A stretch of DNA of 64,000 nucleotides from Histomonas meleagridis 2922-C6/04-290x. Lineage: Eukaryota > Protista > Parabasalia. The translations under genes and the position numbers were made by a program. This document shows, in pieces, positions 1 to 64,000 of the stretch. Numbering within the stretch: the first letter of the stretch is position 1; each line of letters begins with the position of its first letter. Location of the stretch: positions 78,466 to 142,465 of the forward strand of contig JAANOX010000046.1 in the NCBI GenBank assembly GCA_020184695.1, written 5' to 3'. The notes under the pieces are model-generated. The model saw only the letters and a list, made by a program, of their open reading frames with translations. It had not been told where the DNA came from and did no database searches.

Positions 1-1
1 T

Positions 2-661
2 GTTCCGCCAGATATCAATACTACACCCAAAAAGACTAAAGAAGAAGTAGAGTTTCCAAAACTCGAAAGATCAAAGATATCTTCAGCGCCAGTTCAACGC
101 CCACGACGAATTCCAGGCACTACTCCAATTACATTTTACGGCGGAGTATCAAATGTTTTAACAGAAGATGAAATATGTAAAATTCGATGCGTTTTGCCAT
201 CACGTTTCCGTTCTCTTAATTGGAAACTTCTATTTCAATTATCGCGTGATGGATCAAGTTACACATCTTTCTATAGTAGTACACATGGCTATCAACCACT
301 CGTAATGATAATTTCTAATCAATACGGGGATAAAATCGGAGCTTATATTTCGAAAGGATTAAAGATGTCAAAGCAATATTATGGATCTGGTGAAACATTT
401 GTATTCAGATATAATCCTGACTTCGAATATTTCCCATGGAAAGAAACACATTCAAACCAATACTTCGTTTCAAGTTCAAGTAAAAATGTTGGCATTGGCG
501 GTGGCGGAACATCAGCAATTTGGATTGATGGAAATTTATTGAATGCTTTCTCAGAAGCTTGTTCGACATTTAATTCTCCAAGTTTAACAAAACAAGTTAA
601 GTTCAAGGTAAGAGAACTTGAAGTATGGACTATATGTCAGAAGAGACAGCAGGAGCGCTAA
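2..661 (+). CDS. TLDc-domain (OXR1/NCOA7-like) protein, 5'-partial (frame is open from the window edge)
   Basis: Frame open from nt 2 to TAA at 661. Contains WKLLFQLSRDGSSY, YYGSGETFVF and IGGGG..AIWIDGNL..AFSEACSTFNSPSL..VRELEVW, the TLDc signature. Confidence 0.9.
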   Translation, partial: VPPDINTTPKKTKEEVEFPKLERSKISSAPVQRPRRIPGTTPITFYGGVSNVLTEDEICKIRCVLPSRFRSLNWKLLFQLSRDGSSYTSFYSSTHGYQPLVMIISNQYGDKIGAYISKGLKMSKQYYGSGETFVFRYNPDFEYFPWKETHSNQYFVSSSSKNVGIGGGGTSAIWIDGNLLNAFSEACSTFNSPSLTKQVKFKVRELEVWTICQKRQQER

Positions 662-759
662 GAGGAATTATCTTTAATGTGTTCACTGTGAATAAACATT
701 AATTAATTAAAGTGTGATGCCGACGATAGAAGTTTGATGTGGCACGTCACTTTTAATTG

Positions 760-1023
760 AAATTTGGAGATGAGAGACCTCATAGAAAATTTTGAATGAA
801 AAATAAACTTTTAGATCCCGGAGCTTATTCCTGGATGGTGAGTACCTTTCCTGAAATTTAGATAGGTTCTACAGATGAGGCCTCCTGCCTCAACCCCTCT
901 ATTGTTTTGGGATAAGGAAGTGGGCTCTTGAGACGATGGAATCGGAGCACCCCAAATCAAGTTTTCACTTTTGTGTGAATGTATAATTCAATATTTTCTA
1001 TGAGATCTCGCAATTCCAAATTT
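760..1023. mobile_element. MITE-like element or long hairpin: 38-bp imperfect terminal inverted repeats around a GC-richer core
   Basis: 760-797 is the reverse complement of 986-1023 at 33/38 positions (hand count). Interior 810-960 is visibly GC-richer than the flanks. No ORF and no clear TSD. Confidence 0.5.
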
Positions 1024-1230
1024 ACCCCTAAACACCAATGAATCACTTACATCAATAAAAAAAGCAATTTTTAGCTTGAATGAAGAAAATTTCTCTAAAT
1101 CTTTAGGTTTAATAATTAACAAATTTGATGAAATTCATCCCATATCTTATGATTTGGTGTAAATCAAAAATATAATTTAGAATTTAGTACAACTAAATTT
1201 TATATATATACATGGATATAATTTATTAAG

Positions 1231-4200
1231 TTATTTTTTGTAACCAAGTGCTTTCCATACATTACTTAAATCATCGCCATCGAAAACGTATCTAGTGTGA
1301 TTCGCTCCGGTGTACTGCGGATATCTTGTTTTGAGTTGGAACTTGGAGTCATGAGTTTCTCCATAATTCGTTTCTTTTGGTCTACGATTCATTTGATTCA
1401 TATCATTATGAAATGAAAATGTTTCATGTTGATCATTTGGATGCATATGAAATTCATTTTTATCATTCAACACATTTTCGTGGTGTTTATCATCGTTCAT
1501 TTCGATTCCTGAATGATTTAAATGCTCTAAGTTATTGCTTTCTTTGAGTTTTTCCTCTGTTTGTCCTTTAGAAGGAGAAATGTTTGCTGGACTTTTAACT
1601 GTTTCAACTTTAATTTGCAACTTATTTTCTGGATTATTATCTATTTCTCTTTGAGTTTGTAAATTATTTTCTGTGTTTTCATTCGTTTCAACTTCAGTTT
1701 GTAACTTATTTTCTGGGGTTTTGATAATTGTTTCTCTTTTAGTGAGTGAATTATTTTCTGTGTTTTCACTTCTTTGTGTTTTAGTTTGTGTATTATTTTC
1801 AGGATTTTTATTGTCTGATTGCGATTTATTTTCGGTGTTTTTATCTGTTTTGATTTTCGTTTGTGAATTTGCACTTGAATTTACTGTTTTATTGTTTGTC
1901 TTTGATCTGTTTTCTAATGATTTATTTGTTTTTGAAATTTTTTCCACATTTCTATTTTCTATTTTATTATTTGTTTTTGATTCTGATTTATTTTGTGGAT
2001 TTGCATTTGTTGTTTCAATTTTTGGTTGCAATTTATTTTCTATTTTATTATTTGTTTTTGCGTTTTGTGGATTTGTATTTACTGTTTCAGTTTTGTTTTG
2101 AGGATTTGTATTTGTTGTTTCAATTTTATTTTGTGGATTTGTATTTGTTGTTTCAGTTTTCTTTTGTGGATTTGTATTGACTGTTTCAATTTTTGGTTGC
2201 AATTTATTTTCTATTTTATTATTTGTTTTTGCGTTTTGTGGATTTGTATTTACTGTTTCAATTTTATTTTGAGGATTTGTATTTGTTGTTTCAATTTTAT
2301 TTTGTGGATTTGTATTTACTGTTTCAATTTTATTTTGTGGATTTGTATTTGTTGTTTCAATTTTATTTTGTGGATTTGTATTTGTTGTTTCAATTTTTGG
2401 TTGCAATTTATTTTCTATTTTATTATTTGTTTTTGCGTTTTGTGGATTTGTATTTACTGTTTCAATTTTATTTTGTGGATTTGTATTTGTTGTTTCAATT
2501 TTATTTTGTGGATTTGTATTTGTTGTTTCAATTTTATTTTGTGGATTTGTATTTGTTGTTTCAATTTTTGGTTGCAATTTATTTTCTATTTTATTATTTG
2601 TTTTTGCGTTTTGTGGATTTGTATTTACTGTTTCAATTTTATTTTGTGGATTTGTATTTGTTGTTTCAATTTTATTTTGTGGATTTGTATTTGTTGTTTC
2701 AGTTTTCTTTTGTGGATTTGTATTGACTGTTTCAATTTTTGGTTGCAATTTATTTTCTATTTTATTATTTGTTTTTGCGTTTTGTGGATTTGTATTTACT
2801 GTTTCAATTTTATTTTGAGGATTTGTATTTGTTGTTTCAATTTTATTTTGTGGATTTGTATTTACTGTTTCAATTTTATTTTGTGGATTTGTATTTGTTG
2901 TTTCAATTTTATTTTGTGGATTTGTATTTGTTGTTTCAATTTTATTTTGTGGATTTGTATTTACTGTTTCAATTTTATTTTGTGGATTTGTATTTGTTGT
3001 TTCAATTTTATTTTGTGGATTTGTATTTGTTGTTTCAATTTTTGGTTGCAATTTATTTTCTATTTTATTATTTGTTTTTGCGTTTTGTGGATTTGTCTTA
3101 ACTGTTTCATTTTTTGGCTGATTAATTGCTTTATTTTCAGTTAATTTGTTTTCCTTTTGTAATTTATTATTTAATTTTGGAACTCCGAATATTATTTCGT
3201 CATTGTCATCTTTCCTATTTATTATAACTTTGATATTTGGCTTTTTTGTTTTTCTTATTTTTTTAAGTTTTGCATTTTCACTTTTTTCTTCTTTTGAAGT
3301 TTCGTCGATTTGTTCATTTTTCACTGATTCAATTAATGGTTTTTCATTTATATTTTCTTGATTTTTATTATCTTTAGATATTAAAACTTGAGAATTTGGT
3401 ATTTCTTTGTTCTTTTCGATACTTATTTCGAGTTTTGGTTCTTCTTTTTCTTTATCTGTTTTAATTTCGTTCAAAATGATTTTATTGGAAATGTTTTCTT
3501 CGATTTTTTCTTTTTGTGGGATTACTTCAATTTTTTGCTTTTCTGAAATATTTTCTTTATTTTCATGTTTTCCTGTTTTAATTTGTGGTTTAGTTTCAGT
3601 TTTATTTTCATTTCTTATGTTACTTCGTAAAGGTATTTCTCTTGTCTTATTTTGGGGATTTTGTCTTTTGCTTTTGTTGTTTTCTGGTTTTACTTCTTTA
3701 TGTATATCAAAATCAAGTTTGTGCTCTTGAATGACTTTTTCATTTTCTTTGTTTGGATTTATTTCTTTTTCTTGTTTTTCTTCAATTTTCTCTTCTTTCT
3801 TTTCATTTTGGATATTAATTTCGACTTTTGGTTCTTCTTTTGTTTCGGGGCTCCTTTCTTTTTGCATAACAATTTCGAGTTTTGGTTCTGGTTTATTAAT
3901 TTCATTTTTACTTTCATTAATATTTTCTTTATCTTTTTCGCTTTCATGAAAAGTTTGTTTTATTTCTTTTTCTTTATCTTGTTTTTCATCATTTTTATTA
4001 TCTTTCTGATTGTTAATTTGAAGTTTTGGTTCTGGTTTATTAATTTCATTTTTACTTTCATTAATATTTTCTTTATCTTTTTCGCTTTCATGAAAAGTTT
4101 GTTTTATTTCTTTTTCTTTATCTTGTTTTTCATCATTTTTATTATCTTTCTGATTGTTAATTTGAAGTTTTGGTTCTTCTATTTTTTTCTCTATTGGTTT

Positions 4201-7005
4201 TGGCTCCACTTTATCTTTGTTTTGATATGTTTCTTCTTGTTTTTCGCCTTTATTACTATCTATGACTTTTTTGTCATCTTTTTCTTTGTTAATTTCATGA
4301 CTTTTATCTTTGTGTATATTAATTTCAAGTTTTGGTTCATTTTTAATTTCTTCTTTCTTCTCTTCATGTTTTTCATTTTTATTCGCAATAATTTCATTTT
4401 GTTTTTGATTTTTAGTGTTATGGAAATTATTTATGTTTTGTTCTTTGGTTCTATTTTGAATATTCTTTTCTTTAACTTCTTCTTTCTTGTCAACTTTGTG
4501 AATATTAATTTGCAGTTTTGGTTCGTTTTTACTTTCTTCTTCTTTTTTGTTTGCTTCAGTTGGTTTTTCTTCACTTTTAGTCATTTTATGACTTTCTTCT
4601 TTATCCTTTTCAGTAATTTTTTCCTCCTTTACATTGTTTTGACTCTTTGGTTCTTCTTTTACTTCCTTTTGTATGTTAACTTCGAGTTTTGGTTCATTGT
4701 TTATTTCTTTCCCTTCGTTATCTTTCTGTATATTAATTTCGAGTTTTGGTTCATTGTTTATTTCTTTCCCTTCGTTATCTTTCTGTATGTTAACTTCGAG
4801 TTTTGGTTCATTGTTTATTTCTTTCCCTTCGTTATCTTTCTGTATATTAATTTCAAGTTTTGGCTCATTTTTAATTTCTTCTTTCTTCACTATTTTTATT
4901 TCCTTTTCATCTTGTTTGTGAATTGGATTTATTTCGATTTGATTTCTATTATTCTCTTTTACAATGTTTTGCTCTTTTGGTTCTTCTTTCTTGTCATCTT
5001 TTTGTATGTTAATTTCAAGCTTTGGATCAACTTTCTTTTCTTGTTGTTTATTAATTACATTATTTTTATTTACTATATTTTCTGGTTGATTTTCTTTTCT
5101 ATTATTTAATTCTCTATTTTTATTTTCGTCTTTAGCAATGTTTTGCTCTTTTGGATCCTCTCTCTTGTCATCCTTCTGTATATTAATTTCAAGTTTTGGT
5201 TCATTCTTAATTTCTTCTTTCTTATTCGTTTGAATCTGTTTTGGTTCTTCTTTCTTATTCACTTGAATCGGTTTTGGTTCAATTTTCTTTTCGTCTTGTT
5301 TGTTGGTTAAATTATTTTTGTTTACTATATTTTCGGGTTGATTTTCTTTTCTATTATTTAATTCTCTATTTTTATTTTCGTCTTTAGTAATGTTTTGCTC
5401 TTTTGGATCCTCTCTCTTGTCATCCTTCTGTATATTAATTTCAAGTTTTGGTTCATTCTTAATTTCTTCTTTCTTATTCGTTTGAATCTGTTTTGGTTCT
5501 TCTTTCTTTTCATCTTTTTGCATATTAATTCTAATTTTTGGTTCATTATTAATTTCTTCTTTCTTATTCGTTTGAATCTGTTTTGGTTCTTCTTTCTTTT
5601 CATCTTTTTGTATGTTAATTTCAAATTTTGGTTCATTCTTATTTATTTGAATCGGTTTTGGTTCAATTTTCTTTTCTTCTTGTTCATTATTTACATTTTG
5701 TTTGTTTACAATATTTTCTGATTGATTCTCTTTTCTGTTATTACTTAATTCTTTAGCAATGTTTTGATTTTTTGGTTCTTCTTTCTTTTCATCCTTTTGT
5801 ATATTAATTTCAAGCTTTGTTTCTTCCTTATTTTCTTCTTTCTTATTTATTTCGATTGGCTTTGGTTGAATTTTCAATTCTTCTTGTTTATTGTTTATGT
5901 CATTTTCCATTTGTTTTTCATTTTTATCATTTATTTCTTTGTTTTCCTTATGTTCCTTATTATCATCAATTAGACTTGTTTCATTGTTAATGTTTTGTTC
6001 TTTCAGTTCTTCCTTAGCTTTACTTACATTGATTTCAAGTTTTGGCCCATTTTTGATTTCTTCATTTGGATTTAATTTCGATTGATTTTCCTCTTCTTTC
6101 TTTGTTTCATTGTTTTCTTTCAAATTCTTTTTGTTATTTATTTTTCGTTTTGGTTTATTTTTATTTTGCAAAGGAATTTCATGCTTTGGTTCTTCATTTT
6201 TGATTTCTTTATTCGAAGTGAATTCATTTTTCTTTATATTATTTGTTGGTTTCTTTTTAGGTTTAATTTTCTCTTCTTGATTATTATCAAGTTGATTTTT
6301 GTTAGAAAGTTTAATTTTAATTTTTTTGTTTTGCTCGTTTTCTGGTTTAAGTTGTGAATTATTTTCTTCAATTTGTTTTTCGTTTTCTTTTCTTTTAAGT
6401 TTGTTATTTTTCTCTTTTTCTGAATTGGTTTTGTTCTTAAGTTGCTTTTCTTCCTTTTCATATTCTGTCTGATCTTTCTCTTTTTGTTGATTATTGATTT
6501 GCTGTATATCATCATGATGAGGTTTGATTTTTTCATGAGTTACCTTTTCAACTTTGGGCTTTACTATAGAATATTTTAACTTTTGAACTGGTTGTGGTTC
6601 AACTACTGTCATTCCATCCTGTTCTATGAATAATTCTCTTCGAGCAGTTGATGATTTCTGTGGTTGGACAGGAAGATCACTTTTCGGAGTTCCTTTTGGC
6701 CTTACAGAACTCGATCTATGAATAGGACTTATAAAAAATGGAGAAATAAAAATTTTTCTTTTTGATTTATAAATTTCATTTAGAAGTCTAATATTTTGCC
6801 TATCAATATCCATTTGAAGTTTGTTATCTTTTCCTTGTTGTTTCTTGTAAACAGCAAGTCTTGGAACACTTGGTGGTGGGGTAGTATTTAGATGTCCTTT
6901 TAATGATGATATTTCTTCTAATGCCTTTTTATGCCGTTTGTATGCTCTTTCTTTGTCTTCAACATCTAGAATTGGAGAAGGAGCTAAATCTTCTTTGTTC
7001 AACAT
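1231..7005 (-). CDS. 1924-aa K/E/N/Q-rich repetitive protein with N-terminal CFAP97/Hemingway-like domain
   Basis: Uninterrupted 5.8-kb ORF with ATG at 7005. N-terminus AYKRHKKALEEI..HLNTTPP..PRL..KK.Q...DIDRQNIRLLNEI resembles the CFAP97 domain (by eye). Body has recurrent EPKLEINIQK motifs and several tandem arrays. Confidence 0.75.
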   Translation of the reverse strand: MLNKEDLAPSPILDVEDKERAYKRHKKALEEISSLKGHLNTTPPPSVPRLAVYKKQQGKDNKLQMDIDRQNIRLLNEIYKSKRKIFISPFFISPIHRSSSVRPKGTPKSDLPVQPQKSSTARRELFIEQDGMTVVEPQPVQKLKYSIVKPKVEKVTHEKIKPHHDDIQQINNQQKEKDQTEYEKEEKQLKNKTNSEKEKNNKLKRKENEKQIEENNSQLKPENEQNKKIKIKLSNKNQLDNNQEEKIKPKKKPTNNIKKNEFTSNKEIKNEEPKHEIPLQNKNKPKRKINNKKNLKENNETKKEEENQSKLNPNEEIKNGPKLEINVSKAKEELKEQNINNETSLIDDNKEHKENKEINDKNEKQMENDINNKQEELKIQPKPIEINKKEENKEETKLEINIQKDEKKEEPKNQNIAKELSNNRKENQSENIVNKQNVNNEQEEKKIEPKPIQINKNEPKFEINIQKDEKKEEPKQIQTNKKEEINNEPKIRINMQKDEKKEEPKQIQTNKKEEIKNEPKLEINIQKDDKREDPKEQNITKDENKNRELNNRKENQPENIVNKNNLTNKQDEKKIEPKPIQVNKKEEPKQIQTNKKEEIKNEPKLEINIQKDDKREDPKEQNIAKDENKNRELNNRKENQPENIVNKNNVINKQQEKKVDPKLEINIQKDDKKEEPKEQNIVKENNRNQIEINPIHKQDEKEIKIVKKEEIKNEPKLEINIQKDNEGKEINNEPKLEVNIQKDNEGKEINNEPKLEINIQKDNEGKEINNEPKLEVNIQKEVKEEPKSQNNVKEEKITEKDKEESHKMTKSEEKPTEANKKEEESKNEPKLQINIHKVDKKEEVKEKNIQNRTKEQNINNFHNTKNQKQNEIIANKNEKHEEKKEEIKNEPKLEINIHKDKSHEINKEKDDKKVIDSNKGEKQEETYQNKDKVEPKPIEKKIEEPKLQINNQKDNKNDEKQDKEKEIKQTFHESEKDKENINESKNEINKPEPKLQINNQKDNKNDEKQDKEKEIKQTFHESEKDKENINESKNEINKPEPKLEIVMQKERSPETKEEPKVEINIQNEKKEEKIEEKQEKEINPNKENEKVIQEHKLDFDIHKEVKPENNKSKRQNPQNKTREIPLRSNIRNENKTETKPQIKTGKHENKENISEKQKIEVIPQKEKIEENISNKIILNEIKTDKEKEEPKLEISIEKNKEIPNSQVLISKDNKNQENINEKPLIESVKNEQIDETSKEEKSENAKLKKIRKTKKPNIKVIINRKDDNDEIIFGVPKLNNKLQKENKLTENKAINQPKNETVKTNPQNAKTNNKIENKLQPKIETTNTNPQNKIETTNTNPQNKIETVNTNPQNKIETTNTNPQNKIETTNTNPQNKIETVNTNPQNKIETTNTNPQNKIETVNTNPQNAKTNNKIENKLQPKIETVNTNPQKKTETTNTNPQNKIETTNTNPQNKIETVNTNPQNAKTNNKIENKLQPKIETTNTNPQNKIETTNTNPQNKIETTNTNPQNKIETVNTNPQNAKTNNKIENKLQPKIETTNTNPQNKIETTNTNPQNKIETVNTNPQNKIETTNTNPQNKIETVNTNPQNAKTNNKIENKLQPKIETVNTNPQKKTETTNTNPQNKIETTNTNPQNKTETVNTNPQNAKTNNKIENKLQPKIETTNANPQNKSESKTNNKIENRNVEKISKTNKSLENRSKTNNKTVNSSANSQTKIKTDKNTENKSQSDNKNPENNTQTKTQRSENTENNSLTKRETIIKTPENKLQTEVETNENTENNLQTQREIDNNPENKLQIKVETVKSPANISPSKGQTEEKLKESNNLEHLNHSGIEMNDDKHHENVLNDKNEFHMHPNDQHETFSFHNDMNQMNRRPKETNYGETHDSKFQLKTRYPQYTGANHTRYVFDGDDLSNVWKALGYKK
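1990..3081 (-). repeat. Coding higher-order tandem array: 26 x 33-nt units (KIET[T/V]NTNPQN) punctuated by 6 x 39-nt linkers (AKTNNKIENKLQP)
   Basis: Read from the translation: blocks of 8,4,4,5,4,1 units. 26x33 + 6x39 = 1092 nt, matching the span. Confidence 0.95.
3878..4160 (-). repeat. Near-perfect 144-nt (48-aa) tandem duplication inside the giant ORF
   Basis: agttttggttct recurs at 3878 and 4022, with near-identical sequence following. Confidence 0.85.
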
Positions 7006-7063
7006 CTAGAAAAATACGTTATAACTATTTGAATGGAATACGTTAACAGTGCAAATTATCCAA
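7006..7063. promoter_or_regulatory. 58-nt bidirectional promoter between two putative flagellar genes
   Basis: Divergent ATGs at 7005 and 7064. AATACGTTA occurs twice in the gap. Confidence 0.5.
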
Positions 7064-7753
7064 ATGGCATCCAAGAAAGTACCAACAATGACCGCAAATC
7101 AAGCGCTTCAAATATGGGCGCAACAACACCCTGATGAGCGTCTTGAAGAGGTAGAAGAAGTTGGACTTCAAGCTCAAAATCCACCGATTAAAACAATGAC
7201 TGAAAGAATTGCTCAATTAGCAAATTGTAAAAAACTTCTAATCAGCACGAATAACATAGAAGAAATTCAATTTTTACCACCACGCATTGAAATTCTTTCA
7301 ATTGGAAGAAATATGTTGAAAAGACTTGATAAAATTGAAAAAGCGGCAGCAACATTACAACAATTATGGATGAGCTACAATAATGTTAAATCATTTGCAC
7401 CACTTGTTCAATGTAAAAGACTTCGTGTTTTATATGCAGCTCATAATAACATATCACAACTCAGCGAAATCGATCGATTAGGCCAACTACCAAATCTTGA
7501 GGATATTGTACTCATTGGAAATCCTCTTTATAACGATTTGAACAAGAAAGGAACATATCGACAAGAAATCTTAAGAAGGCTCAAGAAACTTCAAGTACTT
7601 GATGGAGTCGCACTTACGCAACTACAGTCAGAGAACAACAATCCTCCACAACAAGAGCCTCCTTCAATTGCTGTATCAGGAATTGCTTCAAGAGCGCAAA
7701 CACCAAGAAGAGAAACAACTGCATCATCAAAAAGAAACGACTCGTATAAATAA
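7064..7753 (+). CDS. DNAL1: Axonemal dynein light chain 1 (LC1), SDS22-type LRR
   Basis: T..QALQIW...V.LQAQNPPI..M...LANC.KL.ISTNNIE...LSIGRN...LQQLWMSYN...LRVLY..HN...L.L.GNPL matches LC1. ATG at 7064 preferred over the GTG at 7049. Confidence 0.9.
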   Translation: MASKKVPTMTANQALQIWAQQHPDERLEEVEEVGLQAQNPPIKTMTERIAQLANCKKLLISTNNIEEIQFLPPRIEILSIGRNMLKRLDKIEKAAATLQQLWMSYNNVKSFAPLVQCKRLRVLYAAHNNISQLSEIDRLGQLPNLEDIVLIGNPLYNDLNKKGTYRQEILRRLKKLQVLDGVALTQLQSENNNPPQQEPPSIAVSGIASRAQTPRRETTASSKRNDSYK

Positions 7754-8539
7754 AGAAAATATATGAAATAATATATAGTGGAATAAATTCATATTATTTG
7801 ACAATGAGAAAATGCATAGGGAATAGTATGTATTATGAAAGTAAATGTGGAAAAATATACTTTGGATATATTACCAAAAGAATAAACATCAATTATTGAT
7901 TCAAGTGATATTTTTATATATTCGTATCAAATATGGCACATGACGGATTTATCCAAGCCTGCTTAAGCTCAGAACTACAATGGATGAACGAACAACCAGA
8001 GTTCCAAAAGAAAGACAATGTTTGAACCTTTATATAATTTCACAAAACTAAGCATGAAACATTCATCCATTTTGTTTTGGTAAAATTCATAACAATACAA
8101 AGCGATATCGCTTATCTAAATTCTGTTTTTATATGGAAAATAATAAAATCTTCATTTAATGAATGTAAAAAATAGAATTTAACAAACTTTGAAGATGATT
8201 TTTCAAAATCAATTTCTTTTTTGCTCTTGTTAATTAAGGTTTTTCAATTACATAGAAACATTACTCAATTGCCTAAAGCATTTCAAAGCAAGCAAACTTT
8301 TTCTTTTCTTAGCAATGGTTAACCTTCATGTAGAAGTTTGTCTCCTATTCGTATGATAAGGCTTAGGAATGCACTTCCTACACTTGTTACAAATGTCGTT
8401 GACCACTAACTTAGTCGAACATTGTGTTCCGTGATGTTATTTTGATAATTCCAAAACGCACATTAATATATAACTGAATGTGATCGCATTAATGCATTTG
8501 CAAAGTGTAAAAGTTTAAGTACTTATTATCTATGCAAAT

Positions 8540-10498
8540 TTATTTATCATTTTTCTTTTCATTTTCTTTTTCACTTTGTCCTTCGTTTTCTTTCTTATCC
8601 TTTTTCTCTTCATTTGCACCTTGGGCAGCCTCGTTGATAGCGCTGTACATTTCCATTGACGTTGTCTTCAATATTTCGTATTTTTCGTCTGCCAATTTCA
8701 TATCTGTACCATTCAAAGCGTCTCTTAACTCCTTAATTTGTTTCCTTAATTTGGACAACAAATTCACCGGCAACTTTTTCTCGTATTCATTAATTTGTTT
8801 CTCGACACCTCTGCAATATTCCTCCATATCATATTTCTTTTGGACTATTTCCTTTTGTTCCTTATCTTCTTTTGCATGTTTCTCAGCGTCTTCAACCATC
8901 TTTGCGATTTCTTCTTGGCTTAGTCCTCCATGTTGTTGGATGACTATATCTTGTTCCTTACCGCTTGACTTATCGCGTGCTGAAACATGTACAATAGAGT
9001 TAGCATCGATTTCAAACGTAACTTCGATTTGTGGTACTCCTTTAGGTGCTGGTGGAATTCCAACTAATGTAAACTCGCCAAGTAACTTATTGCCAACAAC
9101 CATTTCACGCTCGCCTTGATATACATGTATACCGACTTGTGATTGTCCATCACTTGCAGTAGTGAACACATTACTCTTTTTACATGGAACTACAGTATTA
9201 CGTGGAATTATTGGAGCAAATACTCCGCCAACTGTTTCGATACCTAATGATAATGGAGTCACATCTAATAATACAATGTCTTTCATGTCGCCTCTGATAA
9301 TTGAGCCTTGAATTGCTGCTCCAATGGCAACAACTTCATCTGGATTTACCCCTCTAAATGGATCTTTGCCAAAGAACTCTTGAACACTACTGATGACTTT
9401 GGGCATTCGCGTCATACCACCAACCATTATAACTTCGTTGATGTCGTTCTTCGTGATTCCGGCGTCTTTGAGACATGCGGTACATGGCGCTATCGTTCGT
9501 TTGATTAAGTCGGCAGATAAATCTTCGAATTTTTGGCGTGTGATGGACATTTGTAAATGTTTCGGTCCAGCGGCAGTTACAGTGATGTATGGAAGATTGA
9601 TTTCGGTCTTGAGCATTGTTGATAATTCGCATTTGGCCTTTTCGACAGCTTCACGGACTCGTTGCATAGCCATGGAATCCTTTAACAAATCAACGCCTTC
9701 AGCTTTCTTGAATTCTGAAATGACATAATTCATTAAGACGGAATCAAAATCTTCACCGCCTAAAAAGGTGTCGCCATTAGTGGCTTTAACTTCGAAGATT
9801 CCATCTTTGCTGATTTCAAGAATGGAAATATCAAAGGTTCCACCACCAAGATCGAAAACTGCAATTGTTTGACCTTCTTTACGATCAACTCCATAGGCTA
9901 AGGCAGCTGCTGTGGGTTCGTTAACTATACGCTCGACTTCAAGACCTGCAATTTTGCCTGCATCTTTAGTGGCTTGACGTTGGGAATCATTGAAATATGC
10001 TGGAACTGTAACAACTGCTTTGGTAACAGTGTTGCCAAGATAGTTTTCGGCTGTTTCCTTCATCTTTCCGAGAACAAAAGCACCGATTTGTGATGGGGAA
10101 TAAAGATTCGATTTTTCATCACGGACCCAAGCATCACCATTTTTAGCCTTTACAATCTCATATGGAACCATAGATTTGGATTTAGTTACCATTTCATCAC
10201 TATATGTACGACCAATTAATCTCTTAGTTGCGAAAAATGTCGATTTCGTATTGGTGACCATTTGTCTCTTTGCATGCTCACCTACAAGACGTTGACCATC
10301 TTTAGTAAAAGCAACAATAGAAGGAGTAGTTCTAGAACCTTCAGCATTTGTTAAAACTTTAGGTGAGCCACCTTCAACAATAGCCACACATGAGTTGGTA
10401 GTACCAAGATCTATACCAATAATAGGAGATTCTTTTGGCTTAGAAGCAAATAGTCTAGTAAATAAGGATTTGCTTTGTTTCGAAAACGAGCCAAGCAT
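8540..10498 (-). CDS. HSP70: Mitochondrial-type (hydrogenosomal) Hsp70/DnaK
   Basis: [36 protein letters not shown] and [11 protein letters not shown] motifs. The short N-terminal leader [17 protein letters not shown] resembles hydrogenosomal presequences. Confidence 0.95.
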
Positions 10499-10645
10499 TT
10501 GAACGATAAAATTTAAATAGTCAATTCACAAACCTCCGATATTCTGTGATTTAAACGCGCTCATAAGTGGCCGGCGAAATTGAAAAATTGAATAAAAAGT
10601 GAAGTTGTATATTGATTTTTATTTTACAACAGATGTATTTATTTA

Positions 10646-13579
10646 TTATCCTAAATTTGCTTGAAGATAAGCCATTTTGATTTGATTGTTTTCACAAACA
10701 TTTGCACAAAAAGCAAGTGAATCCGGTATTTTCGACAAAATAGATGTTAAAATAGATTTAAATTCAACTAAAATTTCTGGTGTTAAATTTCTCTTTTTTA
10801 AGGATTCATTTGATTCAGAGAAAAGTTTTATCAGAGAAATAGTAACAAATGAATTTAATTCACCATTTTGATTCAAATATAACATTTTTAAAAATTCCAA
10901 AAATTTATAAGTTAATTTATAATATATATTTGGTGGAATACAATTAAAAATGTTTGTTAAAAATGGCTGTAAATTGATTTGGCACTTCTTTATAATTGAA
11001 AACAGTAATAAAACACATTTTTCACATTTTTCATTTCCTTCGTTAATTTTAGCAGCGATAAAATTAAGTACATTTCCAACATTATCAATTGCTACAGGAA
11101 AACCAATTTCAAACAATGCCGAAATACAATCAAAAGACGATATACAATCATTATTAGCAATAGCGCAACTAAATATTTGTACTTTAAATTGATCATCGAT
11201 AAATTTACTTAAGCCCATTATATAATCAGCGAAAAAAGAAATCGCGAAATTACGAAGTTGCATTTTAACATTTTCATTAAGAAATCCTTGAATTAAAGGA
11301 AGACATTGATTTAATACGCTTGTAAAACTATTTGAAATTAAAGCTCTTAATAATTCAAGAATTCCATTAAAAAGGTTTTCATCATATTGACAAATACCTC
11401 TTTGGAAAAATAATTGTCCAGTTAGAACAAGTTCAATACATTCAAATATATTTGCATCAAATATTGTTGGAAACTCTTTCGTAATGTTTGCGCATGCAAT
11501 AAATCCATTTCCACATGTTAAGTTATCAGAATTTGATGATTTGATTAAAGGTATTATTAAAGTTGTTAATATATTAGAAGCAATTTCACGTGAACCATTA
11601 ATCTTAGGTAATGCCTCTGTAATAAAAATGATACTTCTACTACATGAATATGTTCCATCTCCTGTTGGTGAATCTTTATATCGAATTAATAAGTTATAAA
11701 CTCGTTCATAATATTGTACAAATAATGTCGGATTTAATGAGATGATTTTACAGATAACTCTAAGAGATGCTGATGTAGAATTAACAGATGCTTGGAATTC
11801 AAATTCATCTTCATCAAAATCATTTGGTGCATTATCATTACTAAAATCAATTTCAGTTTCAGCAATTTGGAAAAGTAATTCAAGTGCGCCAACTCCAATC
11901 ATTTGTTGTGATTGTTCTGGAAAATATTCATAAACATCTCCAAACGCATTAATACATTCAAAAGAATTTGATGAATTAAAATTAGAACAAATATATTGAA
12001 GAAATTGTGGTACAAATTGAGCAATTTGTGCACTACATGTTTTACATAAATGTGCAATACATGAAATCGCTGGCGCTTTTATTGAGTCTTCTTCAGTATT
12101 TAATAAATGATTCATTATTCCAAATATTTGCTCGAAATAATGTGAAATTATTTCGCATCGTTTAACTAATGATGAAATACATATAACAATTTGATTTTGA
12201 ATTAAGACATTTGGTGTTTCATTAAGTAATGTTAAGAAATATTGACAAAGTTTCTCGAAAAATGAATCAATTTGTGGAATTGAATTAATAATATTATTAA
12301 AAGTCACAAAAAATTCAAGTGAAATACCATTACATATAGCATCGATTAATGGTTGTATTAATTGAGATAAATCAATTTTAGGAAATACTTCCGAAAACTC
12401 TGAGATTGCAACAGAAGTAATAACTCTAATAGAAATATCATTGTTTCTTAAACCTAACTCAAATATTTGCATTATTTCTTTTGTAACGTTTTGATATGTT
12501 TCATAACCATTTCGAAATGATGAGTAAAGCATTTGTAATACAACAAAAAAAACATTTGGTGTTTGTCCACCACTTAAAATTTCTTTAATTAAGTTCCAAA
12601 TAGAACCAAAAAATTGATCATCAAAAATAACATTCATTATTTCATTGAAGATTGATTGACTTGGTAAATCAAAATATTCATTTGGTTGATATATTTGCAT
12701 TGAATAATTTATATAAGATTTGATTACTTCGAAAACAAGATTACTTTCAATGAGACTATCGGTGTAACCGATAAAAATTGAATTCGATAACGATAGAAGT
12801 ATTGATTTGATGTTTGGATTTACATTTGGTGATACAAGAGACTGCAAGCAAATGGATAAAAGTCCGACGAAATCAAAATCAGTTGTATTAAGTGAATCAA
12901 TAAATTCAGAAAAGCCTTGACATAGTTCATCAATTATTTGAAATGAACCTGATTGAAGAGCTTCAATAAAACAACGTGAAGCAACTTGAATATATTGCTT
13001 GTAATAATCTTGGTTCATTTCATAGAGAATAGGAGCAATTTTGAGAACAAAAACTGTTGTTGTGTATTTTAAATTACTGTCATTAATTTGATATGATAAT
13101 GCAATTAAGTCACAACAAAGAGGAATTACTTCCTCTGGGAGTTGCTGTATAATTGAACTTAAAATTCTAATAGATGAATCAATCAATATTAAGTTTGATT
13201 GATTTTCAAAACAATTCTTGACAAAATTAATTATTATCGAAACCCGCTCAGGAATAAAAAATTCTGATATGTAAAAAATAGAATTTTGTCGAATAAAATC
13301 TGATCTTTCATAAATTGATAAATTAAGAAGTGAATTAAGGACATCATTAGGCTGAAGGGATGAACCAAAATTATTTTTTAGACATTTACGTAGACCAATC
13401 ATTGCGCTTTTTTGATGAAATTCGTCGTTCGTATTTTGGATAAGATTAATGAGACAAATAAAAATATCTGGAATTGAATATAAATTATCTAAAACCTGTT
13501 GTGCTTGATTAATGTTAAAACCACTTGGATCTTTCAGAATTTCGTAGCATTGTGAAAGTTGATTTATAAGCTCATCCAT
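10646..13579 (-). CDS. Importin-beta/karyopherin-like HEAT-repeat protein (importin-4-like)
   Basis: 977-aa helical ORF. N-terminus I.QAQQ.L..L....LI.LI....DE....SA.IGLRK resembles IBN_N. Acidic loop DFDEDE mid-protein. Confidence 0.6.
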   Translation of the reverse strand: MDELINQLSQCYEILKDPSGFNINQAQQVLDNLYSIPDIFICLINLIQNTNDEFHQKSAMIGLRKCLKNNFGSSLQPNDVLNSLLNLSIYERSDFIRQNSIFYISEFFIPERVSIIINFVKNCFENQSNLILIDSSIRILSSIIQQLPEEVIPLCCDLIALSYQINDSNLKYTTTVFVLKIAPILYEMNQDYYKQYIQVASRCFIEALQSGSFQIIDELCQGFSEFIDSLNTTDFDFVGLLSICLQSLVSPNVNPNIKSILLSLSNSIFIGYTDSLIESNLVFEVIKSYINYSMQIYQPNEYFDLPSQSIFNEIMNVIFDDQFFGSIWNLIKEILSGGQTPNVFFVVLQMLYSSFRNGYETYQNVTKEIMQIFELGLRNNDISIRVITSVAISEFSEVFPKIDLSQLIQPLIDAICNGISLEFFVTFNNIINSIPQIDSFFEKLCQYFLTLLNETPNVLIQNQIVICISSLVKRCEIISHYFEQIFGIMNHLLNTEEDSIKAPAISCIAHLCKTCSAQIAQFVPQFLQYICSNFNSSNSFECINAFGDVYEYFPEQSQQMIGVGALELLFQIAETEIDFSNDNAPNDFDEDEFEFQASVNSTSASLRVICKIISLNPTLFVQYYERVYNLLIRYKDSPTGDGTYSCSRSIIFITEALPKINGSREIASNILTTLIIPLIKSSNSDNLTCGNGFIACANITKEFPTIFDANIFECIELVLTGQLFFQRGICQYDENLFNGILELLRALISNSFTSVLNQCLPLIQGFLNENVKMQLRNFAISFFADYIMGLSKFIDDQFKVQIFSCAIANNDCISSFDCISALFEIGFPVAIDNVGNVLNFIAAKINEGNEKCEKCVLLLFSIIKKCQINLQPFLTNIFNCIPPNIYYKLTYKFLEFLKMLYLNQNGELNSFVTISLIKLFSESNESLKKRNLTPEILVEFKSILTSILSKIPDSLAFCANVCENNQIKMAYLQANLG

Positions 13580-14107
13580 TGATCGGCCAGATACACTTTC
13601 AAATAAATCCTCATTGAAAATTTACTACTTTACAAACAAATTGAGAGTAAATTCATCACCATAAAGCAGCAAATTAGCGAATTGGAGCTACATCAGAACC
13701 AACGAAGTAAACATTGTTAAAATGCATGACTTCTTTAAATCACCAAAGAAAAAATTCACTACCTATTTTTAAACATCAAATGTTTTATAATATTTTCTTT
13801 AATATGATCACAGCATCTAATTCTCCAAAACAAATACTTAAAGATTTAAATCAGAACGACATAAATACCATTTAAAACAAAATATAATTTCATTTATATT
13901 TCTGGAAAAGTTAAAGCTTTGTTTTCAAGAATTTCTTTTTAAGTATTATTCTTCATAATTAATTTTCTCTGTGTTATTTCATAAAAATGGCGACTTCACT
14001 CTATTTTTATTTTGAGAAGCATAAAATATTTAAACTTTTATTAAAAACCATTTTCAAAACTATCTTTTATTTATTTTTTTTATAGAAAACTTTCAAGTTT
14101 TTTTTTC

Positions 14108-17100
14108 ATGAATCCATTGCGCGAAATCATTACCAACTTCGATAAAAAAATTAATCTTCTTCAAATTCAGGAAAATGAAGACCTGGGTGAGATTCTAGAG
14201 CAACTATTAATGGAAACTTTTAAAAAAGAAATGACTTTTTTAAAGTATTTAAGTAAAACCCGAATTAATGATATTCTTAACCAATTTCTTGATGAATTAG
14301 ATAATATACTTAAAACGCCAAATATTAAAGATTTAAAAATTCATGCCATACTTAAAATATCTTTATATTATAAAATATTATCAATCTGTTGTAATCAAAT
14401 CCCTAATGAAGTTGAAGAAATACAAGATATTGTAATATGTCAAGCAATAATTAAGCAATCGTTAATTATTTATTCAAATGATTTTTCGGGTAATAATTAT
14501 AATATTGTTAGGAAGAATTTTCAATATTTCTTAACTTCTGTTGGTGATCATTCATCAATTTTATTTGAATGTATTACAGATGACTTAATAACATCATTAT
14601 CTTCAAAATCTTTTGGTTTGCATCTTAATATATTAGCAAAGTCTATCGGGAAAATATCCAGAATTTCAAAAATAATTAATGTATTTACTTCTTTACAATT
14701 ACATTCTATTAACAAGCAAAATAGAATCATTATTTGTAAAACATTAAGAAACTCTATAATTTCAATATGTAAAGCTGATGTTTTGGGATTTATTTCATTT
14801 CTAGATCAAAAACAAGATATAACGAAAGCATCATTAATATTCTCACAAATAGAAGAATGGTCAAAGTCCAATAAAAACATTAAAGGAGCATATTTGTCTA
14901 CTCAATTAGCTTTACTTATCCTTCAACCATTAAAACTTATTAATTCTAAAGAAATCCATAAAATAGCTTTCTTAAATAAATTTATTGGCATTAAAGATTT
15001 AAAAGGAAGTTCAAAAAATGCTATTATAAAGACTATTTTATATGGATTTGTCTTTCTTGCAGAATCAAATAATCATCACTTAATTAATTCTGTTATGGAT
15101 TTTATTTATACACCAAATAGTATGTTTTTATTTCAACAAAAAAAGTTTTTTAATGACCATATTGATGCAAATTTTGCTAATGGTATTTTAATGCTTGATA
15201 AAAAAGGATTCTTTGATACATATCTTCCATCTATTCTAAACTCTAAAAACTATTCGTTTATTTCAAAGATAATACAAAAAAACTGTTATCATTTTTCTAA
15301 AATTGGAAATACACCAATGTTATCATATTCAAATGCTGAAATATTAAAAGGATTTATTCCATTGTTTATAACTATATTTGAGAAAGCACATAATGATACT
15401 CAGTATAATTCATATATAACTCCAATTCTTAAAGGGTTCATTAAATATCCTTCGTGTTTTAGATGTATTATTTTAAATTGTGAAAGTTTTTTGCGTGTTT
15501 ATTTGGATTTTATTTCATCATCTCAAGATTATTTATGGCAAAAGCAACTTCTTGGGTTTTTTGATAATTCATTTATTGAAACTACTGAACATAGTCCTCA
15601 GTTTTGGAATGCTACAAAAGAAATAATTAATTTTTTATTAAATTATTATTCTACGGAAATAATATATGAGCCATTACCAAATCATGGTGTTGAAAAGTTA
15701 TTTTTAGCAGCAACAAACTTTATTCATTTATTCTTTCAAATGCCAAATTCTAAAATTATACCTAAATCAAACCTTCAATATATTTATGATATAGTATTTA
15801 ATTTGGAAGCAATTTCATTAATATTTTTTGCTTCTTCATCAAGATATCTCTTAAGTGTTGCAAGAATTATTATATCAAATCTTGTTGAAGTTGTTGATAC
15901 TGTACTTTCTGAATTAGCATTTAATGTTGAAGTTTATCAATCATTAATAACTGAAACTAGAAATATTCCACATTTAACAACAGGTCATATTTGTATTAAA
16001 AATGCTTTAAGAGTTTTGCCTTTTGCTTCACCAGGAGTAGAAATTGCTTATGAAATATTATTTCAATATGTTCAAGTGATTATTTCAAACCTTGATCCTA
16101 ATATTGATGTACCGAAAACAGACAAAGTTTTATCTTTAACAAAAACACAACTTGAAGAAGCATTTATTGGTGTTTCATCTGTCTTATATTCATTAGCTTC
16201 TGAAAATAAAGCAAGATTATATATATTATCACAAAAATTATTAGGATGTCAAGATGATTTAGGTATTTATGCAGTTGCTGTAATTCCTTCATCTTTACAT
16301 ATTCATCATCTTATGCATTTTATTACATTTTTAAAAACTATGATGGCTTCGATGGAAAATGATCAAGGAATGATTGAACAAACACCAAAAGCATTAACAA
16401 CAATTAAGAATTGTATGAAAGCATTTATTGAAATAGTTAAACAAAATTTTTGGGAACAACAAATGATATCATTAAGAATATTTTCAGAGATTACATTAGA
16501 ATTTGTTGCTTTTTGTGATTTAGTTCCTGGCCAAGAATTTAGACTTTTATGTTCGAAATGTTTAATTGCTTTAAACAAACTTCTTAACAATTATAATTTA
16601 AGTTTATTAGCAACTGATCGGAATACAATTTCTAAAACATTAATTGGTTGGTTAAATGTTAATGCAACAAAAAGTTTATCATCATTAGTTATAATAGCAC
16701 TTGCTTCAATGATTGATAATTTAAACTTTTTCGAATGTGTTGATACTTCATTACCTAAAACACCTAAAGAACAAGCATCATCACTTTTTATGTTCTATTT
16801 TGTTGCTATTAAATCTCAACTTGATAGTATTGATGATGATTCATTTATTGAAATTGTGCCTGTTTTAGCAGGTTTATTAAAGCAAAATTTAGAAATCGGT
16901 ATGGAACATTGTTTATCTATGGGATTTACTGAGAAGGATCGAGTTCGAACTGTATTTATGAGTGCTTTAGCCTCAGTTTTTAAAGTACCTGAAGCAAAAG
17001 TTGTTGATGCAGGTAAATTCCAAAAGCAAACACTTATTGATATTCTTTTTGAAGGTGATTTAGAATTAATTGAGTATTTATCCGGTATAATTTCTTATTC

Positions 17101-20100
17101 ACGTGCAGAAATATTTGGTAATGCACTTATGAATGCAGCTATATATTTAAAATGTGAGCATAAACTTCTTGAAAAAATGATTCAAATTGAATTAAAATCA
17201 ATTGATGAATCAACTAAAACAACATTATTTAGAGGAAATTCAGTTCCTTCTAGAGTTGTAGGTCAATATCCTCGTTTAGTAGGTACAAAATGGATGATAA
17301 ATTTATTACGTCCAATATTTACAAATGTTATAAACAAATGTAAAGAAAATAAAACACAATTTATTATTGAACATAATAAAATAGGACCAAATGATAATAT
17401 TGAAGAAAATCGTCAAAATTTTAGAGATTTAATAAATGATACTATTGATAAAATTTATCATGCAAGTTTAGAAATGCCGGATGGAATTAAAAAAGAAATG
17501 CAATTAATATATCAAAATGTACATGAAAAATATGGCGATTTTGCATATCAAATTTTGAATGGATTTTTCTTTTTAAGATTTTTACTTCCGACATTTACAT
17601 TACCAAAATTAATTGGATTACCTGAAGTTTTACCAGATTCACCTCGACTTACATTATTACAAATGTCATCATTTTTAATGACAACAACTTTAAAAAGAAA
17701 TTTAGATGATAAAGGTCCTGATTATTATGTTTTTAATGATATTGTTGATAGAGGCCATACATTATTTTATCAAATGTTTAAAGAAATTATTGAAAATAAA
17801 ATTGATGCTCCTTATCCACCTCTCTTGATAAATGAAATAACAACACAAAAAACACTTCATGCTGAAATTTGGCCAATTCAACAACAACTTTTAAACATTG
17901 TAATGAAAAATAGTGAAGAGACAACATTATGTAATAGTATTGAAAATTTGGTTAATAAATTACAATCAATGGGACAACCAAAAGCTCCAGTTCGTCCACG
18001 TTGTGCAACTATTTCTAATGTTAGAGAAGATGTATCATCAAAACTTGGAAATTTATTAAATTTAAAATTTTCAGAAGAACAACTTCAACAAATTAATGGT
18101 TTTATTGTACATGAAGGTCATACTGCTATTGATGGATCAGCTATAATTTATTTGTTTACCAATAAACTTGGAATGATAACAGATCCTACAATTGTTTCAT
18201 ATATAATAATGAAAACATTAAATGATGAACCAAATTCTAAAGTAACTTTTGTTGTATTTTTAGATTCATTTGATGAAACTAAACTACCAACTTCTCAAAT
18301 GATAAAGAAATTAATAGCAATGAAACCAGCAATTAAAATTTCACGTTATTTATTCTTTGAACCAAATTATGCATTTTCTAATTTTGTTTCTCGAAATCAA
18401 TCATTATTTGATAAGACAGCAAGATTTATTTTTGTTAAGGATTTAAATGATTTTAATGCTTATTTAGGTCCACCATCTGAAATTATACCTGAATCAACAT
18501 TAGAATCATTAACCAAACCTGATTCAGTTCATGCAGCAATTGTTAATGGTAAGAAAACGCAAGTTCAACTTCATCAAAGATCAATACAATTAGTAGGTGA
18601 AATAGATAAATATAAAACATTTGAATTCGCTCCAATATCAGTTATAATGGCACGAAATATTGATAAATATACTCGTCCACATCCATGTAATTTAAAGCCA
18701 AATTATGAAGAATTTATTATTGGTACAAATACAAAACAATTATATACTTTTATCCAACCTATTAATTCTACTTTATATGAAGCCATTTTTTTGGTAGCTC
18801 AAAGAAGTCAAACTTTTGATAACCTTAAAGGTAAAATTAAAATCGATTCTTCTACTTTGCAATGGTTTATGTTAATTTTAACATTTGTAAATTTAGTTGA
18901 TGAACATTCATCATCAGTTTTAAAGAAAGCTTCAATTGATTTAGCTTATGCTGTTTATTCTTCATTTACATTTAAACGTAAATTAAAAATAATCAAAACA
19001 ACACCTGAATCATTATCAGAAGATCTTTTTGGTTATGTAAAAAGAATTGCAGAAGATTTAGCAGAGAATAATCCTGAATCATATTATGAATTTATTAATG
19101 AATATCTTAATACTTATAAATATTTAGAAGAAAGAGTAAAAACCAATTCATTGATATTTTTAAAGCCATGGCTGAAATATTATGTAAATGATATAGAAGC
19201 ACACCCTGAAATAATAGAAAAAATTATTGAAATTTATAAATCTCTTCCAAAAATTACATCCTTCATTAATAATATTTGGATTGATTTCCTTTCGAATAAA
19301 AAAGCTTTAGAGTTACTTATGAGATATATATTTAAGAAATGTGATAATGGTTTGATTCAAATTGTTTTATATTTAGCTTCATTTAATAAAGAAAATGTTT
19401 CGGATATTTGGGTAAATACTTTAATGAAAGAATGTTATGATACTAATAATGAATCAATAATTTTTGTTGGTGAAGTTATTTCGACTTTATTAATTTCACA
19501 TCTTTTTGATATGAAATCTTCAATGACAAACTTAGTATATTATACTGTTAATTTACGATTTAAATTACCGAAAATAATATTATTAAATCTTCTTGATATG
19601 TTCTTCAATATGCTTCACATGTTAATATTAACAAATAATCGATTTTATTATATGGAATATTCAGACATTTGTTCGGCATTTTATACTGATGGTGAAAATT
19701 TACGTAAATTACTTGAATCTTATCATCGCAAAAGTAATAATTATAAATTTATTCAACAATCACATGTGTTAGAAAATGCATTACATAATATTATATCTCT
19801 TGATTCAGTTTTAGCAACTGAATTATTCCATAAGTTCTTTTATGATATGGATAATACAGATGATATAATTCAAGTTTTAAGTTCTCTTTTACAAGCAGCT
19901 GCTTTTTCTAAATTAAATACTAATGACTTTATAAAGAAATCGATTTATGTAATTAAAAAAACTAATGATAAAGTAATTATTTCATATGCATGTGAATCAT
20001 TTATAATGATAATGAATGAAGTTTCTCTTGAACAAGCATCAAAATTATTTTATTTTGGAATCATATCAACATTTTATATCAAAAAATCGATTGCTATAAA

Positions 20101-20701
20101 TTTATCATTAATTGCATATTCTAAATTTAAAGATTATAATAAGTTATCTATGTATATGGATAAAAATGTCATAGAAAAAATTCAAAATTGTTTATCTATT
20201 TCATTGGATAAAGAGCCTATTTTAATATTGTTAATATTATTTTCTATGTTTTATCATACAGATGATATAGAAAAATATCTGAAAAATATTTTACCGGATC
20301 AAAATATGAATTTACTTGAAAAAGTAATTTCATTAATGTATAAAAATGAATTAGATGATGATATTAGTTTTGATTTTGGGGAATTAAGTGGTACTGTAGC
20401 AACTGTTTTGGTTTTAATTGTTAAATCAATACCAAAATCTGCTTTATTGGAGTATTTAATCAAATGGATTAAAAAAGATCCAAGTGCTTTTAGATGTTTT
20501 AATATATTAAAGATAAAATATGGGGCAAAAATTCTTTCTTGTACTTATAATCCATATTTCGCTTCTCTTTTGATTTTGGCACAAGAAAGTGATGAATGTA
20601 ATTATGTTTTGGATCCATTAATGGAAAAATTTATTAAAGGCAAAGATATTGATATTGATTTAAATCAATTTTTAAGCATTATGAATCAAATTTTCCCATA
20701 A
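14108..20701 (+). CDS. Neurofibromin-like RasGAP (RasGAP domain followed by a Sec14/CRAL-TRIO-like region in a HEAT-like scaffold)
   Basis: 2197-aa ORF with TTLFRGNS (arginine finger) and GFFFLRFLLP (FLR motif), followed by a Sec14-like segment as in NF1/Ira. Confidence 0.8.
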   Translation: MNPLREIITNFDKKINLLQIQENEDLGEILEQLLMETFKKEMTFLKYLSKTRINDILNQFLDELDNILKTPNIKDLKIHAILKISLYYKILSICCNQIPNEVEEIQDIVICQAIIKQSLIIYSNDFSGNNYNIVRKNFQYFLTSVGDHSSILFECITDDLITSLSSKSFGLHLNILAKSIGKISRISKIINVFTSLQLHSINKQNRIIICKTLRNSIISICKADVLGFISFLDQKQDITKASLIFSQIEEWSKSNKNIKGAYLSTQLALLILQPLKLINSKEIHKIAFLNKFIGIKDLKGSSKNAIIKTILYGFVFLAESNNHHLINSVMDFIYTPNSMFLFQQKKFFNDHIDANFANGILMLDKKGFFDTYLPSILNSKNYSFISKIIQKNCYHFSKIGNTPMLSYSNAEILKGFIPLFITIFEKAHNDTQYNSYITPILKGFIKYPSCFRCIILNCESFLRVYLDFISSSQDYLWQKQLLGFFDNSFIETTEHSPQFWNATKEIINFLLNYYSTEIIYEPLPNHGVEKLFLAATNFIHLFFQMPNSKIIPKSNLQYIYDIVFNLEAISLIFFASSSRYLLSVARIIISNLVEVVDTVLSELAFNVEVYQSLITETRNIPHLTTGHICIKNALRVLPFASPGVEIAYEILFQYVQVIISNLDPNIDVPKTDKVLSLTKTQLEEAFIGVSSVLYSLASENKARLYILSQKLLGCQDDLGIYAVAVIPSSLHIHHLMHFITFLKTMMASMENDQGMIEQTPKALTTIKNCMKAFIEIVKQNFWEQQMISLRIFSEITLEFVAFCDLVPGQEFRLLCSKCLIALNKLLNNYNLSLLATDRNTISKTLIGWLNVNATKSLSSLVIIALASMIDNLNFFECVDTSLPKTPKEQASSLFMFYFVAIKSQLDSIDDDSFIEIVPVLAGLLKQNLEIGMEHCLSMGFTEKDRVRTVFMSALASVFKVPEAKVVDAGKFQKQTLIDILFEGDLELIEYLSGIISYSRAEIFGNALMNAAIYLKCEHKLLEKMIQIELKSIDESTKTTLFRGNSVPSRVVGQYPRLVGTKWMINLLRPIFTNVINKCKENKTQFIIEHNKIGPNDNIEENRQNFRDLINDTIDKIYHASLEMPDGIKKEMQLIYQNVHEKYGDFAYQILNGFFFLRFLLPTFTLPKLIGLPEVLPDSPRLTLLQMSSFLMTTTLKRNLDDKGPDYYVFNDIVDRGHTLFYQMFKEIIENKIDAPYPPLLINEITTQKTLHAEIWPIQQQLLNIVMKNSEETTLCNSIENLVNKLQSMGQPKAPVRPRCATISNVREDVSSKLGNLLNLKFSEEQLQQINGFIVHEGHTAIDGSAIIYLFTNKLGMITDPTIVSYIIMKTLNDEPNSKVTFVVFLDSFDETKLPTSQMIKKLIAMKPAIKISRYLFFEPNYAFSNFVSRNQSLFDKTARFIFVKDLNDFNAYLGPPSEIIPESTLESLTKPDSVHAAIVNGKKTQVQLHQRSIQLVGEIDKYKTFEFAPISVIMARNIDKYTRPHPCNLKPNYEEFIIGTNTKQLYTFIQPINSTLYEAIFLVAQRSQTFDNLKGKIKIDSSTLQWFMLILTFVNLVDEHSSSVLKKASIDLAYAVYSSFTFKRKLKIIKTTPESLSEDLFGYVKRIAEDLAENNPESYYEFINEYLNTYKYLEERVKTNSLIFLKPWLKYYVNDIEAHPEIIEKIIEIYKSLPKITSFINNIWIDFLSNKKALELLMRYIFKKCDNGLIQIVLYLASFNKENVSDIWVNTLMKECYDTNNESIIFVGEVISTLLISHLFDMKSSMTNLVYYTVNLRFKLPKIILLNLLDMFFNMLHMLILTNNRFYYMEYSDICSAFYTDGENLRKLLESYHRKSNNYKFIQQSHVLENALHNIISLDSVLATELFHKFFYDMDNTDDIIQVLSSLLQAAAFSKLNTNDFIKKSIYVIKKTNDKVIISYACESFIMIMNEVSLEQASKLFYFGIISTFYIKKSIAINLSLIAYSKFKDYNKLSMYMDKNVIEKIQNCLSISLDKEPILILLILFSMFYHTDDIEKYLKNILPDQNMNLLEKVISLMYKNELDDDISFDFGELSGTVATVLVLIVKSIPKSALLEYLIKWIKKDPSAFRCFNILKIKYGAKILSCTYNPYFASLLILAQESDECNYVLDPLMEKFIKGKDIDIDLNQFLSIMNQIFP

Positions 20702-20859
20702 CATTGTAATATATCACATGTTTTTTAAAATAATCTTAATAATTAATTCTAAATAAATTTGTTTATTATAATTTTTTACAAACATCTTCAAATCACAATT
20801 ACGTAATTGAATAATTTCCAAAAATTAATTTGATGACCAAAATTATCAAAATTTATAAA

Positions 20860-21702
20860 TAAAATAAATAAATATCAAAATCCTTTTATTGATACTTTTT
20901 TTTCAAGTAATTTAACGATTTTCATATCATTAGAATTAATTGCATGGATAAGTGCTGTTTTAAATATTTCGAATAATTTCCAAATATCTTTAAAAAACAT
21001 CAAATTAATGAATTATATTTTAAATAAAGCAAATCAATATCCTCAGCATTGAAATCAATTCCTTTTTGTTCAATAAGTAACTTAATTATTTCTATATGTC
21101 TCCATTTAATTGCCCACATAAGTGCTGTATAAAATAAATTAAAGAATTTCCAAATATATATTTCAATTATTAAATTATTTAAAATAACTTTAAAGAGAAT
21201 ATTTAAAATTCTTGAACATTAATATCAATTTTTTCATGTTTTAAAAGTAATTTAACTATTTCAACATCGTTATATGAAGATGCATACATAAGAGCTGTTG
21301 CTTATATGATAAATAATCACCAAATATAAATATGAAATTCCAAATCATTAAACTAAACTTTAAACAAAATAAATAAATATCTTTCGCATTGATATCTATT
21401 CCTCTTTTTTCAAGAAGTAATTTGGTAATTTCGGGAAAATTTTTTACAGATGAAAATATGAGTGCTGTCCAAAATAATTTGAACGATTTCCAAACATTAT
21501 TTTAAAACATAAAATTATTAAAATGAATATTATTTAAAACAAATAAACATTTTTACAATTTATGTTAATTTTTTCTTGTTTAATTAGTAACTTAGCTATT
21601 TCAACTTTATCATTTTTCATTGCCAACAAAAGAGGTGTATCAAATAATGTGAAAAAACGCCAAATTTTATTTTGAAACATAATATTTTTTTAAATAAATT
21701 TC
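20860..21702 (-). repeat. Interrupted ankyrin array, locus 1: 90-nt coding blocks alternating with 64/80/80/80/80-nt spacers
   Basis: Stop-free 30-codon blocks at 21638-21549, 21468-21379, 21298-21209 and 21128-21039, plus a degenerate terminal block from 20958. Spacers measured by hand. Confidence 0.9.
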
Positions 21703-22899
21703 ATCTTTAATGTTAATATCAAATTCTTTCCTTTCGAGAAGTATTTTAACAACATCAATATAACCATTTTTACATGCATTCGCAAGATCTGTTTTAGATA
21801 CTTTTAAGAACATATTGTCGAAAAGATAGTCAAAAAGTTCTTTATTTCCAAAAAATGATTTTATTTTACATAAATCAATTGAAATTGGTTTTTTCTCAAG
21901 AAGATACATAGTAATAAATAAATTACCTGTTTCTATTGCAGTATTCATGATGGAAACATTGGTGTTTAGTCCTTCTTGAATTAAAAACGAAAATATTTCA
22001 TAATTATTATATAAAATACATATAATTCCTAATTCAGTTAGACCATTAATTTCTTCTAATTTGTTTTCATAAAGATATTTAAAGATATCATTATTATGAA
22101 ATTTAATTGCTGTTTCATATGTTTTATAAAACGATGAATGATTTTGTTCGCATAGATGAATGATTTCTTCATTCCCGCCTGCTATTGCAAATTTACCTGT
22201 GTTATATATATCTGCACCATTCATAAGTAAATATTTAAAACATTTAACTGATCCGAAAAATGCTGCATAATCAATTAATGAAACATTTTCTTTGTTAACA
22301 AATGAATGTTTTTCATAAAGTGATGGTTCAATTTTTTGATCAAAATCAAAATAACTATGTGATGATATTTCTTGAAGTTTTCCTATTTCATCATTTCGAA
22401 TGATTTTTGTAATTTCATTTGGATTATGTCCTTCTTTAATTAACTTCTTGTGAAGTTCATAATCATTCTGTGAAAGTTCGTCAGAAATAAAATTATTGGA
22501 AAACTGATCAGATTTATTTTTATTTGATATGTTTTCACAAATTGTTGGATCTATAATTTCATTTTCTATCATTTTTTCTATCAGATAATTTGATTCTTGC
22601 TTTTTGCTTATATTAAGAAGAATCTGTATGAATTGTAAATTAATTTTTTCTTTAGTTTTAAGTTCTTTTAGAAAAACGAAAAATGCTTCAACATTATCTT
22701 GTGATAAAAAATATGAATATAAAAGGTTACATGTTATTAAAGTAAATGAATATGAGTATTTTTCATCAAAATAACTTAAGTAAGATTCAATTGATTCATT
22801 AATATTATTCAAATTTAAACCAAAAATAACTTGCTCCATAAGTTGCAACATTTGAAGGCTATTATTACTTTCTTCCGTTTGGCTTTGATTTCCTCCCAT
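21667..22899 (-). CDS. DUF3447-ankyrin protein, locus 1, first open block (the ORF ends inside the first spacer)
   Basis: EGHNPNEITKIIRND..SLIDYAAFFGSVKCFKYL..FAIAGGNEEIIHLCEQ is typical of trichomonad DUF3447 proteins. It ends with an ankyrin repeat, then reads into the spacer. Confidence 0.85.
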   Translation of the reverse strand: MGGNQSQTEESNNSLQMLQLMEQVIFGLNLNNINESIESYLSYFDEKYSYSFTLITCNLLYSYFLSQDNVEAFFVFLKELKTKEKINLQFIQILLNISKKQESNYLIEKMIENEIIDPTICENISNKNKSDQFSNNFISDELSQNDYELHKKLIKEGHNPNEITKIIRNDEIGKLQEISSHSYFDFDQKIEPSLYEKHSFVNKENVSLIDYAAFFGSVKCFKYLLMNGADIYNTGKFAIAGGNEEIIHLCEQNHSSFYKTYETAIKFHNNDIFKYLYENKLEEINGLTELGIICILYNNYEIFSFLIQEGLNTNVSIMNTAIETGNLFITMYLLEKKPISIDLCKIKSFFGNKELFDYLFDNMFLKVSKTDLANACKNGYIDVVKILLERKEFDINIKDEIYLKKYYVSK

Positions 22900-23067
22900 T
22901 AAAAAATTAGTCTATCGCAAAACTATTTTTTAAATTAAATCTCTATCGTTCATCTGATTTTAAACGGTCGTCTGAAGGAATCTGTAAAAGAAAGTTCAAA
23001 AAAATGTTAATTTAATTATAATTAAAGATTAAAAAATAAAAAATAGTATTACACTAAGTATTTTATT

Positions 23068-23469
23068 TTATGGAATTTCGTTTAACAATGAAGATATATT
23101 CAAAATATCAAAACAAGAATTATAATTATAGTTTTGCTGATATGAAATCCCCGGAAACATAAAATGAGTCTGTTCAATTGATGGGCTAGTTGTACTAGGT
23201 TGTATTGGTACAAATGATTGTATGTAATTTGGATCGCTACTAATAGGACTGAGATTTGGAAAAGGAAATTGGCAAACACCTAGCTGATAAGGAGGTGTGC
23301 TTGGATTTCCCAGTGGATCATCTATTAAACCTTGGTTACTAATTTCATCCAAAATTTCCAACGCTCTAGGAGTAAATTTTCCATTGTTGAAATCTAAAAC
23401 GTATGTTGTTCCACGCGGAGTGAATGTAATTCTGTGATTTTGTTTAAATCCTGTTGGTCTTCTTCCCAT
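23068..23469 (-). CDS. Hypothetical 133-aa protein, P/Q/S-rich C-terminus
   Basis: ATG-initiated ORF with coding-like composition in an AT-rich context. No recognisable domain. Confidence 0.6.
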   Translation of the reverse strand: MGRRPTGFKQNHRITFTPRGTTYVLDFNNGKFTPRALEILDEISNQGLIDDPLGNPSTPPYQLGVCQFPFPNLSPISSDPNYIQSFVPIQPSTTSPSIEQTHFMFPGISYQQNYNYNSCFDILNISSLLNEIP

Positions 23470-24883
23470 GAAAAAAATGCTATTTTGGCATAAATTTTTA
23501 GAACAGCCAAAGATTTTGTCAATCGGGAGTTATTGATTCAATTTTTCTGATTAATCTGAATAACCTTTTCAAAAATCCTGATACCATAAAAAAACGGTGG
23601 AAAAGTTGACGTTCTAAACTTTAAAATTTGAATTCATCGTAATAATTATTGCTGGCACATTTTCTGTTACAGAAAAACTTTTAATTAATGTATATTTCAT
23701 TCACCAAATCGTGTTAATAAACTCGAACGACGTAATCAATTTAAAAAATTTATTATCACTATTAAGTAGTACTCGATCGAAATTTGATATCATTTAAAAT
23801 CTCAAAACCTACTAATAAAGTTTATAGTATTACACCTGACATTATTGATGATATTCCTGCCTACTCTTATGCAGGAGATTTTGTCGAAAACAGATTTTTT
23901 TAATATTGCTGATCATGGTCCAACAACAAAAGGCAACAAAATTTATGCACTGAATGTTCACTTTACTTCTCATATCAGTCAAAATGATGAAAATGCTTTA
24001 TTTCGAATTAGAATTAATTCTGATAGTAATTATAATTTCTATCTAATTCACCAAATGGTATATGTATAAAATTGATTTTCGAAAATTTAGGAACATTTAT
24101 TAGAATGCTATCAAGATAAAGTAGTCTAATTGTGGTTAAACATTTAATGCATTTGCGATTAAGAATCAATTTTAAACATCGCAAAGCACAACACTTTTCA
24201 TAAAGTGCCATAGGTCGGTAGTATCTGATGTTTAAACTTGTTACTTTTTAAGATATCCACTTTTCGATTATTTCATTGGAATAATTTTCGCTTCGCTCAA
24301 AAAGTGTTTTGACATAATGCTAATATCTAAAATCTTATATTATAAAATCAAATACAATTATCATCCCCATATCAAACGAACTAAATTTATATGAATTTTG
24401 GAAGTCAAATAAAATTGCATTTATATAACCAGGTAATGATGCTTAAGTGAATCTAATTTTCCGATTTTTATATTTTTTATGCATTTTGAGTTCTACTTAT
24501 AGTGCATGTTTATTTAGATGTTAAAAGTTTAAACTAAGTTTCGAAAAAAATATACCAATTATCATTCTCACTAAATTTTTATATTCTTCATAATTATTAT
24601 TAAGAAATTATTTATAGAAAATAGTTTGGAAATTATTCACGAGACATCTTCGTTTTATTAATTTTTATTTGAATGTTATCGTCAATTACGATAAAACAAA
24701 TTTGAATGCATGTCTGTCACTTTTTTATCAGGATAATATCATCGATGATATTTAGATCGATCTAATGTTGAATAACAATTGCGGTTTCATCATCATCGAT
24801 GACGAAAAACGGCAAACGATACGTCATCGCCGATCAACTTGCCAATTAATACTATATATTAAACTCGACTTGCGATTTCCACC

Positions 24884-24958
24884 CATCGTATATAGCGATC
24901 ATCCTACGATCTTGATATCATAAATATATAACATATATACATAGTTACATCTATGATC
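24884..24958 (+). repeat. About 75-bp diverged direct repeat, second copy at about 25876-25957
   Basis: atcgtatat.gcg.tcatc.tacgatcttgatat...atacatagtt.catctat is shared by both copies. Confidence 0.7.
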
Positions 24959-25746
24959 AATAAAAAACTAAGAATAATATCATAATTAGCACGAGATAAA
25001 TTTATTCTTTCATTCCAAAAAGTGACAAAAATCGTCTTTTGCATGGTTTATATCAAACGATAGCAGTAACGATAAGTGACGATAGAAGCGAACTTGAATG
25101 ATGGTAAATATTATCAAATTTTTACCCTTTTCTCGAAAAGATACGTTATTAATTTACATCATTGTAATTTGTCAACAGCCAAATTAAATGATTCTTGGTT
25201 TATTAAAAAATAAAAATATTGATATTTTATCATAGAATCGTGATTTGTTATTTATTCCAAATAATTATATGATATCTTGATTTTCTTGAATTTATGAATT
25301 TATTGAAAAAATGAATGATGTGATAATTTTCGTAATACCTTGATGATGTACTTATTCAACCTGATTAATAATTTATAAATTATTATAAACAACAATAAAA
25401 ATGTTTCTGTGTAGATACACATTCTTGAAATATCTTAGAACGAACGATACATTTTTTTCTGAAAAAACGATTATTCATCATTGAATTTATTTGATGATTT
25501 TTTTTTTTAATTTTTGTATTAGCAAAATGTCCGATTTTATTTAATGAATCTCTATACAAATGCAATTTGCACATTATCTTTAAAATACTGACTTGAGATG
25601 CATTTATTGATTCCTTTTATCTCGTATTACTCATGTGCTTTCAAATTTTAAATATATTACATTTTTCAATTTATTTGACATTCTATGTAATGATGTTGAT
25701 TTCTCTATTTTTCTGAATATGATTCAATACCACGGTTTCTTTGGCA

Positions 25747-25845
25747 AGCTTTATTCTGAAATTGTCTTTGAGCACGATACGAGCTGATTGAGTGATTTTT
25801 ATACGTCCACTCATTCAAATTTGACTTCGAACCAATTGAACATGT
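25747..25845 (+). repeat. About 100-bp dispersed repeat shared with 44282-44389; lies 3' of ankyrin blocks at both sites
   Basis: gagctgattgagtgat...cgtcca.tcattcaaatttgacttcgaacc is present at both loci. Confidence 0.85.
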
Positions 25846-25958
25846 ATAATGATATCAATAACTTAGAATCGGATTATAATCGTATATGGCGTTCATCATA
25901 CGATCTTGATATTATAGATATTATATATAATATATAAATACATAGTTGCATCTATAAC

Positions 25959-26080
25959 ATCTTTATCGAACGAACAATTTTTTTTTTCTTGAATATTTTT
26001 AAATTTATTTTTATCTTCCTAAAATTCATTTAAAAGCCTAAATATTTTTCATAATTTATTTTGTAAAATCAATTTATCAA
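25959..26080 (-). repeat. Left arm of a 121-bp near-perfect inverted repeat (right arm 29363-29483) bracketing ankyrin locus 2
   Basis: The reverse complement of 25959-26080 matches 29363-29483 with about 3 differences (hand alignment). Confidence 0.9.
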
Positions 26081-27985
26081 GAATATTTAATACTTTTAGA
26101 ATTAACATCTTGTTTAATGAGTAATTTAACTATTTCTAGGTGACCATTTTCAGATGCATTTATAAGTGCTGTTCTAAATAATTTGAATAATTTCCAAATA
26201 TTGTTATAAAATAATATGTTGTTAAAATAAATAACAAATAAAATATATTAATACTTTTAGCATTAACATTAATTCCTTTTTGTGCAAGAAGTCATTTAAT
26301 TATTTCTATATCACCTTTTCAGATGCTAAAATAAGTGCTTATCATGATATTTCTCAAGTAATTTAACTACTTCAGTATGACCTTTTTGAATTGCTAATAT
26401 AAATGCTGTATCAAATGATTTAAATAATTTCCAAATATTATTTTGAAATATAAAATTATTATAATAAATTTTAAATAGATCAAATAAATATTTTTAGTAT
26501 TAATATCAATTCCTTTTTGTTCAAGAAGTAATTTAACTATTTCTGTACGACCATTATAAGATGCATTCATAAGTGCTGTTTCAAATAATTTAAATAATTT
26601 CCGTATATCGTTTTGAAATATAAAATTATTAAAATAAATAATATCTTTAGCATTGGTATCAATTCCTTCTTGTTCAAGAAGTAATTTAACTATTTCTGTA
26701 TGACCATTTTCAGATGCTTTCATAAGTGCTGTTTTAAATAATTTAAATAATTTCCAAATATTATTTTTAAACATCGAATTATTAAAATAAATATCAAATA
26801 AAACAAATAAATATTTTTAGTATTAATATCAATTCCTTCTTGTTCAAGAAGTAATTTAACTATTTCTATATGACCATTCCAAGATGCCCACATAAGTGCT
26901 GTCCAAAATAATTTAAATAATTTCCAAATATTATTTTGAAATATAAAATTATTATAATAAATATCAAATAAAACAAATAAATATTTTTAGTATTAATATC
27001 AATTCCTTCTTGTTCAAGAAGTAATTTAACTATTTCTGTATGACCATACATAGATGCTTTAATAAGTGCTGTTTTAAATAATTTAAATAATTTCCAAATA
27101 TTATTTTTAAACATCGAATTATTAAAATAAATATCAAATAAAACAAATAAATATTTTTAGTATTAATATCAATTCCTTCTTGTTCAAGAAGTAATTTAAC
27201 TATTTCTGTATGACCATACATAGATGCTTTAATAAGTGCTGTTTTAAATAATTTAAATAATTTCCAAATATTATTTTTAAACATCGAATTATTAAAATAA
27301 ATATCAAATAAAACAAATAAATATTTTTAGTATTAATATCAATTCCTTTTTGTTCAAGAAGTAATTTAACTATTTCTGTACGACCATTATAAGATGCATT
27401 CATAAGTGCTGTTTCAAATAATTTATATAATTTCCAAATATTATTTTGAAATTCTAAATTATTAAAATAAATCTTAAACAAAACATATAAATATTTTTAG
27501 TATTAATATCAATTCCTTTTTGCTCAAGAAGTAATTTAACGATTTCTGTTCTACCATTCTCAGATGCCCACATAAGTGCTGTTCTAAATAATTTAAATAA
27601 TTTCCAAATATTATTTTGAAATACCAAATTATTAAAATAAATTTTATCTTTAGTATTAATATCAATTCCTTTTTGTACGAGAAGTAATTTAACAATTTCT
27701 AAATGACCACTTATTGATGATTTTACAAGTGCTGTTTCAAATATTTTAAATAATTTCCAAATGTTATTTTGAAATATAAAATTATTAATAGAATCATTAA
27801 TATAATAAAAAAAATATTTCGAACATTGATTTTAATTTTTTTCTGTTTAAGAAGATATTTAACAACTTCAATATGTCCATTTTTAGAAGCTATTATAAAT
27901 GCTGTATTAAAAAATTTAAATATTTACCAAATGTTATTATAATATATCATATTATTCAAACAAATTTCAAATATATTTTAGAAAC
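26080..27985 (-). repeat. Interrupted ankyrin array, locus 2: 170-nt period (90-nt coding block + 80-nt spacer) with two 63-nt spacer variants
   Basis: Nine full 30-codon blocks start at 27905, 27735, 27582, 27412, 27242, 27072, 26902, 26732 and 26579. Then a truncated block (26409), a frameshifted one with TGA, and a terminal block (26172). Spacers are 80,80,63,80,80,80,80,80,63,80 and 80 nt. Confidence 0.95.
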
Positions 27986-29200
27986 ATCCTTCATATTAAC
28001 ATCAATATTTTTATTTTTAATAACGTATTCAACAAGTTCTACATTACCTGATCTTGCAAATGATATAAACACATTATTTAGCAATTTTTTATTATCATCA
28101 AGAAAACATTTCATAATGAATAAATTTCCTAGAAATGAAAACTCATTCATAAATGTTTCAAATTTCATTTTTTCAATTTCATACAAATATAAAAGAATTT
28201 CATACGAATTATTTAAAATACATTTTTTATAAAACAATTTCAAATCGATAGTTTTAATAATATTATTTTCATAAAGATATTTAAAGATATCATTTCGATG
28301 AAATTCAATCGCTATTTCATATGATCCATAAAATGATGAATGATTTTGTTCACACAAATGAATAATTTCAAGATTTCCACCTGCAACTGCATATTTACCT
28401 GTATCATTTACATTAGCATTATTCATAAGTAAATATTTAAAACATTTAACTGATCCAAAAAATGCTGCATAATCAATTAATTGAACATTTTCTTGATTAA
28501 TAAATGAACATCTTTCATAAATTGATGGCTCAATATATTGATTAAAGTCAAATTTTGTTTGTGATGAAATTTCTTGAAGTTTTTCTATGTCATCATTTCG
28601 AATTATTTTTACCATTTCATTCGGATTAACTCCTTCTTTAATTAATTGCTTATGAAGTTCCCAATTGTTCTTTGAAAGTTGCTCATGGTTTTTAAAAAAT
28701 GGATTATATTTTTCAACATTATTACATAAAATTAAATGTTTCACATATAATTTTTTTATATAATGATAATCTGTTTTTGTCATTAAATGCATAAAATATA
28801 AAGAGTTTCTTTTGATTAATAAGTTATCATTAATTAAATTGTATTCAGACAGTTTTTTTAAAAGATAATCTGCTTCTTGAGTAGGAATGAAAAGAAGAAA
28901 ATTTGTGAAAATGTTTATTATGTGAAATTTACAATATTGTTCATATTTTCTTGATAATGCTTCTAAAAAATTAAAGTAAACATCAAATTCATTCAACCGT
29001 GAAACAAACGCTGAATACACTAATTGACATGAAATAGAAAAAACTGAATATGGATAATTTTGTCCAAACAAACTAAAAATTGATTCAACTGATTCTTTAA
29101 CGTTATTACAATTCAATTTCAAAACAATTTCTTCAAGTGACTTTAAGTTTAATATTTCATTTACTATTGCTTCTGGAGATCTTTTGCTTAAGGGTTTCAT
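27956..29200 (-). CDS. DUF3447-ankyrin protein, locus 2, first open block (paralog of 21667-22899)
   Basis: EGVNPNEMVKIIRNDD..QLIDYAAFFGSVKCFKYL..YAVAGGNLEIIHLCEQ. The ORF ends inside the first 80-nt spacer. Confidence 0.85.
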   Translation of the reverse strand: MKPLSKRSPEAIVNEILNLKSLEEIVLKLNCNNVKESVESIFSLFGQNYPYSVFSISCQLVYSAFVSRLNEFDVYFNFLEALSRKYEQYCKFHIINIFTNFLLFIPTQEADYLLKKLSEYNLINDNLLIKRNSLYFMHLMTKTDYHYIKKLYVKHLILCNNVEKYNPFFKNHEQLSKNNWELHKQLIKEGVNPNEMVKIIRNDDIEKLQEISSQTKFDFNQYIEPSIYERCSFINQENVQLIDYAAFFGSVKCFKYLLMNNANVNDTGKYAVAGGNLEIIHLCEQNHSSFYGSYEIAIEFHRNDIFKYLYENNIIKTIDLKLFYKKCILNNSYEILLYLYEIEKMKFETFMNEFSFLGNLFIMKCFLDDNKKLLNNVFISFARSGNVELVEYVIKNKNIDVNMKDVSKIYLKFV

Positions 29201-29225
29201 TTTGCCACTTTCGAATAAAAAAGCA

Positions 29226-29244
29226 TTTGAATGAAATAACCGCT
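29226..29244 (-). promoter_or_regulatory. M3-like (AGCGGTTA) plus Inr-like (TCATTC) core promoter of ankyrin locus 2
   Basis: Minus-strand AGCGGTTA at 29244-29237 and TCATTCAAA at 29234-29226, 26-44 nt upstream of ATG 29200. Matches the Trichomonas vaginalis M3 and Inr consensus. Confidence 0.55.
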
Positions 29245-29362
29245 AACGATAACGTAGTAAAACCCGTTATAATTTGAGCGCATCGTTTCGGTTTGTGTAA
29301 ACAAAATAATTACAATAAGAATAAATTTTTGTTCTCTTTTTCTTTGTTATATTATAAATCTT

Positions 29363-29483
29363 TTGATAAATTGATTTTACATAATAAATCATGAAAATAT
29401 TTAGGCTTTTAAATGAATTTTAGGAAGATAAAAATAAATTTAAAAATATTCAAGAAAAAAAAAATTGTTCGTTCGATAAAGAT
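29363..29483 (+). repeat. Right arm of the 121-bp inverted repeat
   Basis: See the left arm at 25959-26080. Confidence 0.9.
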
Positions 29484-30042
29484 TTGTTTAGGTAAAGGAC
29501 TAACACCGAGATTCATCAATGATTTTATCAACATATGACGATAAAATGATTGAAATGGATTCATAGTTAAATATCACATTTCTTGTGCTGATTTTGTTAT
29601 AGATTTCTTGATAACTCAAAATACTATTTTGTTTAGTTTAATGATGACGAATTAAAAAAATAATACGAAGTGAAATAATTAAAATAATTATAACACAAAC
29701 AATAATAAAATAATATTACAAATAAATAAAACATAAATTTTTTGATTAAGCACCATTTTTATTTTATAAAAAAAAAAAAATAAAATAATTAAAATTATGA
29801 CAAATTTCGGATTTGGATCACAATTTGTTATATAAATATTTTATGAATAAATGCGAGTTAATGCTCAGTGAATAAGAGTATAACAACATCCTGATGTTTC
29901 AGAAAAGTAATTTGGAAAAAACCACAAAAAGTGACACAGGTGTGCAAACGTACGTTTCAAAAATATTTCCTTCACAATAACCGAAATATTCTCACAATCA
30001 ATCTTTATCAAAAACACATATCATAAATTTTTTACAAGCTAG

Positions 30043-32409
30043 ATGAGTCTACCTCCAAATTTTGATTATCACTTAACACAAAGCGAAAAAGAACACGTAG
30101 GAAAGTTAGTTCCAGCAAATCAAGCAAAAATTCATTTTGCATTTCGTGCTAATATCATATATGAAGATACGTCATATCAAAATGTATGCGTAGCTCTATC
30201 AGAGCACATGATAAATATTTGCAAAAAACAATTTTTTGGATTTACAATGGGTGTTTTAGAAACCATTCATTTTTTTAAAATCAAGTCCTTAACAGTTCAA
30301 AAAGATAAAGTTCAAATTCAATTACCGGAATCCTCTCTTACTATCTTCACCCCAGTTATTATAACTTTTGTTAATCTTCTTCTTCGAAATTATATTTTAG
30401 CTTCTCCAATGTTACCTTCAAAGTATCGTTTTCATTTTCGTCCTTATGATTTTTCACTTTTCACCAAGCCTCATGTTCTTCTTTCCCCATCGCAACAGTT
30501 TCAATTTTCATATAACTCAAATTGTTCATTTTATGAAACTAGTTATTTCCATGAAATTCCAACTCTTTATCATCATCTTCTTAATATTCGCAACTGTATT
30601 TTTGATCTGAATGATTTACCACTTCATGTCATCGAGAATGGATTATCAGGTGAAAGTGATACTCGACCACTTATGACGTCACTAATGTTTTCTCCGTACA
30701 TCTATGGGTTTAATTGTTCGAACATTTCCAAACCTGATATCATTTCATCCATTTCTTCATTCGTCAAGCATAGTAACACATTAAGAATTTTACGACTTGT
30801 CAATGCATCTATTGAATCAAATTCCATTCAATTATCCAAAGCAATACAGCAAAATCGACAATCGTATATTATCTATTGGGATTTATCTAATAATATGATT
30901 AATGATATTTCTAATTTGTTATTATCATTAGAAGAATATCCAGTTCCCATTCAAACATTAAAACTTAATAATTGTGATTTAGATGATGTTGAAATATTAT
31001 ATTTATTAACATCATTAATTAACAATTCTAATTTACATTCGATTCGACATTTAGGTTTTTATGGGAGTAAAATTAATGTGTCGAATTGTGAATATTTATG
31101 TGATTTACTTGAGATATTAAATGAAGAAAGTTTGGAATGTCTTGAAATAGGGCCAATTATTAATCCGAATGTGGTCTTTCAAACATTATATGAAAGACCA
31201 CAACCAATGAAATCATTAAAAATATATAATACATATTTTAATAAAGAAATTGTGGATACATTTAACCAATATATTAATTCATTAACGAAATTAGAAGAAT
31301 TAGATTTATCATATTGTAATTTCGATGATAATATTCTCGAACAAATATTAAACGTTTTATTAAGTAATGAATTCATTACGAAAATTAAAATAAAATTAAA
31401 TTGTATTAAGTTAAAAGGTAATAAACTTAATAACTTAATTAATTCAGTTACTGAAAACCTTAATAAAATAATTGGCATCGAACTCGATGAGAATTATTTC
31501 ACTGTTTTAGAATTACAAAACTTAATAAAATATTTAAATCATATGGAAAACCTTGAAACGATTTCATTATCAAATAACTTCACGAAGAAATTTGTTAATA
31601 TTTCATCGGAACTCATAAAAATTCTTCATTTACCAAAACTTAAGAAGATAATATTAAAAGGTAATGACACATATTATTTAGAAAGAGAAACATTACCAAT
31701 AATTGAAGAACTTATTAATAATGATACAATCGAATACATTGATTTAAGTGGTAATAAATTTGGTGATGAAGGATTACTTAAATTAATTAATGTAATAAAG
31801 AATAACAAAACATTAAAACATATAATTATTAACAATGAAAACATATTACAAATACAAAACATTTATAACTTATTAGAAGTAATAATTAAAACATCGAAAA
31901 CTTTAATCGAATTTCCTTTGCCGAATGATGATATATATAACATATTAAGTAATGGTAATCTCGAACAAGAAAAATTGGAAATTTATAATTTACAAATGCA
32001 ATTACAAAAATGTTTAATATCAAACAGAGTAAAGTTCGGATTCGTTTCGAATTTGTACTTGTTAAATGATAATGTTCTAAATGAAATAATGGACGAAATG
32101 ACAATGGATATGAACGAAAGATTAAATGATATATTAATTAATGAACACTCGGCTGCAAATGTGTTGGTGGGCTTACCAATGCCTTTCGAAACAGAAAATA
32201 TCGAAGAGTTCGAAAATTTGATTGAAGAAAACGCAGAAAATGATTCGATGTTGTTAAACGGAAGCGTGAAGGAACATACGGATGAAGAAGTGGTGAATGA
32301 TTTGAAGGAAATGTTGGAGAAGTTGCAGTCGAGAAGAAATGAAAGAAAAACAAAAACATATCTCATGTTTGAGGAAGACTTTGACGATGATAATAACGAA
32401 GAAAATTAA
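30043..32409 (+). CDS. RNI-like LRR protein with PH-like N-terminus (CARMIL-like)
   Basis: 788-aa ORF with repeated LxxLxLxxN/C (YWDLSNN, LKLNNC, LDLSYC, IDLSGNKFGDEG) and an acidic C-terminus. Confidence 0.7.
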   Translation: MSLPPNFDYHLTQSEKEHVGKLVPANQAKIHFAFRANIIYEDTSYQNVCVALSEHMINICKKQFFGFTMGVLETIHFFKIKSLTVQKDKVQIQLPESSLTIFTPVIITFVNLLLRNYILASPMLPSKYRFHFRPYDFSLFTKPHVLLSPSQQFQFSYNSNCSFYETSYFHEIPTLYHHLLNIRNCIFDLNDLPLHVIENGLSGESDTRPLMTSLMFSPYIYGFNCSNISKPDIISSISSFVKHSNTLRILRLVNASIESNSIQLSKAIQQNRQSYIIYWDLSNNMINDISNLLLSLEEYPVPIQTLKLNNCDLDDVEILYLLTSLINNSNLHSIRHLGFYGSKINVSNCEYLCDLLEILNEESLECLEIGPIINPNVVFQTLYERPQPMKSLKIYNTYFNKEIVDTFNQYINSLTKLEELDLSYCNFDDNILEQILNVLLSNEFITKIKIKLNCIKLKGNKLNNLINSVTENLNKIIGIELDENYFTVLELQNLIKYLNHMENLETISLSNNFTKKFVNISSELIKILHLPKLKKIILKGNDTYYLERETLPIIEELINNDTIEYIDLSGNKFGDEGLLKLINVIKNNKTLKHIIINNENILQIQNIYNLLEVIIKTSKTLIEFPLPNDDIYNILSNGNLEQEKLEIYNLQMQLQKCLISNRVKFGFVSNLYLLNDNVLNEIMDEMTMDMNERLNDILINEHSAANVLVGLPMPFETENIEEFENLIEENAENDSMLLNGSVKEHTDEEVVNDLKEMLEKLQSRRNERKTKTYLMFEEDFDDDNNEEN

Positions 32410-32483
32410 TAAAAATCTGTTTTTGATTAAATTTTTTTGTGTAACTTTTACATAAAATCAAATTTATACGTCAAAGAAAACAT

Positions 32484-32622
32484 TGTTTTTCACTTGTGGA
32501 TTCACTATCTTTAGAATCTGTAACAAAACAATGGGTTCCAGAAATAAGACACTACTGTTCTGGTGTTCTTATTCTTTTAGTCGGTACGAAATCCGATATT
32601 AGAGATCAACCAAACCCTAAAG

Positions 32623-32628
<6 letters not shown>
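32484..32628 (+). pseudogene. Rho/Rac GTPase internal fragment, truncated by a (TA)n tract
   Basis: CFSLVDSLSLESVTKQWVPEIRHYCSGVLILLVGTKSDIR matches the Rho beta4-G4 region. No G1-G3 upstream. Confidence 0.75.

Positions 32629-32710
<82 letters not shown>
32629..32710. repeat. (TA)41 microsatellite
   Basis: 82 nt of pure TA, read directly. Confidence 0.98.
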
Positions 32711-32714
<4 letters not shown>

Positions 32715-32718
32715 CCGA

Positions 32719-34469
32719 CAGTTAGGGATTTAAACGTGTCCTAGGAATCGAAGTGGTCCCATACGTTAAAATACGTTAATAAATAATCTTTAATAAAACC
32801 TCATTTTTCTCAATGTCAACATCAACACCAGCAATGCCACTAGATGAAATTAAACAAAAATTAGATACTATTGATATTTCTTAAAGATTTACTCGATCAT
32901 TATTAAGGAATTCAGACTTTATGAACTTAGAATATAAAAATCATCAGTTTTGTTTTCTTCACAAATATGCATCTGAATCAGATGATGTTACTTTCACTTT
33001 TTATCAACTAGCATTCGTCTTTAATATGTGCCGTAAAACTGTATCTAGAAGTATTTCAAACGGCCCACAAGATCCAAAATCTTTAGGTCGACATAGAGCC
33101 TTAGATGAAGATAAAAAAGAAATAATTGTTCAAGCAATTATTGATTCATCTAATAAAGGTCATGCAATGACCCAAAGGCAGCAATTATCTTTTATCAAAG
33201 AAAAATTTGATTTATTTTTAACAAAGGAATGGATAAATCAATTTTATCTTAGAAATATAGATAAAATTAAAAAATGTAGATCACTTCCTCAAGAAAACAC
33301 AAGAATGACAGTTTCTAGATAGCATATAAGAGAACATATCCAAAACATGCATAAACATGTGGATGGAAGATTAACAGAATTAGTTTTTAATTTAGATGAA
33401 GTAGGCACTTCATCTTGGGAAGATCGAAATCCGAAGATAGTTTATGTTGATGCTAAAATTAACTCAAACAATGTTCATCATTTTTCAAAAAGAAAAGTAA
33501 TTCATATGACACTCCTTACACGTGTTTCAGCAGCAGGTGATGCTCTTACTCCCATGTTAAAATAACCAAACACTTATATAGTGATGATTTATGGATAAAC
33601 GGTTTACGACAGAATGAAGATGTAATGATTCGTATTCGAAATCCACCTTACGTTGATTCTGAGTTATTTAATGAATATATTAATGATGTATTGATTCCAT
33701 ATGTCAAATGTGTAAGAGAAAAATATGAAGTTGAGAAGTATGAAGCAATTTTATTAATGGATTCATTTGGTGCGCATTGTAACGTTGATATTTTAAATGT
33801 TCTCGGAGAAAATAAAGTAATTGTTGCATGTTTTCCTTCCCATACCACAAACATTTCCCAAGCCCTTGATTTGTCATTATTTGGCGTATTTAAAAAAATC
33901 GAAAATACTGAAGATGAAGAAAGCCAAAAATGGTAGAAAATGCAATTATTGTCATATTAAAGGCATATGAGCAGACCACAACATCATTTAACATTCGTGG
34001 GGTATTCAGGAGGGCAGGAATATATACTAAAACTGTTGCTGGTAAGAGAGTTGTTGAATTTGTTGCCAAAGAGCTGGTTTCGAATCCGGGATTTCATGAA
34101 CTTTGGAATTTTAATATAAAAATCGATGAAGTCAAAAAGAAAAGGCAACACAAATTCGGCATCGTGAATTCTGAATACCTTCCACCTGGTTGTACTTTTA
34201 TTAGCAACGAAACTCCAAAATATGAAGATGAAGATGAAATAAATCAACTTTTGCAATAAAAATTAAATTGCACTTTTTTACTTATCTATTTGAGATATCA
34301 TAGTTTAAATAAATATTTATACTTAAAAGAATAATTTAAATTATTTTTATAAATATAAATTATTAAAACCAATAAATAAATGAGATATTTATGTTTCAAA
34401 AATTTCTGACATCTAAGTGTAAACGTATGAACAACTTTAATTCATGGGACACGTTTAAATCCCTAACTG
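32719..34469 (+). mobile_element. pogo-like (Tc1/mariner superfamily, DDE_1) DNA transposon, about 1.75 kb, defective
   Basis: TIRs CAGTTAGGGATTTAAACGTGTCC are perfect for 23 nt and imperfect to about 49 nt. The right end is followed by TA, the left is preceded by GA. Encloses a transposase relic. Confidence 0.9.
32813..34259 (+). pseudogene. DDE_1/CENP-B-type transposase pseudogene
   Basis: ATG 32813 preceded by Inr-like TCATTTT. HTH-like N-terminus, FNLDE, ILLMDSFGAH and HTTNISQALDLSLFGVFK motifs. Two in-frame stops (about 32881 and 33320) and two 1-nt frameshifts (about 33560 and 33928). Confidence 0.9.
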
Positions 34470-34753
34470 TATTTTTTCAGATAGAGGGCAAAAAAAAGAT
34501 ATATTTCGACTCTTTAATGTGCGGTCTTGATGATGATTATAATTAATGAACTTTGAATTTTTGTAAATGTATTGAACTACGATTTTCAGTATTATAAAAG
34601 TAAGAAATTTTAAAATGTATCAAAGTTAAAATTCTTCTGCATTTAAAATTATTCAACAATGGTTATGTGTTTTTAATTAATTAAAATGTATTTGCTAAGA
34701 ATTGTTAAAAAACAAATGATATTAAAATTTTATTTATATAACTTAAAACACGT

Positions 34754-36298
34754 TCAATTATATCTTTGTTTTGCCTTTTTGAATCTAGATAATGGATTAT
34801 CTTCTTCTTGTTCTTCTTTACCTTCTTTCTCCTCTTCTTTCTGTTTCATCTTCTTTTCCAAGAGTTGTTTATTATACTCTTCCTTCATCATTTGTATTCT
34901 CTTTTCCATGGATAATCTCTTTTCTTTTGTACCTGACGCATGTTCTTCTGGTTTCTTTATCATTCTGTGTTTTTCTAATTCTTTTGCACGATTCATTTGC
35001 TTATCGATGGGGCGCCCCACTTTAAACGGTCCCTCTCTCTCCATTGTGATCATGTCGTATGGGATTTTATCTAATAAGCCCCGAACTTCTTGTTCTTGCC
35101 TCCATCTTTTCGTTGCATAAGGGTTTGCGACGTTAGAGTCAATATTAGGTTCACCACTGCCAGGAACAACAGCAGAAGAAATTCCATTTTCTAAACCACA
35201 AATAGCAAAATCATCGAATGTTACAAATTTCAATGATTTAATTGGCGAATTAAAGTTATTTTTCAAAAATGGATTTTTGGCATCATAAGTCTTATAGAAG
35301 AAAACGACAGTTCCACGTGCTGCTGCTAAAACACCAGTAGCAGAAAATGCAACAGATGAAGCAATGAAATCACTTGTTCGAGAATAAATGCGATCAAAAT
35401 TACGCATATCCCATATTTTAACAGTTCCATCACAACCAGCTGTAGCTAATTTATTACCACTGATATCAATATCAATAGATGTAAGTGGTGCTGGATGCGT
35501 AAAAACTGTGGCAGCTGGTTCTGCCATGTTTGGTGTCCAAAAAGATACAACACCATTGCCTTGCCCAAGAGATACAACACCGTTGTGACGGTTGTAGCAC
35601 ATGCAGTTGGGGCGCCCCCGTTTAGTTCTGATGTTGGCGACCGTTTTGCCATCGGTTACATCACTATAAACAAGACGACCGTTCTCGCTGGCAGAAACAA
35701 GAAGCCAATGTTGGCGAAGGAATGTAATGAAAAGGGGTTTCTTGTGGTCTAAAAGTTCATGAATTTGAACTCCATTCTTATCATGAATATAAACAAGCTT
35801 ATTTGTTGCCATTGCTGATAATGTATCATCATAAAGAAATGTGACATCACGAACTTCACCTTCAGGGAAAAGTTCAAAAAACTTTTTACCTGTATACCAA
35901 TCAAATGATGCAAAATGGCCACCTGATCCACCTAATAAAATTGTCCTGCCATTAAGGGTAATATCTGCTCTATATGGGCCGTTATCTAATTTAAAATCGA
36001 ATTTTCTAGCTGCAATTACAATTGGAATATCGTCTAAAATTTGATTTTGTGTAAGAAGTTCATCACCTTGGATATAACCTTTGTCAACTGTTTTAAGCAT
36101 TTCGGAGCGTGCAGCACCACGTGCAGCACGAACGAAATCATTTCGATTATTAACAAGTTCTCTTTTTACAGTTAAAGATTTTACTTCTGATAAATCTTCT
36201 TCATTACCATCAGCACCTCTGAGATAATTTTCATATACTTCTTTTTCTTCTGGGATGAACCATTGGTCTCTGTCTATTTCTTGGTCATTCCTTTTCAT
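34754..36298 (-). CDS. UTP7: U3 snoRNP WD40 protein Utp7/WDR46 with BING4CT domain
   Basis: LDNGPYR...NGR.ILLGG..GH.A.FDW and VPGSGEPNIDS..ANPY.TKR.RQE.EVR.LLDKIP.DMI. Confidence 0.92.
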   Translation of the reverse strand: MKRNDQEIDRDQWFIPEEKEVYENYLRGADGNEEDLSEVKSLTVKRELVNNRNDFVRAARGAARSEMLKTVDKGYIQGDELLTQNQILDDIPIVIAARKFDFKLDNGPYRADITLNGRTILLGGSGGHFASFDWYTGKKFFELFPEGEVRDVTFLYDDTLSAMATNKLVYIHDKNGVQIHELLDHKKPLFITFLRQHWLLVSASENGRLVYSDVTDGKTVANIRTKRGRPNCMCYNRHNGVVSLGQGNGVVSFWTPNMAEPAATVFTHPAPLTSIDIDISGNKLATAGCDGTVKIWDMRNFDRIYSRTSDFIASSVAFSATGVLAAARGTVVFFYKTYDAKNPFLKNNFNSPIKSLKFVTFDDFAICGLENGISSAVVPGSGEPNIDSNVANPYATKRWRQEQEVRGLLDKIPYDMITMEREGPFKVGRPIDKQMNRAKELEKHRMIKKPEEHASGTKEKRLSMEKRIQMMKEEYNKQLLEKKMKQKEEEKEGKEEQEEDNPLSRFKKAKQRYN

Positions 36299-36686
36299 TT
36301 TGGGGTGACCTTGTTTTCACATCACATGTCTTTGTTACTACATTTCGGAGAAATTCTCTTAAAATACTATTCATTAAGGTATATAAAAGAGAATAAATAA
36401 CAATATCTAAGTTATTTCTTAAACAGCAAACTGATATTAACCATAAAAATTTTGATTTAGTTTAATTTATATTAATTTAGATAATATATAATTTAAAATC
36501 AAGACCAAGAAATCACCTAAAAAAATCAAAAAAAGTAATGTGATTTACTTGTAAGACAAAAGAAATCAGGTATATAGATTCCTTTTGATCCTCCTTTAAC
36601 TCCTCAGGACATTTAAATACTTTACGTGATCGGACTTAATTGGCCTGAAACAAGGAAATAAACGTTCAAAAAGGAGAAAGCTCCAA

Positions 36687-38171
36687 ATGTTTTCTTTGTT
36701 AGTTGGATTTATTTTCGCTGCTCGAGTTACCCAACATTTAGGAGAACCTATTTTATCAAAATTGTGTGACGAAAATTTATTAATTTATACCAAAGAATCG
36801 TTTGTTTCAATGATAGATGATTCAACTGGTTCCATTCAATGGCGTCAACTAATTCACCAAGTTCAAGCATTTGATGTAGTCAATGATATAGTGATAGTTG
36901 GTTCCAAACACTATTATTATATTTTAGATAAAGAAACTGGTCTTATCTTGTATCAATATCATCATCAAGTTAGGACAGTACGAGAAATCACTAAATCGAA
37001 TGACACAGTTGCGATTCGTGGGGAAGGAATTCTTCGTATATATGATATTGAAAATCTCATTTTAAGCATTGACATTCCAGAAAATAATGAGAAAGGCTTA
37101 CTTCTTACCAACACTACAGTAGTTTGTGGTTCCACTGAGTATGATTTAACCACTGGTTCCAAACTTGGATCTCGATCAATCACATACCAAACAGCCGATC
37201 TTCGATATTTACCCACAGTTATTGAGCGCTATTCCGAAGGTACACTTAAATGGCGTATTGATGAGCCACTTCAAGGTTCCACACTTCTTACTGCGATTTC
37301 CAAATCAAAAATTCTTCTCAAAAACGACACACATCTTCTTGTCTATGACATTAGCCAGCAACTTCTTGTTCTCTGCGAGCCATACATTGTTGAAAGCATT
37401 GACCAAACCACAGATGGTGTATACATTCGTACGTCCAAAGAAGTTTTGAAGCTAAATCCGAAGACATTATATCTCAGCAAATACGACGGCCGCGTTGAAG
37501 GCGGCAGCTTCGTGAACAATACAATTCGCATTAAGAACGCGCAATTTACGTTTCCATCATATTGTACACCGAAATGTAGTTGCGCATCACCGACAATTGG
37601 AAGTTTCTTAGCCACATCGCAATGCAACGAAATGATTTCTGTTGCGATCTTTGACAAGAACGGCAAGAACAAATACTTAGTTGAGACAGAAGGTTCCATT
37701 GGCACGTGTTGGTGCAATGATAACTCCGCGTCAATCTCATATTATAAGCCCAAGAAGAAGACTTCGTACATTAACTCGTTTTCGCTGTTGAATAATTCGC
37801 AACGCTCGTTCACTACTGAAGAACTCGTTGTAGCTGCGAATAATAACATATTAATTCTGGCCGACGGAGAAGTGATATCAATACCCGAAGCGAAGTATAA
37901 CGGAAATGTGCAATTCCAACAAAGTTATACGCAACAATTTTACGAGCCCGACTTAAGAGGAGGAAGAAGAAATGGCGCATACGAAAACGCGAGAAACATC
38001 GCAAATGGATTCGGTGTTGTGGTGGTGCAGAGCAATGACATATACACACTGGATGACGAAATGGGTTTCCCGGCTTCAATGCACTTGCTTGTGGTCGGCG
38101 CGTTCTTGGTGCTGAGCTTGGGACTGTATTTGAACTCTTTGTTCTCAAAGAAAAGTTCGTTTTGGAAATGA
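36687..38171 (+). CDS. Type I membrane protein with PQQ-like propeller start, EMC1-like (short)
   Basis: Signal peptide MFSLLVGFIFAA, YTKESFVSMIDDSTGSIQWRQ, and a C-terminal TM followed by a KK..W tail as in EMC1. Confidence 0.5.
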   Translation: MFSLLVGFIFAARVTQHLGEPILSKLCDENLLIYTKESFVSMIDDSTGSIQWRQLIHQVQAFDVVNDIVIVGSKHYYYILDKETGLILYQYHHQVRTVREITKSNDTVAIRGEGILRIYDIENLILSIDIPENNEKGLLLTNTTVVCGSTEYDLTTGSKLGSRSITYQTADLRYLPTVIERYSEGTLKWRIDEPLQGSTLLTAISKSKILLKNDTHLLVYDISQQLLVLCEPYIVESIDQTTDGVYIRTSKEVLKLNPKTLYLSKYDGRVEGGSFVNNTIRIKNAQFTFPSYCTPKCSCASPTIGSFLATSQCNEMISVAIFDKNGKNKYLVETEGSIGTCWCNDNSASISYYKPKKKTSYINSFSLLNNSQRSFTTEELVVAANNNILILADGEVISIPEAKYNGNVQFQQSYTQQFYEPDLRGGRRNGAYENARNIANGFGVVVVQSNDIYTLDDEMGFPASMHLLVVGAFLVLSLGLYLNSLFSKKSSFWK

Positions 38172-38594
38172 ATAAATCCAAAAATATTATTACAAATATT
38201 CGTTTCTACATATTATATAATATATTGTATAATTGCTATAATTATATTCGATATCTGCAAGTGTGCTAAAGATGTTTTAAAGATTCTAATTTTGGTGAAA
38301 AAATGCGCATTTTGTTTGAAGAATAATTTACTGATTTTAATGGTTGGAACCTTTGGGAAAATAAGATATGATTGATAAACACTTCCTTAATTTTTCATCA
38401 AAAGCAGGAAATATAAATCAAATTTAAAATTTCTTGAAGAAAATAGATAAAAAACATTAGCTAATGAATCCAATCGGACTCAGAGTATTTGTACTATTTC
38501 GTTTTGACAAATTTTCACTTTAATTACTGTATCATCAATTTTTTGCTATACGATAGGCGAAAACCGTTAATTAACTGTGAGCTGTCGATAGGAA

Positions 38595-39461
38595 ATGGAA
38601 ACAAGCTTCGACCAAAGCGCACCAAGGAAAAAGAAAAAGGGAAAGAAAGGCGGAAGTGGTGAAAAAAGTAGATCTAATGGGGATAACCCATGGGGATTAT
38701 TTGTAACTAATTTCAAGATTAGTAATAAAGATATAATTCCTCAAATATTAGGAAAAAAACTTGCAGAACATAATATTCAACTAAACGTGGATCTCAATTC
38801 CGAAGATTCTAGCTTCCACTACATAGGACCTCCTTCTATCACTTTTCCTGGCTATTTGATAAATACCCAAGGTCATCCAATTGATAAAATACTCAAATTT
38901 GGGAATGGGATGTTTATATTCAACCAACCAATATGGATTGTCAAAACTCCGGCTCCATATTTCCAGTTTTTTACAATATTCAATCAAATTTTCTCTGAGT
39001 CAATTACTGAAGGAATATGTGACCTTTCAGACCTAAAGCAAAAGGTTTTAAATAAGTCTAATGCAGAAGATTATCTCAAGGTTGTATCATTGAATAATCC
39101 TGATTTCGCCGAATTCACTCTCTTTTACCTCGGATCATATGCTCGCGAGTCTTTCTTCCTTGTTCATACCCTTGTTCTCCAGAATAATGAGATCAAGTAT
39201 ATCAATGAACCAATGAAGAACGTCGTCAGATTTTTGCCTGCGCTTAGAGTATTAGATCTTTCAAATAACCCGATCGCAAAGCAAGCCGTTGACACAATTC
39301 CGGGCGTATTTCTCAAAACCAGCGACTGGGAAAAGAGGAAAAATAACAATGATGACGAAAACGAAAGCCAATTTCGACCAGGAAGAAGTTCACAGAGAGG
39401 AAGAAAAGGCTTTAGTAGTTCGAGGAGCCAGCGCGAAGAATGGGGAACTGAAGATGAATAA
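38595..39461 (+). CDS. LRR protein with basic/RG-rich ends, possibly NXF1/Mex67-like (RRM-like + LRR only)
   Basis: CDLSDL...HTLVLQNNEI...FLPALRVLDLSNNPI. M3-like AACCGTTA at 38562-38569 upstream. Family call is tentative. Confidence 0.45.
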   Translation: METSFDQSAPRKKKKGKKGGSGEKSRSNGDNPWGLFVTNFKISNKDIIPQILGKKLAEHNIQLNVDLNSEDSSFHYIGPPSITFPGYLINTQGHPIDKILKFGNGMFIFNQPIWIVKTPAPYFQFFTIFNQIFSESITEGICDLSDLKQKVLNKSNAEDYLKVVSLNNPDFAEFTLFYLGSYARESFFLVHTLVLQNNEIKYINEPMKNVVRFLPALRVLDLSNNPIAKQAVDTIPGVFLKTSDWEKRKNNNDDENESQFRPGRSSQRGRKGFSSSRSQREEWGTEDE

Positions 39462-40016
39462 AAATGTGTAAATAAGTCTACGGTACAATGCATTGCATTT
39501 ATATTAAATGTTCGAAATGAAATTAAAAATAATCTGAATTTGAAAAATCATTGAAATAAAGCAACAAGAGAATATCTTTATTGAAAATAAAAAAATAATT
39601 ACATCTAAGATGAACATAAATTATATTTTTTCAACAGCAGAAAAAATTGATTAATAGTATATGAAATATTAATAATATTAATAATTAATGAAGCATACAA
39701 AATAAAAACAAAGATTTTCTATTGGAATATTAGATTAGTATATGGTTCTTCATATATGTTATATTTTTAGAATAGATTGAATGCAAAATATCCATCAGTC
39801 AATGATGAAAATTGTCTTAACGTTGAAAAATTTCAGGAAATGTGATGGAATCTGATACTTGATTTCATCTTTTTTAGCGTTTTCTTCCCTTCAAGTGAAG
39901 TTTTTGAATAACTTGTGGTTATAATGGAATGTTTCGATTGTTTATTTTTATGACACTGAAATTTTCTATATAATCAGAAAAATTTAACATTTAATTTCTT
40001 AATTTGACTAATTGTC

Positions 40017-42718
40017 ATGATGTTCTTTGCTTTTATTTTCGCATTATTTAAAAATTCCTTTCAGGAATTCGATTGGAATACCCAATGGCAAAATGCAACT
40101 GGGAAACTTACAATCAAAGATCAAAATGATTTTAAGAATATATCTTCCATAAAAAATATGATAATAGAACTTGAAATTACAGGTTCTGTTAAATCAATTC
40201 CAAATGGTCAATTTGATGGAGCAGCTTTACTTAGAAGTATCAAATTAGGTATCTCTGTAGAAACAATTGAAGATAATGCTTTTAAAAACTGTAGAAACCT
40301 AACCAATGTAGAATTTGGAACTTCTTTATGTAATATCTTGAATTGTGCATTTCAATCATGTGAATCTATCCATTCCATCACATTACCCAAAACAAATCTT
40401 ACAGTTGGTCAAAATGCTTTTGATGGATGTCGTTCATTAACATATGTAAGTATTCCTAAAGAAATTTTTTCATTAGGAGGTACTGCTTTTGGCAGCTGTT
40501 CTAATATACAGGAAGTAATTTTTGAAGAAGATGTTAAACTTTCATCAGTTCCACAGAGTTGTTTTTATGAGTGTGGGAATTTAACAAAAATTAACATTCC
40601 TTCAACAGTAACAGAAATTGGAAATCAAGCATTTTGTTTATGTATAAGTTTGAGTTCTATCACAATACCTAATACTGTTAAAGATATAGGATATCAAGCA
40701 TTTCAAGGAATGCCAATATCTACATTTAATATTCCAACAGAAACAACATACATTGGGCCTAATGCTTTTACTAACTGTTCAAACTTAGTAAGTGTAACAA
40801 TGAATCAAAAATTAGAATTAATTGAACAAAAATTATTTTCGCAATGTTCATCATTAGAAACTATTACAATCCCTAATTCAGTTAAATCTATTGGACAATC
40901 TGCTTTTTGGCATTGCGTAAAATTAACAACAATTAAACTTGGAACTGGTATAACAACTATTGGTAACAATGCATTTGAATATAGTGGAATTACATCAATT
41001 CAACTTCCTTCAAGTACTAATCGAATTGGAAATTCTGCATTTGCTGACTGTAGTGCTCTCAAGACATTTACAATTGAAGGAAATACGTTGACTTCAATTG
41101 GAATTTATGCATTTTATTCTACAGCAATTACTGAAATTACATTGCCATCATCAATTACAACATTATCAGGAAGTGCTTTTGAAAATTGTGTAGAACTAAC
41201 AAAAATTAATGTTGGAAGTGTTACTACAATCAGCAATAGTTTATTTTCAGGTTGCTCAAAGTTATCATTAATTACATTAGGAAATTCAATCACTGTTATT
41301 GAAGAATATTCCTTTGTAAACTGTTATTCGCTTACAGAAATCACGTTACCTGATGCAGTTCAAACTATTAATAAATATGCATTTTCTTCAACTGGACTTA
41401 CTACAATTAATGTTGGTAAAAACATTAAAATTATTGGAGAATATGCATTTTATCATGCTCAGAACTAATATCCATTGATTTAACTAATGTTGAAACAATA
41501 GGAAATAATGCATTCCAAAATTGTAATAAGCTTACAACATGTACAATTGGAAATAAACTACAATTAATTGGAAATAATGCATTCCAAAATTGCAATAAGT
41601 TAACGACAATTCATATTCCAAGTACAACAACAACAATTGGTGAGTCACCATTTGCAAATACAAATGAACTAATATCAATTAATGTTGATTCAACAAATAC
41701 ACATTATAGTAATTACAATAATGATGGCGTTCTTTATGACAAAGATCAAACAGAAATTATATCATATCCAGGAGCTAAACAAGGTGAATGTTTTATACCA
41801 AATACAGTTACAACAATTAAGAAATATGCATTTCAAGGTAATCGCGGAATTTCACATTTTACAGGCGGTGTAAATATAAAAACTATCGAAGAACATGCAT
41901 TTGAGAATTCTAAATTCATAAATATTACAATTCCTAATTCAGTTGAAACGATAGGCGAATCTGCATTTAGAGATTGTGATTATATGAACACACTTTATTT
42001 AGGTTCAAACATTAAAAAGATTGAGAGTTATGCGTTTTATAGTTGTGAAGCACTTCGATGTTTATTTTATTCTGGTACCCAAGAACCTGAATATGGTACT
42101 GATGTATTTAGTTTTATGAATGAAAGAGCAAATTCAACTGTTCAATGCTTAGATGATTATAAAAAAGATACATTTTGTGGTTTAAATGTTCATATCGGTT
42201 CATTAATCGATTGCATTCCGGCAACTTCAACATTTACTTCATCAAATACATATGCTCCATCAAAACCATTTACTGCTTCAGCACCAGAAAATTGGGAACT
42301 TACAATTGTCCCAATTGGAACTTCAATAATACTTACAAAATATTCCGAAATTGAGAGTTCTTTTATAACGAATACGAATAGCATCACATTTATTAATAGT
42401 CAACAAAGCTATATAGCTCTTAATACTCAAATTTATGTGTATACTATGAAAGAAACACACGTAACAATTAGATTATATGATTATTCATTCGCACCAATAG
42501 AGAATCAAAATTATTATGATAATTCAAAGACCGGAATTGGTACAACTGAAATTGTAATTATCGTTGTAACTATCATTGTGGTGCTTATTTGTGGTGCTGT
42601 TATATTATTTACATACTTTAGAAACAGGAAGAAAGCAATTGAGGTTGCTCAAAATAATAAAAAAAGTGAGGTAAAAAATCAAGACCTTGTAAATGAGGAT
42701 GATGTTATCATTATATAG
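40017..42718 (+). pseudogene. BspA-like (TpLRR) surface protein of about 900 aa, split by one 1-nt frameshift at about 41454-41456
   Basis: ORF 40017-41468 and ORF 41984-42718 join: the second frame is open from 41456 (CSELISIDLTNVETIGNNAFQNC...) to 42718. Signal peptide, TpLRRs, S/T stalk, TM and acidic tail. Confidence 0.85.
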
Positions 42719-42919
42719 TTAGTAAAAATTAAATGTTTTTATTTTATAAATTTGTTAAATTTATTTTTGTTAGATTAGAAATTGGCTAATTGCGAGTTTA
42801 AAACATTTTCATTTGTAGTCAAATTGATTAATCAATGAATACAAATTTGATTTGATTGGTTTATTAAAAGTGATATGACATTTAGGAGTACCCCAAAATA
42901 CGCAAAATAAGTTTTATTA

Positions 42920-44002
42920 ATGATTTCGACGGAACAACCCGCTCCAAAACAGGTACACATTACAAAGAAAGCATTACAGCAGCTCACTGTGAAATCTCGT
43001 GAAACAAATTTGCAATATTTACGAGATCTTGATGATGAAAAGCCAATGTCAGAACGTTTATTATCATATTTTCTTCAACTCGAAATTATCTCAAGTACAA
43101 GCAACACCCTCAACTCATGGTCGGAACATATAAACAAATTAATAACCAATTATTCCCAATTCCATTCTCATTATTGCAAAGATTTAAAAATCTCCGAGAT
43201 AACTCCTCTTCTCGAGCCCATTATACCACGCGATTTACCACGATCTCTAGGGATTTTCGATGAATTTCAAGAAATCCTTCTTGTTCCAAAAACCTTTTTT
43301 ACAGAATATGAACTTCGTTTTTATCGTATCTTTTTAATTCTATCCAAAGAATCACCCACATTTCGTTATGCTCAAGGTATGGATCGATTTTTATATTTAT
43401 CTACCATCATTTCGATTCAATTTTGTCAAGAACTCAACCTTGACGTTGATGTTTGCGAATCACTTACATATTTTCTCTTTAAAGGTCTTATTAACAAAGT
43501 TTACATCGGCAATATTGCTCTCGATCAAGAACTTTCAAAAGATCTTTTCTTACGTATGGCAGTTGTTATGGTCAAATGTACTCCAATCAAAGCCGGCACA
43601 CTTGCCCGTCTTCAAATTAAGCCCGAAATGTTTGCATTGAATTACGTTTTGTTATTATTTATGGACCAGCATCCCCTAAAACAACTTCTTATCATCTGGG
43701 ACCAAATTCTACTTAACGTGGAGCGTTGTGAGGCTTTTATTATTTCACTTGTTGTTGCACATATAAATCAAATTGAAATTAAATCTGCTTCACAAGCAGA
43801 CGAAATGCAAAGAATCATGAAAGAAAAAGATTTCTTCTTACAAAGACTGGTGTACGAGGCGAATTTGTTTGTCGAGACTGCAGATAAATTAAAGGATGGA
43901 AAAGATTTGAGTGAAGATGAGCCATTAAATATTTGGAAGTTTGTGGTTCCAATTGTTGTGATCGTTGTTGTAGGTGTTGTACTCTTCAAATTTACTAAAT
44001 AA
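42920..44002 (+). CDS. TBC-domain Rab-GAP with C-terminal hydrophobic tail anchor
   Basis: IIPRDLPRS (IxxDxxR) and FRYAQGM (YxQ) motifs. C-terminus IWKFVVPIVVIVVVGVVLFKFTK. Confidence 0.75.
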   Translation: MISTEQPAPKQVHITKKALQQLTVKSRETNLQYLRDLDDEKPMSERLLSYFLQLEIISSTSNTLNSWSEHINKLITNYSQFHSHYCKDLKISEITPLLEPIIPRDLPRSLGIFDEFQEILLVPKTFFTEYELRFYRIFLILSKESPTFRYAQGMDRFLYLSTIISIQFCQELNLDVDVCESLTYFLFKGLINKVYIGNIALDQELSKDLFLRMAVVMVKCTPIKAGTLARLQIKPEMFALNYVLLLFMDQHPLKQLLIIWDQILLNVERCEAFIISLVVAHINQIEIKSASQADEMQRIMKEKDFFLQRLVYEANLFVETADKLKDGKDLSEDEPLNIWKFVVPIVVIVVVGVVLFKFTK

Positions 44003-44389
44003 ATTAAATTGGAAATTTAATAAATTTTTTTAAATTAAATTTTAGTAATTTATATTGATGTTAAGGGTGTTTAATATGAATATGTTCTAAATTACGTTTT
44101 GCAAATGTTTTTTTCAAAGTCTTTGTGTTCATAAATATAAACTAATAATTTTTGTATTATATATTCCATTTTTCAAATTATTTGATAAATTGTCAATTAA
44201 TTATAATTATAATTATTATAATTATATGTAATGATGCTAATTTCGCCATTTCTCCGTAAATTAGTCGAAAGCACCGTTTCTAGCTTTATTTCTAAAATGT
44301 TTTTTGAGAACGATATTAACATATGAGCTGATTGAGTGATATTTATTCGTCCATTCATTCAAATTTGACTTCGAACCGCTGGAACATGT

Positions 44390-44556
44390 TCAAGCATTAT
44401 CATCGATTCGATTTAAATCAAGAAGTAATTTAACTATATCTACATAACATTTTTCGGATGCAATAATAAGAGCTTTTTTAAATATTTACGTTATTATCAA
44501 ACATCATTCTGAAATACGTAATTATTTAATTAAATATTGTATATAATGAATAACTA
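44390..44556 (-). pseudogene. Solitary ankyrin block plus spacer-like sequence (locus 4 remnant)
   Basis: 44476-44393 reads KALIIASEKCYVDIVKLLLDLNRIDDNA*, preceded by a diverged spacer core (aataattacgtatttcagaatgatgtttga...). Confidence 0.6.
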
Positions 44557-44586
44557 TTTCACAAAATAATTGAGCACGTTTAAAAA

Positions 44587-45003
44587 ATGGATGATGATAA
44601 AATCTCAACAATTTCACCAAATTTAATAACTCCTTCAACAAGATGGACTCCTCACACGTTTTTTGGTTCCAAAAAGAGAGATAATTTTTTTCTTGGGAAT
44701 TTATCAAAACCATTAGATCCTATAACATTAAATGTTAATGACATTCACCTAAAATGGACTGATGGAACATGGTTTAGAATGGGGAAGAGCCATTGCCCTG
44801 AAGACAAAAAGCTCACAAAAGTCCAAAAAAGAAATATTAAAGAAGAAAATCTTAATCTATCAACCCAAATAGAAATTCTTTTGGATATAAATACAAATTA
44901 TGAGTTGAAGAAAGCACACCTAGCCGAAAAGCTAAGTGATTTGGAAAATCAAATTCGTTCATTTCCTGGATTGAACTTCAGTTCTTTGGATAGCTCATAT
45001 TGA
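44587..45003 (+). CDS. Chibby-family basal-body protein
   Basis: PITLNVNDIHLKWTDGTWF resembles Chibby TPTMNLAGQSLKFENGQWI. NIKEENLNLSTQIEILLD resembles QLEEENNLLRLKVDILLD. Confidence 0.65.
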   Translation: MDDDKISTISPNLITPSTRWTPHTFFGSKKRDNFFLGNLSKPLDPITLNVNDIHLKWTDGTWFRMGKSHCPEDKKLTKVQKRNIKEENLNLSTQIEILLDINTNYELKKAHLAEKLSDLENQIRSFPGLNFSSLDSSY

Positions 45004-45145
45004 GCAAAAGTTTTCTGTAATTTAAATAATATCTTCGATATGTCTATTTGAATCATTAAAAAAAGAAAAATTTTTGTTGATTGATGTACATCTTGATACA
45101 TATTTTTTATTAAAAAGTTGCAAAACCCTTACTTACAAGGGCTTG

Positions 45146-45697
45146 TCACTGAAGTTGACATTTGGTTTCTTTTTCCTTTTTATGGTTTTGTAAAGCTGAT
45201 CGAGCGATTTCACAAAAAAGATTTCCAACTTTGATGTCATCCTTTGCTGAACATTGGAGATAACAATCAAATTTTTGGTCAATGACAAGTTGCATAGCAT
45301 CTTCATCTGAAATACAATTCGGATCATGTTGATATAAATCAAATTTTGTGCCAATAAGAAACACTGTGGCTTTTGGAGCATAGAGTTTGATGTGATGAAT
45401 ATGTTTTTTGGTTAAACTTTGAAAAGATTCTAGATTATTAAGTGCGAAACAAAGGAAAATAATATTAGCTCCATGATAACAAATAGGACAAAGCCTATCA
45501 AATTCATCACCATTAACAGTATCACAAAAATGAGCCTTAAAATTTCTTTTGTTGATCGTAAATTCTTGGCAATAGCCTTCAAAAATAATTGGAATGTATC
45601 TATTTGGAAATGGTTTCCCATTCATTACCATCAACAAACTCGTTTTTCCAACTCCATTGTCTCCAACAACGGTGACTTTTAGATCAATGAAATCCAA
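45146..45697 (-). CDS. Atypical Rho/Rac-family GTPase lacking an in-frame ATG (TTG start or young pseudogene)
   Basis: GDNGVGKT, YIPIIFEGY, CDTVNGDEFDRL, GTKFDL, CSAK and a terminal CQLQ. First codon is TTG, with an in-frame TAA 6 codons upstream. Confidence 0.7.
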   Translation of the reverse strand: MDFIDLKVTVVGDNGVGKTSLLMVMNGKPFPNRYIPIIFEGYCQEFTINKRNFKAHFCDTVNGDEFDRLCPICYHGANIIFLCFALNNLESFQSLTKKHIHHIKLYAPKATVFLIGTKFDLYQHDPNCISDEDAMQLVIDQKFDCYLQCSAKDDIKVGNLFCEIARSALQNHKKEKETKCQLQ

Positions 45698-46662
45698 ACT
45701 AAGTGCTTTTTTTTAAATAAAGCACTCGAAAAGTTGCTCAAACCTACAAATTCGATTAATTTCAATTCAAATGCAAAAACGATATGAAATCCTTTTTTTT
45801 TAAAAAAAGCTTCCAGGTACGATCAAAATCAACTTTTTCAATAAATTCGAAAAAACATGTTTTTGTTTTTCATATATCTCCATGTATATAATAAAATTTA
45901 AAATTTCTTGTTGACCCAGAAAATAATACTACATGGACTTTAAGTTTATCATGTTGTTTCCGAAAAAAAAAAGGAAAAATAAATTAATACAAAATTAATC
46001 AATATAATATATAAATCAAATTATTATAATTTTTTGATACACGCATCATATGGCATTATGTTTTATAGTGTTAGAAATCAAATAAATTAAAACAAAATCA
46101 AGAAATCTACAAAACAAAATGAAAAAAATTAAGTAAGTCTGTTCAAAGTCAAAATATTCCGGAATATTGAGTGGTTTATAATATTATCAAAAGATTATGA
46201 CAAAATAAACAAAAAAAGGTTAATAATTATGTTTCATTTTGAGACTTGAATTTTTGATTGATGCTTTTGGTTTTTGGCTTCTTGCAATAAATGAGAAAGT
46301 GATAGGGCGCTCCAGTTTAAAGTCTTACGCCTTCAACCTTTATTTATTCACAAATTAATCAGTTCAATCAAAGATCGTGTGGCAATATTATTTTAATTTT
46401 CGCATTGCTAATTGACCACAACAAATGTAATTGCATCAATATTCACATTATTACAAACTTCGCTTTACTGAGTTTTAATTTAAAAATGTATGCATATAAA
46501 AATACATATGTAGATATGATTTGCTTTCGAACATTTGTGTTGAAAAAAATCTTTTGAAAAGAGGCAAAATAAAAAAGGTATTATTTTTATTCTTCTTATC
46601 TTTATTTATTTAGAAGAAATTTGTTTAAACAAATTTCAAACCACATAAAATAACAAACAATT

Positions 46663-46800
46663 TTATACAACACCGTATTTTCCTTGCCATTCCACATACA
46701 TTTTTTGACCGTAAGCTTCACTTGCCTTAGTTCTTTCGATTGCTACTTCTTGACAATCCAAGTTGATGTCAATTCCAGAGAACATTAGAATCGATATCAT
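46663..46800 (-). CDS. Candidate 45-aa small ORF, function unknown
   Basis: ATG ATA TCG...GTA TAA (MISILMFSGIDINLDCQEVAIERTKASEAYGQKMYVEWQGKYGVV). Coding-like GC in AT-rich surroundings. Below the ORF-track cutoff. Confidence 0.35.
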   Translation of the reverse strand: MISILMFSGIDINLDCQEVAIERTKASEAYGQKMYVEWQGKYGVV

Positions 46801-46960
46801 TTTTAGTTATATCAATTGTTAATAATTTTTGAACATGTAAACTCGTGCATTAAAATCGAGTGGTGGGAAATCAACCAACAAAAATTTATGAATTCCCAAT
46901 TCGAATAATTAATAAACCATTCAAAAAAGGTGTAATTGCCGATGTGTTATCGTTTTCTCA

Positions 46961-48370
46961 ATGTCTGGTGACTTCGTTTTCATCGATTATGATTCCGATT
47001 CTGATATCCCAATCATTGAAGGAACAAGTCTTCGTAGGATATTACAAGAATGGAAAGGTATTAAAATTGGATTAAGTCATAATCATGATAAAACAGATTC
47101 TTTATGGGAAAATCTTGTCCCACTTTTCAATAATTTAACAATAAAAGACAAAAATGAAGCCAACCAATTTATTGATATTTTCCTCAAAGACATCAATACT
47201 ATGCTTCAAAATCCTGAATTAAAAAAAATCACAAATGAAATTTTCTTGTTATTACATGATTTTTTGGTACCACTATCAGTACCACTTGGTTCCTATAGTC
47301 CTAATGTTATTATTCCTATTATGGAGTCTATTCATAACATCGATTTTACAGATAAGTGCAGTTTTTTAAATGAATTTCTTGAACCATTAAGTGCAGATGA
47401 AATTGAAGATGTCAGTGGTCGTCGACCATTTCTTGATGTTCTTCTTGATTCATTTCCGATGCAAACACCAATTTCCACTACGTCTCGACTTCTTATCCAT
47501 TCCATTCTTACCTCTTCACGTGATTCAGCCGATTATCTTATTCCCAATCTTCTTTATTCTGTTTGTAATCTTTTTTGTTTTTTTTCGAGTATCTCACCAA
47601 CACTTTTTTCTGGATGTTATCCCATTGAGATTATGCATTTTTGTTGCAATAGTATCCTTCAATCCATCCATAATACCAATTACATCGCAACGCTTACATC
47701 ACAATTCCAATCAACTCTCATACATCAACTAAACGGTCTCCCTCCATATATTCAATTCAGAACTCTTTTGTTCTTTTTCTCTGAACTGAGTCATTATCCG
47801 ACTCTTTCACTTTTAATTTTAGATACTGTACAACCAAGTAGTGTTTTTGCTCGAAACATTGATAGTTGGATGGCGCAATATACATCTGATTCATTAAGAT
47901 TATTGATATCAATGTTAAATACAAGATGCATAGCACTTCAATCAGCTTTCTTTTATTCAAATGGGGCAAATGATTTCTCATCTGTTTATGGTTTTCCTTC
48001 ATTTGAAACAAAAAAGAAAAAGTCTTTTCCAGATATAAATTTGTTTTCTATTTATAAAGATCCAAATAAAGAATTACCAGATAGAGTTCCAAGAGTTCAT
48101 TCAGTGCTTCCAGCAATTCTTAGTTTGTTTTCAAGATTTTGGGATTTGCCAATAGATATATGTGATTTAATTGTTGGATTAATCGAAAGATTTGCTGCAA
48201 CTTGTGATTCGAATGCTTATGTTTTTTGTTTTACACCAGGTGTAAATATTTATGCTGCAACAGCTCAACTAATGCTTTCAAAGAAAAAGAAATCAGAACA
48301 TACAAAGCTTTTGCAATCTTTTGTTTCAACAATGGAAATAATTTTGGATTCAAATGAAATAGTGAAGTGA
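46961..48370 (+). CDS. Hypothetical 469-aa helical protein (weak resemblance to FHIP/FAM160)
   Basis: Long ATG-initiated ORF. Family resemblance by eye only. Confidence 0.6.
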   Translation: MSGDFVFIDYDSDSDIPIIEGTSLRRILQEWKGIKIGLSHNHDKTDSLWENLVPLFNNLTIKDKNEANQFIDIFLKDINTMLQNPELKKITNEIFLLLHDFLVPLSVPLGSYSPNVIIPIMESIHNIDFTDKCSFLNEFLEPLSADEIEDVSGRRPFLDVLLDSFPMQTPISTTSRLLIHSILTSSRDSADYLIPNLLYSVCNLFCFFSSISPTLFSGCYPIEIMHFCCNSILQSIHNTNYIATLTSQFQSTLIHQLNGLPPYIQFRTLLFFFSELSHYPTLSLLILDTVQPSSVFARNIDSWMAQYTSDSLRLLISMLNTRCIALQSAFFYSNGANDFSSVYGFPSFETKKKKSFPDINLFSIYKDPNKELPDRVPRVHSVLPAILSLFSRFWDLPIDICDLIVGLIERFAATCDSNAYVFCFTPGVNIYAATAQLMLSKKKKSEHTKLLQSFVSTMEIILDSNEIVK

Positions 48371-48416
48371 CCAGTTAGCAATTCAAAATTGTGCGTTTAC
48401 ATTTTCATAGAAAAAT

Positions 48417-48842
48417 ATGAAACAAACAAAAATAAAACCTGTAAAAATAAATCAGGATGAAGTAAATAGAAAGGTTAAGGAAGCTCTAGATAAAGCTGGG
48501 GCTGAAAATCATATTCATGCTGATTTTTATTATCATTTATCAGAATGCATAATGAACTCACAAAATCCACATTTGTCTATATTAAAATCAAATGTTCACA
48601 CAAGAAGTAGTGTAGCATGGAGGATTGCATTTCAAATTGTTAATAATTATCTAGAAAATAATAATTTGGATTATTCTCTTAAAACTGTTCAAATCGAACA
48701 TTTTGTTCCATACAGAGAGCCGGATCTAATATATCAACTTCAGCTGTCAAGAAATAATGATTATATCGAACAAATTCTGCGAAAAACAGAAATCCAAAGA
48801 AAATTAACATTAAAACAAAAACTTGGAAAATTTGCTGAATAA
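48417..48842 (+). CDS. LisH/FOP-dimerisation-like protein (FOP/FOR20/TON1 family-like)
   Basis: VKEALDKAGAENHIHADFY..L and IAFQIVNNYLENNNLDYSLKTVQIE fit the FOP N-terminal plus LisH pattern. Confidence 0.55.
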   Translation: MKQTKIKPVKINQDEVNRKVKEALDKAGAENHIHADFYYHLSECIMNSQNPHLSILKSNVHTRSSVAWRIAFQIVNNYLENNNLDYSLKTVQIEHFVPYREPDLIYQLQLSRNNDYIEQILRKTEIQRKLTLKQKLGKFAE

Positions 48843-48850
48843 ATATGTAT

Positions 48851-49333
48851 CTAAAGAGTTGGTTTATTGTATCTTTTCGCATGTTCCTTTATAACTTCAT
48901 AATATGCCTTTCTGTCTTTCATGAATCTTATATAATGTTCTTCGTGTGCAGGGCTATCAGGATTTGGACTATCCAGTAATCCTTGTATGCCAAGCAAAAT
49001 TTGTCTTAGTGTTATGGATGGTTTCCATCCTTCGTCATCGTGAAGAATTGATAAACAAACTGTTCCAGATGGAAATACATTTAAATGGGGAATGGGTGGT
49101 ACAAATTTTGCTACAGGTGGCATGGCAGGGTAATTAGGTGGGAATGTTAAAATAAGTGGGTAATATCCACCTGCCCATGGAGAATCATCTTTTCCAGGAA
49201 TTAAACATTCCCATTCAAATAAATTTAAATCCCCATTTGGTTGTTTCTTAGGTCGTGCTATAAATCCTTGTGGGTGATCTTGACGCCATCTTTTTCTTTC
49301 TTGCTGGAGCCTTTCGATAGCAAGATCAGTCAT
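48851..49333 (-). CDS. UBC9: SUMO-conjugating enzyme E2
   Basis: LAIERLQQERKRWRQDHPQGF.A.P...G.LNLF.WEC.IPGK and VFPSGTVCLSIL. ATG at 49333 with M3-like AGCGGTTT at 49348-49341. Confidence 0.95.
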   Translation of the reverse strand: MTDLAIERLQQERKRWRQDHPQGFIARPKKQPNGDLNLFEWECLIPGKDDSPWAGGYYPLILTFPPNYPAMPPVAKFVPPIPHLNVFPSGTVCLSILHDDEGWKPSITLRQILLGIQGLLDSPNPDSPAHEEHYIRFMKDRKAYYEVIKEHAKRYNKPTL

Positions 49334-49545
49334 TGATCGTAAACCGCTCAGATTCAATATTTTACTATTTTTTTCTTTCAGTTTTGGGCTTAAGGGCGGC
49401 CGTTAACCCATGAAATTTGCATTAAATGACGCTTTGGGATTGATAAATTGTTGATAAGTTCTTCAAATGTTTTTAATAAACATTAAAATTCATTCAATCA
49501 TACATTTAAAAAAATAACAAAACTTTGATTGATTTTTAATTGGAA

Positions 49546-50139
49546 TTAGCAACACCCACTGCTGTTGTTTTGTGAGGTTGTGTCACCAATTGAAACGATA
49601 TTTGGAGGATTTTCATCAGCAACAGTGTTCATTGCTTGAATTGCCTCTGTAGCTAGTGCTCCAAAAGCATCATCAACACCGACACCACTGAATGCACTTG
49701 TTTCATAGTACTTACAATTGTTTTTCTCTGCAAAATCCGTAACTGATTCAATTGAAATTTCTCTTTTTTCCATTAGATCAGATTTGTTTCCTACAAGAAC
49801 AAATGGACTATCTGGTTCTAAGTTCTTAAAGAGGTTTATCCATTCGGGAACATCTTCAAAAGAAGACTTAACTGTTAAGTCAAAAACAATCATTGCAGCT
49901 TTAGCTCCTTTGCAGTAAAGCGGAACGGTGTCACGAAATGAGTCTTGTCCAGCAGTATCCCAAACTTGGAAAGTATAATTTTCATTGTCAATTTCGATAT
50001 TTTGAAAACGTGTTCCTGCCCCAAGAGTTGACAGTTTATTTGGATCAAAGTAATCATCACACCACCTTGTGAGAAGTGTTGTCTTCCCGACGGAAGTGCT
50101 GCCCAAAAGAATCACTTTGATCGCATTCGAACCGTTCAT
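49546..50139 (-). CDS. Rab-family GTPase
   Basis: GSTSVGKT, WDTAGQDSFR, GNKSDL, ETSA and C-terminal GCC. ATG at 50139. Confidence 0.93.
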   Translation of the reverse strand: MNGSNAIKVILLGSTSVGKTTLLTRWCDDYFDPNKLSTLGAGTRFQNIEIDNENYTFQVWDTAGQDSFRDTVPLYCKGAKAAMIVFDLTVKSSFEDVPEWINLFKNLEPDSPFVLVGNKSDLMEKREISIESVTDFAEKNNCKYYETSAFSGVGVDDAFGALATEAIQAMNTVADENPPNIVSIGDTTSQNNSSGCC

Positions 50140-50442
50140 TGATACTAAAATTTTTTCGGTTTTCAAGCTACAACGTAAAGCATACAAAAATCAGGAATTT
50201 CTCATCATGATAACTTTTTCAATATCAAAAAATGTCGCTCAAAAAAAGCATTTCTTGTGATATCATTCGTAAAATTTGATTTCTACCTTTATGACCATAA
50301 ACACGCAGCGTACTGTGGCCACAGTTATTTTCATTTCATAAGATTATAGTCGGATGAATGAATTTATGAATAATTCAAAAAGCATGATCTCTTATAAGAG
50401 AACACTCATCTTTAAAACATACAATTAATTTTGCTTTATCTT

Positions 50443-51354
50443 TTATTTATTTTCTTTAGATGGGAACCAAGAAAGTCCAATTCCAGCGTTATAAGAGTTT
50501 GAAATATGATCAAGAGAACCTGTTAAAACCAAATCAAAGTTTGGTGTTATGTGTCTTCTAAATTGCGTTTTTACAAGTCCAATTGTGCTAGCTGATGAAT
50601 GAATAACACTTTTGCCAATTTTAGCTCTCCATGCAACTGCCATTGAACTTACCAGTTGATTATTAATCTGAAAGGTGACTGCAGCTTTCCAATTTTCGTT
50701 GAGGTTTTTCTGATAGCGCATACACAACAAATTATTACTTAATTTATTTGGTTTGTTATTGGAATCGATATCACGAATAAGAGCAGTAATGAACTTGCTT
50801 TGGTCCCAGGCCTTATGGTACATTGCAGAAAAGCTCATAGGTAACCCATTACGTTTCAATAATTGAAGACCAGCGGCATTGGAATTAGTACCAACAGATA
50901 TGGTGAAATCAGTGACGCTTATATGCTTGAAGTCGTTAGTAGTGATTTTGAATGTAAGCGTGGAATGTGGAATGTAAAATGTTGTCATTAATGAATTGAT
51001 ATACTTAGAACCAGTATGCATCGTTTTTACTGAGCATGAAAAATTCTTAATTGGTCGAAGAATGCTATTGAAAACTTGGTATGATTTGGAAAGTGTTATT
51101 GTCAGATCAAAATCTGGTGTTTTTGTTTCTGATGAAAACATAAAAGATGTTTGAGGTGAGGCCAACAATGGAATATTTCCACGCTCCGTTGGTTTTATTA
51201 CAATTTCTGTTGGATAAAATCCTAAAACAGCTGTAAAGTTTGTAGATTGATTGATTTTTGATTCTTGCTGAAATATTACACCCTTAACTGTATTAACATC
51301 AAATATTTTATCGTGTTTTTCATTAAGTTCTGCTAATGTTAGAATGGATGACAT
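50443..51354 (-). CDS. TOM40: Tom40-like outer-membrane beta-barrel (Porin_3 family)
   Basis: 303 aa with alternating beta pattern. The end LVLTGSLDH..SY.AGIGLSW matches the Tom40 terminal strands and beta-signal. Confidence 0.7.
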   Translation of the reverse strand: MSSILTLAELNEKHDKIFDVNTVKGVIFQQESKINQSTNFTAVLGFYPTEIVIKPTERGNIPLLASPQTSFMFSSETKTPDFDLTITLSKSYQVFNSILRPIKNFSCSVKTMHTGSKYINSLMTTFYIPHSTLTFKITTNDFKHISVTDFTISVGTNSNAAGLQLLKRNGLPMSFSAMYHKAWDQSKFITALIRDIDSNNKPNKLSNNLLCMRYQKNLNENWKAAVTFQINNQLVSSMAVAWRAKIGKSVIHSSASTIGLVKTQFRRHITPNFDLVLTGSLDHISNSYNAGIGLSWFPSKENK

Positions 51355-51916
51355 CTGATGTTTTGGTTGACTAAGTATGCGGAGAACGTTTATTATTCTT
51401 TCAATAGTTTATGTGGTTATTTCTACCGTTTACAATACGAGTTGCAACTTGAAGCTGTCCTTTCGATTTATGAAACAGCATTTTTAAGGTTAGAAATAGC
51501 ATAAACTAATGATAATCCGATAAACGGTTGAATAGATAATCAATTTTAACGAAATCTTATTACCCTAAATTTTTTTATATAAAAAAATGAATGCGAAATA
51601 TATTTTAAAAATACCTGATACAAAGCTTAGCATATGTTATGCCAAAGTGCAACGCCATTGGTTATGGAATTTATGAAATTCATTGTGCAATAAATCAACA
51701 TTAGAGAAAATATAGTTGGAGACAAGATCATCACCTATTTGTATAAATTTATTAGATTTATCTGCAGATGATAATAATTTTGTTTTTAATTTAATGAGTA
51801 CATGGAAATTCCACATCGATAACTGCTAATGCATTAGCAACCGTTCGTATTTTCCACTGTAAAAAGTGTTCATCACCTATTTGCAATCAAAAAACAAAAA
51901 AGAATTTTAGCCTTGT

Positions 51917-52537
51917 TTAAGGAGCTTCTGCGTAAAGAGCGAATCTTTCATTGACTTCATTTGTGCCATCATCTTGAAGAAAGGATATGGGATCAGCAGG
52001 ATGTATCTCCACGCGAGGATAGCCATGAGCGAGAAACATAGCTTTGAGTTTTTCAGGTTCAAATCCATAATGTGGAATTTTTGGTTTCACTCGTGCGAAG
52101 AATGGTATATCAGGAGTGAATTCTACGACACCAACTTTTCCATGTGGCTTGAGGACTTTAAGGAACTTGTCAATTGTTCCCTCAACATCTTCGATATGGT
52201 GGAGAGTTAATGATACTTCAATAGCGTCTATCTTTTCACCATTGTAAGAATCGATTTCACCAAGAATTAATTCGGCTTTAGGGTTTGAACCAAAATGTTC
52301 ACGGCATGTATCAAGACCCTTTTTTTCTGGGTCAAGGAAGATAACCTTGGCGACTTTATCTAAGAAGTATTGTCCAGCTATCCCTGTGCCACATCCAAAA
52401 TCCATAACAATTGCGTCTTCTGGTAAATTAGCCCATTTATGAAAAGACTCACTAAAACGAGTTGCGGCAATAATCTTTTCTTCTGATCCAAGTGATCCTT
52501 TTTCGTGCTCGTGCTTGTTGCAATTATGTTGCGACAT
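51917..52537 (-). CDS. Class I SAM-dependent methyltransferase
   Basis: VMDFGCGTG motif I, FLDP motif II, SLTLHHIED, LKVLKPHGKV. Confidence 0.85.
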   Translation of the reverse strand: MSQHNCNKHEHEKGSLGSEEKIIAATRFSESFHKWANLPEDAIVMDFGCGTGIAGQYFLDKVAKVIFLDPEKKGLDTCREHFGSNPKAELILGEIDSYNGEKIDAIEVSLTLHHIEDVEGTIDKFLKVLKPHGKVGVVEFTPDIPFFARVKPKIPHYGFEPEKLKAMFLAHGYPRVEIHPADPISFLQDDGTNEVNERFALYAEAP

Positions 52538-53166
52538 GAAAAATAATGTTTGGACAGTTCACATCCAACACGATAAAACTTTCAATACATAGATAAATGT
52601 CTGAAAAAGTTGTACTTAGCCAAGAAGTGTCTTTATTGAAAAAAATCGTCTAACTCGACCAAATCACCTGCGAAACAATATTTTATCTTGATCACCTCAA
52701 ATTCGTATGAAATTTTATTGTGTTCATGAAAAAACACCTTAAATTTATTTATTCTATATGACTGGTTTTTTAAAGTCAGCATAGCTATTCTGTTAAAAAT
52801 TGTATTTTTCTAGTCAGACATAAAAATACAAATAGTTATACGTTTTGGCTAAACACTTCAACGTTTTCATGAATTTCTGTCTGGATTTTGTTTAGAACTT
52901 GCTCATGCGCCATAAATAATTATAAGAATTTCAGGATAACAATTAACTTTTAAAGAAAATAACAGAATAATTATTTCCATAAGTTAAGTATTACTTCCTA
53001 TATTTATAATATAAACAGCTTATAACTGTAGATAAAAATAGGTTGATCAAGAAAATGTTAAATTATTTAATTTTTTCATTTGTTAATACAAAAATATTTT
53101 TGATTCAACTTAAAAACATTTAATTCAATAACATATATTTATTACAAAAACTCGACATCAGTTTCA

Positions 53167-54156
53167 TCAATTATTATTTTCGTCATACACGTCAATTGAG
53201 TCATATGTTTGATATCCTTCAGCCAATTCTTCTGTTGATTTTCCAGGGAATGGAAGCACTGGACACGCCCATCTCCATAATGGCCCGTTTCCGCAGAATT
53301 CATCCATATTTTCTCTGCACGTTTCCTTTCTGAATGCATTTGGCGGAATTTGGTTCCACATTTCCCATCTCGTTCTGTTTTGTGATGAGTTGTATATTGT
53401 CGGTATTAAGAAAGAGACCATCATTGAGCAAAATGCAATAGCGACAACGAGCATAATGATGACAAAGAAAAAACAAATCGGAAAATTGACATTTGAAAAA
53501 CATGGAATAATTATTCGTATCGACCATATTGCATAAAGAAGTGTATATATGGAACCATATAAGTTAAATAACATAAAGAATTTGACATTGCGTTTACCAA
53601 TCCATGACGCGCACCATCCACATAAATGATCTGGTTGAAGAACATATCGTTGAGCTGATCGAAAAAAGGCTGATCGTGGTGGCCGTGGTTGGATTTGTAC
53701 CCACTGATATTGGTCTTCATTAGAAACAACACCGGCTATTGGATTTTCTTCGCCTGGTAATTGATTTTTATCTGCTTCGGAAAGACTCCAATAAAATGGA
53801 AAATAACCTGGACCTTCAATAATAACTAAGAAGTATGGAATAAAAAATAAAATCATAAAAATTAAAAAAATAATTGTTGAAAGTATGGATTCTAATAACG
53901 AAACAAGAGTGAATGATCCCCATACAATAACAATATATGAAAAAAGAAATATGATTCCAACAAGGAGTGGCATTGTAAGATCTACTTTCCAATGTTCGAG
54001 AAAAATTGATAGAGAATTTACTTGATACTTATTGCAACAACAATACTTACGTGATAAAGCTTTTGTAACACCGGGGAAATTTTCAATGTTAATTATATCT
54101 GATGGATTTCTACCAGATTGTTCTAATAAGTTTCCATTTTCTGGTACTTCTCCCAT
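53167..54156 (-). CDS. DHHC-family palmitoyltransferase, DHLC variant
   Basis: Four TM segments and PRPPRS...PDHLCGWCASWIGKRN.KFF. Confidence 0.85.
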   Translation of the reverse strand: MGEVPENGNLLEQSGRNPSDIINIENFPGVTKALSRKYCCCNKYQVNSLSIFLEHWKVDLTMPLLVGIIFLFSYIVIVWGSFTLVSLLESILSTIIFLIFMILFFIPYFLVIIEGPGYFPFYWSLSEADKNQLPGEENPIAGVVSNEDQYQWVQIQPRPPRSAFFRSAQRYVLQPDHLCGWCASWIGKRNVKFFMLFNLYGSIYTLLYAIWSIRIIIPCFSNVNFPICFFFVIIMLVVAIAFCSMMVSFLIPTIYNSSQNRTRWEMWNQIPPNAFRKETCRENMDEFCGNGPLWRWACPVLPFPGKSTEELAEGYQTYDSIDVYDENNN

Positions 54157-54251
54157 TTTCCCCTTTAACGTTTTTCGATCGTAAAATAAAAACGACGCCG
54201 TTTATAACAAACGGCCCCTCAAATGGCGCCAAAACGGTTTCCCAAAAGTTC
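54157..54251. promoter_or_regulatory. 95-nt bidirectional promoter (DHHC/CLK) with M3-like motifs on both strands
   Basis: AACGGTTT (+) at 54233-54240 and GGCCGTTT (-) at 54216-54209. Inverted repeat GCCGTTT/AAACGGC at 54197-54215. Confidence 0.55.
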
Positions 54252-55304
54252 ATGAATACAAAACAGCCTCGGACAGAACAAGATAGGCTGTTTTGTCATC
54301 CAGGAGATATTATAGGAAAAAATTACAGGGTTATAAATTCTGCTGGTGAAGGAACATTTTCAAATGTATATTGGTGCAAGGATATCCAATATCAATCCGA
54401 TGTCATCGTTAAAGTTTCAAGATCAAGAAGATCATATACCGATGCAGCAAATGAAGAAATAAAGACAATGGAATTACTCAATCGACTAGATCCAAGCCAT
54501 CGATTTTTTGTTCAATATTTTTCTTCTTTTTGTTTTAGAGGACATGTATGCCTAGTGTTTGAGAGACTTGGCCCTTCGCTATTTGAAACCCTTCGATATA
54601 ATTACTTTAATCCATTTCATATTGAAACTATTCGTAATTTCATGTGGCAAATTGTAAATTCTGTAGATGTTCTTCATAAAAACCAAATGGTACATACTGA
54701 CCTTAAATTAGAAAATATTTTACTTAAAGGAGGTCTTGTAAACAGAGAAGGAAGAGATATTGAAACTGGAAGAGACTCAATGTCGATTAGATTAATTGAT
54801 TTTGGATCACTTGATAGTGGTTCTGCATGGCATTACCACCTTGTTACAACCAGACATTACAGAGCACCTGAAATACTCATGGGTCTTCGATGGGGATATG
54901 AATGTGATATTTGGAGCTTGGGATGTATACTTGTTGAGTTATCACTTGGAAGAATTTGCTTTGATGCAAGGGATTTAATTGAACATTTATATTTAATACA
55001 ACATATGATTGGACCAATACCTAAAAAAATGTGGGTAAATTGCACAATAAATGAGTTGAGACCTTTTATACGAGAAGGACACATTAGATCAAGTTCATTA
55101 AACAGACAAGCTTATGAAGAAGCTCGAAGAAAGCCAACACTTCGACGCATTTTAGATTTCGATTCATCTCTTTCAGACCTTGCATTGTGGTTACTGAATC
55201 CTGACCCTGATGAAAGACCAAGAACAGATTCCATCCTCAGACACCCGTTTTTTAACGTATTCCACAAACGGTCGTCATTCAATTACCACGGAAAAAGCGG
55301 TTAA
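54252..55304 (+). CDS. CLK: CLK/LAMMER-family CMGC protein kinase
   Basis: GEGTFSNV, HTDLKLEN, IDFG, VTTRHYRAPE and EHLYLIQHMIG (LAMMER equivalent). ATG 54252 preferred over 54102. Confidence 0.9.
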   Translation: MNTKQPRTEQDRLFCHPGDIIGKNYRVINSAGEGTFSNVYWCKDIQYQSDVIVKVSRSRRSYTDAANEEIKTMELLNRLDPSHRFFVQYFSSFCFRGHVCLVFERLGPSLFETLRYNYFNPFHIETIRNFMWQIVNSVDVLHKNQMVHTDLKLENILLKGGLVNREGRDIETGRDSMSIRLIDFGSLDSGSAWHYHLVTTRHYRAPEILMGLRWGYECDIWSLGCILVELSLGRICFDARDLIEHLYLIQHMIGPIPKKMWVNCTINELRPFIREGHIRSSSLNRQAYEEARRKPTLRRILDFDSSLSDLALWLLNPDPDERPRTDSILRHPFFNVFHKRSSFNYHGKSG

Positions 55305-55338
55305 GACCGGCCATTGTCCATTCTGCATTCTCAACAAA

Positions 55339-55434
55339 GTATGTACTCTTGGCTCTGATGACTTTTCCTCTCGACAGAAATTATGTTGATAGCTTTTAAA
55401 GTGCCTGAGCCACATGTTTCAAACTAACACACAG
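55339..55434 (+). other. Canonical trichomonad spliceosomal intron (96 nt) downstream of the CLK stop codon
   Basis: Starts GTATGT at 55339 and ends ACTAACACACAG at 55423-55434, the fused branch-site/3'SS motif of T. vaginalis type A introns. Confidence 0.85.
55350..55412 (+). ncRNA. Candidate intron-encoded box C/D snoRNA
   Basis: Terminal stem TGGC/GCCA, box C TGATGA 55356-55361, D'-like CAGA 55375-55378, C'-like ATGTTGA 55383-55389, box D CTGA 55405-55408. Confidence 0.65.
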
Positions 55435-55534
55435 AAATATAATTAATTTGTATGTTATATAATTATTAATAAATTTTATATTTGTTATAAATAAAAGTGT
55501 TTATTGTTTTTACTTGTGTTATCGAGGAATTACG

Positions 55535-55557
55535 TTTTTTTTTTTTTTTTTTTTTTT
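55535..55557. repeat. Poly-T run (23 nt)
   Basis: Read directly. Confidence 0.9.
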
Positions 55558-55699
55558 AGTTTTGTTATTTTTTGAATTTGATCATTTTGAAATTTTCTTT
55601 AAATATAGGAAATTCATGCTTCCTTCTTTCTCTAATGCTAGTGCATTTGGACAAATATTGTTAAAGATGGAATGTTATTTTATTCTTATTTAATTACAG

Positions 55700-56025
55700 T
55701 TCAAAATGCTAAAAATATTAATTTATATATTAATATTAATATAATATTTGCCTTTTTTATTTAATGTTATAAAATCTTATTTGGAAAATATTTAAAATAC
55801 TTAAAACAGCATTTTTGATGGCATCCAAAAAAGGTCATACTAAAATGGTTAAATTACTTTTTGCGAAAAAAGGATCAAAAATAACTGCAAAAGATATTCG
55901 TTTGTCTTGTCCATGATTTATATAAATAATTCTGGATTTCAAAATAATATGTGAAAATTATTTAAATTATTTAATACAGCACTTATATTGGCATCTGAAA
56001 ATGTTCATATGCAAAAAATTAATTA
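55700..56025 (+). pseudogene. Interrupted ankyrin array remnant, locus 3
   Basis: 89-nt spacer (55717-55805), 30-codon block TAFLMASKKGHTKMVKLLFAKKGSKITAKD (55806-55895), 80-nt spacer (55896-55975), then a degenerate TALILASENVH block. Confidence 0.8.
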
Positions 56026-56369
56026 AATATTAATAATCATGTTTTTCAAATTAAAGAGGTATTCTAATACACAAAAATTGAGGATAAGCTAAATAACTTT
56101 AATATAAGAGATACAGATATATAATTTTGATTCAGTTATTGATTAAAAATCAAAAATAAGTTTATAAAATTGTTTATGTGATATCTTTTATCGAAAACAA
56201 AGAATACCGTAGTGACACCTCCTTGGGAATAAACTGTACTATATTTGTTATTAGTCTATGGAGATTCGATATGAAAATCCAGTTTTAGTCATTAAAATTT
56301 AGTGAATACTTTTTATTAAAAAGCAAATACCTGCTCATGACTAAATGTAATTTAGAAATTAATAAAAAA

Positions 56370-58046
56370 TTATATGTTAATAAAATCTTCTTCTTTGAAA
56401 TCTCCAACAAATGGATCTTCTTCAATGTTTGCCATATGGTTAACAATAGAAAATGCTTCTGTACTTTTATCATTTACTTCCTCGCTTACCACCATTTCTT
56501 CATTTTTATTTATATTTCGATTATGAACAACAACAACAATTATTATTATGATTACAATAATAACGACTAAAACGCAAACAATAATGATGATAAGAACAGT
56601 ATTTGTTTGATTTTCATTATTAATTTGTTCATTTTGATTGAAAATCGTGAAAAAGTCCGAATAAAAACTAAAGAATGTTGCATACTGAATGACTGTATAT
56701 TTATAATATAAATATTCTGTGATCTTATAAATGATAGATGAAGATAACATCGACATTATATAAGTATTTGATATATAAGAATAATTGGTAATTGTTTTAA
56801 TAAGTGCCATCGAAAATTGTAATGTTAATGAATATGAAAATGTAGTGAAAAATTCAAATGAATTTTCTATTTTAAAAGTATTAGAATTTGTAAATACACA
56901 CGACTTAGTAAATGTGTTAGAATTAGAATAAGCATTTGATTTAGTAAAAGTATTTGAATTAGAATATGTATTTAAATTAGAATATGTATTTGTATTAGAA
57001 TATGTATTTAAATTAGAATATGTATTTGAATTAGAATATGTATTTGATTTAGTGAATGTGTTAGAATTAGTAAAAGTATTTGTGAATGTATTTGAAAATG
57101 TATTTGATTTAGTAAATGTATATGCTGGGATACATTCTGAAATTAATTCATAAGTCGTATCAAATTTACCAAATGTTGTATTTTGATATTTATTTAATAC
57201 CATAATTTTATTGTCGACTGTAACTTCATCAAAAGCGAACCCATTAATATCAGGTTCTTTTTCACCATAAAAGTAAACACATTGAAGATTGTTACATAAA
57301 GTGAATGAAAACACTTTAATTTCAACAACGTTTTCTCCAATGAAAACAGTAGCTAAATTTGTACAAGTTGAAAATAAACCGTTTGGTATTGTTGTTACTT
57401 TATTTGAAATAGAAAATGATTTTAATTTTAAACAATTACAAAATGCAAAATTACCAAAACTTTCTATGTTATCACAATTCATAATCCCTTCTAATTTGGA
57501 AGCATAAAATGCATATCCATTAATAGAAACAATTGATGAAGGAATTTCAAATATATTATCTTTTTTACCTGCTGGATAAAAGATAATAGTTTGAATGTTT
57601 TTATCATAAAGAACACCATCATCATTAAGATTACAAAAATTGGGATTATTTTTGGTTACTTTATAATACATAATGTTAGTACAATTTATAAAAACTCCTT
57701 CATCAAATGTTTTTACTGAATCCGGAAAAGTGATGGCCTGTAATTTATAACAATGACCAAATGAATGACCTCCAATTGTTTGAACATTTTCTCCAAATGT
57801 AACTGATTCCAAATTTTCACAATAACGAAATGCGTAATCTTCAATTGTTGTAACAGAATTTCCAATATTAACTGAAACCAAAGAAGTCCATTCTGTGAAA
57901 GCAGATTTGGATATTATTGTAATACCTGTAATTATAACATGTTTAGTTGTGTCTTTGTATTCAGATCTTCCATTAAATTCACTCGAACTGCTTATCGTAA
58001 GTGTTCCTGAGGAAAATGTTTCAGTTGAATGCATGAAAAAAATCAT
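56370..58046 (-). CDS. BspA-like (TpLRR) type I membrane protein with 6-aa S/T/N stalk repeats
   Basis: TpLRRs (IGNSVTTIEDYAFRYC), NTFTKS/NTYSNL repeats at about 56870-57125, TM VLIIIIVCVLVVIIVIIIIIVVVV, tail EEDPFVGDFKEEDF. Start uncertain: ATG 58046 chosen, alternatives at 58175 and 58190. Confidence 0.8.
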   Translation of the reverse strand: MIFFMHSTETFSSGTLTISSSSEFNGRSEYKDTTKHVIITGITIISKSAFTEWTSLVSVNIGNSVTTIEDYAFRYCENLESVTFGENVQTIGGHSFGHCYKLQAITFPDSVKTFDEGVFINCTNIMYYKVTKNNPNFCNLNDDGVLYDKNIQTIIFYPAGKKDNIFEIPSSIVSINGYAFYASKLEGIMNCDNIESFGNFAFCNCLKLKSFSISNKVTTIPNGLFSTCTNLATVFIGENVVEIKVFSFTLCNNLQCVYFYGEKEPDINGFAFDEVTVDNKIMVLNKYQNTTFGKFDTTYELISECIPAYTFTKSNTFSNTFTNTFTNSNTFTKSNTYSNSNTYSNLNTYSNTNTYSNLNTYSNSNTFTKSNAYSNSNTFTKSCVFTNSNTFKIENSFEFFTTFSYSLTLQFSMALIKTITNYSYISNTYIMSMLSSSIIYKITEYLYYKYTVIQYATFFSFYSDFFTIFNQNEQINNENQTNTVLIIIIVCVLVVIIVIIIIIVVVVHNRNINKNEEMVVSEEVNDKSTEAFSIVNHMANIEEDPFVGDFKEEDFINI

Positions 58047-58544
58047 AAAAATCAGTGGAAGAAAAATTGAGTTTATTTTTTTAACATGTTTGATTGTTTC
58101 GACAAATGAATTTGTTGGAATGCATTTTATCTTAATGAAAAATAATTTAATTATGAAAAAAGTAAGTAAAATCATCAAAAAATCATTCATAAAATAGGAA
58201 AATGTACTGAATTCTTTCTTTAAAACATAAAAATAAGGACAAATAAAAACATGAAATCTTTTAAAAAAAAAATTATTCACTTGAGTTGATGTGCAAAAGG
58301 GGAAATAAGAATTTTGAGGTGTAGCTAAGTAAGTCTATTCTTGTATTGCATTAATAAAACACGAAAATTCTGATGATAATAATAAATCTTTTAAATTATA
58401 TCTTGAATACAACCTAAAACCAGGCAATAATAAGCCATTTGAGTTTAAGACATTGCACGAACTAAATTCAATTAGTATTAAAACAATACATTGAGTTATC
58501 ATGACTAATATAATTTTTCCCGGACTAAAATTGTATACTTTACA

Positions 58545-58820
58545 TGATCATGTTTTCAAAACATCTTTCAATGATTTTTTACAGTTTTTACATAATAAAC
58601 CGTATCCGACTTTTTGAATGACATTTCTGTCGAAAACGATCGAAATCAGTTCTCAACGATAGAATCGAATGAATGAAAAATCATCGGATTTATATTCAAA
58701 AACTGAAGTATTTGGGGAGCATTTCTGCAACCACTTTAAGATTTTATCATCAACATAATAATATCGAATATTATCACATTCTTTCGCATTTTCAAATCCA
58801 AACACTAAAGCAAAATTCCA
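58545..58820 (-). pseudogene. Possible heavily decayed Rho-like relic
   Basis: Fragments ALVFGFENAKECDNI..W..KCSPNTSVFEYKSD and QKVGYGLLCKNCKKSLKDVFENMI loosely echo the Rho C-terminal half. Confidence 0.25.
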
Positions 58821-58844
58821 AATTTAATTACTTAATCTTTAGAT

Positions 58845-61800
58845 TCAATTTTGAGGTTCTATATTCATCAAAGCCTCCAACGGCTCCAGCGACACACTTT
58901 TATCCTGTTCCTTCTTCTCCTTTTTCTTATCACATTTTGGTATTACAGTTGCCACTGTCTTTGCGATTTCGTTCTGCGGTGTTGCGAAACGAGTCAATTC
59001 CTGCGAGAAGTAAAACGACTTCATAGCCGAGACCGACGTTTCTCTTACCAAAGCCGGCAAAATCGTTTTGTTCACGACTATTGAGTATCTGAGTGGCCCG
59101 AACCAACCCAACTCTTCGTTTCTCCAATGTATATCCACGTGGAATAGTCCTGTGTTCAATGGGTATATCACTATATGTGCCTTATTGAACTGTGATGTTA
59201 TCGTTGTTATATCATAATCTTTCCCTTGTTCACACCATACTATATGTATATGATCATTTCCTATATGACGTTTCTTATAAATTTGTTGTTCATCTTTATA
59301 GTCAGTTGGTATTAATGGGGCAATATGAAACATTATCTCATCTAAGAAATCACTATAGTATATACTGGTGGTGCCATTCCGATTTAAGTCCATGCCACCA
59401 TCATACCCGGAATGCGTTCGTAACTCTATAGGCCATCCTAATCCTAATATGAACTCTTTGAAATGTGTAGAAGTTTCTTCAATTGTTGTGGCTAAGATTT
59501 GATTTTGATTTTCAACATTAGGACCAACATAAACAACACCGATTTTAACACCTAATCGATGCGTTTCTTTTTGAAGTTTCTCAATAGTAGCGGATGTATT
59601 TGGATCTAAATGGAAGAAGTTTTCAGGATGATTTAATGGATAACGACCACAAGCTGTAAGTGCTCCTGCAATTGAATTAGTTGGTATTATAACTGGATAT
59701 GGTAATTTAATTGTGTTATCATCATTAGAAGTAATTTCAGTATTATTATCAATTTCTTCAATAATTGAATTCAAATGATAATCATCTGTAGGGAATATAT
59801 CCGTTTCAAATGATTCTTCTTTAAATTCTTCTTTATAATCACTTAATAATTGATTAAAAACATCATTGAATTCTTTCTCATATTCATTCTCTATAGATGG
59901 TATAATATTTTCATTTGTTGTGGTGACGGGAACGTTAACAGGGGTGCCCTGTTGTTCTTTGTAAAGTTGTGAATCGATCCCTTTGAATTTGTAAACAAAG
60001 TTCCCTGAAATCCCTTGAAATGCAATTTCGACTTCATCATTTTGATTATAATAAGGATGAATTATAGTTTCTGAAGTTGAAAATATTTCACTTAATTTAC
60101 CCTTTTCTTTAATTGTAGGTTGATGATGAGTTGGGAAAGAAGAAGTTTGAGGGAAAGGATAACCACCATAATAAATAGTTAATAAAGAAATCAAATTATT
60201 AATTAAAGAATTTATGTTATTCGAAAACAATTTCTTTTTAGAAGAAGTTGATAAAAATTCACAATACTTTTGATAATAATTTGATGAATGAGTAATTTTA
60301 TAATTATATATATATAAATTTGAAACTAATTGTATCAAATAAAATTGCCAAGTTTCTTTCGATGTTTCTTTTTCATCAAGTTTAATAGTAATATCAGTCA
60401 TAGTTTCAATAAATCGTAAATATTCTTTCGGAATTAATTCTTGGAAAGTTTCCGAATAATTTAATAATGATTGAATAGTAAATATTGCTTCAATAGATTC
60501 ATCATTAATAGCTTCTAATAAAAAATCCAAAATTTTGATGATTACTTTAACATTTTGTGTTTGTTGTGATAATTCATCTGCTATTAATATACTATAAGCA
60601 GGTAATATTAATTTCCAATCTTTAATTTCTTGTAATTTAAATATGAAGTTAATACATCTTTCACGTGAATTATTACCTTTAAACATATTTAAATAATCAT
60701 CAATATAATTATATGAATCTGATTCAATTAATTTAATTAATGAATTTATATAATTATCTGGAAAATTAGTCGAGAATTTAAATAATGGTATCGATGTAAT
60801 AAATGATATATATGACTCATTAATAGGTATTAATTCTTTCTCACATAAATTTAACATGATATTAGTTAACATTGTTGATCCTTCAAATGAATTTTGTAAT
60901 GTAACAACTGATGCTTGAAATCCCATTTCACGACATTCTTCAAATCGACTTAACATCATTAAGATTAATGATGCATACCAATTAGAATAATCAATGTTTG
61001 TTAAATATGGCTCAATCTCTATATGATTAATTAAATCACTTAAGATCGAAAACGACATTTTACGGATTTGTTGATTATTTTGTGTTAATATCGAATTAAA
61101 TAATCGTCGTGAACATAATGCATAAGGCGCTGATCGATTATATTGTATTGTAGTAGGTATTAATCGAAGTTGGACAAACATTTGACAAAATGAAATAATA
61201 ATTGCAAAACAATTCTCTTCTTGATTTGGTGTTTCAAATGTTTTATAATTACTAAATGTATCTAAAAATGATATTAATAATGTTTTGATATTTTGCTTAT
61301 CACTAAATGTTAATGGTATAATTTGTATCTTTGATATCATTTTCTCATATTGATTAAATGGTTCATAATATGCTTTAATGTTTTTATGGACAAATTCTTC
61401 CGGTTTCTTAACTATCATTTCAAAGTTTTCCGCAATGTAATCATGTGGAGTAGATTGTCGTGTCCTTTGTTTACGTCTTTTATGATTTGTACATGCTTCA
61501 CGTGCTTCTTCAAAATTAATTTCAAACTCATATGGAAATGAATACACCGCTAAATATTGCGCGTAATGTGCTGTGATTGCTGATAACGCATCACTTTTAA
61601 CTATTAAATATACTAATTTCTCCCATACGATGTTGGACCAATTCTTATTAGAGATATAATGATTTAATAAGTTCATCATAATAAACCCTAAACTTGTAAT
61701 ATGACTTGGATTATCTGTAAATAATTGGACAATGATATCAATGGCTTTTTCTTCACCAAAAAATTGTGTTATTGTTTTAACATATTCTCCAACAAATACA

Positions 61801-62825
61801 AATGATGATGTAGTAAATTTGGAATTGGATTGGAAATTAGAATCATCTGAATAAACATATGTTAATAAACTAATAAATGTGTTACAGACATTATAAGCAA
61901 AATTGGGATCATCGTTCTGTAAGATTTCAATATAATAATTGGAACAATAAATATAAATCAAGATTTCAATGGATGAAATTAAGTCCGCTTGATTTTTATA
62001 TGTAATGGATAAACCTGATATACCTAATAATAAGAGGGAGTTTCGGTTGTACGATAGGAATTTGACAAAGTCAAATTTGGAGCCCGTTAAGCCATAGAAG
62101 AATTCAATTATGATGTGATAAAAAGTATATGGAGGTAAGCCAGAGAATCCAATGGATTTGGCAGTGATGTTTTGTGTGGAAAGAACACCTTTAAAAATGA
62201 CATTAAGAACATGTTCATTCAATAATTGAATGGCATTAATGGTGTTACTATCCCAATTCTCTTTGATAAATTGGAGAAAGCGTTTAAGATCAACTACACA
62301 ATCTTCTTGGGTACCAACTGGAGCTGATGGATCAATTATTGGTGATAAAGAAAGTGGATCGATTATGATCGATTTGATTTTTTGTATCCCTTCATCACTG
62401 GATGAGTATCTATAGTATGGAACAAGTAAACTTAATGCATTAGAAAATTTATCAATTTGTTCTTGAGAAAGTTTGGAAATAATCATGAAAAAGTAGCCCA
62501 TCATTTGCGTTCTGATTGGTGTTGATGTTTCTGGATGGAAAAAATTACAAAAAATTTTGTTAATTAAAGGAAAGAATTCGTCCTTATAATGATGTGCTTT
62601 GGTTTCGGGAATAACCTTTTGAAGTGCGTTGTAAATTTGTTTAAATCCTGCAAACTTACTACGCTTAAAAAGACCATCTTTTGATGGTGTAATAGCTAAT
62701 TTCTGTATATAATCATAAAATAATCCCCAGAAAGAGCCAAAGTCATTGGCCAGAAAGGATTCTATGTTAAAATTCCTATCTGTATTTATGGTTTTAAGGA
62801 AAGCCTTAAAAGGGTTGCTCGGCAT
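58845..62825 (-). CDS. Rap/Ran-GAP-domain protein, RalGAP-alpha/TSC2-like
   Basis: KIGVVYV...GLGW..ELRTHSGYDGGMD...EIMFHIA...KKRHIGNDHIHIVW with the Asn-thumb intact. ATG at 62825. Confidence 0.85.
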   Translation of the reverse strand: MPSNPFKAFLKTINTDRNFNIESFLANDFGSFWGLFYDYIQKLAITPSKDGLFKRSKFAGFKQIYNALQKVIPETKAHHYKDEFFPLINKIFCNFFHPETSTPIRTQMMGYFFMIISKLSQEQIDKFSNALSLLVPYYRYSSSDEGIQKIKSIIIDPLSLSPIIDPSAPVGTQEDCVVDLKRFLQFIKENWDSNTINAIQLLNEHVLNVIFKGVLSTQNITAKSIGFSGLPPYTFYHIIIEFFYGLTGSKFDFVKFLSYNRNSLLLLGISGLSITYKNQADLISSIEILIYIYCSNYYIEILQNDDPNFAYNVCNTFISLLTYVYSDDSNFQSNSKFTTSSFVFVGEYVKTITQFFGEEKAIDIIVQLFTDNPSHITSLGFIMMNLLNHYISNKNWSNIVWEKLVYLIVKSDALSAITAHYAQYLAVYSFPYEFEINFEEAREACTNHKRRKQRTRQSTPHDYIAENFEMIVKKPEEFVHKNIKAYYEPFNQYEKMISKIQIIPLTFSDKQNIKTLLISFLDTFSNYKTFETPNQEENCFAIIISFCQMFVQLRLIPTTIQYNRSAPYALCSRRLFNSILTQNNQQIRKMSFSILSDLINHIEIEPYLTNIDYSNWYASLILMMLSRFEECREMGFQASVVTLQNSFEGSTMLTNIMLNLCEKELIPINESYISFITSIPLFKFSTNFPDNYINSLIKLIESDSYNYIDDYLNMFKGNNSRERCINFIFKLQEIKDWKLILPAYSILIADELSQQTQNVKVIIKILDFLLEAINDESIEAIFTIQSLLNYSETFQELIPKEYLRFIETMTDITIKLDEKETSKETWQFYLIQLVSNLYIYNYKITHSSNYYQKYCEFLSTSSKKKLFSNNINSLINNLISLLTIYYGGYPFPQTSSFPTHHQPTIKEKGKLSEIFSTSETIIHPYYNQNDEVEIAFQGISGNFVYKFKGIDSQLYKEQQGTPVNVPVTTTNENIIPSIENEYEKEFNDVFNQLLSDYKEEFKEESFETDIFPTDDYHLNSIIEEIDNNTEITSNDDNTIKLPYPVIIPTNSIAGALTACGRYPLNHPENFFHLDPNTSATIEKLQKETHRLGVKIGVVYVGPNVENQNQILATTIEETSTHFKEFILGLGWPIELRTHSGYDGGMDLNRNGTTSIYYSDFLDEIMFHIAPLIPTDYKDEQQIYKKRHIGNDHIHIVWCEQGKDYDITTITSQFNKAHIVIYPLNTGLFHVDIHWRNEELGWFGPLRYSIVVNKTILPALVRETSVSAMKSFYFSQELTRFATPQNEIAKTVATVIPKCDKKKEKKEQDKSVSLEPLEALMNIEPQN

Positions 62826-63039
62826 CTGCCACTTTTTCCAAACCACAGTAATTTCAGTTATTAAATTCAAAAGTCTATGAGCTGTGGCTAGCTTTTTAAC
62901 TTGATAAATTGACTAATAGAAAAAAATGTGAATCGTTTAAAAAAACAATTACTTTTTGAATCAATCATAATCGTGTATTCTTCAAATTTCAATCGAAAAG
63001 ATTTCCCATGTGCTTGAGAATTCTTGTTGTGCATTTGGT

Positions 63040-63520
63040 TCGCAAAGTTGAAGAAAGAAGAAATAAAAATTGGACATCTTTAGAATGTATTGTCCTAATT
63101 TTGCTTGAAGAAATGGATATCAAAATTTATGTGCAAAAAAAATTGTGCCGAGTTTTAGACGATTGGCAACTTCTTCTGGTTTGAGTAAACCTGGAAGATC
63201 CTGCTTGTTCACATAAACTAAAAAAATTGCTCATTGGATTCCTTTAAAGGACACGTTATGGAGTTCATAACGTTATGCTTCATCAATACAACAAACATCA
63301 CTGGAGCCAACAATACAAATGACCACCAGCGCACATTTTACCACGTAAAAATTCTATGATCAAAATCTTTTTAGTTAACATCTCAAAGTGTAAGAGAATT
63401 ATTTTTTGTAATAATTGGTTCAACATTAAAGCCAGCTGATGATATTGCATTCACAAACATCCCAATTTTCATATATATATAAGTACTGTTTAAGCAGCAC
63501 CATCAAGAATATGATGCAGC
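63040..63520 (-). pseudogene. Arf/Arl-family GTPase pseudogene
   Basis: LDGAA*T (G1), AGFNVEPI..KN..LTL*DV (switch/G3), VICIVGSSD...IDEA*RYELH and AIFLVYVNKQDLPG.LKPEEVANRLKL. Multiple stops and frameshifts. Confidence 0.75.
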
Positions 63521-64000
63521 GGTGATTATTTGGATCATGTTCGACTTCAATACCTTCTTCACCTAGGTAAGAATATTCCGAATAATGTATTGAGGAAGAT
63601 GATGGGAAATGTACGAGTGAAGGCTGTGGGGATTTATTGGAGAGGAGTGCGAGGAATTTTCTTGAGAATGCGCTGGTGATGTTTGTGTATGTTTTTCTTG
63701 TGATTCCGAGGTTCCTCAGAGGGAGGCTTTCAATTCTTCGTGGTTCAAATTTCTGGGTTAATCACTTTTTCATAACAGTTGTTGACTAAATGAGTACTTG
63801 ATTTTTCTAACAGTTTGAAAGAAACAGATTGAATACTTGTTGGGTGGGTTTGAAACAACTGTTAACGTTTATGTGTTGAAATTAACGGCGTTTTTTTCCT
63901 GCCAAACCCACTCAATAAAAGCGAATTCACGTATCTCTGTTCGGCCAAATATACTATGAAAAATCAGTACAATTTTGATTCAATTTTCGTCTTGTCCATG

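Follow-up and report, generated by a model that had tools for sequence, protein, structure and literature searches.

In animals, fungi and plants, intron-encoded box C/D snoRNAs lie one per short intron between uninformative host exons, also where the host is a non-coding gene of the UHG/GAS5 type or the intron is in a UTR; they have a terminal stem, C/D boxes and an rRNA guide that follows the fifth-nucleotide rule. The Histomonas meleagridis locus analysed here has a predicted layout of the same kind, with a putative rRNA guide. It differed from the animal, fungal and plant cases in its tiny putative exons (about 26 and 62 nt) and in a cassette that abutted, and was co-transcribed with, a protein-coding gene. 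It also differed in that the cassette is known here from its retained form in RNA contigs, in a lineage with only tens of validated introns.

For the trichomonad lineage, intronic snoRNAs have been called "highly unlikely" (PMC3228867), and "intronic snoRNAs" of Trichomonas vaginalis have been mentioned as unpublished data (PMC2588526). A published S3 Table lists "additional intron sequences not validated by RNA-seq" of T. vaginalis and T. stableri, row 17 of which was predicted from motifs (PMC12316389). That paper contains no mention of snoRNAs and suggests gene remnants or stage-specific genes (PMC12316389). The 34 unvalidated T. vaginalis sequences include 18 long type A rows, most of which, on inspection by eye, showed C/D boxes and a terminal stem. 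T. vaginalis row 17 had the same box order, guide, CAGA, ATGTTGATA, CTGAGCC and GTATGT...ACTAACACACAG frame as the present cassette; it differed in length (113 nt, against 96 nt here) and in the D guide.

The T. vaginalis Lsm3 gene (TVAGG3_0535830) has a 3'-UTR type A intron of 100 nt that was validated by PCR as spliced. It is similar to the present cassette in its size of about 100 nt and in the short last exon that follows (78 nt in Lsm3, 62 nt here); however, splicing is PCR-proven for Lsm3, whereas the cassette is known here as retained in contigs. In Giardia, a metamonad, one short motif is reported to link snoRNA and snRNA maturation with intron processing (PMC3510501). As reported, the 12-nt Giardia motif differs in sequence and in mechanism (3'-end formation) from the signals at this locus, which are ordinary cis-splicing signals (PMC3510501). 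Mammalian SNORD91 is said to guide 28S G4618 in helix 95 (PMC12288042). Like the snoRNA predicted here, SNORD91 belongs to the C/D class and is directed at the LSU rRNA sarcin-ricin helix; the target nucleotide is probably another one, and in Rfam no sequence similarity between the two rose above noise.

Location and splice signals of the cassette

The window, that is, the whole stretch of 64,000 nucleotides (64 kb) that was analysed, contained a 96-nt type A intron-like cassette on the + strand (55339-55434). The cassette started with GTATGT (55339-55344), ended with the branch-site plus 3' splice-site motif ACTAACACACAG (55423-55434, + strand), and began 34 nt past the TAA (55302-55304) of a LAMMER/CLK-like kinase gene. 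The trichomonad type A consensus is GTAYGT{42,104}ACTAACACAYAG, in which ACTAACACAYAG is the branch site fused to the 3' splice site (PMC13548475). The GTATGT at 55339-55344 agreed with the type A 5' splice site GTAYGT, the 12 nt at 55423-55434 matched ACTAACACAYAG exactly, and the spacing between GTATGT and ACTAACACACAG was 78 nt, inside the type A range of 42-104 nt. An earlier note on this DNA had reported the GTATGT at 55339, the ACTAACACACAG running to 55434, the length of 96 nt and the kinase TAA; all were confirmed at these positions, as were a TAAA inside the cassette, more TAAA after it, and AGCGGTTA at 55296-55303.

The 12-mer ACTAACACACAG occurred as a single copy in the 64-kb window even when one mismatch was allowed (expected 0.10). 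Estimated from base composition, a few chance copies would be expected in a 43-Mb AT-rich genome, so that the motif pair alone is only moderately unlikely genome-wide. Judged by its sequence, the cassette, which lies outside the coding regions, looks like a genuine type A intron. A coding exon, either as an extension of the kinase or as part of a small spliced ORF, was rejected: all three frames stopped 1-8 codons past the 3' splice site, the kinase ended normally after the HPFF motif, and the overlapping 43-codon ORF had no Pfam match. The cassette was also ruled out as an intron in the 5' UTR of the ankyrin gene that follows (ATG 55818), because of the poly(A) tail at 55496, a T-run and a drop in coverage.

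The CDS of the upstream LAMMER/CLK-like protein kinase (54252-55304, + strand) probably starts at Met51 of the ORF 54102-55304, with ATG at 54252. The predicted protein matched Pfam Pkinase (E 4e-43), and its best named matches were Tritrichomonas foetus AFC1/CLK1 ("AFC1", 62% identity) and plant AFC1-3; the homologs were 330-345 aa long. The LAMMER signature EHLAMMERILG was degenerate (EHLYLIQHMIG); by its CMGC kinase domain and by its closest relatives, which are CLK/AFC kinases, the protein was assigned to the LAMMER/CLK group. A search for a record of exactly this protein found none. A promoter-like pair of CGGTT and TCA(+1)TG was located at 54235-54253, directly ahead of the ATG, and an RNA contig began at 54270, near this ATG.

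Predicted box C/D snoRNA, its guide and its homologs

A box C/D snoRNA of about 63 nt was predicted within the cassette (55350-55412, + strand). Its terminal stem UGGC/GCCA, formed by 55350-53 with 55409-12, was present in the MFE fold (z-score -3.5). On the + strand, the predicted elements were box C (CTGATGA, 55355-55361), with C in place of R in RUGAUGA; the D' guide (55364-55373), in which TTCCTCTCG occupied 55365-55373; box D' (CAGA, 55375-55378), a CUGA variant; box C' (TGTTGAT, 55384-55390), which was degenerate; a 14-nt D guide (55391-55404), which contained the TAAA at 55397-55400 and varied between homologs; and box D (CTGA, 55405-55408). The C/D anatomy was thus complete in the cassette (C, D', C', D and terminal stem), with variant D' (CAGA) and C' (UGUUGA) boxes, and the snoRNA ended about 11-15 nt ahead of the branch site.

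Rfam returned weak matches on the + strand, all of them to C/D families (sn2343, SNORD12, snoR126 and snoU54) and all at exactly 55350-55412. No family reached its gathering score at this position (SNORD12: 17.3 bits, cutoff 43; sn2343: 16.4 bits, cutoff 60), and Rfam gave no match at gathering score across the whole window. Such scores would speak against membership of the named families, not against the C/D class. The strict box C/D architecture had two matches in 128 kb (both strands of the window), one of which was the cassette snoRNA; the other (18576-18527, minus strand) showed no further snoRNA features and was rejected. For the pattern of the 5' half of the snoRNA, 0 chance matches were expected in the window.

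Homologs of the snoRNA were found in T. vaginalis (S3 Table row 17, chr_V 6794930-6795042) and in a metagenome contig from an uncultured parabasalid (L006). The TTCCTCTCG guide, CAGA, ATGTTGATA and CTGAGCC were common to all three. Box C was CTGATGA in the window and in L006, and CTGAAGA in row 17 of T. vaginalis. Sequences from the S3 Table were compared by eye; in this comparison, pair 4 of the terminal stem was U-A in the window and C-G in row 17, a compensatory change. GTATGT and ACTAACACACAG were identical at 18/18 positions in L006 and in T. vaginalis row 17, beside spacers between signals and snoRNA that could not be aligned, a pattern that points to selection acting on the splice signals as such. 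The box C/D content, which was near-unique in the window, and the homologs with identical splice signals in two other lineages excluded chance as the source of the motif pair.

The TTCCTCTCG guide was invariant across the three lineages (window, L006 and T. vaginalis row 17). It is complementary to CGAGAGGAA, which we take to be the universal sequence of the LSU sarcin-ricin loop. The duplex formed by the D' guide would be just 9-10 bp long (TTCCTCTCG is 9 nt here, and 10 nt pair in T. vaginalis), with the rRNA side given by that presumably universal sequence. The rRNA target of the D' guide would accordingly lie in the sarcin-ricin loop of LSU rRNA, and the fifth-nucleotide rule predicts 2'-O-methylation of the G following the ricin-target A (equivalent to E. 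coli G2661). The TTCCTCTCG guide was not found among the T. vaginalis snoRNAs published in PMC3228867.

In L006, the homologous cassette was located about 58 nt behind an E2 ubiquitin-conjugating enzyme (UQ_con) gene. At seven distinct CLK-ortholog loci of other parabasalids, no type A motif and no TTCCTCTCG-type guide was found within 1.5-3 kb; conservation behind CLK orthologs, which the earlier note had proposed to look for, was therefore absent at these loci. Since the host gene is unrelated between lineages, the cassette appears to carry a guide RNA and not to regulate the kinase. When the flanks of the window and L006 were aligned locally, the result was no better than that of shuffled sequences, and CGGTT-N8-CCATT alone stood out. 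Of the two matches of the metagenome scan, L007 was rejected as a chance match in bacterial coding sequence. A search for further lineages with the E2 homolog recovered the same organism as L006 only (L008 and L009).

Transcription of the locus and alternative explanations

The RNA data consisted of assembled contigs from long-RNA libraries (four runs of one study), in which rare variants are dropped. Contigs ran from the kinase CDS through the cassette without a gap, and the cassette was retained in the main contig in 4/4 runs. A contig of run X3 ended at 55496, followed by 14 untemplated A; other contig ends were at 55435, 55486 and 55525. The kinase and the cassette are co-transcribed, with a poly(A) site at 55496. 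TAAA was found inside the cassette at 55397-55400 and beyond it at 55470, 55488 and 55492, and there was no TAAA between the kinase stop and the cassette. The proposed placement of the cassette in the kinase 3' UTR held, as kinase transcripts include it and contigs extend from the CDS to the poly(A) site. The junction joining 55338 to 55435, which had been named as the signature of splicing, was not found in the contigs of the four RNA runs, a result compatible with a minor or very short spliced product. Absence from contigs cannot exclude splicing, because rare forms are lost in contigs and a host RNA that measures about 88 nt after splicing would escape standard libraries.

Two promoter-like elements preceded the cassette on the + strand. 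The motif AGCGGTTA (55296-55303), a putative cassette promoter element, overlapped the kinase stop codon and is M3-like with respect to what we take to be the M3 consensus. The Inr-like CCATTG (55311-55316) would place a transcription start at A 55313 and was conserved in L006. The T. vaginalis Inr is TCA+1Py(T/A) (PMC4693282); in CCATTG, the first T is replaced by C. CGGTT-N8-CCATT occurred once in the window (expected 0.08). In the two lineages that could be compared because they have flanking sequence, the window and L006, it lay at the same distance, 24-28 nt, ahead of the 5' splice site. Three ORF starts in the window were also preceded by CGGTT with an Inr-like TCA after it. As the promoter-like pair upstream of the cassette is conserved in both of these lineages, the cassette may belong to a tiny host gene with a promoter of its own. 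Such a non-coding gene would have a putative first exon of 26 nt (55313-55338, + strand), within the kinase 3' UTR (55305-55338), and a putative terminal exon of 62 nt (55435-55496, + strand), the end of the 3' UTR, which holds the three TAAA beyond the cassette and poly(A) addition at about 55496. The separate short non-coding host transcript that the earlier note had offered as one option thereby gains some support from the conserved M3-like and Inr-like pair.

The best explanation, in which we place somewhat better than even confidence, is a snoRNA-carrying intron cassette, in which a box C/D snoRNA of about 63 nt lies inside a 96-nt sequence with perfect type A signals. It starts from the observed anatomy of the cassette, its homologs and the conservation of its signals. 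The cassette would be crossed by RNA polymerase II transcripts, namely kinase mRNAs, in which no poly(A) signal precedes it, and probably in addition short RNAs that start at about 55313 from its own M3-like/Inr-like promoter. The crossing transcripts would be polyadenylated at about 55496. At least a part of them would lose the 96 nt to the spliceosome; debranching of the lariat, with its predicted branch at A 55427, and trimming would leave the snoRNP. By means of the conserved D' guide, the mature snoRNA would then direct 2'-O-methylation in the sarcin-ricin loop of LSU rRNA. What remains of the host RNA after splicing, about 88 nt plus tail, would serve no purpose itself, and the position of the cassette behind the CLK-like kinase would be incidental.

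An unlikely alternative is that the snoRNA is made without productive splicing. It would be cut or trimmed from the kinase 3' UTR or from a short precursor, the exon-exon product would be rare or never formed, and GTATGT and ACTAACACACAG would serve as sites at which spliceosomal or other factors mark or assemble the snoRNP or define RNA ends. This agrees with the contigs, of which the main one kept the cassette in each of the four RNA runs and none showed the junction, and with the whole T. vaginalis class, which has no RNA-seq support in a deep study. The Giardia 12-nt motif is also reported to serve ncRNA 3'-end formation together with trans-spliced intron processing (PMC3510501). However, validated type A introns that are spliced carry the same signals as the cassette, which makes ordinary splicing the simplest reading. 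Moreover, the spliced host RNA is of a size that would escape standard libraries and contigs drop rare variants, and the 3' UTR of T. vaginalis Lsm3 has a type A intron of this size that does undergo splicing.

The earlier note had proposed a 3'-UTR intron that acts as a splicing-activity sensor or alternative-polyadenylation switch; a model on these lines, in which the splicing or retention of the element, or its internal TAAA, senses splicing activity and tunes expression of the CLK kinase, we consider quite improbable. The cassette does belong to kinase transcripts, and the TAAA at 55397 is the first such signal past the stop. Alternative polyadenylation through this internal TAAA may occur; the end of one contig at 55435 would agree with it but is no proof of it. 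UTR introns are also present in three splicing-factor genes of T. vaginalis, Lsm3 and two Prp18 paralogs, the Prp18 introns being 5'-UTR introns of 102 nt. However, seven CLK-ortholog loci carried no cassette, the L006 cassette sits behind an E2 gene, and conservation falls on the snoRNA boxes and guide and on nothing related to the kinase. Because the content of the cassette is a predicted box C/D snoRNA, the host in L006 is E2, the seven CLK loci are bare and no spliced form was found in the four RNA runs, a role as splicing-activity sensor or autoregulatory switch is unsupported.

It is extremely improbable that the cassette is a decayed remnant, or that its motifs came together by chance, without present function. 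An AT-rich genome of 43 Mb would by chance hold a few copies of the 12-mer, and the T. vaginalis authors proposed remnants of non-transcribed genes, but the cassette is transcribed, its terminal stem shows a compensatory change, and across three deeply diverged lineages the signals are 18/18 identical and the boxes and guide invariant between unalignable spacers.

Implications for parabasalid introns and snoRNAs

An intron-encoded snoRNA at this locus would run counter to the published view that trichomonads are unlikely to have intronic snoRNAs. The methylation predicted from its guide falls in the functionally critical sarcin-ricin loop and is directly testable. For annotation, the locus carries a warning that a neighbouring gene, here CLK, is no guide to regulatory meaning, the CLK link being probably incidental.

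The results further suggest that perfect but unvalidated type A introns of T. vaginalis are carriers of rRNA-methylation guides, under selection across deep parabasalid divergence. Such a reading would reclassify published elements of the T. vaginalis catalogue that are so far unexplained.

Trichomonads have only tens of validated introns, and there is the question of why they retain a full spliceosome. A speculative and, in our judgement, unlikely answer is that type A signals around parabasalid snoRNAs act mainly as a snoRNA-release device, with an exon-exon product that is thrown away or hardly made, and that snoRNA production is a main reason for keeping the spliceosome. If true, this device would be a second metamonad link, after Giardia, between intron processing and ncRNA maturation.

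Intron frame and the embedded snoRNA

The intron-like element described in the earlier note was borne out: GTATGT began at 55339 and ACTAACACACAG ended at 55434 (+ strand, 96 nt in total), and the TAAA at 55397 and the M3-like AGCGGTTA at 55296 were also found in place. The 78 nt between the two motifs lay within the published range of the trichomonad type A consensus, GTAYGT{42,104}ACTAACACAYAG (PMC13548475). The 12-mer ACTAACACACAG was single-copy in the window with one mismatch allowed (expected 0.10).

C/D snoRNAs encoded within introns are commonplace in many eukaryotes. Here, positions 55350–55412 of the cassette displayed a complete box C/D snoRNA anatomy. The segment was closed by a terminal stem (UGGC/GCCA), within which box C (CUGAUGA), a first guide of 13 nt, box D' (CAGA), a loop of 5 nt, box C' (UGUUGAU), a second guide of 14 nt and box D (CUGA) followed one another. 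A permissive Rfam scan of 55200–55600 gave five weak matches, all to C/D box families and all under the curated thresholds; the four on the + strand coincided exactly with 55350–55412. Of 200 shuffled versions, 199 folded less well than the 67-nt piece itself (z -3.5). A strict C/D search of the whole window on both strands (TGATGA, CTGA 30–100 nt further, 4-bp closing stem) found two places, one of which was the cassette.

Homologs and predicted rRNA target

Row 17 in the S3 Table of the PLoS Pathogens 2025 intron catalogue (PMC12316389), a 113-nt sequence of T. vaginalis (chr_V 6794930–6795042), contained the same snoRNA in the same splice frame. Like the cassette, it started with GTATGT and ended with ACTAACACACAG, and the two had in common GGCTCTGA(A/T)GAC, TTCCTCTCG(T/A)CAGA, ATGTTGATA and CTGAGCC. 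A pattern from the 5' half common to the homologs, searched against JGI metagenome contigs, gave one true match, on a 91-kb contig of an uncultured parabasalid (L006). A second match (L007) was a bacterial coding sequence and was rejected as a homolog. The L006 cassette was 101 nt long (309–209, minus strand), with identical boxes, guide and splice signals. Groundwater metagenome assemblies contained this organism (L006 1–6190; contigs L008 and L009); parabasalids are known mostly from animal guts, and groundwater is an unusual habitat for them.

Across the three lineages, the 6+12 splice-signal bases were identical at 18 of 18 positions, while the spacers between splice signals and snoRNA could not be aligned, the D guide differed, and terminal-stem pair 4 was U-A in the window and C-G in T. 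vaginalis. Selection acting on the splice signals, on the boxes and on one of the guides would produce such a pattern, and since the splice signals appear to be under selection, splicing of the cassette is probable. The invariant 9-mer TTCCTCTCG was complementary to CGAGAGGAA, a stretch of the sarcin-ricin loop, which is universally conserved in LSU rRNA. Taking CAGA as box D', the fifth-nucleotide rule predicted methylation of the G after the ricin-target adenine (the equivalent of E. coli G2661).

Row 17 is one of 34 T. vaginalis introns that the catalogue predicts from motifs and marks as "not validated by RNAseq"; gene remnants or stage-specific genes were suggested for these, and snoRNAs were not mentioned (PMC12316389). 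The S3 Table sequences were compared by eye. C/D boxes and a terminal stem were visible in most of the 18 long T. vaginalis rows of type A; rows 1–18 together with the T. stableri type A rows (100–137 nt) mostly had motifs like box C and, as CTGA/CCGA, like box D, closed by a terminal stem, and rows 7 and 17 had the TTCCTCTCGT guide in common. Judged in this way, most of the unvalidated type A rows of both species look like snoRNA carriers.

The upstream kinase gene and its transcripts

The ORF at 54102–55304 (+), with its TAA stop at 55302–55304, encoded a protein kinase (Pfam Pkinase, E 4e-43). Its best named relatives were Tritrichomonas foetus "AFC1" (62% identity), a T. musculus protein (59%) and the plant LAMMER kinases AFC1-3, and its LAMMER signature was degenerate (EHLYLIQHMIG). 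The parabasalid source was related to Tritrichomonas, and local GC agreed with the published 28% (PMC8529796). Codons 1–50 (54102–54256 region) are probably untranslated, with the true start at ATG 54252. The homologs were 330–345 aa long, a promoter-like pair of CGGTT and TCATG (54235–54253) lay immediately 5' of this ATG, one RNA contig started nearby at 54270, and the N-terminal extension overlapped the end of a divergent DHHC palmitoyltransferase ORF (53167–54156, minus strand).

RNA contigs from four runs (X1–X4) of one sequencing study were placed on 54000–56400; such contigs lose rare variants and conceal starts and levels. In 4/4 runs, the main contig passed gap-free from the kinase coding sequence through the cassette, ending at 55486 in X1, at 55435 in X2, at 55496 in X3, where 14 untemplated A followed, and at 55525 in X4. 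The A tail identified the material as RNA and put a poly(A) site directly after TAAATAAAA; past this site, depth dropped from 36–66 to 2–7. After the kinase stop, TAAA occurred only at 55397, 55470, 55488 and 55492; since none lay between stop and cassette, kinase transcripts must enter it. In this sense the 3'-UTR placement proposed earlier stood, with the cassette mostly retained there. The splicing proposed with it was not seen: no junction joining 55338 to 55435 was present among the contigs of the four runs, which could miss a minor spliced form.

The X2 contig ended exactly one base past the cassette, the other three extending 50–90 nt further; this end may reflect cleavage after the in-cassette TAAA at 55397 or an assembly break. 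Just beyond the region of the poly(A) site, about 23 consecutive T (55536–55558) were skipped as a repeat in read mapping. Further downstream, contigs of two runs skipped 75 nt (55897–55973), with seven other letters (GTGGGAA) between the sides, within an ankyrin-repeat gene starting near 55818. Depth reached about 86,000 at 55944–56003, where many contigs of 35–50 nt with loose ends on both sides piled up; this is most likely a segment of consensus ankyrin repeat common to many expressed paralogs. Downstream of the locus, the minus strand carried an ORF (56370–58280) for a surface protein with BspA-type leucine-rich repeats (LRR_5, E 1e-35).

A role as CLK splicing sensor, also put forward in the earlier note, found no comparative support, because the L006 cassette had another host and the orthologous loci lacked one. 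Neither the type A 3' motif nor the guide was present within 1.5–3 kb at any of seven distinct kinase-ortholog loci (T. foetus, T. musculus and several uncultured relatives). In L006, a ubiquitin-conjugating enzyme gene (UQ_con) preceded the cassette, with about 58 nt between its stop and the cassette start, an arrangement also present on two contigs of this organism from groundwater metagenomes. The link between cassette and kinase is incidental.

Candidate host gene and relation to known introns

The M3-like AGCGGTTA was followed after 8 nt by CCATT, which resembles the trichomonad initiator TCA+1Py(T/A) (PMC4693282). The composite CGGTT-N8-CCATT occurred once in the window (expected 0.08) and recurred in L006 with its internal spacing unchanged; its distance to the 5' splice site was 24 nt in L006 and 28 nt in the window. 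Generic alignment of the cassette flanks between window and L006 was not significant. CGGTT with TCA 3–10 nt further stood directly before the kinase ATG 54252 and two other ORF starts in the window, which suggests that promoters of this type are at work in the Histomonas genome.

The conserved pair favors the separate short non-coding host transcript that had been suggested as an alternative; the host gene itself is inferred, from two lineages. It would be a tiny gene on the + strand, with exon 1 at 55313–55338, the 96-nt intron at 55339–55434 and exon 2 from 55435 to about 55496. At about 88 nt, the spliced RNA of such a gene would be missed by ordinary RNA-seq, which would account both for the absence of junctions in the present contigs and for the "no RNAseq evidence" given for T. 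vaginalis.

For T. vaginalis, "intronic snoRNAs" received a single mention, on unpublished data (PMC2588526), and were later termed "highly unlikely" (PMC3228867). T. vaginalis has UTR introns; one of them, a type A intron of 100 nt validated by PCR, lies in the 3' UTR of Lsm3 ahead of a last exon of 78 nt (PMC12316389), a layout very close to that of the cassette. The cassette is a real, conserved, intron-framed snoRNA carrier of a known class, to which this locus contributes a case that is co-transcribed with a protein-coding gene and has a mapped poly(A) site, a promoter-like pair conserved upstream and a conserved guide with the sarcin-ricin loop as its predicted target.

What the first reader, a model, noticed from the sequence alone, without database searches (positions are those of the whole stretch)
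55350..55412. The 3'-UTR intron appears to encode a box C/D snoRNA
Seen: TGGC-TC-TGATGA...CAGA...ATGTTGA...CTGA-GCCA gives a 4-bp terminal stem and C, D', C' and D boxes in correct order, filling most of the intron and ending about 15 nt before the branch A. Putative guides are CTTTTCCTCTCGA (D') and TAGCTTTTAAAGTGC (D). The D' guide is complementary over 9 nt to CGAGAGGAA, the generic eukaryotic LSU sarcin-ricin loop sequence (unverified for this species). Inference: an intron kept as a snoRNA host in an almost intronless genome, coupling snoRNA biogenesis to splicing.
Basis: partly seen in the sequence, partly recalled or inferred. Interest (0 to 1): 0.78.

Follow-up and report, generated by a model that had tools for sequence, protein, structure and literature searches.

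The report
Intron-framed snoRNA aimed at sarcin-ricin loop
A 63-base guide RNA of the kind that directs methylation of ribosomal RNA sits inside a 96-base intron-like cassette just after a kinase gene of the poultry parasite Histomonas meleagridis. It is one of at least 18 such cassettes, it is conserved in Trichomonas (where the sequence was published as an unvalidated intron), and its conserved guide matches the ribosome's sarcin-ricin loop.

Summary
Window 55350-55412 has a 4-bp terminal stem and C, D', C' and D boxes in order. It lies inside a 96-nt GTATGT...ACTAACACACAG intron (55339-55434) that starts 34 nt after the stop of a CLK/LAMMER kinase. Only 4 of 300,000 shuffles of the intron interior reproduce the C box, D box and stem.

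The genome is the Histomonas meleagridis attenuated-strain assembly. It holds at least 18 cassettes of the same build, and most carry guides that match conserved rRNA sites. An ortholog of this cassette lies on a metagenome contig. Another is "putative intron" #17 in the Trichomonas vaginalis S3 Table of PMC12316389, where snoRNAs were not recognised.

Across 7 genes in 4 organisms the conserved guide core is TTCCTCTCG, the exact complement of the sarcin-ricin loop CGAGAGGAA. The predicted methylation site is LSU G2565 (E. coli G2661).

The 3'-UTR position looks incidental. Other cassettes are intergenic, a GGCC...CATT promoter-like motif precedes them, and kinase orthologs lack the cassette.

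Splicing and the mature RNA were not seen; the probable RNA-seq contigs retain the intron. The D guide has no credible target.

The scan had already found this cassette class on other DNA of this genome.

The parts
54102..55304 (+). CLK/LAMMER-type dual-specificity kinase ORF (stop TAA 55302-55304). It is the upstream neighbour, and its transcript probably runs through the cassette.
   Evidence: ORF. Best named relatives are Tritrichomonas foetus 'Ser/Thr kinase AFC1' (62%) and T. musculus (59%), Pfam PF00069. Contigs of runs X1-X4 run unbroken from the ORF to 55435-55525.
55309..55322 (+). GGCCATTGTCCATT: promoter/initiator-like motif (GGCC, then 1-6 nt, then YCATW), 17-30 nt upstream of the 5' splice site. 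It is a candidate start of a dedicated mini host transcript.
   Evidence: A GGC[CT] element 21-39 nt upstream of GTATGT is present in 8 of 10 cassettes. The full motif occurs once in the 64-kb window, here. GGCCATW N8-38 GTATGT gives 24 genome hits against 8 in the control, and 6 of the 24 are snoRNA cassettes. Its function is inferred, not shown.
55339..55434 (+). 96-nt spliceosomal-type intron: 5'SS GTATGT 55339-44, branch ACTAAC 55423-28 (branch A 55427), 3'SS AG 55433-34.
   Evidence: The same signals frame protein-coding introns of this genome (L013, L043, L050, L052) and match the published trichomonad motif (PMC12316389). Splicing was not observed.
55350..55412 (+). Predicted mature box C/D snoRNA, 63 nt. 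Terminal stem TGGC/GCCA, which extends to UGGCUC/GAGCCA in the MFE fold.
   Evidence: Pair 4 of the stem is T-A here and C-G in the T. vaginalis ortholog (stem GCGGC/GCCGC), a compensatory change.
55356..55361 (+). C box TGATGA
   Evidence: Conserved in the metagenome ortholog; TGAAGA in T. vaginalis #17.
55362..55374 (+). D' guide CTTTTCCTCTCGA. The conserved core TTCCTCTCG (55365-55373) is antisense to the LSU sarcin-ricin loop CGAGAGGAA. The fifth nucleotide upstream of D' (C 55370) faces LSU G2565.
   Evidence: 9 Watson-Crick pairs at guide positions 2-10 with LSU 2562-2570. The core and its 1-nt spacing to CAGA are identical in L089 and T. vaginalis #17. The core is shared with the paralogs C14 and C256 and with Tv #7 and Ts #14.
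55375..55378 (+). D' box CAGA (one change from CUGA)
   Evidence: Identical in L089 and T. vaginalis #17. Cassette C237a uses the same variant, next to a 13-bp rRNA match.
55384..55389 (+). C' box TGTTGA
   Evidence: Identical in L089 and T. vaginalis #17.
55390..55404 (+). D guide TAGCTTTTAAAGTGC. It is probably not a conserved functional guide.
   Evidence: The best match is 10 nt to SSU 590-599, in the V4 variable hairpin; 12% of shuffled guides do as well. The D-proximal part differs in L089 and in T. vaginalis #17.
55405..55408 (+). D box CTGA
   Evidence: conserved in the orthologs.
55468..55473 (+). AATAAA, the candidate poly(A) signal of exon 2. Contig ends lie at 55486 and 55491.
   Evidence: An AATAAA lies 16-90 nt after the 3'SS in 9 of 10 cassettes. 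Contigs of X1 and X4 end at 55486 and 55491. The poly(A) role is inferred.

Best explanation
Window 55350-55412 is a genuine box C/D snoRNA gene of Histomonas meleagridis. It is embedded in a 96-nt cassette with full trichomonad splice signals.

Shown:
- The box and stem anatomy.
- Membership in a family of at least 18 like-built cassettes in this genome, whose guides fit conserved rRNA sites.
- Orthologs in a metagenomic parabasalid, in T. vaginalis and in T. stableri.
- A guide core (TTCCTCTCG) conserved in 7 genes from 4 organisms that is exactly antisense to the LSU sarcin-ricin loop.
- Three fibrillarin genes in the genome.

Inferred:
- The cassette is transcribed by Pol II, either from its own GGCC...CATT start about 20 nt upstream, or as the tail of the kinase mRNA, or both.
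- Snu13, Nop56, Nop58 and fibrillarin assemble on the C/D and C'/D' motifs.
- Splicing releases the intron, and exonucleases trim it back to the terminal stem.
- The D' guide then pairs 9-10 bp with the sarcin-ricin loop and directs 2'-O-methylation of LSU G2565 (E. coli G2661).
- The older paralog type (C14, C256) is set one nucleotide over, on A2564 (E. coli A2660).
- The closed snoRNA stem would also bring the 5' splice site and branch point to within about 33 nt, close to the short trichomonad introns.
For: Anatomy and chance level.

Family:
- Pattern scans gave 24 hits against 9 in the control, and 43 against 9.
- Twelve cassettes were read in full: introns of 91-100 nt, GTATGT then 4-11 nt then the stem and C box, and D box then 14-24 nt then WCTAAC then 6-7 nt ending in AG.
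- Six more are known from matched strings.

Guides:
- 10-13-nt matches abut D' in conserved rRNA segments.
- Fisher combined p = 3e-5 over the 12 full cassettes.

Orthologs:
- L089 (OBKV01029602.1) keeps the 5'SS, stem, C box, D' guide, D' and C' while its flanks are unalignable.
- Its neighbouring protein is only 46% identical to the H. meleagridis homolog.
- T. vaginalis S3-table #17 has the same order, D' CAGA, C' TGTTGA, guide CCATTCCTCTCGT and a compensatory stem change.
- Tv #7 and Ts #14 are orthologs of the paralog type.

Target:
- The boundaries of guide conservation coincide with the boundaries of sarcin-ricin loop complementarity.
- The spacing to D' is fixed within each type.

Other: three fibrillarin genes. 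The probable RNA-seq contigs cover the cassette.
Against: - No mature ~63-nt RNA and no spliced junction were seen. The contigs of four runs from one study retain the intron.
- T. vaginalis authors list 14 of the 18 cassettes as 'No RNAseq evidence' and #17 as 'Not assembled, Low coverage'.
- On its own, the 9-bp sarcin-ricin loop match is no better than 25% of shuffled guides.
- No 2'-O-methylation inside the sarcin-ricin loop tetraloop is known to me in any organism. The SNORD91 site in H95 is a different nucleotide (PMC12288042).
- No Rfam family reaches threshold.
- The D' box has one mismatch to the consensus, and the C box is preceded by C rather than a purine.
Confidence: 0.75

Rival explanations
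1. The snoRNA is real, but it is not a feature of the kinase 3' UTR. The cassette would be a self-contained mini host gene: a GGCC...CATT start, an exon 1 of about 20 nt, the intron with the snoRNA, an exon 2 of about 55 nt, and AATAAA. It would merely abut the kinase stop codon.
For: - At least five other cassettes lie between opposite-strand ORFs (L018, L031, L034, L036, L039).
- The upstream motif is shared by the cassettes and occurs only here in the window.
- The ortholog L089 sits head-to-head with an unrelated ORF.
- CLK orthologs of T. foetus, T. musculus and a third parabasalid have no 3'-UTR intron.
- Earlier scan notes describe sister cassettes as non-coding host genes.
Against: - There is no TAAA or AATAAA between the kinase stop and the intron, so the kinase mRNA probably ends at the cassette's poly(A) site.
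- Contigs run unbroken from the kinase to 55486-55525.
- The transcription start was not mapped.
- Both sources may operate together.
Confidence: 0.5
2. The snoRNA is produced without splicing. The intron-like signals would be retained for another reason, and the RNA would be cut or trimmed directly from the unspliced transcript.
For: - Only intron-retaining contigs were seen.
- T. vaginalis cassettes lack RNA-seq splice support.
- The Pfam DBR1 C-terminal domain was not detected, though this is uninformative.
Against: - Complete 5'SS, branch and 3'SS motifs are kept in all cassettes read in full in three species, although there is no coding frame to preserve. They are identical to those of coding introns.
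- A spliced mini-host product of about 75 nt would escape standard RNA-seq, and contigs drop rare variants.
- T. vaginalis cDNAs commonly show both spliced and unspliced forms (PMC12316389).
Confidence: 0.2
3. The D' guide does not direct sarcin-ricin loop methylation. The snoRNA would be an orphan, would act as a folding chaperone on helix 95, or would target another RNA.
For: - The duplex is only 9-10 bp, within chance for a single guide.
- The sarcin-ricin loop tetraloop is unmodified in the organisms I know of.
- Tetrahymena TtnuCD32 pairs at the base of the sarcin-ricin loop stem without methylating it (PMC6315972).
Against: - The conserved core equals the sarcin-ricin loop complement in 7 genes from 4 organisms, with the distance to D' fixed within each paralog type.
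- The alternative site, LSU 52-61, needs the extra T residues at the 5' end of the guide, which T. vaginalis lacks.
- No better match exists in the 10-kb rDNA unit.
Confidence: 0.3
4. The boxes are a chance arrangement inside an ordinary 3'-UTR intron.
For: No Rfam gathering hit. The fold z-score of -1.3 is not significant.
Against: Only 4 of 300,000 shuffles reproduce it. The family has at least 18 members, and there are cross-species orthologs.
Confidence: 0.01

Closest known systems
T. vaginalis 'additional putative intron' #17 (chr_V:6794930-6795042, minus strand; S3 Table of PMC12316389)
   Same: Ortholog. GTATGT...ACTAACACACAG frame, terminal stem, C box, guide core TTCCTCTCG one nt before D' CAGA, C' TGTTGA, D CTGA.
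   Different: It is 113 nt rather than 96 nt, has a 5-bp GC stem and C box TGAAGA, and its D guide differs. It was published as an intron sequence 'not validated by RNAseq' and was not recognised as a snoRNA.
Yeast and vertebrate intron-encoded box C/D snoRNAs (for example U18 in EFB1, U24, U14)
   Same: One snoRNA per intron in sense orientation, a C/D k-turn with a short terminal stem, and presumed release by splicing, debranching and exonuclease trimming.
   Different: Here the D box lies only 14-24 nt before the branch motif, whereas I recall about 50 nt being optimal in vertebrates. The snoRNA fills about two thirds of the intron, and the exons are tiny and mostly non-coding.
Non-coding snoRNA host genes (vertebrate UHG and GAS5; fungal hosts as in Neurospora, PMC2780460)
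   Same: The spliced exons carry no protein; the introns are the product.
   Different: The units here are miniature, about 170-250 nt in all, and mostly have one intron. One two-intron unit lies on C268. They share a GGCC...CATT upstream motif.
Archaeal C/D sRNAs
   Same: Compact size (about 63 nt), both C/D and C'/D' motifs, and short guides of 13-15 nt.
   Different: This one is eukaryotic, intron-framed and guides cytoplasmic rRNA. The resemblance is in size only.
Human SNORD91 (28S Gm4618 in helix 95) and Tetrahymena TtnuCD32
   Same: They are snoRNAs that pair with the sarcin-ricin loop helix (PMC12288042, PMC6315972).
   Different: They pair with the stem or base of H95, not the GAGA tetraloop. 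TtnuCD32 does not methylate.

Membership tests
Box C/D snoRNA | C box (RUGAUGA) near the 5' end and D box (CUGA) near the 3' end | tested here: met
   TGATGA at 55356-61 (preceded by C, not a purine) and CTGA at 55405-08. 159 of 300,000 shuffles match by chance.
Box C/D snoRNA | Terminal stem flanking the C and D boxes | tested here: met
   TGGC/GCCA, 4 bp, or 6 bp in the MFE fold. One compensatory pair change against the T. vaginalis ortholog.
Box C/D snoRNA | Internal D' and C' boxes in the order C-D'-C'-D | tested here: met
   CAGA at 55375-78 and TGTTGA at 55384-89. Both are identical in L089 and in T. vaginalis #17.
Box C/D snoRNA | Guide of about 10 nt or more upstream of D or D', antisense to a stable RNA, with the target facing the fifth nucleotide | tested here: inconclusive
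   The D' guide makes 9 Watson-Crick pairs (positions 2-10) with the LSU sarcin-ricin loop here, and 10 in T. vaginalis and in the paralogs. It is not significant alone but is phylogenetically conserved. The D guide has no credible target.
Box C/D snoRNA | Accumulates as a stable RNA of about 60-100 nt bound by fibrillarin, Nop56, Nop58 and Snu13 | not testable with these tools
   Only contigs of four runs were available, with no small-RNA data. The genome has three fibrillarin genes.
Box C/D snoRNA | 2'-O-methylation present at the predicted site | not testable with these tools
   Needs RiboMeth-seq or primer extension at LSU G2565.
Intron-encoded snoRNA | Lies in sense orientation inside a spliceosomal intron with functional 5'SS, branch point and 3'SS | tested here: inconclusive
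   The signals are perfect and identical to those of coding introns of the genome. No spliced junction was seen in the contigs.
Intron-encoded snoRNA | The arrangement recurs or is conserved (one snoRNA per intron) | tested here: met
   At least 18 cassettes in H. meleagridis, and 18 in T. vaginalis plus others in T. stableri.
3'-UTR intron of the CLK kinase gene | The intron is a conserved part of the kinase transcript | tested here: not met
   T. foetus, T. musculus and a third ortholog lack it. The cassette ortholog L089 is next to an unrelated gene. In H. meleagridis the kinase transcript does appear to run through it.
Any curated Rfam snoRNA family | Score at or above the family's gathering threshold | tested here: not met
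   No gathering hit. The best hits are SNORD12 at 17.3 bits against a threshold of 43, and sn2343 at 16.4 against 60. These reflect generic C/D resemblance only.

The most novel reading that the evidence does not exclude
Parabasalids would keep two ancient paralogous intron-framed snoRNAs that 2'-O-methylate the two toxin-target nucleotides of the sarcin-ricin loop. Type 1 (this locus, L089, Tv #17) would act on the G equivalent to E. coli G2661, whose 2'-OH alpha-sarcin-type ribotoxins need for cleavage. Type 2 (C14, C256, Tv #7, Ts #14) would act on the A equivalent to A2660, the ricin depurination site. That would be a modification inside the GAGA tetraloop not described in other organisms, and could make these ribosomes intrinsically resistant to ribotoxins. 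More broadly, such cassettes would be a reason why intron-poor parabasalids keep a spliceosome.
Probability: 0.22. Interest if true: 0.8.

Novelty: new member of a known kind. Interest (0 to 1): 0.6.

Why it matters
Chen et al. 2011 (PMC3228867) called intronic snoRNAs "highly unlikely" in Trichomonas and Giardia. The only contrary hint I found is an "unpublished data" remark from 2008 (PMC2588526).

This locus and its at least 17 siblings show that a sizeable share of canonical long introns in H. meleagridis are snoRNA carriers. Among exact-motif introns of 78-105 nt, 10 carry snoRNAs, against 3 credible coding introns (a fourth coding intron is 71 nt).

They also explain what the 18 type-A "inactive" or unvalidated introns of T. 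vaginalis, and most of those of T. stableri, are. The authors suggested these might be remnants of non-transcribed genes.

The focal snoRNA adds a specific, testable prediction: ribose methylation inside the sarcin-ricin loop, a site thought to be unmodified.

Tried and rejected
- **Rfam:** nothing at gathering thresholds.
- **D guide target:** the best site is a 10-nt AT-rich match in the SSU V4 hairpin. It is not above chance and not conserved.
- **Alternative D' target, LSU 52-61 (GGAGGAAAA):** rejected. The pairing starts only at guide position 4, and T. vaginalis lacks the extra T residues it needs.
- **Synteny with the kinase:** absent in three orthologs.
- **Route to the published T. 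vaginalis UTR introns through PRP18:** the word search found no Trichomonas protein, and H. meleagridis PRP18 has no such 5'-UTR intron.
- **Exact-protein look-ups of the kinase, to find spliced transcript contigs:** nothing on record.
- **Second metagenome hit, L088:** a chance match in front of a coding region.
- **Supplements of Chen 2009 and Chen 2011:** not held, or no match to the guide.
- **DBR1 domain search:** no hit, but the control also rang nowhere, so this is uninformative.
- **MFE fold z-score of -1.3:** not informative for C/D RNAs.
- **MAFFT alignment of the 12 introns (A2):** it mis-registers the 5'SS and C boxes, so I built no covariance model.
- **Exact ACTAACACACAG motif:** only 4 occurrences in the genome against 3 in the control, so the motif alone does not find introns here.
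- **Read laying:** given 2,401 letters.

Full report
**Organism and setting**

G000 has 43,133,364 bases in 281 contigs. These are exactly the figures for the attenuated Histomonas meleagridis strain in PMC8529796. A PRP18 protein of the genome is 100% identical to a protein named H. meleagridis.

The window is AT-rich, at 19-36% GC. The ORF 54102-55304 is a CLK/LAMMER-type kinase. Its best named relatives are Tritrichomonas foetus 'AFC1' at 62% and T. musculus at 59%.

**The observation**

- stem TGGC/GCCA
- C box TGATGA
- 13-nt D' guide
- D' CAGA
- C' TGTTGA
- 15-nt D guide
- D box CTGA

All of this lies inside GTATGT(55339)...ACTAAC-ACACAG(55434), which starts 34 nt after the kinase stop. 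The stem ends 15 nt before the branch A.

Shuffling the intron interior gives the C and D boxes in place in 159 of 300,000 trials. It gives a 4-bp stem as well in only 4 of 300,000. Rfam has no gathering-level hit. Four unrelated C/D models align to exactly 55350-55412 at sub-threshold scores. That is what a lineage-specific C/D RNA would give.

**A family of cassettes**

A scan of the genome for TGATGA N30-60 CTGA N5-35 ACTAAC gave 24 hits, against 9 for the reversed control. Nine of the 24 share one architecture:
- GTATGT, then 4-11 nt, then the stem and C box
- D box, then 14-24 nt, then ACTAAC, then 6-7 nt ending in AG
- total length 91-99 nt

Further scans added more cassettes:
- C237b, with C box TGAAGA
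- C3 and C126, with branch TCTAAC
- C142, C225, C256, C276 and a tandem pair on C268 (43 hits against 9 in the control)

That makes at least 18 cassettes. Twelve were read in full.

Among exact-motif introns of 78-105 nt, ten carry snoRNAs. Only three look like coding introns (L043, L050, L052), and a fourth coding intron, L013, is 71 nt.

**Guides of the family**

I located the rDNA unit and compared the guides with it. The segments just upstream of D' match conserved rRNA stretches:

| Cassette | Match | rRNA position |
|---|---|---|
| C42 | 13 nt | LSU 664-676 |
| C243 | 12 nt | LSU 435-446 |
| C237a | 12 WC + 1 GU | SSU 354-366 |
| C237b | 12 WC + 4 GU | LSU 2173-2188 |
| C281, C81, C126, C276, C142 | 11 nt each | — |
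| C235 | 10 nt | SSU CCGCCCGTCG |
| C202 | 10 nt | LSU 2485-2494 |

By my recollection the C243 site is the U18 target region, and the C235 site holds the C equivalent to E. coli C1402. Neither equivalence was tested.

With perfect Watson-Crick matching only, five of the twelve fully read cassettes beat 95% of shuffles individually. Fisher's combined p is 3e-5. The class is therefore a set of real methylation-guide snoRNAs, and the focal unit has the class architecture.

**Orthologs of the focal cassette**

One metagenome scan for C box plus guide plus CAG returned two contigs. L088 is a chance match.

L089 (OBKV01029602.1) is an ortholog. It reads GTATGT-TCTCTTGGCT-T-TGATGA-T-TTTTCCTCTCG-A-CAGA-TTTAA-TGTTGA-TAGC... 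CTGA-GC, and then the contig ends. Its flanks do not align with the window. Its upstream neighbour is an opposite-strand ORF whose H. meleagridis homolog is only 46% identical and lies on another contig.

A lead from earlier notes of this scan sent me to the S3 Table of PMC12316389. Entries 1-18 of the T. vaginalis "additional putative introns ... not validated by RNAseq" all have C/D snoRNA architecture. Many carry the same guides as H. meleagridis cassettes:
- #2 = C42
- #4 = C237b
- #6 = C142
- #8 and #13 = C235
- #11 = C81
- #15 = C276
- #16 = C268
- #18 = C3
- T. stableri #7 = C281, #4 = C202, and #11 and #13 = C225

Entry #17 (chr_V:6794930-6795042, 113 nt, status 'Not assembled, Low coverage') is the ortholog of the focal cassette. 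It has stem GCGGC/GCCGC, C box TGAAGA, guide CCATTCCTCTCGT, D' CAGA, C' TGTTGA and D CTGA. The fourth stem pair is T-A in Histomonas and C-G in Trichomonas, a compensatory change.

The authors did not recognise snoRNAs. [quoted passage not shown]

**Target**

On its own, the 9-bp match of the D' guide to LSU 2562-2570 (CGAGAGGAA, the sarcin-ricin loop) is equalled by 25% of shuffled guides.

The comparative data change that. A second cassette type shares the core TTCCTCTCG but nothing else apart from the box motifs. Its members are C14 and C256 in Histomonas, #7 in T. vaginalis and #14 in T. stableri. Three points support the sarcin-ricin loop as the target:
- Across seven genes in four organisms, the conserved block is TTCCTCTCG(T), the exact complement of (A)CGAGAGGAA.
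- The bases 5' of the core differ (TT in Histomonas, A in Trichomonas), and they sit where the rRNA could not pair anyway.
- The distance from the core to D' is fixed at 1 nt in type 1 and 2 nt in type 2.

The fifth-nucleotide rule then places the methyl group on LSU G2565 (E. coli G2661) for the focal type. For type 2 it falls on A2564 (E. coli A2660), if its degenerate D' is CAGC/CAAC.

The alternative site, LSU 52-61, fails in Trichomonas. No better match exists in the 10-kb rDNA unit.

The D guide pairs best with a V4 variable hairpin and is not conserved, so I treat it as non-functional or fast-evolving.

I know of no ribose methylation inside the sarcin-ricin loop tetraloop elsewhere. 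SNORD91 and TtnuCD32 touch other parts of helix 95. The target claim therefore stays a prediction, at about 0.55-0.6.

**Is it a 3'-UTR intron?**

At least five other cassettes lie between opposite-strand ORFs. Eight of ten have GGC[CT] 21-39 nt before the 5' splice site, followed by an initiator-like YCATW. The full motif occurs once in this 64-kb window, at 55309-55322, and it helps find new cassettes. Nine of ten have AATAAA 16-90 nt after the 3' splice site. The kinase orthologs of three other parabasalids have no such intron.

So the cassette looks like a self-contained mini host gene that happens to abut the kinase.

At this locus, however, there is no poly(A) signal between the kinase stop and the intron. 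Contigs of four runs run unbroken from the kinase through the intron to 55435, 55486, 55491 and 55525. These runs come from one study. They are flagged as 'RNA?', and their depth is 36-47 over genes against 0-5 between genes, which suggests RNA. So the kinase mRNA probably contains the cassette as well.

**Expression and splicing**

No joint skipping 55339-55434 appears in those contigs, so the unspliced form is what was assembled. Contigs drop rare variants. A spliced mini-host RNA would be only about 75 nt. T. vaginalis cDNAs typically show both spliced and unspliced forms. This is therefore weak evidence against splicing.

The argument for splicing is indirect. Full splice signals, identical to those of coding introns, are conserved around non-coding cassettes in three species.

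The genome encodes three fibrillarins. A DBR1-domain search found nothing, but it was uninformative.

**Literature and novelty**

- Chen et al. [quoted passage not shown]
- Simoes-Barbosa et al. 2008 mention T. vaginalis "intronic snoRNAs" only as unpublished data.
- The 2025 intron census lists the sequences without recognising them.
- My searches found no paper describing them.

This scan had already flagged sister cassettes elsewhere in this genome and reached the same reading. The focal locus is thus a new member of a known kind (an intron-encoded C/D snoRNA), with an unusual predicted target.

Noticed in passing
window 55925-56005: A short segment (about 55955-56003) is covered by hundreds of 33-50-nt contigs, with summed depth of 7,000-87,000 in all four runs. 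It is a very high-copy or highly expressed repeat, apparently an ankyrin-repeat-like module of the kind other first-stage notes describe in this window.
   Followed up: no
window 55435 (run X3): In run X3 the contig covering the kinase and intron ends at 55435, one base past the 3' splice site, and exon 2 has zero depth. The other three runs continue to 55486-55525. This may be coincidence or a graph break at the splice site.
   Followed up: no
G000:C268:52036-52254 (minus strand): Two near-identical C/D cassettes (guide ATGCACCACC, matching SSU 940-949) start 149 nt apart. This looks like a two-intron non-coding host gene and matches earlier scan note s1-321462.
   Followed up: partly
L083 (G000:C273:225138-225310, plus strand): GGCCATA...GTATGT is followed by a long nested inverted repeat (AACGGTTGAAACGATAT ... 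ATATCGTTCCAACCGTT, with an inner GGGGTTTAC/GTAAACCCC) instead of C/D boxes. It may be another kind of small RNA behind the same promoter-like motif.
   Followed up: no
L058 and L059 (G000:C253:424728-424824 and 448860-448958): Two near-identical 97-99-nt intron-like sequences (GTATGT...ACTAACATATCAG) with no open frame across the junction and no clear C/D boxes. Their nature is unknown.
   Followed up: no
window 55369-55384 versus L006 SSU 1041-1056: A 16-bp complementarity (14 WC + 2 GU) joins the D'-spacer-C' segment AGAAATTATGTTGATA and an AT-rich SSU stretch. It is in the wrong position for a guide and is probably an AT-rich chance match.
   Followed up: partly
upstream of cassettes L031, L039, L056, L018, L035, L022 (40-110 nt before the 5'SS): AACGTT, CCGTT and AACGG elements recur. 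They resemble, from memory, the Myb-type M3 promoter motif of T. vaginalis. They were not counted against a control.
   Followed up: no
PMC12316389 S2 Table (T. vaginalis): The validated type-A UTR introns of Lsm3 (3' UTR, 100 nt) and the two PRP18 paralogs (5' UTR, 102 nt) are in the size range of snoRNA cassettes.
   Followed up: partly
window 55534-55558: A run of about 25 T lies just downstream of the cassette's exon 2. Reads seem to be cut there.
   Followed up: no
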